Below, piece by piece: positions 1-64,000 of a stretch of 64,000 nt of DNA. Position numbers and translations under genes: made by a program. Numbering within the stretch: the stretch's first letter is position 1; every line of letters begins with the position of its first letter. Source of the stretch: Octopus vulgaris (Eukaryota); the NCBI GenBank assembly GCA_951406725.2, contig OX597814.1:58280001-58344000 (forward strand), read 5' to 3'. The notes under the pieces are model-generated. The model was not told where the DNA came from. It saw only the letters and a list, made by a program, of their open reading frames with translations, and did not search any database.

Positions 1-390
1 GGAGAGTTCTAAATAAGGGAAGGTAGTGGGTGATTTCTTCCGGTGTAAGGGAGATAATCGCTTAAAAATGTTTTTCCCTTTCCCTTAATGTGAATTTCTC
101 TGTAACAGTATGTTCGGATGGTTGAGTCTGGGCTTGTACTTTTCAATGAAGAATGTTTCCTTGTTTAGTCTAATTTGTGTTGATGATCCGAAAGCACATT
201 GGTAAAATGGAAAGATTAACAATTGTGGTAGTAGTTGCTTTGCGCATTTCTCATGTGCTCACTACAAGGTATCATTCTATATTCTGGGAATGCAATCTGT
301 TGTCGATGCAGTGTGCATCTACGTCTGAGTGATAGTCCCGTGGAACCCACGTAGTCTTGGTGGCAGCCCGAGCATTTTATGACATAAAAT

Positions 391-1256
391 TCATGCCACC
401 CAAGACACACTAAAACAAATATCCCCTTCAACGTTGCAAGAAGGATATGCACAATAGTGTCAGAACAAAATACCAGAAACTTTAGACTGCAAGAACTCAA
501 AAACACCCTAATTGACAGACATTACCCAGCTCAACTCATAGAGGATGGGATCAGACGTGCAACAGAAATCAACATAGAAACTTTAAGAAAAGTTCAACAC
601 AACAACACACCTTCCCCGAAAATACTACCTTACATATCTACATACAACCCCAGAAACAAAGAAGCCTTCACCATCATCACCCAGAATTTACCAATACTTC
701 ATAAAAACCCCAAATTAAAGGAAATTCTAAACAAACACCAAATCATTAAAAGCTACAAACAGCCTAAATCACTTAAAAAGATTCTCACAAAGGCAAAATT
801 GTCTTCTGAAATTACGGATGCAAGAGTAAAAAAATGTGGTAGATCGAACTGTGCAACATGTCCTAACCTGCTAGAAGGATCAGAATTCCACTTTAAAGAG
901 GGACAGAATTTCAAGATCAAATCTAACTTTACTTGTGCCTCTGAAAACATAATTTATGTCATAAAATGCTCGGGCTGCCACCAAGACTACGTGGGTTCCA
1001 CGGGACTATCACTCAAACGTAGATGCACACTGCATCGACAACAGATTGCATTCCCAGAATATAGAATGATACCTTTTAGTGAGCACATGAGAAATGCGCA
1101 AAGCAACTACTACCACACTTTTTAATCTTTCCATTTTACCAATGTGCTTTCGGATCATCAACACAAATTAGACTAAACAAGGAAACATTCTTCATTGAAA
1201 AGTACAAGCCCAGACTCAACCATCCGAACATACTGTTACAGAGAAATTCACATTAA
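391..1256 (+). pseudogene. PLE polyprotein C-terminus: RT thumb, Cys linker and GIY-YIG endonuclease, one frameshift near 1092
   Basis: Reads SCHPRHTKTNIPFNVARRICTI (thumb), CGRSNCATC (Cys linker), IYVIKCSGCHQDYVGSTG (GIY-YIG). After the frameshift it continues KCAKQLLPHFLIFPFYQ...RLNKETFFIEKYKPRLN to TAA at 1254-1256. Confidence 0.9.
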
Positions 1257-1387
1257 GGGAAAGGGAAAAAAATTTTAAGCGTTTATCTCCCTTACACCGG
1301 AAGAAATCACCCACTACCTTCCCTTATTTAGAACTCTCCGGAGCATAAACACAACGATAACTCTATTCAACATAAACATAACGTCAC

Positions 1388-1426
1388 AAGAAATTTGAAA
1401 AGCTACACGCGAAACCGGTCTTTCTT
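1388..1426 (+). ncRNA. Minimal hammerhead-like motif (U3/A8 core variant) in the PLE 3' UTR
   Basis: aagaaa-t-TTGAAAA-gc(tacac)gc-GAAA-C-CG-GTC-tttctt: stem I aagaaa/tttctt, palindromic CCGG at stem III, GUC triplet; stem II only 2 bp. Confidence 0.55.
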
Positions 1427-1639
1427 TAAAAATTATGTCATTATAAGAGAAAAAAATTTTTTTTTTTAATTTTGTAATATTCTTCAGACATATTGACGCA
1501 AATATATATATTTTTTAACATTTAAGCCTTCTGTCGTTTTTTCACTCTTTACTATTTTCTATATATTCACCCACGTGCTTTCAGAAACCAACTTTCTTAT
1601 CTATCTATCTATCTATATATATATATCTCTATATATATA

Positions 1640-1850
1640 TATGTCTTTGTGTCTGTGTTTCTTATCCTCCCCAACACTCCTTGACAGCTGGTGCTGTTGT
1701 GTTTACGTACCAGCGGTTCGGCAAAAGAGACCAATAGAATAAATACCAGGTGAAATAAAGATAAGTATTGAGGTTGTTTCATTCGAAAACAATTCCTCAA
1801 GGTGATGAACCAGCATAGTCGCAGTCTAACGACTGAAGCAAGTAAAGGTT
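1640..1850 (+). mobile_element. SINE family A, 3' half
   Basis: gcggttcggcaaaagagacc-atagaataa...cagcat..cgcagtc block shared with more than 10 copies in the window. Confidence 0.75.
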
Positions 1851-1920
1851 ATACTGTAAAAAAGAAGCGATGAACACTTGCTCTAATCAGTCTTTTTGCA
1901 TACGAGATATAAGAACAATA

Positions 1921-2139
1921 TACAATGGGGTACAGATAGTTCCTGGCTCTGAGGGTGTCACAAAAGACCTGGTCTGACGCCCAACCTTCCGTGTTCCTTT
2001 ACAGGGCTTAAAAAATATAAAGGACTGTTGCAATATGTGTGTGAGTCTGAGAGGGGAATATGTTGAATAAAATATTTATTCACAGATCTCCTGTATTTTC
2101 TTTCATCCAAAGGCAGGAACTTTTCAGCACTCACTCGTA
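1921..2139 (+). mobile_element. Mariner-derived MITE
   Basis: Degenerate TIRs with TA ends (tacaatggggtacagatagttcctggct / aggcaggaacttttcagcactcactcgta); internal CVSLRGEYVE* mariner C-terminal remnant; reverse-complement relative of 61623..61821. Confidence 0.7.
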
Positions 2140-2469
2140 AATCTTGTCATGTTTTTCCATTACTAATAATATACATATATATTTTAATACCATTCCAAAG
2201 ATATAACATACGTAACAAAGGAATTGTAATGATCGAGACATGTCTGTGGCATGACGATCCGATTATAAAATGAAGTTACAAAAGAATGCCTATTGATGCT
2301 GCAGTGTTTAAAGGTAGATTTATTTGAAGCTACTCTGCTCACATATGAACAGTTTTAAGTATTCTGCAAAAAGCATCAACCTTTGTTCCAGTATAATATC
2401 CAGTAGTTTCACAGTTTTTCACTAAAAAAGAAGTGTTACTTTTATATATACATTATTGCAACATATAGA

Positions 2470-2820
2470 TACAGGTGTGGGTATGTGGTAAGAAATTTGC
2501 TTACCAACTACACGGTTCCGGATCCGAGTCTACAGCGTGGAACTTTTGGTATGTGGTTTCTACTATAGCTTCGGGCCGACCAAAGCCTTGCGAGTTAACG
2601 GAAACTGAAAAGCGCGTCTTATATTATGTGTGTATACAAGAATATTTACGTCTCTGTAAATTAGCGATTCATAAAAAAAAACATAAAGTAAATACTAGGG
2701 TTAAAAAAAAGGAAAAACGTACTGGAGTAAATTCATTCCAATGAACACTCTTCAAGGCGCTACCCCATGATGGTTGCGATATAATGATTGAAATAATTAA
2801 AAGATAAAAGATAAAAGATA
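2470..2820 (+). mobile_element. SINE family A, degenerate near-full copy
   Basis: tRNA-like head (gtggtaagaaatttgcttaccaac...ggttccggg) and (aaagat)n tail. Confidence 0.6.
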
Positions 2821-3416
2821 TATGTTAGTAGTAATATGACGAATAATGGTTATATTAAGTAACAACAAATACAATGTTGGGAAATGCGTCGCAAGAAAGA
2901 AGCTAAGAATAGAGAAAAGCATATGATTCCTTAGAGATTTAGCATGAAAAATGCATACTGAAAAGATCCATCAAAGTACTTCGTTCTTGCTCAGTGTTGG
3001 AAATGTACAGGCAAAAATAATGAGGGTAATTTTCTTTCATTTGTTCATATAAATACATCTTATATATGTGTTTATATGCGTGTATATGTATACATATACA
3101 CTCATATATGCCCATAAATATACATATACAATTTATTTTGTCCTCAGTCGAAAGACACCTGTTATCATATTCTTGTTGTTCGCATTTGTAATTGTATACC
3201 ATTTTCTCCCTTTTTTATCTTCGTTGTCGTACACATTCGCTAGGTTTCTTATAAAACAATCTAATGCTCTTAGCTTAGACCGTTTTGGGGGCAACCAGAT
3301 CGAACAGTCTCAAGTATAACTGCCCGAAACTCTAAGGACATCTAGTAACTTGCCTGACGAAAGGAGGCCACGAATGACTCATTTTTTCTCCTGTCTCTCT
3401 ATTGCATTTTTTTTCC

Positions 3417-3471
<55 letters not shown>

Positions 3472-4231
3472 AAAGAGGGAGAGAAAGAAGGGGGGAGATA
3501 CACACACACACAATGTAGAAAGTTTAAAGTACAGAGCTTACACAAATGGCCACACTCATATCAACTATTAGGCTAAAAGAATAGCATAGCATATGATGTC
3601 AGTATTAGGTCGGTCTAGCCCATGTTCTGACACCACCCTCTGATACCTGAGCTCTATTGTTGTCCAGAAAGCGGGTTGTATTCAGTCACTATTAATGGCA
3701 ATTCAAGTGTCGCTTTTTGGTTGTATTTCGTCTAACCACCCTTATTGTTTATAATTTCCATATATGTATGTATATACAATACATACATGCATGCATATAT
3801 ATATATTATGGCGAATTAAAGACGGAAGATGGAATATACGAGAATTTATTATTAATCACGACAATTGTTTCGACACATCTAGCAACCGTTCCTCGTGGGT
3901 GGGACTCTCAACAGCTGGTTCAGGAGCATCTGGCGGTGCAGATTTATCATGTCGAACGATAAATAAATACAACTCGCTGAAATAATTGTTCTGCAATATA
4001 ACTTCCCGTTTTCTAGAAAGAAAAGCAATCAGACGGGGGTAATATTTTCATTTATATAGAAGATCAAAATAAAATCACTGATGACAAAAAGAGAAACGAA
4101 TACGCAATCCAGCGTATTAAAAGTATTAAAAATAATATATGTATACATATATAGTAAGAGAGAGATGTATTTGAATACATATATATATATATATTCATAT
4201 ATATGTATCTATATTTATGTACGTATGTGTA

Positions 4232-4291
<60 letters not shown>

Positions 4292-4536
4292 CATATATAT
4301 ATTTGAATAGTTGAATGAATTATCTTATTAAGGATAATTCGAAAGATAACCGATACCTGGGTAGCAAATTCACATCAGAAAGAACACGGTTTAAGTTACG
4401 TCCCTAGGGCATAGACTACGTGCTTTCGTGCGGAAATGTGTATGTTTATTTTTAAATTATAAGTATATGAAAGAATGGAGTTGAACGACACCTCACATCT
4501 ACGTCGTTCAACTCCATTCTTTCATATACTTATATT

Positions 4537-4592
<56 letters not shown>

Positions 4593-4605
4593 CGTGTTTG
4601 GTGCG

Positions 4606-4676
<71 letters not shown>

Positions 4677-5529
4677 TAGAAGGAAATAACGTTATATTTA
4701 TATCGTTATCTTCAAAAGAATAATCAACAGTGGGAAGACAGTGTTGGAGATTGATTGTTGGAGTTGAATATCAAAAGAAGTAAAGGGCACGGTAGAAATA
4801 AAAGTAGTAATGTGGACTGTTAACGTCATAGAGACATGAACGTAAGAAAACATTGATTAAGATAGATAATAGCAATTATGAACATGCGAGTGGGAAAGAG
4901 CTTTATATACTTTATCAGAAAGTAAGTGAAAGATACCAAATTACAAAACTGAACTGAAGAAAAAGATGATTTGAAAAGCCAAATAAAAGATACGATACAG
5001 GAGGGGAACAACTTTCCTTTGAGAATAAGTATATTTGAGTGATAAATGATAACGTTGTGGGAATAAAGAAATATACATTTGTATAAAGAGATGATTACCA
5101 ATATATATGAGAATGATTAATGGACACATCCGATCTATGACTTTACGTCATTTTCCTAGATTTTAAATGATGAAATGGTTCTGAATCGGATATCGAAAGA
5201 TATAGCGTCTATATTTGTTATTGTTGGCATATATATTGTTTTAGCTGAAATTGTAGTAACAGCGTTGATCATGATCTGCATTCTTTAGAACAATCGACTG
5301 ACAAAATGTAAGTGTATGATAGAAATATAATTGCTATTGTTGCTTACATCATGCAATATTTGTCTCTCGTGTACGTTAATGACAAATACAAAAATCTGAT
5401 AGCTTTGATAGTTTTTATCATGCATCTATCCACAAATGCATAAAATATGAGAGAACATTGGACAGTCCGTCTGTGTTCGCAAACATATCAAAACTCCTTA
5501 CTATTTATCTATCTATCTATCTATCTATA

Positions 5530-5566
<37 letters not shown>

Positions 5567-5671
5567 GTCTATCTAGCTATCTATGAATTTATGTTAAGAG
5601 TGAAGGAGACAAAGAGAGAGAGAGAGACACCGAGAGAGACATAGTGAGACCATGTGAAGGAGAGAGGGCCA

Positions 5672-5711
<40 letters not shown>

Positions 5712-6329
5712 AACAGGAAGTTATTATGTGAGTGTGTTGATTGCCCAGGGCTGTAAGAACTCAATGCAATGATGTAGCGTGTTATTTGTTATTTATTATA
5801 TTTGAATATGAACTTGGAATGTGACTATTTGCTTGCTTTTGATGTATTTTCAAACGATTACGGGAAATATTTGAATATATTGTAAGTATATAACGTATAT
5901 ATATTGTAAGTATATACACTGCTGTAAATGAGCACATTAGACATTCAATTTGTTTAGACTGCACAATATTACAAAGACCTATCAGCCATTCGCATCGTTG
6001 GGTTCATTATTTTAATCACGTTACCCGCAAAAACAATTCTTTAAGTTTTCGCGAGTGTAGGCAACATTTCACACGACATTTCCGTTTTTACCTGTTAATA
6101 CATTGAAATGATGTTAGAAAATATGATTAATGACAACAGTAATATATCAACTTTGAGATTGACCTCCAGGTAGATTCGTTACATATACATGCATATATAA
6201 TGGCATACAGAGACCCGTACTTCATAAACATACGCACACACATACCTCCAAGTCAATGTATAGACATATCTAACTGTGACTATGCATGTATGTTTACAAA
6301 TTTTATCTAAATTATATAATTCATTATTC

Positions 6330-6635
6330 TATATTTAAGAGATGAGGAATTATGTACGTTATTTACATTATTTACACTATTTATATTCGACGGATATTTG
6401 TCCTCATCTTGTTTGTTGTTAACACAACATTTCGGCTGATATACCCTCCAGCGTTTTTCAGGTGCCTTGGAGAAATTTCGAACCTGGGTTCTCATTCCTA
6501 AGCTATTTTTCGATGTTCTTCTTCTTCTTCTTCTTGTTATTATTATTGTTATTGTTCAGGTCACTGCTTGGCATCGAACTCAGAATCTTGGGGTTAGTAG
6601 CCTGCGCTCTTAACCAGTACGCCATATGCCCGTGG
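6330..6635 (-). mobile_element. tRNA-headed SINE-like element with an internal hammerhead-like motif
   Basis: Minus strand: tRNA-like head with A box (TGGCGTACTGGTTAAG) and B box (GAGTTCGATGCC), then an (AAT)/(AAG) spacer, then cac-CTGAAAA-acgctg...cagcc-GAAA-tg-TT-gtg at 6423..6464. Confidence 0.6.
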
Positions 6636-7484
6636 CCATATAATTCATACCTATTGCGTCTTGTCTGTACAATCTGGCGCCTTGTAACTTATTGTAAACA
6701 AATCAAAGTAATTCTGTGTGTTTGAATGCACGTCTGTATTTTGAGAAGTTGGAGTCCTAATTTCTCGTGTCTGCTCTCCTTAAAGAATGCAGATGCCGGT
6801 TAAATCGTGTTTAAAGTTGTTTCAATATTAAACTTGCAAGTTCACTTTTCAGTTTTACTTTTGAGCAATGGGTTTAGTCTGTTGCAAGTTGTGTTATGTT
6901 AGTGTCTGTTCTATTTGCCTGTGCGTCTAATGTGAGTTGTATTGCTTTTATCGGATAGTATTGTTGTAGAAAATTGGGTGTATGTTGTGCGAGGATTGTT
7001 GTATTTTGGGGGCACTATTCAATTATCTTGTGCAGTATGTGGGCGGTTGCTGGTATAGCTATATTTGGCACAGTTTTTAATATTATAAATGTTGGCATGG
7101 CTTTTATGCTTTCGATCACAAATTTCATCATAAATAATACTCCAATCATTGTATTCATTTCATGCCACACATATTAAATATTTGAATTACGAGATCTTTG
7201 TAATTTGACAGTTTTTCCAATATTTTGGCCAGAAAAGATTGGTTTTGTGATTTTGTTTCTAGTTCTTTATTATTGTATCTGGTCGGCGTACAAGAATATC
7301 GTTTTTAGTTATCATGGATAACTATCATCAAATCGCTACCTTCTACAAACTTTGGTACATGTTTTTACAATTCTTGCTTGTGTTTACGAGTGGCGTATTG
7401 TTCAGAGCAGAAGGTGGACCCCGCGAAATAACTTTACTAGGAATTAATGTGACGAGTACTTTCAGTTAATTTGTTCTGATAGTT

Positions 7485-8142
<658 letters not shown>

Positions 8143-8292
8143 CTAATTTCAATTATCCGCACCAACGCACGGTTGCAACACCATATGGTTGTACCTCCAA
8201 CCGTGCTGTTTTACTGCTGTGATTTTTGCTACTAAGGTATCGGTTAAACTTTTGATTAATCTACTACAAGATTATTCATCTTTCTATTTCAC

Positions 8293-8430
<138 letters not shown>

Positions 8431-8472
8431 GTGTGTGTATACGTATGCATTTATGCACGTGTGTATGTATAT

Positions 8473-8892
8473 ACTCTTTACTCTTTTACTCTTTTACTTG
8501 TTTCAGTTATTTGACTGCGGCCATGCTGGTGCACCGCCTTTAGTCGAGCAAATCGACCCCGGGACTTATTCTTTGTAAGTCCAGTACTTATTCTATCGGT
8601 CTCTTTTGCCGAACCGCTAAGTGACGGGGACGTAAACACACCAACATCCGTTGTCAAGCAATGCTAGGGGGACAAACACACACACACAAACACACATACA
8701 CATATATACATATATATAGATATATACGACAGGCTTCTTTCAGTTTCTGTCTACCAAATCCACTCACAAGGCATTGGTCGGCCCGGGGCTATAGCAGAAG
8801 AAACTTGCCCAAGATGTTACGGAGTGGGACTGAACCCGGAACCATATGGTTGGTTAGCAAGCTACTTACCACACAGCCACTCCTGCGCCTAT
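8473..8892 (-). mobile_element. SINE family A, full-length, well-preserved copy
   Basis: Minus strand: taggcgcaggagtggctgtgtggtaag (A box) ... ggttccgggttcagtccc (B box), internal microsatellite, (gagtaaaa)n tail. Confidence 0.9.
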
Positions 8893-8923
8893 GTATATGT
8901 ATGTATATATATATATATATATA

Positions 8924-8959
<36 letters not shown>

Positions 8960-8969
<10 letters not shown>

Positions 8970-9200
8970 CGCGAATGTGTATCTCGGTGTCTTCATTTGT
9001 TCCCCACCACCGCTCGACAACAGATGCTGTTGTGTTTACGTTCCCGTAAATTAGAGGTTCGGCAAAAGAGATTGATAGAGCAAATACCAAACTAAAGAAC
9101 ATAAATACTGCGGTCAATTCATTCCACTTAAAATTCTCGAAGGCTATGCCCCAGCGTGATTGCAGTCTAATGATTGAAACAAGTTAATGATAAAAAAAAG
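8960..9200 (+). mobile_element. SINE family A, 3' half
   Basis: cgctcgacaac...ggttcggcaaaagag...cccagc..g..gcagtctaatga. Confidence 0.7.
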
Positions 9201-11866
9201 AATCAATCATTCTTTTCCTCATATATCAAACATTCTTGGTTTTGATTTTGATTTTGGCTCTATTCATCGTTGTTGACCTTTTCTCATCATTTATTTCTTG
9301 ATGTCTTTTATCATTTTTTCATGTCGTCTTCTTCGGTCTTTAATCTTCTGTTTTCTATCTTGTCGCTTCTTTCTTTTCTTTTATTGCTTCTTTGAATTTA
9401 TACGTCCTCTATTGATATTTTCTAAGGATTTTTCCAGTCTATCAGGTCACAATCCCTTTTGTGAGTAATGTAGGTATTTTCTGACTACATTTACGTTGAG
9501 ATGGTGACTCAGGTATGCTGTTAGCAGTTCTATGAATTTTCTAATTCTCTATTCAGTTTACTTAGATTGAAGTTCATTATATTCAACTTGCAATTTATGA
9601 ATGTTATGACAGCAGATTTGTAATCATTATCTTGTTCCATGAATTGGGTTTGATTTTTGTAATATTTGTCTGGCTCTTGTTTAGTATTCGTTCCAAATTT
9701 TCTCAGTCATTCCTACTTTTTGTAATTTATCGGTCTGCTTTAGACATTGATATTTGTGTCGGTGATTGTGGACTAATACTTTGTTTTCAGTGCCTTTGTG
9801 TAGTTTTAAATTTTCAGTGTTGGTTGATTTTCATTTTCTTCAACTCGGTTTGGCACACATAAACATCGTTTTACCATAGCTGAAAATATAGACAAATGTT
9901 TATAAGGATGTCTAGTTCAAAGTTATTCCTTCTAATATATTCGAGTCAGAAGATGGATTATTCTTAATTAATAGCATTTGTAACCTATAATAGTGTCAGT
10001 TACAAAGTTTGTCTATGGGTCAGAAATGTGGTCAGAAATGTGGAGTAAAAAGGCTCTCCTTGGAAAATTCACCATCTTCTTAACATTGTTGATGTCGAAT
10101 TTTATATTGACATTTTATGGATTTTAAAATTGAGTATTTAATTTTTAATTAAATGAAGATCCGTTGTTAATATTCTATTATTTTACTTTGTTTTCTGTAC
10201 AATTTCGATAAACTGTTTACATATTGCTCATCCAAATTATTTTTAAAAACCTCCATCCCCTTAATTTTTCCGTCTCTCCTCAATAGAAGACTTTATTTAA
10301 TTATGTTACATCTCTGAACGATTTGCTATATTCAATTCCGCTAACTTTTAATTTGTCTTATATTGACATGTTCCCATTGCTGCTCTCTGGTATCTAAATT
10401 CTCTGACATTTTCATTTTTCGAATTAGCATCAAACAAATTCCATTGGCAACAATATATAGAATAATAATAACTCTTCAGTCACTATGTCACAAACCGCCG
10501 GCAGGTTCTTTGGAAAATAAATATTAGCAAGGGAAGCACTATTAATATAAAACTGCTTCTAACAATACATCCAGGTTGAGTAGGAATTAAACATTGTTAT
10601 TACGCATTAATACTGTCGCTATTATTTCTTCTTTAAAAACCAAATAGTTTCAAATCAAGATATCGCCATAAAGCACATCTGGATTTATATCAGGAAAATT
10701 AAATTGGTAATGAGACTATAATTCGCATTATATATCAAATATGGTATAATATACACAAATATCAACTATTCTTCATAGATGGTAATATTTTTGTGATGTA
10801 TTTATTTGTTTCTGGCTATGACTTGACACATGACTTAGGAAAAACATCTTTAGATTTTAAGCAATGCTGTATATTCTGATATAATTTTGGACTCAATTTC
10901 AGTGGTTATGGTGATTTAGTTTAGTATTTAGGAAGAGATATTTTAACCAAAGCACGATATTAGGGCTTTGATCTGAACATTTTAATGTCACACATGAACC
11001 ATAATATCAAACAGACACACATTATGTGCAGTAAAGAAAAAAAATCATATGACATTATCACGCACTACACAATCTTACAGACCTGCAGCTTTCAAAGGCA
11101 AACATGGCAAATGAAATTTATCAAGCAAAAGTAGCAAATTATTTGAACTTTTATCTTCTTGAATTCACAAGATCTCTTTTGAGTCCATAAGGAAAAGATA
11201 ACAGTGATTGAAGTTTTATGCAGTTTCATTTGGGCGTTTGTCGTTAAAGAAATTTTTTCTACGCTAATTGTTTCTTCACTGCTTAGTAAAATTGCATTTA
11301 GATCAAAGATGATTAATATCACCATTGATGCCCAATATCTCATTAATTCTATTTAAATTCCTACAGAAGCAAATATTCTTTTATGTTGTCTTAAAATGAT
11401 GTTTTGCGTTTCAATGAAAAGCAATTATGACACACTTATATTTTTTATAATGTTAAATGCTGCAAACGGAAGCAAGTGGGGATACATTGCATTATTGATC
11501 ATCTGAAAATGCTAGGTGGAATTAAATTATTTTTGTACAAGACTAGAAGGTGTACCTTTTAATATTCATATAAACACAACCTACATCTATTAGCATAATA
11601 AACACAGTGGATCGTATATATAACTAATATATTATCTAGCAGAACGGGTAGGATCTCAGGATAAACAATTTTGTTCAGTCTAAAATGAAGAGCAATCCTC
11701 TTGAACAACAGAATTCTCATCATTCTGAAAACATAGAGCATTTTTAACGTTTTTTCAACGAGTATACTAACATTTTCAAAGTTACTTTTTCACTTTAATG
11801 TGATACATGTTTGTTGATTGTGTTTATAATAGAGTTGCGGATTTCTCACTGGGAATGTAGATGACA

Positions 11867-11933
<67 letters not shown>

Positions 11934-12862
11934 ATATATATATATATATATATAATTTGGTGTTGCTTCGTGAAATAAAATCAGGTACCAGCACCAAATG
12001 GCGGTGCCCCAGCATGGCCACAGCTCGTGAGCTGAAACTAGATAAAATAAAAATAATATATATATATATGTATGTATGTATGTATGTAAACAAATGGTAT
12101 ATTCTCAAAAGCTCATGTTATTAATCTACATTCGCAACAAAACTTTACATATTTCAAAATAGTGTATTCAATTGAACTAATTTAAGATATAAACCCCGAA
12201 ATGAGTAAGTGGTAAATTGCACAACCCAACAGCTACTTTGTGGACAAGGCATCATTACCTGACTTGAAGCTTTTGTGATATGCTGAATCCACACCTTTTT
12301 TTTTACCAGCACTTGTAGATTTCAAGATACCCAAACAACCCCAAACATCTTGATAAGTGTGGACTTTAATACAATTTCTATGTATGCTTTTTTGTTAGTT
12401 TCTTATAAGCTGCTTCATGAGAAAACAATGACATTCTATGTATCCCGTATTTTACAATCTTGATGCAATGGTAATAAATGGATGTCATTATCGGTTTCTT
12501 TGTCTCAAATAGCCTCTAGTTCAGGTTCGAATCTTTTGATAACTGAGGAAATAATGTTTGTGTTGGCTTTTGTCATTGAAATAATTTTGGTAAACGATAC
12601 ATCAGAACAACCACAAAATATGTCCTGCAAATGTATGGTGAGATATGAAACAACAGATAACAAAATAAATCGGTATATTTCATAGATAAAGATTAATTGT
12701 CATGTTTTTTTTCTACAGTATACTTCACAAGGAAAATCTATATAGAATTTCTCATTTGCGTCCGATGATATGCATATATAGATACATGTACATACACACA
12801 TATACGTACATACATATACGTATACATACATACATACATACATACATACATACACACACATA

Positions 12863-12942
<80 letters not shown>

Positions 12943-13033
12943 GGGAGAGTTTACGAAAAAAAACAAAATACGAAGACAGTTGGTGTACAAAACAAACAAA
13001 TATATCAGTATAACGCTCAGGAGTAGAAAGATT

Positions 13034-13069
13034 CTTTTACGTTTCGAGCCTACGCTCTTCTGCAGAAAG
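13034..13069 (-). ncRNA. Minimal hammerhead-like motif with non-canonical position 6
   Basis: cttt-CTGCAGA-a-gagc(gtag)gctc-GAAA-CG-TA-aaag. It lies in a ~150-bp element beside (TA)n that resembles 55170..55390. Confidence 0.55.
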
Positions 13070-13933
13070 GGACACACAAAAAACAAGGAGAGAAAGAGAG
13101 TAAGAGAGTAGGGGTGAAGAGCAGTAGCAGTGAAGAGAAGTAGGAATGAAGAGAAGTAGGAGTGAAGAGTAGTAGGAGTCGGGGCAAAAGAGGAGAGTTG
13201 GGTGAGAAGAAGGAGGAGTGAGGGGGAGAGAGGAGAGAAGGAGAGTGAGGGAGCAGAGAGAAAGAGAGAAGAGAGAAAGAGAGTAAGAGAGAAGAGGGAA
13301 AGATAGTAGGGGTGAAAAGATGTAGGAATGAAGAGAAGTAAGAGTCGGGGAGGAGGTTAGATGAAGAGGGGAGGAGAGTTGAGCCCAAATGGCGTAATAT
13401 ATATACGTATATATATATATAATTCTAGAATTATAAGCATAATTATAATTAGGGTTCAGCAAATTGCCTTACCACAAACCGAAATTTAGAAATAGCAGTT
13501 AAATACTATTACTCAACCATAAGATATCTCCCGGATAGCAGTATTCTTAATTCGCGCAGCTAAAGAGAAAAACATAACGAATGCACCCGGCTTTCATCAA
13601 CCTCATACGCGTTTCTGGATTAAAGAGATGTAAAACTTTTTATTTTACTCAATTATTTCCGTCTTATTATGTTATAGTTTACCGCTCATATAGACGTGCA
13701 TACACAATGATTTGTCTTTCTTTTTCAGCCTTTCGTCTGCCCTATTAGGTTTGTTAGCGATCAGATGGTGAATATTCTCTTGTGGAATTTCTTGCTAAGT
13801 GGAATTTCTTGCTAAGTTTCATGTAATAATTTCCTATTACCTATTTGTATTCTCCCTTATTGTATCTTATTTTATATATTTATATATAATCAAAAAACGA
13901 TGTTTTATGGAGTGGCTATTTACTTTAACATGT

Positions 13934-13982
<49 letters not shown>

Positions 13983-14096
13983 TATATATATACGTAAATA
14001 TATATATATATACATATAATAAATATTAGGGAATAAATCCAAATTTACAGGGAAAAAATCAGATTTAGGATTAAATCCGATTTTATAGTAAAATAT

Positions 14097-14435
14097 TATA
14101 TAATATTAATTCGAGACAAAACCACTATTTTGCAAAACAAACAAGGAAAGACTTAATCAATACATAAAAATTTTAATATAAAATAAATAAACCGCCACTA
14201 CAATCGTTTCATGTCTTCAAATGACATTCGTCAGGTGGATTTCCGATCTACTAATCAGTTTTAAAATTAAAACTGATTAGTAGATCGGAAATCCACCTGA
14301 CGAATGTCATTTGAAGACATGAAACGATTGTAGTGGCGGTTTATTTATTTTATATTAAAATTTTTATGTATTGATTAAGTCTTTCCTTGTTTGTTTTGCA
14401 AAATAGTGGTTTTTAGTCTCGAATTAATATTATAT
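14097..14435. repeat. Near-perfect palindrome: ~168-bp arms, 2-nt centre, extra tail 14020..14096, flanked by (TA)n
   Basis: Symmetry centre at 14265/14266 (cagttttaa-aa-ttaaaactg). Confidence 0.97.
14293..14336 (+). ncRNA. Type I hammerhead ribozyme motif with canonical core (mirror copy at 14195..14238 on the minus strand)
   Basis: ccac-CTGACGA-atgtc(atttgaa)gacat-GAAAC-gatt-GTA-gtgg: stems I and II pair perfectly and all core nucleotides are canonical. Confidence 0.9.
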
Positions 14436-14442
14436 ATACATA

Positions 14443-14526
<84 letters not shown>

Positions 14527-16902
14527 ATATATATGGGGGAGCATGTATGTAAACACACAGACATACACACATACACACATACGCACACACACTGAAGGTT
14601 CGCTTTTATATGGCTATATTTAAAATACTTTCATTTAAATTGTGAGGAAATGATATGCGTAAAACTATTAAAAGAAATAGACAACTTACGTAACTGATCT
14701 ATTGATCATTTAACTATTAAAATATATGATGTTAATTGAACATACATACAAATGATTAAAGGCGTATCTATCAAAATCGATCAAATTCATATATTGGTTT
14801 GAATTAAAATTCGTGCAGCGATATATCATTTAAGAGTTATACAAATTATTAACAAAATGATAGGCAAGAAATCAGATAAGCTGAAAATATTTGCATATAT
14901 TCAATATAAGTATTTAAAGTTTCAGGGTTTCCGGTAAGGTGACTTTCCCCCAAAGTTATGGTAGAAGAGGAAATTGATCTCAAATTCCATGGCACCTGGC
15001 TTTTATTCATACTTTGTGTTTAAAACGAAACTGCTAAATGTAAGATCAAATATAGTAATTTCATTTGTGAAGTCATAATATATTGTTGACATATCTCTAT
15101 TTTATTATATGCGCTCACGTTTATATGAAGCCTAACCAGATATAGAATACAACATTTAAGTTAATGGTGCGCAAACTCACTTACTGCATTCATTCATAAT
15201 CTCGTGGAAATATTCCATCGCAGAACGTAGTGTCTGAAAATGAAGAACCTAAGATGTTCCAACAAAATTTCTTACAAATCCTGAATATCACTTGCTACGA
15301 TAAATAATTATATTCTAGCTTTCAGAAGTGGTCCTGTATGTGTTATGCCATGTCTTATTTATCAACAGTGCTAGTAAGGTCATCTATTTTGCATTCGTGA
15401 TATTTGAGTACCAAAGTATAACCTGTCTTTAGAGGGTCAAAGTGGTAAAATACAAAAAGTGTCAAGTTGTTTCGGGATCTTTGGCAGACATACTTATTCA
15501 TCGTAAACTTGGAACACAATAATCGTAAACCAAAATACGTGTCTCATTAAGCATGAACAAAAGCATGAACTTAGTCAATCACATAAAAAGTTCAGAAGTG
15601 AATAATTATCGACCATTCTCTCTCTCTTTCTCTCTCTCCCCCTCTCTTTCTCTCTCTCTCCCACTCTCTTTTTCTCGCTCTCTTTCTCTCTCTCCCTCTC
15701 TCCTTCTTTCTATCTATCAATTTGTGTGCCTGTCTGTCTGTTTGTCTCTGTTTCTGTCTTTCTCTCGCTCTCTCTCTTTCTCTCTTTCTATTGATCTATC
15801 TTCCTATATATATACAGTATATGTGTAAGTATATACGTATGTATGTGTGTCTATGGTGTCAGTATGTATGTATGTATCTCGCTATCTCAAAATATTCTAA
15901 GAAAAGCATGAAATTATGAGACTGAAACTTCGCGTAAATATATGGTCTGATGAAAGTAGTATCATACGTAATTCAGAAAATAAACATGGAAGCTCTTTCT
16001 TTGATATTCTTTTTTTCAGAGACATGGGAATTTCATTTATGGGACAACCATTCACAACATATATCAAGTAGAGGTCAAAATATATATTTCACGTAGAATT
16101 CCTTTTAAAGACTATGATCGGATTTATAATTTTTTTTATTTCTCGATATGGTGTTTCTGTTTTAAAATATTTGGATTTGTTTATGTACAATAAAACAGAA
16201 GGAAATAGTAAATTTATTTTTGCTAAAAACAAGAAAATTATTTTTGCTAAAAACAAGAACTTTATTTTTTACAGTTTGTTTTTAAACGGAAGTCTTTTAA
16301 TGTCATATATAAACCACTTTTGTAAGTTAAGATTAAAATGGTAAACTTTCTCGATGTCTTGCAGTCATAATTTTTTACACAAACGTAAGAAAGAGAGTGC
16401 TATTACAGACAAGATGTTGCGATAAACATGTCAAAAACAAAAAGAATACACACTTTTTCTCTGAAGTCATATGGTATACCTTTAGTATGAATCGATGTCC
16501 GACTGTAAATGTTGAATTATAAATCTTATCGTAAAATAACATGAAACTTTGGAACTTCATCGCTATTACTATATTAATACAGCAATATCAAAATATAATA
16601 AAGCTAATGTTGGCTTCCACTATTGCAAATTTGAGCTATAAGTAACATAATACAAAAACAACATGAAAAAGCAAAAAGAAAACCCACAATGCTTGTGTAT
16701 GGATTCATTCAATCGAGAATGAATTTTCAGCGTTGCATGGATATATAATCCCAAAAGGAAGTGAACATATAAATTAAAGAATAATATAAATTTAAGAAAG
16801 GTGAACGAAACAAACGGAAAACTCTAGCTAGAAAGAAGGTTAGTAAAACACATTAGCACGCACACACACACACACACATACACACACACATACACTCACA
16901 TA

Positions 16903-17870
16903 TGCAAGGTAGTATCAAAAAGCTCCCGGACATCTTTTTTGCAGCGCACCGATAGATGACAATACACGGTTGCGTGTGCAGTGAGAACTGACAGTGACCT
17001 TCTTGAGATAGTATGCCGAGTGACATACTTTTGTTTACTTCGCAAATTGTTAAATTTGTGTTCTTGTGATCAAGATAACGCTATAGTCTTCTATTTGTCA
17101 TGGGCAGGAAGGCGCAACAAAGAGCCAACATGAAACTTTGTGTTAAACTTGGGAAGTCAGTTACAGAGAAATTGAGTGTGCCAAGCCAAGCTTACGGCTG
17201 CGAAGCAATGGGTCGCGCGCAATGTTTCGAGTGTAACAAGCACTTCAAAAACCGAGAGAAGTTCATGGAAGGTTATGAGTGACATGGTAGTCCTGCTACG
17301 AGCATCACCCCCAGACATGTGGAGAAAATTCACCTGCTTGTGCAAAGGGATCGTCGGAAGACAATCAATGCCTTTACTAATGTTGCTTGTATGTCGTATG
17401 GGTCCGCACAGGCAATAATAACGTCTGGAATGAATATGCGGCGTGTCTTTGCTAAGTTTGTCTCCTGTCTACAAACCACTGTGTATAAAGAACATCGCGT
17501 GGACGTCTGTCAAGATCTCAGTGAGCATGCTGCTTATGACTCATCCTTCATGTTGAGAGAGTTGGGTCTACGGATACAACACTGAGATGAAACAGCAGTC
17601 GCCAAAATGGAAGAACCCTGCATTTCCTCGACAGAAGAATGTACTACAGAGCTGCAGCCCACTCAAGACCATGCTATATTTTTTTTACATCCACGGTATT
17701 GTGCATCGTGAATTCGTCTCCCTGTGCTAGGCCGTCAATCGAGAGTTGTACTCCAACGTTTTGAAGCTTTTGAGAGAGGACATTCGATGAAAACGATCGG
17801 ATCTGTAGAGCGCGAAGAATTGGGTTCTTCACAACGATAATACACCCTGTTAACGAGCGCTCGTCCCTCA
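16903..17870 (+). mobile_element. Decayed, 3'-truncated mariner transposon
   Basis: QQRANMKLCVKLGKSVTE...AYG...AQCFEC (HTH), WVYGYN.EMKQQS..WK, GIVHREFV and WVLHNDNTPC motifs with stops and frameshifts; left TIR-like gtatcaaaaagctcccggac. Confidence 0.9.
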
Positions 17871-20038
17871 TAGTAACCATAGAATCACAGACAGATGCCC
17901 ATCCATGTAGCTACAGTTAAACAATCATTTATAAAGACACTGGTGATAAAACTACAAATTTAATTTTTTACTGAATTGTATTATGTACTGGAAATTCACA
18001 AGAAACTTAAAATCATGAAGGTAGATATCTGGAATTTAATTCGGAACAGAATGTCGTTTAATTTTTCTTCTTAACTTAAATCACGCTGTAAAAAAAATCC
18101 TATTCTTGTTTCACACTTTCAAAATGTTGACCAAACCAATGTTGGCGCCATATAAATGCCTGATTAGACTTTCTGTGATATAAGTCTGAATTATGAACTT
18201 ACTGCAACATAGTTCTTCAAAGATATTTTCTCTAACCATACTTTTTTGTTTTTTATGTAGTGCTAGAAATATTATCTTCCTGAAGATGATTACTTTATGT
18301 TCTCCAGAACACATTTTTTCCGTGCTCAATGTTTCTTCTCAACAGCTTGGGATTGGTCAAATAAGTAGAGGTCCAAGGTTGCTGTTTGGAGAAACATGTA
18401 TCAAGGTGTCAGGAAATATACTTTGCTTATTTTTGCTGCTTCTCTATGTGAGTTTGGAGATAAATCGGCGACCTTTCACCTGGATAAATTTTGTCGACGT
18501 GAAAAGGGTGATCTGCGAGAGTTCTAAAAACAATCATATTTTCATGTTTAGCGCTATGTGCAGATACATATATTAGACGTGATGGATTGTTGTATTTTAA
18601 CTGAATTACTTGAAAAAGTAAACATTAATATTGTCTACGCTGAGGAATATAAAATATAATTAAATTGACAAATGCTAAACTTTCAACTATTCACACTGCT
18701 AACTGCTTTTGAATTCCCTCGTCGGCATTGAAATCACTCATTCGACGACAGGGTGCGTCAGTGGGTCATTAATATGTAAACAAATATGTACGTGATGCTG
18801 TTTATGCTACTGTATTGATTTCAAATTTTGGGATAAGGCCACGAATTTCACAGGAATGATAAGTCAATTACATCAACCTCAATGTTTAGATTGTTCTCAT
18901 TTTATCGTTCCCGAAAATACAGAATGCAAAATGAACCTCGGCATAATTTTACCTCAGAACGTAAAGTCTGACAAAATGCAGCTAAGGATTCTGCCAGCTA
19001 GCCGCCTTTTTCATGGTAATATATTAATTAATATCATATATGATTAATATATTGTATGAATGAACTATCATTTAATCTTGCATCTATGTGAACAAAAAGT
19101 TGTTTTACTAATAATGATATTAACTTGATATCATCTATCTAAATTTTAAGTTCCATTTTCAAGATGAACGCAATTCTAATTAAAAAAAAATCCGTGTATT
19201 ATATTCTTCAGGAGTTACAACTATCCTTATTGTGATACATTCGTACATCAGCCCAATTAGTGTTTCATGATGAGGTGGCCCAATCTTTGTTGCTATTATA
19301 TTTCAGTCTGATTTCATTCATATAGTTTCCATAACAGAAATATCTTACCAATGGATATGAAAATGTTCATAAGTCATGAAACCTTACATTCTAACTTTGT
19401 ATTTCGATTATCCTACGCATTAATTGAGAAAGTAATAACTCTCAGAAATCATATATTATTCAGCAGCTGCGACGGTTCTATGCTGAAATATCATCTTAAA
19501 TTAAATATCAAAATATTAAAATCCCTTTGTTAATCTGCGGATAGCAATATCTATGAATGTTTCAAATTATTCATACTTGTAGGATAAGAATAATATGTCT
19601 AATTTACTGTAGTTTAATAGTTAATCTACATGAGATTTCATGAGATATGGATGTGTAAAATAGACAGGTCTAGTGTGATATTACGAAACAGCGTATGAAT
19701 TATGAATCATACAGTATCAGAACAGTAAATCTTTTGAGGAGTCGTAAGTTTTCATAGTCATAAACTGGGTTTTGTGATACCTATTCAAAGTTATAGGATA
19801 TTGTATGACTGATTATAGTGTTGTTGGTAAATGTGCTTTCCTATATACTGCTTAAAGACATTCGTCATGTAGTATTGAAGTGTATAACTGCGTGTATGCA
19901 TACAAGACTAAGCGATCTATAATGACGTAAGAGTGCAACTATTCTGGCAAATGAATTTGTGATTTATTGTTTTACTTTATACTTTTATGTATTATGAATA
20001 ATTATATATGAATAACTTACTTATACACGTAGTCTCTG

Positions 20039-21046
20039 CTCTGCTTCAATAAAACAAAACAACATTTTTTTTCGAAATTTCAGTTTCATAAGATTTTAAA
20101 AACTGATTCTTACTATTTTTAACCTGCTAAATTCAAATCTGAAAACGCCTATGTTCTACTTACTCTACTTTTCAGGCAAATTTAAGTTTTGCATTCTAGC
20201 TGTTTGCGGTCAAATTAATTAGACGTTTGTTATTTAAAATGCTTCCAATACATAGTCTCTGCTCTCCCTGCTCTCTCGAAGAAGATAAAAATAAGTGTGT
20301 TTGATACATTGCTGATTCGTAGCTTGTATGTGACAAAGAATTTATCAGATAGATGAATAGCACGTAAATGACTGCGTGGTTTTCATTCTTGGCGGCAATA
20401 GAAAAATTTCTCGGTAATAAAATGGTTGACAACTATGAAACTCCTGTAGCTAATACGTTGTCAGCTTTTCATAATTTGGGATGTAACATGAGTGTCAAAC
20501 TCCATTTCACGTACACTCATCTTGATAGATTTCCTGAAAACCTAGGAGCAGTAAATGAAGGACAAGGCGAGCGGTTACATCAGGACCTGAAAACCATGGA
20601 AGAATTTTACCAAGGGATATGGAACAAACACATGGTGGCAAACTAGTGCCGTAGCCCTGAGACAGTTCACAAACCCAAGACTTGAAGCTAAAATTTCCTG
20701 CCCGAATAGACCACAATTGAGCTTTACAACCTCATAGTAACTAATTTCTTATTTATCAATAAGTTTTATTTACTATAACCTTCGCTTATTAGGGAAGATA
20801 TTTCCGATTGTGTTCTTCAATAAATTTATACTATGTTGCATTTTAAAACATCAGATTTTTTCCTGATAGACTGTGACGTCAATGTGATGAAGAAGAAATT
20901 TTAAATACCTTGGTTTTGAAATACCTTGATTACAAAAAAAACTAGAGTATTTAGGAAATAATCAACTTCAGACCTGATACCTATGCACTCAAATTAGACG
21001 ATACCAAGTGTTGATATCAATGCAATAGAAAATTTATTGAACAGTG
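20039..21046 (+). mobile_element. Internally deleted Chapaev3-like (CMC) DNA transposon
   Basis: ORF 20368..20646 contains FLGNK..DNY...LGCNMSVKLHF...HLDRFPENLGAVNEGQGERLHQDL; ends ctctgcttcaataaa / tttattgaacagtg. Family name is from motif recall. Confidence 0.7.
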
Positions 21047-21109
21047 TTATCTGTTAATCAATATACATAAACACACACATAGATACATATATAGATAGAT
21101 AAATAGTGA

Positions 21110-21308
21110 ACTGTCCCGTCGTTAGAACACCCATCAAATTAACATTGCCTGTGCAGGTGCACCATATGCCATATGTCAGATGGAATGATCGCAAAGCAAC
21201 GTGAAATAAAGTGTTTTGCTCAAGAACACAATGCAATACCCGGTCTGGGAATCAAAAGCACGATCTCACAATCGTGAGTGCAACACCCTAACCACCAAGC
21301 CATGCACC

Positions 21309-21310
<2 letters not shown>
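21110..21310 (-). mobile_element. SINE family B
   Basis: gcaacgtgaaataaagtg..ttgctcaagaacacaa...gaatc...ccctaaccac block shared with 52560..52740 and 62030..62140. Confidence 0.7.
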
Positions 21311-21354
<44 letters not shown>

Positions 21355-22096
21355 TGTATGTATGTATGTATGTATGTATGTATGCATCAGGTAATTATTT
21401 TGAGTCTAATTCTAAGACTGTATGGCCATAAATGTTTCAAATAGGCCATGTCACCATGTATCAGGTCTTCAAATTGCGAAACAAAAGAGTAAGTTGAATT
21501 GCGTAAAATCTAGACCTTACAGAGAAAAACTAACCTCAGATTGGAATTCAACATGCTCAAATGAGTTAAGAACAAGTGCTGGTATTAATGTAAGAAAAAT
21601 TTTGTTTTCTATCTTTCTATTTACCTCTGTTTCCATTAAATATTTTTAAAATTAGGATGATTAATTGCCTTTTTTAATAGTTTTGTAATCTTGCAATAAG
21701 AAATAGTTTCAATTTGAATTTCAAAATGGTCTTGTACTTACTTTGTACTCTATCATACTTTCTGATAACTATCAAGTTTTCAATGTAAAAATTGTTTGCT
21801 TCGAAGCCCATAGACTCAGTTCCTAAAATCCAAGCACTCGCCTTTGGCATATAAAAAGTGTCATTGAAATTACATTAGAAATTTTACGAGCCGTATACCT
21901 TAGATATTTATCTGCCCGTTTGGAAATCATTTACATATATTAAAGAACCCTACTTTTGGTACATTAAACTCTAACGCCTACATACGACTATGCGTAACTT
22001 CGTTCAATTTTTCTAACAAAATGCTCTTTTCTTGAAAAATAGAACACAGTTAACAATAACTGTTATTAGTGCTTCAGATTATTTAATGCAGTCAAG

Positions 22097-22177
<81 letters not shown>

Positions 22178-23740
22178 AGTCACTGATAAATAGGTTAGCG
22201 TTGTTAGGTTCCGAATCAAACATAATGGAGCAAATCTTTGATTCTAATTGTGATTTGAATGTGATTTAACTGCTATATCTACCTATACTAGTGACTGCAT
22301 GAAATATCTTTCGTTGATCCATAACACAGACTTTGTGATAGGGCAGCTGTTGTTTGTTTTTAAAGTTCATGTTTTTCAAAGTAAGTCTACATATGATAAA
22401 CAAAATTGCTAATCAACATAATTAACGGCTAGATGTAAGATGTTCGTATCGTTTTTTAAAATATTGATGGATGAGATACATAATAGATGCGAAGATGTGA
22501 GAAGCGATGTATAGAATATTTTTAGTTTTGAGTATACACGCCACTCACTGATTACATATATAAAAATAATGGCTTTGAAAAGTTTTCCCAAAAGGCCTCG
22601 GGCATAAAGTACGTTTGGTTAATTGCAAGCTATCTAACACCCTCCTCTCTTTCATGCTATCCTTTCATTTTGGCTTGATTTTAAAATTAATGACTTTTTC
22701 TCATATTAAAATTATGATTTCAATTAACTAGCTTCCTTTTTCGCTTCACTATATTTAATCATGATATCTTCCGTCAAACTATGTTCTTTTGCAATATACA
22801 TCTAATATTCTTCATTGAACATTATATTAGTTACTGAAGACATATTAAGTCAAGTGCATACTAAATTCATTTCGCATTCATGAGCTCTGAATTTTGATTT
22901 CACTCTGTATGCTGTATGAGCAATGTTCGGGAGTGCGCGTGCATGTGTGTGTTTATATGTCTATATGTGCGAGCGCGTGCGTGTTTTAAGTCGACACAAT
23001 TTATTGGAACGGATTTCCATATATTATTATCTTCTCCGTTCCTAGACATACACTGCCGTATCAATATGGACAATTTTCTGTTTAGTACAATACTTTTCAC
23101 TATGGTATATACCTCATATCTCTTAGAATATATTGCGGAACTATTGAATAGATCTATACAAAAGGGAATACCGTCGAATGAATATTACCTATAATTTAAA
23201 ACACAAACCTTCGCAAACTCAGTGGCATGCTAAATCTACCTGCGATTAACTTTGAATTATTCGTGTATCTAAATGACCAAACACAAACTCCCTAATTCAA
23301 TGAACAGATTATTCGATGTTAAAACTGGAAATTCATGACCATAACATCTCATAGATATCCATTATATTAGTTACTAATTACAAGCTTCCTCTTTGACATA
23401 CTTATTATATTATAGAATGGTCTCATTAAAGTAGAGTGGAGACATCGATGTCACTGAACAAAAATAACCTAATGAATTTGAATCCAACTTGTCACTCGTT
23501 TCTATCTCCTTTGCATTTCTTTGGTTTATGACAAAAATGATTTCAGTACTCGAGAAAGCGCTGGGGTCGACGTAACCGACTAATAATAGACGAAATGGTT
23601 ACTCTGCAAGAATGCAATTCTGTAAACAAAACAAGAATGCAAAGGAAGGCGTAATCTACTGCCAATAGTTTTCAATAACTATATATACAGAAATCATTCT
23701 TACCAGACAAAAATTAATTACTACAAACTTGAAATCAACA

Positions 23741-23882
23741 TTAAACCTTTGAACGTGTAACACCGGTTTATCGGTGACTGGCTTATTTTTCTCTATACCG
23801 TAGCGCCACTCAATACCGTAACCGGTGGAGTGCCAGGTATATGGTCAAGTAAGGTTCGGGAGGTCAGATCTCAAAGGGTTAA
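23741..23882. mobile_element. Small piggyBac-like MITE
   Basis: TTAA-acctttga ... tcaaaggg-TTAA ends. Confidence 0.5.
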
Positions 23883-24488
23883 TGGTCATTGCTACGCCAT
23901 TTCTGAAAACATAAATGTAATACAATCGCCCCCATTGTTAGTCACGCGATACCACTTCATTAGGAATCATTTTCTGTTTAGTATAATACTTTTTACTATC
24001 GTATATATCTCGTATCTCTTAAATTTCATCCCGGAACTATTCAGTTGATCAATACAGAAAGGATAATATTGAAAATCAAATAAGATACAATAAAATAAAT
24101 GCATTTGTAAAGACAATAAATATAAAGATATTAAGATACCAGAATTGTTGTTATGAGTTAGCTAGAACAGGATGAGGATTACCCTTGACATTTTCAGACC
24201 GTTCCAGGCAGGTTATATTGATACTGGTATTGTTAAAACTGAACAAATGTAATTCAATTATTAAGCAATATACACGTGGGAGAAAGCGATCGTAGATGAC
24301 TGAAGTTCTAGTAAGGAAGAACCCGGTACAAGGTTTTGTTTTTAAGTTTGCATGGTATCGGTGGAAAACAGAAATTAATACCTGTGTGTCTGTTAGAGTT
24401 GATGGACTAGAATAAGTTGATAGCTGACTCATGAAACTAGATTATTTTTTATATTATGGATCAGGCTATCTCATAGGTATTCGATGTG

Positions 24489-24532
<44 letters not shown>

Positions 24533-24771
24533 TATGTGTAGTACATGTCTATTTCAGTTTGACGTCTCGAGTTTTATGACAGTGCCTAATTCATTGAATC
24601 TTAGTAAATCTCATGTTTGACACGGATTGGGTGTTTTTGCGTTGATTTGTTCGTTGTTTTCTCGTAACTAGAGTCATGTTCTTTGTTTCGGCATTACCTT
24701 AACTCTTTCTTTCCTTTTTACTTTCTTACTTTCCTTCTTTCTTTTTTCTGACTGTCTTTCTGACTGTCTTT

Positions 24772-24861
<90 letters not shown>

Positions 24862-26326
24862 TTCCTTTGTTAGTTTATTTCGTTTGTTTGTTCGTTGTTT
24901 CCTTGCCACGCACCTCCGATAGGTTTATCTCTTTTGTTCTCTTCTGTTTCCATTTCCTCGCTAGACGTTTCTATTTTCTCTGTCCTAGTCGCTTTATACC
25001 TACATCTCCCCTTTCTTTTGTGGTATCAGATCTCTAACTACCATATCTAATAAGCGTTGAAAGCCTAGGGCAATAATCCATGGAGTGACACACGGAACTG
25101 TTTATCTGCATTTCGTTTATTCAACATGGAATGTATTCTTAACTTCAAGCGTACTGAAATCAAAAGTAAAGATGCCAGGTCAAAATGGAAGCAGAAAGAA
25201 ATGGCAAAAAAGGGGACGTAAGATGGCGAAGTAAAAACGGTTGAGGGATGGGAGTAGACAAAAGCAGAAAGAGAATGTAAAGAAAAAAGAGGAACAAGAA
25301 GAAAGTTGTCGTTTCTGTGCAAAACATATTTTCTGTTATGTATTGAATACGCTCTAATTTTAAATACTGATTCTGTTTCCGTCTAAAATTTTGTAGGAGA
25401 CACTTGCGTATTTTATTTCTATTTTGGAAAATAAAGTTATTTATTTCGTCGTCAAATACTCCAAACATTTCTCGCATCATTTTCTGATTGTGATTTGTCG
25501 TGGAGTATACAGTATTTACATTCACATACTGGCGTGTATATCAAATATCATATTCGCATATTATTCGAATGTAAGATGTGCAGGCTTTATCACTGGAACT
25601 ATTTTAGATTTTATCGATGAAATTTGAAAATTTAATCGCTACAATTTCTGTCATCAATCACCAGGAATATTTGCTTATGACGTGTATATTTACTCTTCGT
25701 GTTTACATTAATATTATTTTACGGTGGATGTAATCGTTCCATCATTAATCATCTAATTTTGTGGAGAATTCTATAGTTAAAAATGATGATTTATAAATCT
25801 AAGAAACGACTTTAATTCTGATGATAATGTCAAAACAAGTTTGGGTGTTAAAGTTTACGCAAGTAACATTCAATAAACATTATTTTGGTAGTTACTCATG
25901 GCAACAGCAACTGGGAGTGAGATAATAATTTTGTGAAAGCATTAAGACATTGATGTTGGGTTTATGAAGTGTGTGTATGTACTTTTGTTTTGTTGAGTTT
26001 ATGTGTGTGCGAGTGTGTGTGTGTGGGTGTGTGTGTACGTCTGTGTGTGTGCGTGCATGTGCGTATTACCACTTGCTTTTGTCAAATTATATACAAAGGA
26101 GAATTTAACTTTAAAGTGAAGGGTTATTCAATACTTTTTATAGAGTACATGCTTATTTGGCTTTACAAACAGAACTTTCACAAAGATCTCCAGCATTCGA
26201 CTCGCTTGTCAACTACGACAGTGTGATGAAGCTACGGAGATGATCAAATTGAAAAACTGAAGTCACTGTCAAGTTCTCCCTCCTAAAATTATATACATAC
26301 ATATGTACATATATACTTACATTCAT

Positions 26327-26394
<68 letters not shown>

Positions 26395-26975
26395 TTATTG
26401 ATTTTGAATTGATGAATTTTACTACAGAAATAAACTACAAGACATGTATAATGTAATACTTGTTTGAAAACATGCAGCTTAAAGTCTAACACTATCATAA
26501 TTTGAGTAAAACAGATAACATGATAGCGACGAAATGTCCCTGAGAAGCAAGCAGGTAAATTGCTAAAAACAACTGATGAAACAGTTGCTTAGTGAAATAG
26601 TTAACCGGACCAGTTGATTTAGAAATGAAATTCAATCGTGTGTTTATGCTGGCAATTGCAGTGCTCCCAATTACAGCAATATACATGCGTGTGTTCATGG
26701 AATTATTCGCTATTTCAATACGTGGGAAAATGCTTTTCTTTCAGAGATAGAATAATAAAGATACTGCAATACTGAATTTAATATAGTTTGTATTAAATAT
26801 TTTCATACATCTATATGAGAGTTTATAGGGTTTGTTTGAGACAATGCCATTCCTAAAGGAATTAATGATTCAAGACCTCAACATCATTAACTGAATGATA
26901 TGATTCTCCTACTGGGCATAGCTATTGCTGTAAATGACACGTATATATGCCTGTATGCATGTAAGTAAGTATGCA

Positions 26976-27036
<61 letters not shown>

Positions 27037-27725
27037 TGTGTGTGTGTGTGTGTATACACACACTCAAAATGGCAAAGGTACGCACGCACACACACAGGTA
27101 TAAGAACAATGGTTCCTTTTTAACAGACCCATTGAAGTTAAGTCGTAGCATATACTAGTTTAACTGAGCAATTTATAAAAACACTTTTCCATAGATTATT
27201 ATCAGTGAAGCGTATGAATTAATAAAATGACTTGTGTTTTTGGAAGCTTCGTCTCAGTTTCTCAACTAACATTATTCATCAGCTATATGAAGTATGTTAA
27301 ATGTTGAATTATGAAAGAAATTAATTCGTGACATGAACTGGGATATCTACTAGCAGAGATAGTTTAACAGTAATATTGGCTCGAAATTTTATCACAAGGC
27401 CAGTAATTTCGGGGAGGGGTAAGTCGATTACATTGATCCCAGTGCAAAACTGGTAAATATTTCATCGTCACTGAAAGAGAAAATGGAAGTTGAACATAAA
27501 ACATAAAGACGGAGGAAATGCTGAAAACCATATTTTATTCGACGTGCTATAGATTCTGCCAACGTGACGCATTTACATTAATTATAACATTGGTTTCAAA
27601 TTTTAGTATAATGCCAGCTACTTCAAGGGCCGTGCTAAGTAGACTACCTATTTTATGAAGCCCGAAGAGATGAAAGGCAAAGTAAACCTCGGCGTAATTT
27701 GAACTCAGATGTGAAAATGGACAAC

Positions 27726-27754
<29 letters not shown>

Positions 27755-27756
<2 letters not shown>

Positions 27757-27939
27757 TGCCAAAGCCACTTTTCAGAAAGGGAAATTGGTAAAGTCAAGTT
27801 CAATGGAATTAGATGTCGAACCAGTAATAAAGGAACTTGAGCAGGAACAAACCTATAAATACCTAGGAATAAACGAAGGCTCTGGTATCCAGCATGCAAG
27901 AATTGAAAGAAGAGGCTAAAAAAAAAAAAAAAAAAAAAA

Positions 27940-27993
<54 letters not shown>

Positions 27994-28500
27994 TGATTGG
28001 AAGTGTTATCATGTACATTGTTTTGTCTTGGTGTAAAAACATGGGCTACAGCAAATATTCTGCTCAATACCACAGATTTGCTTGTCAGTTGTTTGACTTT
28101 AGCCAGTTGAGCATGTCCCTTAGTGGCTGACGATATGTGCATCTCTGATCACGAACAGAAGTAGTGAGGGAGTATCATAGCCATGTGTTGAGAAGGATTC
28201 TTTGGGGTTTGAATAATTCACCTCTGGAAACATGGGTGTTTCGTTCAACATCCTTAAACAACCCTTATTCAGGGACCTTTCGAGTGGGATGGGTTACTCG
28301 ACCTGAAAAAAATCCTAACTGGGCCCCACCTGCAAGGTCATGTGCTGTTTATTTTGATATGAGATCACCATGTCGCGCACATAGGGTTGTGATGCATGTG
28401 CCTAGTGTAACCTTATCAGACGGGTAGTCAAGATGGGTATACTGGGCTTCGTATATTTTACCCCAGTGTCACTTTGATGACATGCACTGCTCTCTCACTC

Positions 28501-28548
<48 letters not shown>

Positions 28549-28985
28549 AAGAAGAAGAAGAAGAAGAAGAAGAAGAAGAAGAAGAAGAAGAAGAAGAAGA
28601 AGAAGAAGAAGAAGAAGAAGAATCGATTGTAGATAATGAAAATCGAAATTGCTTAATTATTGACCCATCTTGCCCGCTTGATTCCATGAACGTAATGTAA
28701 GAAGAAGAAATACAAAACAAAGAAGATACAATCCCTTGAAGTTTGAAATAGGAAGAATTTGGAGCGTGCCAAAAATAACGGTCGTGTCTTTAACGATTAG
28801 GCCGTAGGAACAGTAACTCAAGATGTAGACAAATACCTGAAAACATTCAAACAGAATGCTTGTAGGGCTCCTACAGAAAGTTTGTCTCTTAGGGACAGCA
28901 GGAATTATGAAGGAAGTCTGCTGAATACTTGCGGATACACAAAATTATCCACACACTTCCTACCGGGAATAAGGCTGAACCTGAA
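27755..28985 (+). mobile_element. R4/Dong-like (restriction-like endonuclease) non-LTR fragments among (TAA)n/(GAA)n arrays
   Basis: 27755..27920: CAKATFQKGK and EQTYKYLGINEG (late RT). 28622..28985: CLIIDPSCPLDS, LKFEIGRIWSV..TVVSL, LQKVCLLGTAGIMKEV (RLE domain). Confidence 0.75.
27992..28500 (+). repeat. Unclassified ~510-bp interspersed repeat with an (AAT)n tail
   Basis: Higher-GC, non-coding block bounded on both sides by (AAT)n arrays. Confidence 0.5.
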
Positions 28986-28998
28986 CCAAACCAAATTG

Positions 28999-29051
<53 letters not shown>

Positions 29052-29300
29052 AATACTAATACTACTACTACTAATAATAATGATGATGATGATGATGACG
29101 AAGAAAGAAGAAAGCAGGGTAGGCAAGATAACACTTGGTCAAAAAGTTTTGTGTAAATATGACGGATGTCTCCTCTCATATTACAGTGAGTTTATTGAGA
29201 TTAGAGACCGTGGGTAATAGTACCCTTTAATATTAATTGCATATAAAGGATGTTTTTCTGAAATATTCTGGTAAATTTCATGCAGTACTTTTATAATACA

Positions 29301-29694
29301 CTAGCAGTATCGCCCGGCGTTGCTCGGGTTTGTAAGGGAAATAATTATATAAGCATTTTTAGAGATGTAAAGTATAATAGCCATCTCAATATGGCTAACC
29401 ACAAAGGGGGAGGGGTGTTACTGTAGCTTTTTACGTTCTGAGATTTAATAATAAAATTTAGAGAGTTACTTCCCTTATATATGTCAAAAATGAATTAAAA
29501 ATGGGAAAAATTGATGGTAATTTTTTTTTTAATCGTAGACTCATCGTAGACGCGCGCTAATACCCAGACGGTCTCGATATGAATCACGACTATAAGATAC
29601 CCGGTTTTGGTTAAACTGCACCGCAAAATATGGGAGTAGTTAGGAATCTAAATCGTAGGAGACAGACACACAACCTCACTTTTATATATAAAGA
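29301..29694 (-). mobile_element. Complete non-autonomous Helitron (394 bp)
   Basis: Minus strand: A|TCTTTATATAT 5' end, subterminal hairpin CCCGAGCAACGCCGGG, then CTAG|T; inserted at an AT site with no TSD. Confidence 0.9.
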
Positions 29695-29858
29695 TTTCCT
29701 CTATTTACATAATATTGAGGTCTCTTTCTTTCTTTTGTTATCGTACTGTTTTTACCAATATACATATATATATATATATATAAATATACATATAGTTACA
29801 GAGATGTACTTGCATAGCAAGTGACTTGATCTGAGATCGTGTGCTGGAACGAAAACAG

Positions 29859-30117
29859 TTGCAGCGTTGAAGGTGTTTATAAGCCATTTAAGAAACACAC
29901 AAAAACCGTTAGATTCACTTCAACATTTAAATTTAATTTGTCAAAATATTTTCGTCGCTTTGAGACCGCGACCTGTTAGCACGATATTTTTGTCAGTGAA
30001 CAGGTCGCGGTCTCAAAGCGAGGAAAATATTTTGGCAAATTAAATTTAAATGTTGAAGTGAATCTAACGGTTTTTGTGTGTTTCTTAAATGGCTTACAAA
30101 CACCTTCCACGCTGCAA
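29859..30117. repeat. Fold-back with 119-bp arms and 21-nt spacer, flanked by (TA)n
   Basis: 29859..29977 is the reverse complement of 29999..30117 with ~4 mismatches. Confidence 0.95.
29991..30037 (+). ncRNA. Hammerhead-like motif with swapped G3-C8 core
   Basis: tgtca-GTGAACA-g-gtcgc(ggtctcaaa)gcga[c]-GAAA-A-TA-TTT-tg[a]ca; the bracketed, better-pairing bases are read from the opposite arm. Confidence 0.65.
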
Positions 30118-30189
30118 TATATATATACACACATATATATATATGTATGTATTTATGTATGTGTGTATATGTGTATGCATGTATGTGTG

Positions 30190-30415
30190 TGTGTGTGCGT
30201 GTCTGTGCTTGTGATTGTCCTCCACCACTGCTTGACAACGAATGTTGGTTTGTTTACATCCCTGTCACCTAGTGGTTTGACAAAGGAAACAGATAGAATA
30301 AGTACAATGCTTACAAAAATAAAACTGGAGTTGATTCATTAAACTACAATTCTTCAAGGCATTGCCCCAGCATGGCCACAGACCAATGGCTGGAAAAAGC
30401 AGAAGAATAAAAGAA
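30190..30415 (+). mobile_element. SINE family A, 3' half
   Basis: gcttgacaac...gatagaataagtac...gccccagcatggccacag. Confidence 0.7.
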
Positions 30416-30474
30416 TACATTCTCTGCTTTGGTCTTATGTTCAAGGCATGAGAAAGCTTGAGTTTACATGAGGC

Positions 30475-31242
30475 CTAACAGACCTGGTAGAAACAGCAGC
30501 CAAATCTCCCTCAAATCACACCTTACTGTCTTATGTATGTATATATATATGAGCCAATGAGGGGGACGTCTACATGGTAGCTAGACCTGGTAGAAATAGC
30601 AGCCAAATTTCCCCCAAATCACACCTTACTGTCTTATCTATGTATATATGTATGTATGAGCCTATGAGAGAGACCCCTACATGGCAGCTAGACATGGTAG
30701 AAATAGCAGCCAAATCTCCCTCAAATCACACCTTACTGTCTTATGTATGTATATATAAATATATATACAAGCCACTACGGTTATTTAATGTAAAGTCTTC
30801 CTCAAATCACTCTCGCTATTTACTCTCTTCCAAGAACATTTTCACTCACTCTTATCTCTTAGCTTGCCATACATTTTACTCATGTATCTATCAGCATGAT
30901 AGACAGAAACAAATATTACATCGCCATAGCCATCGCCATCGCATTCTATTGTCTACCTGTCAACACATACACAGTGAATTACTTTCATTCTATTCGTTGC
31001 ACACTGTGTGTGTGCGTGTGGTGTAAACCACATAAAAAAAGCATTTGACATACACACCAGAATGTGAGTTTTCTGTAAATTTTGCTTAATTGGAGTTTAA
31101 ATTTTAAAAACTGGACCTGGCATGACCCGATGCATTCTACTCTTAAAAATGCTAGGTAAATTGTAATTGAAGAAATCCTATATTGTAGATTTCTCTAACT
31201 GACAAAGGGAAGCAGATAAAATCTGCCTTTTATAATAAGAGA
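30475..31242 (-). mobile_element. Helitron-like non-autonomous element with three ~105-bp tandem units
   Basis: Minus-strand 5' end A|TCTCTTATTATAAAAGGC; units gacctggtagaaa.agcagccaaat.tccc.caaatcacaccttactgtctta at 30481, 30584 and 30691; 3' CTAG end not seen. Confidence 0.55.
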
Positions 31243-32650
31243 TTCAACATTTCGGTGCTATTTCTCAACAAAATATTGCTTCGTGACGATTTGCAACTCT
31301 GCTTTTCGAGGTTGTCTATCTTCATACAACAATTGTACAAACTTTGCTTCAACAAAATACTACCGGTACCTCTTTCTGCATTAGCAATAAATACCTAGCC
31401 GGGTTTTTCTGAATCTTTAGTAGTCATGATACCAACCTATCAAAACACATTTTTAACCACATATCATTCGATGCCAACATAGCTCTCACTTTATGCGCGT
31501 AATGTAGCGCTGAGACAATAAGATTTAAAGCTCCAGTTGCCACAAATTTCCTTTATTGTCATACTCGCATTATGCTGCTAGTGTAGTTGCGCGCTAATGT
31601 TAACTTATTTTTTAATCTCCTTAATATTAAAGACCGAACACATGAATGTACACTTGGAGCCTAGTGTTGTTTAAGACTTAAAGTTACAGTTCTCGTCAAC
31701 TATATGAAATTGCTTTCCAACTTTCCACGAATCAGAGATATTCATATAATTTTAATCATAATCTTTCGTTAGAGAAAACCTCAAATAAAGAGACTTTCGT
31801 TTCTCTGTAACTGGATTGCCTTGAAATATCCTTGCTCTTTCGATATTTATATAAACACTCAAACAAATTATTGGAAACTTTCTATTTTGAAATAAGTAGG
31901 ATGCCATGAAATTGCAACCCATGTTTTTGTTACTACATCTCTTGCAGAGAACCCCATACTCTACAGGAAAGAGGCAAAAGAAAAGAAAAATTAGCAAAAG
32001 TTAAAATGATGACCAGAAAAAGGACAGTGACTGAAACAAATAACAAATATATTTTTCAACTTTATTCTCACCAATATCAATTTGTTCTTTGATGATTGTA
32101 ATGCATCACTACATATCAACTTCGAAGTAACTCATTTTCATTGTAAAATGAATGAAAAGACCACAGTAAAATCATAAACATGATAAAATCTTTATTTGTT
32201 TTCTGTTTCACTGCTGGCTTCAGACGCAGTACTTTTCTATAATTTGATATATGCAGACAATTTCCTGAAGACAAATATGTACATAAATAAAATTGAGCAT
32301 GCGTCGATAGGATGACATGTTTGTTATTACTTTGTATATTAGTTTGTATAGTATTTTTATATAAAAATCACAAGTAACGGAAATGGCTATAGTTGAAAGC
32401 AAATGCCTCAAAATATTATCACAAATGTAAATACGAACCGCCTGTGTATTGACTTTTTATATCGTGTATGTGTGATTATGATAAATGTGTGTTTCTAATA
32501 AAACTCAGTGTTCAAGTGTCATGAGACTTCATTGCCTTTGATATACATACGTTATATATGTATATACATACATACATAAAGATAGATAGTGACACACGCA
32601 CACGTATTTATCCATACATAGATACATGTATACATACATATATTCATACG

Positions 32651-32800
<150 letters not shown>

Positions 32801-33379
32801 TATAAGTTCAGTCATGATAGCGATTTATAACATGATAACAATGTAATGAAGAATACATGTTCTGCTTTGCAGTAAAATTTTTCTTTTCCGTAGCTAGATT
32901 TAATCTTTGACCAACACTCTAAATCTGAGCCCAGAGATTCTGACGAATATCTTTCAGGTCAGTAATTAGTTACTGGTTACGAGTGAGTTCTAACTTCTTT
33001 TCATTCATATGCTGTTTATGCATCTAAGGTATAAATTTAATGTTTGAATTCAGTCAAAATTTAATAATTAGCAGTAATATTTTATATCCGCTGTGTTGGA
33101 TGAATTTCAGTCTGAAAGTACCATAACAATATTTCATTTTTCATGTACGACATGCTTCATGTTCACAAAATCCTTTGACAATGTAACTGTATTAAAAAGT
33201 AACAGTGTACAAATAATATAATAATTATTACCCCGCTACTAGTTCTAGCTGGTGACAGCAAGGACCTAGCATGCAAGGTCACACCAGGTAAAAAGAAAGA
33301 ACAAGAAAACAGGTAACCTGACTACAACAAGTGTGTGAATATGAAACAGGAGCACAAACTCTATTGAATACAAGAATAT

Positions 33380-35967
<2,588 letters not shown>

Positions 35968-35988
35968 CTTGTATGCATTTCTATATAT

Positions 35989-36040
<52 letters not shown>

Positions 36041-37550
36041 CATGTGAAATTATTAATACAAATACATACACACTCACATAGATTTATATATATATACATA
36101 CAATATAGGTGTGTGCTTTTTCTAATAAGAATACTGATATAAGTAAGCCTTTTTGATAACGTAAGGTTACTTGAAGAATATCTACATGAATTAACAACCA
36201 AAAATACTGATCGGTATCTTTTCCCCTGAAACTGCTTCAAATACTGAGAAAATAACTGATAAATTCCTATTGAAGATCAAAAAAATTTTAGAGAGTACTT
36301 TGAAAGAATTTTTTATTGAGAATTTAACTCAATTATGAAAATGTATGCTGCCTTAATTGTATTATATATCCATTGAAATTTCTAAATATTATAGAATGTT
36401 TAATTCATATAATTCTAGAGTACCTGTGTGAATTTGTTCATTGTCACTGCATACTAGAACTGTTGAATCCAATTATGCCCTACCCATTGATGTTGGTCTT
36501 TAAATAGAATTTAATATTCCGATAGATGCTGCATGAAGTGTTACATTAAGATGAAACGTTTTAATTTGAATTCCTCTACTTGTAGAGAAATCGCAGGCAG
36601 TGTTATAAAATAAAATCTTATGTATTTAAATATTTAATTTTCCTTTCAATTCATGTTACCCTATAATCATTTCCAATATACATTACTATACTAGATAGTA
36701 AATGTACATAATACCTTTTCTTAATTCCTTCCAACAGTAAATTACATTAATCAGGGATAATGTTGCAATTTTGTCAGATAGCATATACTACTGAGTGCTC
36801 TCTTCATTTAAGAAGTTACAGTTCTATTGTTAATATTTGTCTTCTGAAAGGCCACAATGGAAGCAATTTAGAACCGTTTTCAAACAGGAAATGTGATGTT
36901 TGTTTATGCCTGGAAAAGAATAGATATATGTAAGTGGGTTGTTTTCTGCTCCTTCGGTTAAGTGTATGCTTATGATATTAATGAGTAACTGAAGACTAAA
37001 TGTGACTTCAGTGGTGCTTCGACATTTTGTGCAACGGATCTCGCCATGTATTATATAAACTCGCAATTTTGCCCTTCTACGACTGAGGCATAAGATGAGG
37101 GAGGGAAGTCATAACAGCAGTATGTATTGAGAAATGTGTCAATGGACTTGATAGATTACTGGATGAAGTCTTAGAGAAATCACATTATTGTTGGTGATAC
37201 AGTATTCTATTGCAACTATATGACATGTGTTTGCGACTAATTGACATGTGATGATTCACTCCTGAAATAAAATAAGCTCCCAGGCTCTGTATCATGAATG
37301 GTTATGTGAACCACTCCTAAAGGCCAAAGCTTCCTTCGACCACTGCATAAAAAAATGTTATTTAAATATACTTGTAGTTTAGTTGTTTACACTATTTTGC
37401 GCTTGTTTATACTCTTATACATTCAAAGCTCATAAATTTCCTTATTTAAATTATGAATCGTACTCCTTTCGATAAAAACTTCTCTGTGGACGATATTTTC
37501 GGTTTGGCTGACACTAATTTTTAAATTACTGGAGTCCGTTGCTCTACTCA

Positions 37551-38458
37551 TAGTGACCTATAACTGGCTCTATGCCTTGTTTGATGTGAATTTGTGAGCG
37601 GAAACTTTAAGTTTGCCAAAAATCCATTAAAACATACCTCACACTGTTCGGTGCGAATAATGTCTAGATGTTCTGGTACCGTGGGTTATTTGACAAAACT
37701 GAGACGGAAAAAACAGCTGCCTCCATTAGCCGTTTCGAATCCATCTCGAAACTGTCACGCTTCAATAACCATAAAATAATCGCACACACTATATACTGAC
37801 ACACTTTTCCAATTTTATTTTCACTGTTAAGTCTTGCAACCTTCCTCGTATCAACGATGGGGCCACGAAAAATACGAAATATACGAATCCCGAGTTACTC
37901 ATGGTCGGTGAATTTTTAATAAAATGCGAATCTTCTTTCTCAATTCAAAAAGCTATATCCGTGAAATAATAATTTCTGATTTTTTAATGCTAAAAATCTT
38001 CCTTACTACAGCCTTTGTAATTTCGAAAAATATCGTAACCATTGGTCCAGCTGTCTGGCTGTGAAGAGGGAACGGTCAAAGAGACGGACAGATGGACAGA
38101 TAAGCGGACATAACGCCCATTATAGTAAGATAGCAAATCTGCCTAACTACAATGGGAAATAAAGGGACAATATCGCAAATCTAAATCGTCTAAATTCCCG
38201 AACTTACGGGGTGAAATCTAAAGTTAATCCTCGTCGCCGTAATTTTAACAACTAAAAATTCCAAAGGTGAATTATTAATATAAAACTCAATACCCATTAA
38301 ATAATCATATTTCTTCACTTTCTTCACCTGATTATCTCCTTTGTAATCCCGAAAAACATCTTGACCACTGGTCAAGCCGTTTGGCTGCGAAGAGGAAACA
38401 GGCAGACAGTTGACAGACAGACGGACAGACAACGGACATAATACCCGTTATAGTAAGA
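37551..38458 (-). mobile_element. Helitron-like remnant with two tandem 5' termini
   Basis: Minus-strand A|TCTTACTATAA..GG...TATGTCCG starts at 38458 and again at 38130, each followed by ctgt-type microrepeats; 3' end degenerate. Confidence 0.5.
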
Positions 38459-38974
38459 TTATATATTAAATAGGAACGAAGCTGTGACATAGTAAAATGG
38501 GAAATTTATCGACTCCGGAGCACTGTATGTTTTCGTTCTCAATACTTGAATATGTTCTTGAAATACGGGGCAGAAACAAACGTAAAAAGCTACCTTCTAA
38601 TTGCTTCATCGCATCGTTCTACCAAACGAGTATCCATAATTCTGACAAAGAGCAGACAAATTGTTTCTGACACATTATCTCTAAACAGTTAATTACTACG
38701 AGTGCTCTTCGAATGAAAGTTAAAAAAGGAGAACTGTATAACATATAGATTATATCATGTTGTTGCTTAAATTTTGGATAAGAAAACTTTGAATAATAAG
38801 ATCTTAAAGACACTCAAGTAATACTGCGTGTATTTGAAAGCCTTGAAAAATATGTCTTATGGTGTACGTTGAGAGATGTTGTTCCTTAAATATAAATTAC
38901 TCTGAAATTAGTCTAAAATTTACATTAGTCATTTTTCATTTCTATAGACTCATTTATCGTTGTTGTATATTTGC

Positions 38975-39180
38975 GTGAGTCTGTGTTTGTCCCCCACGTT
39001 ACCACTTGACAACCGGTGTCGGTGTGTTTACTTCCCCGTAACTTAGCGGTTCGGCAAAAGAGACTAGTAGAATAAGTGCTAGGCTTACAAAAGGCGTGGT
39101 GTCGATTTGTTCTACTAAAGGCGGTTCTGCAGCATGGTCGCAGACAAATGAGTGAAACAAGTAAAAGAATAAAAGAAAAA
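38975..39180 (+). mobile_element. SINE family A, 3' half
   Basis: cttgacaaccggtgtcggtgtgtttac...acttagcggttcggcaaaagagac...gcagcatggtcgcag. Confidence 0.85.
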
Positions 39181-39226
39181 TACTTCTTACTTTATTCTGC
39201 TTCAAATTGTTACAAGTAGTGTCAAA

Positions 39227-39342
<116 letters not shown>

Positions 39343-42254
39343 AAGTTATGGATGTACTATGTTGTTGCTACTTTTATCATTCTGTTGATAGAGATCCTGG
39401 CACTCATGAAATGAGGTATGATGACAATCTTCCTATGCGACTAGTTATGATTTGGAGTTTTCCATGAACCAAAGTAGATGGAACGATCTTCATAATATAT
39501 AATTTTAACTTTAAAGATGTTCCCACGTTAAGTTGTTATACTATAATAGTTATACTATAAAATGCATAACAGTTCATAGTATCAGAAAACAGAACGTTTT
39601 AACAACTGAAAAATTTCAGGCACGTATTATTTAACAGATTATCCTAATGGCAAATATATCTCCTTTCGCCAAAGCAATCAATAGTCTCAGTTATTACTTC
39701 TTTTTATTGATTTATCTCTTCGTGGACCATTCAAATTAAATACACATCTGCAATTAAAAGAGATAACGATAACCAGTATCTATATTTGCATTAAATATTT
39801 TCATTATTGTGGCATCGCTTTGAAACTAGGTTTTTTTCCCTCTTTTGTTGGAACTCAACAGTTTCAGCTTCATATAATGTTTTTTAAGCAAGACAAAAGC
39901 ATCCGCCATGTATAATTCGTTAACTTAGCAGTCAATTTCCTTTTATATTTTGATACACTGGCAATATTAATGGCTAGAACGGGCTTCTTTATATGAAGCC
40001 CAACGCAAGATTTACCTAATATATTATCATTCGTCTACCAAATACTATCCACGCAATTTCCTGCCCAGTATATAAAATCCCAATTAAATTAACAGAATGC
40101 CTTCTGTCTAGAATGTGTTAGTTTTAGACGTACTTATGAAAACCTATAGATTCAAACTCTTCAATAAGAGATTCTAATATTTACTTCACAACACATTTGA
40201 TTGAACACACCACGTTAGCAAATAAGAAAATGAAAGCGAAAATTACCATGTTTTCATTATTTATTCTTGATGCGTCCACGTCTAGGCCTTGTAGCAGATC
40301 CTATTGCTGCTGTTTGCTTTTGGCATTTCTATTTCATTTGTCGATAATGTTATTACCTAAGGTGCTACCATTGCTTGAAACAGCGGTGTGATATCGATGT
40401 TATTCGTTATAGAGAAGGTTTCTATTCACTGTTGGAAGATGATTTTAAAATATTGTTTCCTATATTTAAATAACATTTTATATAGATGTAGCAGCATGAT
40501 TAATTTGATCTGATATTTAAAGGTGATTAATGAGGATCTAGAGTCATTTTTATCCAATATTTTATCATCGCCATTAACTACGTTGAAATATTCAGTATTT
40601 GATGAAGAATGTCATAAAATAAGAAGTAAGCTATTTTATAATATTATCCATCAATACCCGATGAGATTCCAGTCGAAGAAAATTTATGTATTACATAACG
40701 ACTTTCCCTTTGGGAAAGCGTACACATTTCACAATGTTCATCTCGCAAATGTGAAAAGGAGAATTGATGGATAAGCTACGTAAAACACCTCTCTTTCTCC
40801 CTCTCTCCCATCTGTCACTCTCATTCTCTCTCCCTCTCTCCCATCTGTCGCTCTCAATCTCTCTCTCCCTCTCTGGACAGAAACCATAAGAGCTGCTTTC
40901 GATTCGCATGAAATTCAAGAATTCATTTTACTCTATTAAACAGTCTTCAGACTACTCACCTCTCCACGTTTTCTCCATAACCCATATATGTTTCTGATCT
41001 TATGAAACAGTCTCTTCTTGGCAAGAGAGAACATTTTTTTCTTTCTGTGCACTGACAAATTACGGCTACATAATATTTGATGGCTAGCCAGTCGTGATCA
41101 GTCATCGAAAAGAGAGCATGCCATATTTTTATTGTATGTTTTTATCCAGCATAGTCTGACGACCGGACAATATTGCGCAACCTACATATTTAATGTACCG
41201 TGCCCCTACTTAACGGAGGACAACAGTGCATATTCTGATATGTATATTATTCGGTTATTCGGAGCGCAGTATTGCAGTCTAGATATTTTGTACTCACTCT
41301 TGACCGTGCTTATTTCTCTTCACACATCGTTATTATTTAACACCAGGTAGGCATTGATAGAATAGAATAACGATCAAACAAATTCTACAAGCGATGATCC
41401 TGTTTGTTTTACAGCCGATTTTTCTCAGACTATATTATATAAATGGCTAATCTAATTAAAAAGTATTGGCAACTGTTACTATCAGGATGAACAACTAAAT
41501 AATATTTCCCTCATTTGTTTATACGCACATTTATTACGGTGTTCATCACCTTGACCAAAGTGACATCAGGTTAAAGATATCTCAATTATATTTTCTTTCT
41601 CGTCATTTATACAAATCCCAAAGTGTCATTTCATTTCTAAGAGAGAAGAAACGGTATCCTACATAGTTTAAATGTTGTTTTAGCTATTTAAACAAACACT
41701 TAGAGTGTTCCTTATTGGCTCTAGAGAATCCGGCGATGAATGTAAGGAAAGGGAGCAAAGTATTTTGATTAGATCAGGGCAGAAGACGAACAAAAACCCA
41801 ATTTTCCACTGCATAGTTCTTGCATTAATACGCCGAATGATACTGAACTAAGGTTTGTGTGTAAATGTCTATTTTTACTTCTGACTAGGAAGGATAGGAG
41901 TGATTTAGTTGACAGTTGCAGAAAAATCCGTGCATTACAGTGACTTTAGTTGCTGAGATATGAAATGTAAGAAATGGAGTGTAATACAATATCAACAAGT
42001 ACAATTTGCAAGGTTTATAATTATAGTTATGGTTTTCCATTATGCATGCGATCTGAAGGCGTATGTTCCTTGAAGAGAGTAAGTTCGTTATTTTGTAATC
42101 TTTGTGAGGTTCTGGCCTCAAGCATGCTCGGCCTAATTCATGAGGTAACTAAGATTTTGATTTGTGCAATGTTTTTGTTATTTTGTTCAACTGGTCAAAT
42201 GTCGAAGCTGGAAAACTGTAAACATTTTGAAACGATATTTTGCAATTCTTGGTA

Positions 42255-42665
42255 TACTCTCTTTTACTCTCTTTTACTTCTTTCAGTCCTTTGATTGCGG
42301 CCATGCTGGAGCATCGCCTTTAGTCGAGCAAATCAACCCCAGGACTTTTTCTTTGTAAGCCTAGTACTTATTCTATCGGTTTCTTTTGTCGAACTGCTAA
42401 GTTACGGGGATTTAAACACACCAGCATCCTTTGTCAATCGATGTTGGGGGGGGGGGGCAAACGCAGACACACAAACACACACACATATACATATATACAT
42501 ATACACGACGGGCTTCTTTCAGTTTCCGTCTACCAAATCCACTCATGGCTTTGTTCGACCCGAAGCTATAGTAGAAGACACTTGCGCAAAGTTCCACGCA
42601 GTGGGACTGAACCGGAAACTATGTAGTTGGTAAGCAAGCTACTTATCACACAGCCACTCCTATGC
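42255..42665 (-). mobile_element. SINE family A, full-length (counterpart at 48878..49283)
   Basis: Same architecture as 8473..8892. Confidence 0.85.
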
Positions 42666-44773
42666 CTTGTTTGTTTTTTGTGTAAATGTTGTGGAGGTGC
42701 TACATTTAGAGTGTGAGAAAAATAGGTGGATTTACTATATGTTACGATACGCTCTTTGTGTTGAAGTGAAATGATTGAAACATTTTATTTTCAGTTAGGA
42801 AGAGCGTATTATTATTATTTTGTTCGCCTTTCTTACATGAATGGGAGACGTAACATATTGTCAGCCGAGCATAATTAGCACTGAATTGTATCAATGTTAA
42901 CGAATTACTGACTTTAAACTAGGCGTTTCTAGGAAAGGAGATGAAAATTGATTTGATGATACTCACATTTCCCAAACGGCTGTGAAGTACGTACTCACTC
43001 AATGAATCTGCAGGAGATAACAGTGTTTCATGGAAATGCTAACCGTTTAAGTTCGACTCGGTCCTTCAAGTTTTCGGTTATGAGATTCTATATGATAACA
43101 TAAAGAGTGAATAGGCTCCTGAGTTGTTTATTCCGTACACATCCTAATACGTTTGCATGATCCCATACTATTTGGTAAAGTTCAATTTCATCTCACTATA
43201 AACGGAATGTTAACCGACGTTAGACAAATGTTCCTGATGAAAGATACAGGAGTTAAGTACATAGAATAAATCAGGAAGACTAGATTTTAAGCACTAAATG
43301 GATACTCTAAATCCTTCCCAGTTTTACTCACCCCCAAATTATATTAATTGTTATCATGCATATTAATTAGAAATTCAATATTTAATGCTCGACTAAATAG
43401 TTCATAAAATATTAAACATTTTTATCTGAGTGTTTTTCTATAGCTAATATTGCAATTTCGGTCCACCTAACTATAAATCGTACGTAACTCTGCTGTATAT
43501 AATATATTTCAGTTTCCTTCATCGGGTTTCAAAAAGACAATTTTTTTCTATTTGAAAAATCCGAATGTGTGTCCTATAAGACACATATACCAACTCTGAC
43601 AAGGAGTTCTAAAATGACATATATGCTGATTGTGACAGAGCTAACAAAGAGTTAACGAAGTAGAAAATAGAAATTGAAGGCAGTAAAGAAATTATAACAG
43701 ATAAATCAGTGTTTCAAAAATATCGTATTTATAACGAGCGTAATATACAGGATTCCTAATATATAACATAAATGAATAGTTGATGCGTATGATATGCCCT
43801 CTAATTTTAGGCGTACTAGGTTTCCAGTTGTTGAAATAAATCGCATTTATCTCACTTCCACCGCATAATAATCGATATTTTCTCATTTATATTCCTTTCC
43901 TTGTTGCCATGATATAGGTTTATAACATCAATTCATAGAATTCTTAATGTAAAATTACACTTAACTCTATTCTCTATTCCTCTAGAAACGAGAAAAAAAA
44001 AAAACCAACGCAGCAAAGATCAGAACTACTTAAAGTAATATTCTCAGATCAATGTGATCTTTATATCGTACGGAAAATAATTGTAGTAGGTGATATGACG
44101 ATCAAACAGGTGACAAAAAATAATATTATTAATGAAAATATTATGAAGCGATGACATTCTTATTGTAATGTATCAAGTGTGAAGTAGCATTATTATACTG
44201 AAGAAGATAACAATATTGTAGAGGCAAGAAAGAGCAAATCTAGATGAAAAGATGCAATATAGAGGTATTCACAGCAGAATTAATGAAAAATCTGTCATAA
44301 AATACTTTATGGATCTGTTAACAATTCCTCATGATATTGCAATTCTATTGACAATGACCTAATAAAACCCATGAAACAGAGAATTACCTATTATCCCTAA
44401 ATTTCCTTTTGTCGCTCTCCCTTTGTGCCAGCAATACGCACACACACAAACACACACATACACACCCACAAAGACACAAATAAATACACACAAGCAAAAA
44501 CACACACTTACGTGTGTGCGTGTGTGCATGTGTGTGTGTGTGCATGTATTGCATTCTTTTATTTTTCTACTTGTTTCAGTCATTTGACTGAGGCCATGCT
44601 CCAAAACCACTTTTAGCAGCACTAAGGACTTATTCTTTGTAAGCCTAGTAGTTAACGTTCTCTTTTCCCTGAACGTTAAGTTACGGGGACGTAAACACAC
44701 CAACATCGGTTGTCAAACGATAGTGGGGGACAAACACACGCAAATATATACATGTATATATATACATATATAC

Positions 44774-44848
<75 letters not shown>

Positions 44849-44944
44849 AAAAAAAGGTTTGAAAATGCAATTTAAACAATGTTTATTTACTTAACCGGTT
44901 TCACTCTTTGGTAAAAGATTGTCAAAAGTTACATTTAAGGAAAC

Positions 44945-45175
44945 ATTGAATAATATGGGTTCAAAAAAGTTTTTTACATAATTGTCACATTGAATATTAT
45001 GCATTCAAAAAAGTTTTTTACATAATTGTCACATTGGATATTATGGGTTCAAAAAAGTTTTTTACATAATTGTCACATTGAATATTATGCATTCAAAAAA
45101 GTTTTTTACATAATTGTCACATTGGATATTATGAATTCAAAAATGTTTTTTTATACATAATTGTCACATTACATG
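44945..45175. repeat. ~5 x 44-bp minisatellite in the PLE 3' UTR (mirror at ~47680..47910)
   Basis: ttcaaaaaagttttttacataattgtcacattg(a/g)atattatg.. units at ~44960, 45004, 45048, 45092 and 45137. Confidence 0.9.
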
Positions 45176-45787
45176 TATAAATATAGTGTTTGGTAACAGA
45201 GAAGTTCAATAGTATGATGAGAATATTTGGGAAAATTTGGCAGAAAAGGATAAAACAAATATATTATTGGGAATTGGTTGCGTTAATTATTGGTTGTCGC
45301 AAATTGTCACATTACATGTATATATATACAATCTTTGGTATATATATACAGCGTTTTGACAGCAAAAATTAAAATGGATTTTTTGTACATCTCAGAATAT
45401 TTTAAGTATGTTTTTACTGACCTGTCAGTATTAGCAGAAAGGCTGAACTGAGAGAACAGAAGAAGTAGCCAATGTGGTGTATACTTCCCCTTTATGCATG
45501 AATGATTTTGGGGTTATCAGGAGGTTAGTATGCGGGTGTGAATAGATGTGTCCGTGCCTGCTGGTCAGACAGCGTCTGTTTGTCACACACATATATATAC
45601 ACACAAACACACACACACACAACAACACACACACACACACACATAGTATACAAACACACACCACATACAAACAACACACACACACACAGAACACACACAC
45701 CCACACACAACGCACCCACATATATCACATATACACACAGCACACAAATATAACATGTATCTATATATAACATACACAGATATATAA

Positions 45788-45834
<47 letters not shown>

Positions 45835-46634
45835 CACACGCACACATACATACATAATATAAATATCACACAAATACACCTAGCATATATATACACACAT
45901 ACAATACACACATACAGCATGTAAGTAATATACATACACAATATATGCATGCAATATACATACGCAATACATACATATAATATATATATATATAGACAAT
46001 GCATATACATATATACACATATACATATAAATAGTGTTTACATACACATACATAGATGTACCACATATACACACAACACACATACATACAATGCATACAC
46101 ATACACGTACGCATACATATAATATATATATACACACACACACACATAACATACATACACACACAATGCATACATATATATACACGCAATGCATATACAT
46201 GTATTCATGCACATATAGCACACCTACAATATACATATATACAGTGCACACATACACACAAATATATACACTTAATTGTACACGTACATATACAATACAC
46301 ATACATACAATATACATATACACAATGCGCATGCAGATAATGTACATGTTTATACACACATAAACATGCAAATAAATATACACACACACATATACACACA
46401 CACACATATATATACACATATATATATATATACACACATACATACATACATACATGCACATACATATATTTTTTCACACACATACACACACATATATATA
46501 TATAAAAAATTCCCCCCCCCACACACACAAATTACAAACCTATAGCGTACACACTCAAATATATCTCTACATGCCGCACACACACACAAACAAAGTACTA
46601 ACATATACACACATACCATGCATATACACACACA

Positions 46635-46680
<46 letters not shown>

Positions 46681-47067
46681 AGATACATATGTAAATACAT
46701 ACACACGTACACAATGCTCACACACACACACACACACATACACACACACCCGCACACAGTGCACACACACACACACACATATATACACACGTGCACACAC
46801 ACACACACATACAACGCGCGCACACACACATATACACACACACGCACACAGTGCACACACACACACACACACACACACACAACACTCACACACATACATC
46901 ACCTACATATATATAATGCATGCGTGTGCATGCCACGTATGTGTGCGGTCAATGCCCGCTAGTGTGTCCTATGCGTGCCGATGCGCGCATGTGCCCGCCC
47001 GCACGATATGCTGTGAGCGTGCGCGCGTCCCTGTGTGCTTGCTCTGGTTGTGCTTCCAGGGGGTATG

Positions 47068-47241
47068 TTAGAGTATGTTTAGTTGTGGTCTGTATTTTTG
47101 AATAAGATTACTTTCCTTATTTATTCGTGTTTGGTCTGTGGTGTTGTCCGAGCATTGGTATAGTGGGAAGACTAAGAATTTGGGGGACTTATTGTGTGCA
47201 CAAAGGTCTAAGTGTCCACTTAGTGGTATCTGTCTTGTGGA
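47068..47241 (-). pseudogene. PLE GIY-YIG endonuclease C-terminal fragment
   Basis: STRQIPLSGHLDLCAHNKSPKFLVFPLYQCSDNTTDQTRINKESNLIQKYRPQLNIL*, homologous to the tail of 391..1256. The upstream part RDRMTVHRQQLRDPSTRQIPLSGHL lies on the + strand at 47243..47338. Confidence 0.85.
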
Positions 47242-47925
47242 GACAGATGGAGACAGATCTGTCAGAGACAGAATGACAGTTCACCGACAACAACTGAGGG
47301 ACCCCTCCACAAGACAGATACCACTAAGTGGACACTTAACCCCAAAATCATTCATGCATAAAGGGGAAGTATACACCACATTGGCTACTTCTTCTGTTCT
47401 CTCAGTTCAGCCTTTCTGCTAATACTGACAGGTCAGTAAAAACATACTTAAAATATTCTGAGATGTACAAAAAATCCATTTTAATTTTTGCTGTCAAAAC
47501 GCTGTATATATATACCAAAGATTGTATATATATACATGTAATGTGACAATTTGCGACAACCAATAATTAACGCAACCAATTCCCAATAATATATTTGTTT
47601 TATCCTTTTCTGCCAAATTTTCCCAAATATTCTCATCACACTATTGAACTTCTCTGTTACCAAACACTATATTTATACATGTAATGTGACAATTATGTAT
47701 AAAAAAACATTTTTGAATTCATAATATCCAATGTGACAATTATGTAAAAAACTTTTTTGAATGCATAATATTCAATGTGACAATTATGTAAAAAACTTTT
47801 TTTGAACCCATAATATCCAATGTGACAATTATGTAAAAAACTTTTTTGAATGCATAATATTCAATGTGACAATTATGTAAAAAACTTTTTTTGAACCCAT
47901 ATTATTCAATGTTTCCTTAAATGTA

Positions 47926-47966
47926 ACTTTTGACAATCTTTTACCAAAGAGTGAAACCGGTTAAGT
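47926..47966 (+). ncRNA. Hammerhead-like motif, U3/A8 variant (mirror at 44889..44929 on the minus strand)
   Basis: actt-TTGACAA-tcttt(tacc)aaaga-gt-GAAA-C-CG-GTT-aagt; two unpaired nucleotides at the base of stem II. Confidence 0.55.
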
Positions 47967-48075
47967 AAATAAACATTGTTTAAATTGCATTTTCAAACCT
48001 TTTTTCTTATATAATCCCACTCGTGCGATACCCCACAACTCAACTTTTTAATATATATATATATATATATACATA

Positions 48076-48107
<32 letters not shown>

Positions 48108-48682
48108 CGATTGGCTTATTTAAGTTTCCATCTGCCAAATCCACTCGAAGCTATAGTAGAAGAAATAAGGTACTCAGAAATGTGGATGCTTTTATATTTA
48201 CAGATTTTTTTTATATGTCACATGTTTTTATAAATTATATATTAGCGCTTGTATCTAATCTAGTAGACTCTTTAGATTTGATTGTGGTTGAGAGGATTCC
48301 TCTCTTTTTCATAGTATTATAAAGTGCGTGAGGTTGAGGAGAGATATAGGATAGTAAAATAGGGTGAGGAATGGGGAGAAAGTGAGACAGTGTGTGTGTT
48401 TTTTTTGTGTGTGTATGTGTGTGTGTATGTGTCTGTGTATCTGAAAGGGGTGTCAATGGAAAAGTGAAGGAACGAAAGAAGGAAGAGAGAAAGAATACAA
48501 AATTTGTTTACATCTTTACAGGTGGTGAGTTCCTTCAATAGAAAGTGATGAGTTGATTCTAGGCCTTTAAAAAGTGGTAAAATCAGGGGGCCACTCCGGG
48601 GAAGGTCTTGATAAAAGTTATTTAATATCATCATCATCATCATTCTCCTGCGAGAGAGAGTGTGTGTGTTTTATGTATGTGT

Positions 48683-48782
48683 NNNNNNNNNNNNNNNNNN
48701 NNNNNNNNNNNNNNNNNNNNNNNNNNNNNNNNNNNNNNNNNNNNNNNNNNNNNNNNNNNNNNNNNNNNNNNNNNNNNNNNNN
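48683..48782. other. Assembly gap (100 N)
   Basis: Run of n. Confidence 1.
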
Positions 48783-52049
<3,267 letters not shown>

Positions 52050-52249
52050 GCCTGTATGTGTGCGCTTTACCATTTTAAAGGTCAAGAATCAGCTCATCAC
52101 TTTCTATTGAAAGAACTCACCACCTGTAAAGATGTGAACAATTGTTTTCTTCTTTCTCTCTTCCTTCTTTCTTTCCTTCTCTTTTCCATTGACACTTCTT
52201 TCAGATACACAGACACAGACACAAATACACACACACACACACACACACA

Positions 52250-52286
<37 letters not shown>

Positions 52287-52559
52287 TTCCAATTCCTCAC
52301 CTTTTTACTATCCTATATCTCTCGCCAGAGGAATCATCTCAAATACAATCAAATCTGAAGAGTATACTACAGTAGATGCAAGCACTTATATATGATTTAT
52401 AAAAACATATGACATATTAATAAACATCTGTAAATATATAAGGAACCAGATTTCTGAGTACCTTATTTCTTCTAATATATGTATATGTGTGTGTGTGTGT
52501 ATACATATATATATATATGTATATATGTGTGTGTGTATACATATATGTGTATACACATA

Positions 52560-52740
52560 TAACGTGACACAGAGCGTGTCAAGGTCGACCCTTTGAAATA
52601 CAGATACAACTCATTTTTGCCAGCTGAGTGGACTAGAGCAACGTGAAATAAAGTGTCTTGCTCAAGAACACAACGGGTCGGCAAGAATCGAACTAACGAC
52701 CATACAATCGTGAGCCGAATGCCCTAACCACTCAGCCTTC
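52560..52740 (-). mobile_element. SINE family B
   Basis: Same conserved block as 21110..21310. Confidence 0.75.
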
Positions 52741-52746
52741 AATTTA

Positions 52747-52804
<58 letters not shown>

Positions 52805-52879
52805 CATATATATATATCTATGTATGTATATACATACATACGTACAATTTGAATGCTCTAGAAGAGCATTCAAATTGTC

Positions 52880-54853
52880 GGTAGCTACGTGTTCCTTGGA
52901 AATACCATCAACGGAAGGAAAGAAAGAACAAAGGAAATTTCGAAAGAAGTAATATTTTCATGGCAAAACAATTAAATTTCCCATATGTATCAATTCAAAA
53001 TGTACAAGCAAATGTAGAAAAAGTGCTGAATACCTAAGATGAATGATTAAAACGAAGAAAATACGATTCATTGAAAAGAATATTTGACATCACAAAGGAA
53101 AACGGTGAATGGTTGTGCAGTGAGGATGAAAGGTTATATTATCTTCAAATTGAAAGGAAAGGGCAGTTTGGGTATGAAACTGGAAATGCAGCCAGTTCCA
53201 AAACTCTCCATCCAAAAGAAGAAACGTGCCCTTAATGCCAACTTCAACCAGATCAACTCTAATGTCATCGTGAGCGTCTGAAGCAGAGACTGAAAGTGAA
53301 TATCAAGAATCCGAAAAATCAGATGAAGAATCCACACAAACAAGGAGGAAGTATAGCAAAACAGGAACTGCAACCAAGTTACCAATATCTTCCAAGATAT
53401 CAACCCACAAAGAGCAACAGTTTGTCGACAATTATCTCAAGATGGAATCGATGTCGAGACTGCTTCCCAATCTGGTAGTTACAGATGGATTATCAAAGAA
53501 GCTATTAAACTAAAACAGAAAATGAAGAACACACTACATTTAGAAAACTGATCATTGAATTTTGATGGTAAACGTATTGATGACCAAGAATACCAAGCGC
53601 TAGATTTAAAGAATGAACAGTGAGAAGTTAAATTTAGAAGCACTCCATCTACGAAACGGAAAAGCCAATACTGTCGTGAAAGGAATAACAACAGTTTTAG
53701 ATGAATAAAATTTAGGGATCTGCATAAAGATAACTGTCGCTGATCCAATGTGTGTGAACACTGGGAAAAGAAATGGCATTGTCATTCAGTTGCAAAAGGA
53801 TTTGAAAGAACTGCAATTTATTGGTTGTCAGCATCATATCCTCGATAGATTTCTACGTGTTGTAATGGATAACGAACTTCAAGAAAAAAAAACATCAGCT
53901 CCCAATATTGAATATACATTAATCTTAGAGCTTCTCAGCAATTACGAGAAGCTCCAGGCTAATGTTAAGAAAAGTGAAGAAAAGATTACTCAAGCAGCAG
54001 AATAGCACGATGACATGAAACTTCTAATTCATTTGAGCAGAGATTTTCGTTTCTTTGAAGAAACTGGCAAATTTCCTACTGTAAAGTTTCAAAAAACACC
54101 CAACTTAAGTAATGCAAGATGGAATTCTCGAGCTATACTAGCTCTTTTGGCATTTATTCCTCTACCAGGTAAAAGAGATTCACTTCTAAATGTTTGTCGA
54201 TTTTGAGGCAGATTGTTGGTTTACTAACCATATATTCGATGCACATGATTGTCAGAAGTTAAGTGGTAGCCTGCAAGTTCATAAAATAGCATTGAGCAGG
54301 AAATTCCGAGAACAAATCAGAGTACAGAACGAGCAATCAAATGCATTGAAGATCTTTATGAAGCTTTTAAACAGAAGGAGACACTTCAGCGTCGATGTAT
54401 TTTATCCAATAAAACACATTAATTCTTTGTTTGCAAACATTCAGCACACTTTCTCATATATAGTTATTTAATATTGGAATTAACCTATAAAACCTATAAA
54501 GATTAAAACATGTATTATTTTTAATTGTGTATGTTATCCAATGATTGCAGTGGTCTCTCTCTTAAAATAACATAGTTTTGAGCCTTTGCATAGAGCAATT
54601 TCAATTCAGTAATCGTAAAAATGTATAAATGCACTTGGATTCCACATCTCTCTTGCATTTACAACGATTTAGGCTGCGGAAATACTGAAGTGAGAAGCTA
54701 GTGCTACTTAATGATTATAGTTTAAAAAGCCCATAACTCTGAAACTCCTTCAACTAGAAAGTTGAAATTTCAGATATATTATTTCTGCATCGTCTTAATT
54801 CAGCATACCGATTTTGGTGAAAACATGAGCATGCGTTATTAACCCGCACCCTA
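52880..54853 (+). mobile_element. Decayed hAT-superfamily (hATm-like) transposon, 5' end missing
   Basis: FDGKRI, VNTGKRNGIV, FIGCQHHILD (CxxH) and SNARWNSRAI motifs across broken ORFs; 3' terminus ...CACCCTA. Confidence 0.75.
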
Positions 54854-55038
54854 GAATTTTGCATGATTTGGGACAAAAGCGGGGATCAATTTCTTCAGTT
54901 GGGGCTTACATTTTTTCAAATAAATTATTCATCGAATTTCACTATAGGGGTATTAAATTGGGAAAAAGTTATAACCTTATATGTATATATATATATGTGT
55001 GTGTGTATGCAAAATACATCTATATTTATATATATATG

Positions 55039-55174
<136 letters not shown>

Positions 55175-55274
55175 AAGTTAATCCAAACAAGAAAGCACAA
55201 AAAAACACAACAACGCAAGGACGTGAAACAAATATAATATTATTGGACGCTCAGGAAAGAAGGAGAGAAGGAGG

Positions 55275-55309
55275 GTTTAACGTTTCGAGCAGAGCTCTTC
55301 GTCGGAAAC
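55275..55309 (-). ncRNA. Minimal hammerhead-like motif (U4C variant)
   Basis: gttt-CCGACGA-a-gagc(tct)gctc-GAAA-CG-TT-aaac inside a ~220-bp element bounded by (TA)n. Confidence 0.6.
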
Positions 55310-55388
55310 ATAGGAGAAGGAAAGATACAGAGAAGAGAAGACAGAAGAAAAAAAATCGCCAACGGTACACACGAGGTCACATTTTGAA

Positions 55389-55421
<33 letters not shown>

Positions 55422-55463
55422 TAAACATATAAATATATGAATATATATATATATATATATATA

Positions 55464-56985
55464 CAAGTGTGTGACAAAATAATGGAAACACCTAGAATCA
55501 TAGCATCATAATTTTGAAATTCTTTCTTTTATTCTTTCTTTATTCTTTTATTTGTTGCAGTCATTTGACTGCGGCCATACTGGACCAACACCTTTAGTTG
55601 AGCAAATCGACCCCAGGACTTATTCTTTGTAAGCCGAGTACTTATTCTACCTATTTCTCTTGTCGAACCGCTTCTTTCAGTTTCCGTCTGCTAAATCCAC
55701 TTACAAGGCTTTTGTCGGCCTGAGGCTATCGTAGAAGACACATGCCCAAGGTGTCACGCAGTGGGACTGAACCCGGAACCATGTGTTTGGTAAGCAAGCT
55801 ACTTACCACACAGCCACTCCTGCGCCTATATTTATAATATCTATAAAATCTTCAAAAGCTTGTTTAGTTTTATATTTTTTGGTTCATTATTAGTGTTGCT
55901 TAATTTGTTTTGCTAAAATTGCTGTTTCTTTTCAGATATCATCAGAAAAGGTAATTAATTTTCATTAAAATAACAGATCTATCGGCCTTTCAAAGAGGTC
56001 AAATTGTTGGTGCTGATAAGGCAGGCGCTAGTAGAATGAAAACAGATGAAATGTTTAGTGCATCAAGACGTACTGTCTCAAAAGTAATGACAGTCTTTCA
56101 CAAAGAGGGTCAAACCTCCTTGTCGCAACAAAACTCCGGAAGAAAGCCAGAACTTTCAGATAGGAACCGTCGGATTCTTACGCGAATTGTTAGAAAGGAT
56201 CACAAAAGTACAGCTCCCAAAATTGCTGCAGAGCTTAATTACTATCTCGGGAACCCAGTTTCCACAAACCTCTACGCTAGGGGCTGCACAAAGCCGGATT
56301 TCACAGGAGGGCTGCGATCAGAATACTACTACTTTCAAAAACAAACGTTGCAAAGAGTTTACAGTGGAGTAAAAACCTACATAATTGGCCCCTAGAGTAG
56401 TGGAAGAATGTTATTTTCTCGGATGAATCATCCTTTACCTTATTACCGACCACCGGCCTAGTATACGTGTGGAGACAGCCAAAAGAAGCATTTGACCCAG
56501 ACTTCTTTCTTCCAACTGTTAAACATAGACGAGGATATGTGATGATCTGGGGCGCTATATCTTGGAATTCCGCCGACTCAATGGTTTCCCTTCATGGCAG
56601 AATTAATAGTCAAGTCTATTTAAGCATTTTATCTGATCAAATTTATCCTATGGTTCGGAAACTGTTTCCGGAGAGAAGCACAATCACTCAGGACGATAAT
56701 GCACCAATTCACACTGCTAAAGTTGTTATTGAATGGCACGAGGAACATTCTTGTGAGGTTGAACATCTTATTTGGCCACCACACTCCCCAGATCTCAATA
56801 TTATTGAACATTTATGGCGCATTTTAGAAAAACGAGTAAGGAGTCGATATCATCCACTATTATCACTACAAGATCTGGAGACAGTTTCAGCTGAAGATCT
56901 CCTTTGGAAACAATTCAAACTTTGTATGATTCCATACCTCATATAATTCAAGCTGTAATTACTGCCAAAAGTGGTCCTACCGAAT
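55464..56985 (+). mobile_element. Tc1-like transposon, decayed, right TIR missing, with a SINE nested in its 5' UTR
   Basis: TA|CAAGTGTGTGACAAAATAATGGAAACACC left end; DLSAFQRGQIVGA, SGRKP.LSDR, VIFSDESSF, QDDNAPIH and WPPHSPDLNIIEHLW motifs; stops and frameshifts. Confidence 0.92.
55540..55830 (-). mobile_element. SINE family A with internal deletion, nested in the Tc1 element
   Basis: Head cacacagccactcctgcgccta and tail match 8473..8892; the central microsatellite region is missing. Confidence 0.85.
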
Positions 56986-57043
56986 ATCTACCTTTATATA
57001 CATATATAGAGATATACATATGTCTATATAAATATATGCATAC

Positions 57044-57095
<52 letters not shown>

Positions 57096-57240
57096 CATAT
57101 ACATATACATAAATATATAAATAAATAAATATGTAACTATATATATACATAAATATATACACAAATAAATATATAAATATATAAATATATAGATAAATAT
57201 ATATATATATATATTTATAAATATATAAATAAATAAATAA

Positions 57241-57309
<69 letters not shown>

Positions 57310-57368
57310 TTGAAATATTACAGTTCTAAATCTCTCAGAGAGATTTGTATAGTATCAGCACGATAAAA

Positions 57369-57508
57369 TGTGGTAGTCTCAGGGAAGGGGAACATGCTAC
57401 TGCTACTTAGCCCCAGGAAACACTGTTTCCAGTTGGGCAGCCAAATGGAAATGGTTTTTCCTGGGACCAAATAACAGTAGCATTTCCCCCTTTCCTGGGA
57501 CTACTACA
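57369..57508. repeat. Imperfect ~63-bp-arm inverted repeat between (TA)n arrays
   Basis: tgtggtagtctcagggaagggg..atgctactg...ccaggaaa versus tttcctgg...cagtagcat.tcccc.tttcctgggactactaca. Confidence 0.75.
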
Positions 57509-57644
57509 TTAAGTCGGCAACAAACCATCACTTGGTATATATATATATATATTTATATATATACTCATACATATTTACACCTCACATTAACTATTAACTC
57601 TATTGTACTTGTATTTGTTTATATATTATATATGAATATATATA

Positions 57645-58320
57645 CACGATGGCTGTCCCCTCGTTATCGAGTATGCCCATTGCACGAAGCTTAACTGTTT
57701 TTTGTGCTGTGATCGAATGTGCCTTTTTAGCCCAGCTAAAGATCTACAATGTCTTGTACAGTGTTGGCAGCTAAACCCTTGACCGGCTGGGGTTGTAATT
57801 GGGCTTCATATACCTTTCCATATCGTTTAAGTCCTCCTGCTGATTTACACTCTCTTCCACATGCCTGACAGATATTATTAGTATGGTGTTTAACACCACC
57901 ACCAGTGGCCAGGTTGTCACTCATCTGTCTCGCTTTATGACTACGAAAATGACTCTTGAGTCCAGATTTACTGAGGCAGAGTCTTGCACAGACATTGCAT
58001 GTCAACATTATGGGAAGACCCTTCCTATCTGGAAGTGTAACAGCAATGTCCTTCCTGACATCCCTCCTTACTTTCTCATGCGCAACTCGATATTTCTCAA
58101 AAGTAGCTGTCCCCTCGTGCAAATCCTTCTCCACCTGCTACGATCAATAGCTATGCCCTCCCATGTGTCAGGAGAGATGCAAGGATCTCTTAAAGAAGCC
58201 TTCAGCAAGACCTTATACCCCTTTTTGGTTGATGTAGAGGTCGTTCTCCTTTAGCTAACTCTCCAAAAACTAGTTGTTTTGGGATTCTTGAATCCTTCAT
58301 CCTGACCAGATGACCACTCC
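57645..58320 (-). mobile_element. RTE-clade LINE 3' fragment
   Basis: [33 protein letters not shown], then CNVCARLCLSKSGLKSHFRSH and CQACGRECKSAGGLKR zinc-finger motifs; short 3' UTR into TA repeats. Confidence 0.85.
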
Positions 58321-58375
58321 ATATAGATACATACATACATATATATATACATACATACATACATACATACATACT

Positions 58376-58510
<135 letters not shown>

Positions 58511-58887
58511 GTGCGTAGAAGGTAGAAAAGTCGATATGTATAAGGAAAATAAGACAAGGTAGAAAATGGTAAGATAATTTTATCATGAAATATATTTTAG
58601 TACCGAATTCCATCTTTAAGACATTTTCAACGGAGAGTAGAATAAGAAAAAATATTTAAATTGGAGAGAATATTTTGTAGGTATTCCCATTTTCCTTAAA
58701 TAGGTAAATATTTCGATAGTTTTCAGATAATCTGTCCCTCTTTCTATTCATTTGTGAATGCATCGTAGGTGGGTAGTAGTAATACATTGGGTACAGAGAA
58801 TTGATGGTTTAAGCAAGATCAGCCGAGGGAGGAGAAGGAGATAGAAAAGAAGAAGAAGAAGAAGAAGAAGAAGAAGAAGAAGAAGAA

Positions 58888-58919
<32 letters not shown>

Positions 58920-59404
58920 AGAAGAGGTGGAAGAAAAATAAGAAGGATGGTAGGGAGAAGGAGAGGAAGAAGAAGAAAGAATAGAACTAGAAATCTAAGA
59001 AGAGTAGGAGGCGGAGAAGCAGAAGATGGAGAAAGAGAAGTAGGAGTAGGGAAAGAAGAGAGAATAGGATAAAGAAGAAAAGAAAAAGAAAATACAGGAG
59101 TGCTGTGGCAAAGTAAATTGTTCGTGGAATCTTCTTTAATGGTCAAATGACCTAAAAGTGACCTGTTGTTGTCGTAGTTGTTTAGTTTAATCATTGTTTT
59201 AGGTGTTTAGTATTCTTAGTTATAGTATATCAAACAATGTGGCGTGCTGGCAAATTCGTTACTAGTGTCACTGTGCCGATAGTAGAATGATAATCATTTC
59301 ACTTTGTGATAGTTTGTGCTACAGACGTCCGTGTGTCTTTATATTATAGTAAACCCCATGGTCTGCACATATGTAGGTCTAATGTTAAGTTATAGACATA
59401 GTTA

Positions 59405-59610
59405 AGGCGGCGAGCATGCAGAATCGCTAGCATACCGGGAGAAATGCTTAGCGGTATTTCGTCCGTCTTCACGTTCTAAGTTCAAATTCTTTGCCTTTCA
59501 TCCTTTCGAGATCAATAAAATAGGTACCAGTTGAGGTTTGGGATCAATCTAATCGGCTAGTCCCTTCCTCCAAAATTGCTAGCTTTGTATCAAAATTAGA
59601 AATCAATTTT
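59405..59610 (+). mobile_element. SINE family C
   Basis: ggcggcgagc..gcagaatcg.tagc head, gttctaagttcaaattc B-box-like, tttgcctttcatcctttcg body; decayed minus-strand relatives near 18820..19010 and 27370..27720. Confidence 0.6.
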
Positions 59611-59649
59611 AGGTAATAGATATAATTTCATTCACACACACACACACAC

Positions 59650-59702
<53 letters not shown>

Positions 59703-59710
59703 TATATATC

Positions 59711-59865
59711 TGTAAAATAATATGTCACAGTTATTCGGTAGTCAAGATAAAACTCTGAGTTTCGGATGCCAGATAACCGAAGAGATGGTGGCGTGGATTT
59801 CCACCTCGGTATCCGAAACTCATTTTCATCTTGGCTACCGAATAATAGTCACATATTATTTTACA
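59711..59865. repeat. Fold-back (~60-bp arms) flanked by (TA)n, with a hammerhead-like core across the spacer and right arm; tail to ~59935
   Basis: 59711..59770 versus 59808..59865; CCGAAGA-gat-ggtgg/ccacc-atcc-GAAACTC at 59777..59821; the tail matches 29696..29760. Confidence 0.8.
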
Positions 59866-59933
59866 AATAAATTCCTCTATCTACATAATATTGAGGCCAC
59901 CTTCTTCCTTTTGTTATCTTACCGTTGTTACCA

Positions 59934-59967
<34 letters not shown>

Positions 59968-61622
59968 TCCCATGGGTAACCACGCAGATACAAGCAATCG
60001 CGTCAGGGCGCAAGGCCTATTGATTAGGATGTTGCTGTTACGGTCGTAAGATCGTTGTTTCCATTCAGGGAACGAATGTTGCGTTTTTTTCTGGAGCAAA
60101 ACACTTCCTGTTGCCCTGAGATCATTTCGAAACCTGACGTATTGTACATAGTGCACCTATTCGGGCAACGTGAAATATTAATATAAAATATAATATAGTA
60201 GACCTCCAAATTTTACCAAACAATGAACTTATCCAACGAAGACAAGAGAATATTCTATTCATACATGCATGTATACCTGCTCATAAATGAGCCCTTCCAC
60301 GAACCAGAACGCATGTGTGAATGTATAGTGCGTGTGCGAGTGTAATTGCTTGAGGTGATAGCAGAGTCTCGTAGTCCGAGGATGACACTTTAGAATATCT
60401 TCCAATTGCTTCTTGGCTCTCTTTTAACAGGACTCAGTTTTAACTGGCTGGTGTCTTGATAACTAGTATGTAGGATGAGAAAATTATTCTCCCTCATAGT
60501 ACCAAAGACATACCCCACATTTTCTATGAAAAATCAATAGATCTATAAATGTTTTCAAATATTACAGGAATGAGAGTTGCCATAGATTTACATGCCGTCA
60601 GAGCATGATAACGTCAATGCAATTCATGATAGTTTAATGTTTGCAAGTACACGTTTGTAATGAAGGCATAAATGGAGGGTCGTAGAACTGAAAAAGAAGT
60701 GTTTGGGCCAAGTGTTTAGTGGGTTACACAGATGAGTGGTGATAAGAGAAAGTCAGATACATACTTTATTCTAAAGTAAAATATTCAAATATTTTATTGG
60801 TCCACAGAAATAGTACAATGTATTATTTTCTCTGTCTTATATACGTATATATGTCATTTTAAAGTATAGATGTTATGACTGATTTGATAAATCTACCCCA
60901 ATAATCTATTTCTTCTTCTGTTCAAAACGAAATATTCTCCATTATTTTAACATAATTAAGAGGAATTGACTTCTAATGGGAAAAGATCATCTTAACAACT
61001 GCATATCTACGTAAGACAGATACTATCGTTTTAAAAAAAAGATATGAAACAATTTAACTTGAAGGAAGTGACTAATGTAATAATTCTTGACTTAATTAAC
61101 ACTGAAAAATTCCAAAGAAAATATAAATGACTCCTTTTTATAACTAGAAACAGAGGAACTTAATAATTTTGAAATGAAAATAGAAATACTAAATTTATTA
61201 GTTTCTCGGTTCAAACTTATTTGTAGTCTATAATGAACAAATTAGTTTTAATCTCATCACGTTTTCCTTTTCTTATTAAGAATGCTTCATTTATTTATAT
61301 TTCTTTTATTTCCATTTTCAACTAACAATGTATACAGAAATTCATTTAATTTGAAAATTTTAAACTAAAATTTTAATCTATATATGTATTAGTTTTAAAA
61401 CAACATATTATTAATTTTAATACAGCAATAATGGTAGACATACTGATATCGTGACACATATTTTCCTTTTGTGATTGGAAAATTAAAGCCCTTAAACTGA
61501 TACTATGTATAGCAATTTCTGACTTACGGAGGAGTCAATAATGAAATACTCTTGCAGCTATGATAGGTTGTCATACTCCGGAAAATCATCTATGAGTTCG
61601 GTTCAATTCTTTTCCCTTTATG

Positions 61623-61821
61623 TATGAGTGGGTGCTGAAAATTCCTTGGTTTTCGGTAAAAGAAAATACAGGAGGATCAGTTAATTATAATTTTATTCAA
61701 CGTTTTACCACTCAAATTCACCCACTTATTGCAGTGATCTGTCAGGTTTCCTATGTCCTGTAAAAGAACTCGGAAGTTTACGAGACCCTTAAAGCCAGGA
61801 CATTTTCAGCAACCCTTCGTA
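61623..61821 (-). mobile_element. Mariner-derived MITE
   Basis: TIRs tatgagtgggtgctgaaaattccttggtt / agccaggacattttcagcaacccttcgta; same family as 1921..2139. Confidence 0.75.
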
Positions 61822-62170
61822 ACGTAACGGGGAAGAAGGATTAGTGTTTCACGCAATTGTACGAGCATGATAGCTGTGACCAAGTCTTGGTTTGTACTGT
61901 TCGTCCTTTCGATAGCTTAATACAATACATAGCTCGTGAGATCGTCGATCAGGTGATGTTCCTTAGTCACCGTGTCACTTCTGTATGCCAATCCGTCGCA
62001 TGGTTGCCCATTTATTGCTGACTGGACTGAAATGTTTTTGCTCAAGAACACAAAGCACACTTTATCTGGGAATCGAAACCATGGTCTTGTAATCAGGAGT
62101 GCAATCAGGAGTGCAATGCCCTAACCACAAGGCGATGCACGTGACTTCACTGACTTAATAAGAAATGCGG

Positions 62171-62223
<53 letters not shown>

Positions 62224-64000
62224 TACATATAGATATACATTCATATATATATACATATACATATACATACATGCACATATATATATGTATGTATGTATGT
62301 ATATATATGTGTGTGTGTAATACATATATATTACATATATTGCGATATATGTATGTATATAAGTGCTTTTTTACTGACATGCTCACGATTTTAAGATAGA
62401 ATATAATGAAAATTTTAAAAAATAATGTGCACAGAAATCAATAGAGAAAAGGACATGGATCAATATTATCTACAGTACTGTATAATGTACCTGACATCGT
62501 TGACTTGGACCACATGTTGAAAACGTGCTCTAGTGTGCAAACATATTTGACTTAAATATAAGAAAACTGATAAAGTAGAATGAAAACATTTATGGACTAT
62601 TGGGGGTTGGGAAGCTTACAAAATTCTATACCTCAAGTATAGTTACAAACTTCTCTCTGCTTATCTTCATCAAAGCAAAGTATGTACCAACGCGCCTATC
62701 ACAAATTATAATATAACATGTGTTTCTGAAAAGGAAATGTAAGTACATAATTCATATAATACAAACAGTAACGATATCTAGATGTATAAACATATTTCCG
62801 AATAGTCTTTAGGTGGGAAGAGTAAATGTTTCTGTAAATGATGTTGCAAAGAAAATATTTTCTTCACGCCCTTACCTTGCATTGTGTAACTGCTCAGTTA
62901 CGGCATACAATGAAAATGAAATGTTGCAGGCACGTACATACATATTTCATTGAAAACAAGAAAATATCATTGCTCATAGTTTATTATTTCTAGTAGAGTA
63001 AAAACAAACTCCGTGTGGCTTTCTATAAATTGCTGAATGATATTTATATATTTGATTATCAGTTTCTGTAATGTGTCTGATTTGTTACGTAAACTGAAAT
63101 TGGATATGATCAGGAAACGAAGGGTGTTTTCTTTTGAAATACTCTATAATAAAAGAAACATCAAAAATAAAAGATTTCTTTTGAATCCTTTATTTATTTA
63201 TTAGTATTTATTCGCTCAGAACATTTAAGGGCATAACCAGAGGAAGGTACCCACAGAAGTTGTTTTCTTATAAATTTGTGAAAATAAATGTTTATTAATG
63301 AAAGTGTCTGCAAATACGTTTTAGATGGCGCAGATTACGATTATATCAATATTTGCGGTGAAAAACGTTTTCAGAGAGGATGATCGGATATTTCACGCGC
63401 CGAAATATTATTTCCTTTCAGCATTCAGAAAAATGATATTTTTTAATGAAATGATCTCCAAATAACTTTCACGTGGTCTCAATTGCGGTTAATGAAAGGA
63501 AGACGGATATTTCATGCACCCTGAATTTGTTTACTCATTGTTTTGATAATTTAACATTTAAGCCAAAATAATTTCTTTGACATGCATGTGATCTCTGTTA
63601 TTTTAACAGACTATACAAACATCTTTGTGTTTTTTTTATAACAGAACATTTAAGATTGCGATTGATAACGAAAGAAATGCGATTTCAATAATGAGTGACA
63701 GCTTTGTACCGACCTTTGTACAAATATTTCAGAGGATTTGCAGGAGAAGGTGGAATATTATTTTTTTTCGATTTAATTATAATAAAAGTATAAAAACGCA
63801 TGAGGAAAATAAAGTCCTCATACTTGAAATATCGCCCTCCCAATTCATTTGTCGCTCCGAACTATGATATAGTCGAAATCTGCGCTATTCGAGAGTTATT
63901 TGTAGGAAACATAATTTGAAAGTATTCACTTCCCTGAAAGTTATGTGGCGATAAAATCGTTCTTAGGGTAGGGTATATGTGTAGGTATGTCAAATTAAAT

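Follow-up and report, generated by a model that had tools for sequence, protein, structure and literature searches.

A near-spacerless palindrome with two opposed hammerhead motifs, probably a head-to-head insertion of the 3' end of a Penelope-like element

Pairs of hammerheads on opposite strands, 100-700 bp apart, were described in print in 2014 for Penelope-like elements (PLEs), and an opposite-strand pair is thus already known (PMC4209133). The same source gives zero cleavage for a minimal PLE hammerhead as a monomer and little as a dimer, and reports the G10.1-C11.1 pair as highly conserved in metazoan PLE hammerheads. PLE insertions typically consist of an inverted 5'-truncated copy with a one-sided tail and are biased toward (TA)n (PMC8557442), and the palindromes found at their head-to-head junctions have been attributed to self-priming (PMC3846280). 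Work on Poseidon of Anolis carolinensis (PAc), which has been studied in vitro, indicates that the PLE protein cuts and extends both strands and prefers A/T-rich DNA, that two start sites define the tail, and that the anole hammerhead requires the protein for cleavage and is dispensable for insertion (PMC11167929). Metazoan non-LTR retrozymes are also close, i.e., non-coding units of low G+C with a type I hammerhead and a short helix III (PMC7229834; 10.64898/2026.07.22.740005). Invertebrate retrozyme hammerheads with a 2-bp helix III and a tetraloop cleave as monomers, the mussel one at ~0.1 per minute (PMC7229834), and it has been argued that retrozymes derive from PLEs and are non-autonomous (10.64898/2026.07.22.740005).

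Here, we report on a palindrome near 14 kb of a 64-kb window (the window being the whole stretch of DNA analysed), which is A/T-rich (G+C 0.30-0.44 per 2 kb), abundant in microsatellites, and in appearance part of an animal genome, probably octopus-like. We consider, with a probability of roughly 85%, that this palindrome is a dead 5'-truncated PLE 3' end with its hammerhead, lying head-to-head with an inverted copy from the same insertion, in (TA)n. The initial annotation had described an almost spacerless palindrome of ~340 bp, and the alignment of the two arms agrees with it. Perfect inverted arms of 147 nt (14118-14264 and 14267-14413) flank the 2-nt centre, and pairing resumes past a 2-nt insertion in the right arm and runs out to 14097 and 14436; the full palindrome is therefore 340 bp long, with 168 nt on the left (14097-14264) and 170 nt on the right, one 2-nt indel, and zero substitutions between the arms. 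The left arm alone extends further, to ~14020, and (TA)n adjoins both outer ends. Both motifs face away from the centre, and the arms are therefore joined by their 5' ends. The candidate target-site duplication (14005-14018 and 14431-14444) is weak because its 10-nt core is common at (TA)n edges, occurring at 16 of the 94 edges of such runs in the window. The initial annotation had argued from the instability of long spacerless palindromes to a probably recent origin, and the absence of arm substitutions would fit a young insertion. Junctions of the head-to-head kind do recur in this family, and arm identity can also be maintained through conversion between arms.

The plus-strand motif consists of CCAC (14293-14296), CUGACGA (14297-14303), helix II formed by AUGUC/GACAU (14304-14320), GAAAC (14321-14325), a GAUU loop, GUA (14330-14332), and GUGG (14333-14336). 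The core CUGANGA, GAAA, and NUH and the three helices of a type I hammerhead are present, with 4 bp in the proximal helix I, 5 bp in helix II, and 2 bp in helix III, the latter closed by a self-complementary loop. A relaxed type I descriptor, in which covariation of positions 3 and 8 was allowed, found exactly these two sites in the 64-kb window, as compared with a mean of 0.05 per window in 100 dinucleotide shuffles (0.0 when a C3-G8 core and at least 4 bp of helix I were required); the claim of two hammerheads of this sequence, one per strand, is thus borne out. The two sites are a single motif that was copied, not two independent events. Calling them canonical is right for the core and too generous for the helices, as helix III has only 2 bp and helix II opens with an A-U instead of a G-C pair. 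The Rfam check that had been suggested failed: Hammerhead_1 scored 10.7 bits on the right arm alone (E 7.9) against a gathering score of 34, and zero matches in the window reached the gathering score of any Rfam model. A search of 14000-14460 at E<=10 gave 16 matches with no hammerhead among them; these were rejected, since all fell short of the gathering score and most belonged to microRNA models, which respond to any long hairpin. Coordinates of the features are collected in Table 1.

Table 1. Features of the palindrome and its flanks (positions in the window)
Feature	Position	Strand	Remarks
Left (TA)n flank	13925..14019		likely insertion target; contains candidate duplication 14005-14018
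Left arm	14020..14264	-	longer copy of the element 3' end: tail and a pLTR-like stretch that includes the hammerhead; family contigs cover it in 4 of 4 runs
One-sided 77-nt tail-like extension	14020..14096	-	left arm only; among the deepest-covered parts, in 4 of 4 runs
Identical mirror hammerhead	14195..14238	-	predicted cut after 14199
2-nt centre AA	14265..14266		apparently family sequence at the right-arm 5' end, no foreign spacer
Right arm	14267..14436	+	shorter copy, tail-less; stops at a recurrent family 3' end
Extended hammerhead fold	14279..14345	+	predicted 9-bp distal helix I (14279-14287 with 14337-14345), 5-nt bulge 14288-14292
Type I hammerhead, right arm	14293..14336	+	canonical core; predicted cut after 14332
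A/T mini-palindrome within arm	14347..14364	+	mirror at 14167-14184; family junctions cluster nearby
Right (TA)n flank	14431..14522		contains weak 14-nt candidate target-site duplication 14431-14444

The 14 kb palindrome is one copy of a highly repeated family. Parts of the stretch are present in at least 20 sequencing runs from 10 studies with four organism labels, none of them recorded as RNA, and contigs from four of the 24 listed runs were fitted to it at >=85% (8554 from X1, 1285 from X4, 1102 from X3, and 61 from X7), a filter that favours apparent conservation. Please note that X7 is only guessed to be RNA and that contigs reveal neither strand, ends, nor expression level; as expression evidence they were counted neither for nor against. 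Depths of individual listed records range from 3 to 388. When summed, the depth in X1 is 0.66-2.5 million at 14020-14159, 10,000-150,000 per bin over the motifs, and ~4000 at 14244-14271, and the fall from outer end to centre is ~100-fold in three runs (X1, X4, and X3). Because summed depth does not measure copy number and may be inflated at the A/T-rich tail by unrelated contigs, we used it purely as an indication of polarity. Frequent 3' ends together with rare 5' parts fit the pattern of 5'-truncated retroelements, and a dispersed repeat with heavy 5' truncation, as is usual for PLEs, is what the thousands of variant contigs describe, though depth does not count copies. TA-rich loose ends occur at 14097, the mirror of the right-arm end, in 31 contigs of X1, 15 of X4, and 2 of X7; the right arm therefore stops at a recurrent family end.

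Both arms hold the minority letter at 14112, where the alternative makes up 65-90% of depth in four runs, and again at 14183, where, in the three large runs, the alternative has 72-93% of left-arm depth (~56-72% with the mirror position pooled). These shared minority letters fit arms that come from one template. Among the substitutions and indels listed, the CUGANGA, GAAA, and GUA positions are untouched; others touch position 11.1 and loop 2. The commonest listed change within the motif, at 14205, reaches 26-57% of left-arm depth in these large runs (lower with the mirror pooled) and makes a perfect palindrome of the helix III region, with a self-duplex of -6.4 instead of -5.8 kcal/mol, which fits a dimer-type motif.

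Head-to-head joints of other family copies were found in the same contigs. All 15 joints listed, out of 30, cross from left arm to right arm at turning points other than 14264-14267; their depth is 40-101 in X1, one of them is also in X3, and neither X4 nor X7 has one among those listed. On its shorter side, a listed joint spans only 20-28 letters. Expressed in right-arm coordinates, the two arm ends of a joint differ by 0 to 146 nt, and the whole motif lies on both arms in none of the 15. Such varied turning points, with no joint holding two whole motifs, point to junctions built anew at each insertion. Two joints enter the right arm at 14264 with extra letters ahead, which suggests that the AA centre is family sequence. 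One arm end falls at 14354-14370, beside the mini-palindrome 14347-14364, in 12 of the 15 listed joints, a raw count that the depth gradient and the choice of joints listed may shape; it is conceivable, though unlikely, that the family folds back preferentially at this built-in A/T mini-palindrome.

How does the locus compare with the described systems? It shares with endonuclease-positive PLE units the head-to-head inverted copy, the 5' truncation, the extension of one arm, the (TA)n, and the junction palindrome (PMC8557442, PMC3846280). An adjacent inverted 5'-truncated copy, head-to-head, is seen at the locus as well as at the 15 listed joints, and the target is microsatellite or A/T-rich, with (TA)n on both sides here and TA-rich loose ends elsewhere. 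A target-site duplication, optional in PLEs, is indistinct in both. It differs from PLE units in that no coding sequence is left and in the length of the one-sided extension, 77 nt as against the published 30-40 bp of the PLE tail (PMC8557442), which this extension may represent. With the PLE type I hammerheads of PMC4209133 it has in common the canonical core, the 4-bp proximal helix I, a small palindromic helix III, and the opposite-strand arrangement; the short palindromic helix III/loop 3 that would allow dimers, a trait of metazoan PLE hammerheads, is present. The cores, however, start only 63 nt apart, not 100-700 bp; the unpaired base between positions 9 and 10.1 and the G10.1-C11.1 pair of the metazoan minimal form are absent, helix II starting with A-U; and a 9-bp distal helix I is predicted past a 5-nt bulge. 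PAc shares the A/T-rich target, two 3' ends, a pLTR hammerhead, and an ATG at the start of helix II (PMC11167929), whereas the ATG of our locus opens only 9 codons. The arm is without a long open frame, and a coding role was rejected since stops occur in all three sense frames.

The PLE assignment, which we regard as likely, is made by architecture and not by homology, the RT/GIY-YIG ORF of the 14 kb family having been found neither in the arm nor in the scans. Pattern scans for the family gave 0 matches in either metagenome or genome contigs. When the arm was compared with the 42 PLE-containing loci that had been fetched, the best E was 0.078, and with two other palindromes of the window it was 0.028 over 26 nt.

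If the PLE assignment is correct, the element-encoded GIY-YIG endonuclease would have opened the (TA)n target, and the one arm with and the one arm without the 77-nt tail would go back to reverse transcription begun at different 3' start sites, of which there would be two. Reverse transcription would have ended ~30 nt beyond the core of the hammerhead, with both copies then joined at a TTAA micro-palindrome. We lean somewhat toward two cDNAs primed from opposite target strands over the fold-back of one cDNA, because each of the two outer ends looks like an end of the family, and because fold-back of the shorter arm cannot make the longer arm while fold-back of the longer arm must stop exactly at a family end.

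The hammerhead would then be a passenger of the pLTR, and its best performance is predicted for a dimer held together by the self-complementary helix III region, in which eight bases form an 8-bp self-duplex of -5.8 kcal/mol. Folding of an isolated 72-mer gave the distal helix I a pair probability of 0.99; the monomer hammerhead fold, at -11.0 kcal/mol, lies 2.7 kcal/mol above the minimum of -13.7 kcal/mol, with a helix III probability of 0.006, and z-scores for the isolated motif (-0.41, 1.03, and -0.08) had no significance. Since the motifs are on opposite strands, there are never two in sense, and no dimer can form inside one RNA. Read-through RNA of either strand is predicted to be a single hairpin of -261.7 kcal/mol, in which, for the plus strand, the mirror arm pairs with every one of the 44 motif bases; such a ~165-bp hairpin would be expected to silence the hammerhead, and read-through is thus predicted to bury the ribozyme instead of activating it. 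Helix I is predicted to persist only in plus-strand RNAs whose start lies at ~14251 or beyond. The motif had been called the best candidate here for an active ribozyme. It is indeed the best preserved and the sole motif in the window to pass the descriptor; its activity at this locus is, on these folding models, doubtful. The isolated motif could be active in the tube, because similar retrozyme motifs cleave as monomers.

Several other explanations were weighed. An arm derived from a non-LTR retrozyme, i.e., a tandem hammerhead repeat with a circular RNA, and inserted in trans by a PLE enzyme would account for a type I hammerhead whose helix III has 2 bp and a tetraloop, the low G+C, and the absence of an ORF (PMC7229834), all the more if retrozymes derive from PLEs as argued (10.64898/2026.07.22.740005). 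Retrozymes, however, are tandem repeats, and the locus is inverted and 5'-truncated: no head-to-tail tandem of 150-450 bp with hammerheads was found there and no second copy in the window, cover is steeply polar and uneven along the would-be monomer, and the inverted structure with a one-sided tail is what has been described for PLEs; we hold this origin to be improbable. Alternatively, the whole palindrome might be a mobile or functional non-autonomous unit that is transcribed outward on both sides of its A/T centre and whose two identical hammerhead RNAs pair with one another in trans and then cleave themselves. The two motifs are identical and neither is broken, the bases around helix III are complementary to themselves, late-starting plus-strand RNAs may retain helix I, and opposed promoter-like motifs have been proposed for pLTRs (PMC3846280). 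The 15 listed junctions nevertheless turn elsewhere, and none keeps a whole hammerhead on both arms, which leaves the mobile unit very unlikely. A related proposal, that short outward RNAs from the A/T centre escape the hairpin, pair via helix III, and self-cleave as a trans dimer, also has only a slim chance of being right; if true, it would give a Penelope-derived stub a tandem-free route to an active ribozyme.

Near-perfect spacerless palindromes are a known class of artefact, and the structure might be a fold-back chimera of a single ordinary repeat copy made in the library or the assembly; the centre junction 14264-14267 is in fact bridged by no contig piece among the 32 listed of 11055, which we did not read as proof that such pieces do not exist. 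Against such a chimera, the flanks differ past the (TA)n, the arms differ by a 2-nt indel and in their end points, the right end being a recurrent family end, and analogous junctions occur in contigs of other runs at depths of 24-174, so that we regard it as highly unlikely. A MITE or fold-back DNA transposon with terminal inverted repeats, in which a hammerhead-like word arose by chance, would likewise be short, A/T-rich, non-coding, hairpin-forming, and set in a TA context. Such an element is hardly credible given the unequal outer arm ends, a family that is truncated from the centre outward with variable junctions, and a motif far above chance. The dead head-to-head PLE insertion thus remains our preferred reading of the 14 kb palindrome.

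In support of the PLE reading, the window holds four further inverted elements of similar build with hammerhead-like cores, one of them on an RT/GIY-YIG remnant. The latter, at 1-1500, is a Penelope-like copy with an inverted 5' part (1-388 vs 953-1339, 98%), a frame at 388-1125 for the C-terminal RT-thumb/GIY-YIG region that includes a Cx4CxxC motif, and, at 1395-1420, a minimal hammerhead with a U3-A8 core and a very short helix II. This frame is 73% identical to the C-terminus of the protein P0001 and itself matches GIY-YIG only at E 0.035; P0001 is above cut-off for RVT_1 and below it for GIY-YIG, and the proteins P0009 and P0018 are above both cut-offs. Of 42 loci with relatives of the P0001 type, 22 had a C-terminal match followed by at least 300 nt and were retained, and 20 were dropped as partial or too short. 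A sense-strand hammerhead lies 220-411 nt downstream in 6 of these 22 and an antisense one in 0 of 22 (shuffle mean 0.015, 200 shuffles); the other 16 are without a strict match, several having looser cores. Locus L029 has a hammerhead at 1960 (minus), on the opposite strand and upstream of the PLE protein match, as is expected of an inverted 5' pLTR, and the PLE-type RT/GIY-YIG match at 2501-3232 of L001 sits on a 3.9-kb contig in a bacterial metagenome bin, likely as eukaryotic contamination.

A second two-hammerhead palindrome, at 7784-8145, has cores at 8002 (+) and 7928 (-), a 23-nt centre, (TA)n on its left, a palindromic helix III, and a long helix II/loop 2; it shows no significant likeness to the 14 kb arm. 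The palindrome at 29859-30117 (97%, 21-nt centre) has a hammerhead-like core at 29996 with G3/C8 swapped relative to the usual C3-G8, a swap that gave partial rescue in vitro (PMC11167929); a helix II pair is broken in its right arm, and its left arm is cut inside the core. Long inverted arms at 44845-48008, identical over 466 nt, carry degenerate U3-A8 hammerhead-like cores at 47930 (+) and 44925 (-), and a GIY-YIG-like remnant with a small inner inversion at ~47210-47340, and 1.8 kb of mostly microsatellite-rich DNA lies between the arms; 47102-47419 gave zero Pfam matches. Two older imperfect palindromes lie beside (TA)n, 59684-59891, which has a 9-nt word in common with the bases directly 5' of the 14 kb hammerhead core, and 4441-4550, which by eye resembles the outer end of the 7784-8145 element. 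Elsewhere in the window are three related repeats (48058-48581, 51412-51946, and 52066-52561), two of which form an inverted pair 135 nt apart at 84%, and an apparent local duplication (42295-44712 and 48917-51321) with near-identical translations. The frames at 55955-56946 and 17283-17585 resemble, from their translations by eye, broken Tc1/mariner transposases.

Our literature search found no report of the motif in the presumed host type, and the supplements of PMC4209133 (alignments) and PMC8557442 (consensus sequences) could list the family; passages of PMC13282606 mention neither hammerhead, ribozyme, nor palindrome. Taken singly, the locus matters little, being probably a dead stub like many others left by a known class of retroelement. 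The family is of more value, as the head-to-head inversion of PLEs and the role of their hammerheads are still debated (PMC8557442, PMC11167929). It is very abundant and has many junctions, 12 of the 15 listed ones near the A/T mini-palindrome, and could help to test fold-back against twin priming; preferential fold-back at that site, if true, would let the self-priming model of PLE inversion be tested by counting. Such hairpins could also supply double-stranded RNA within host transcripts.
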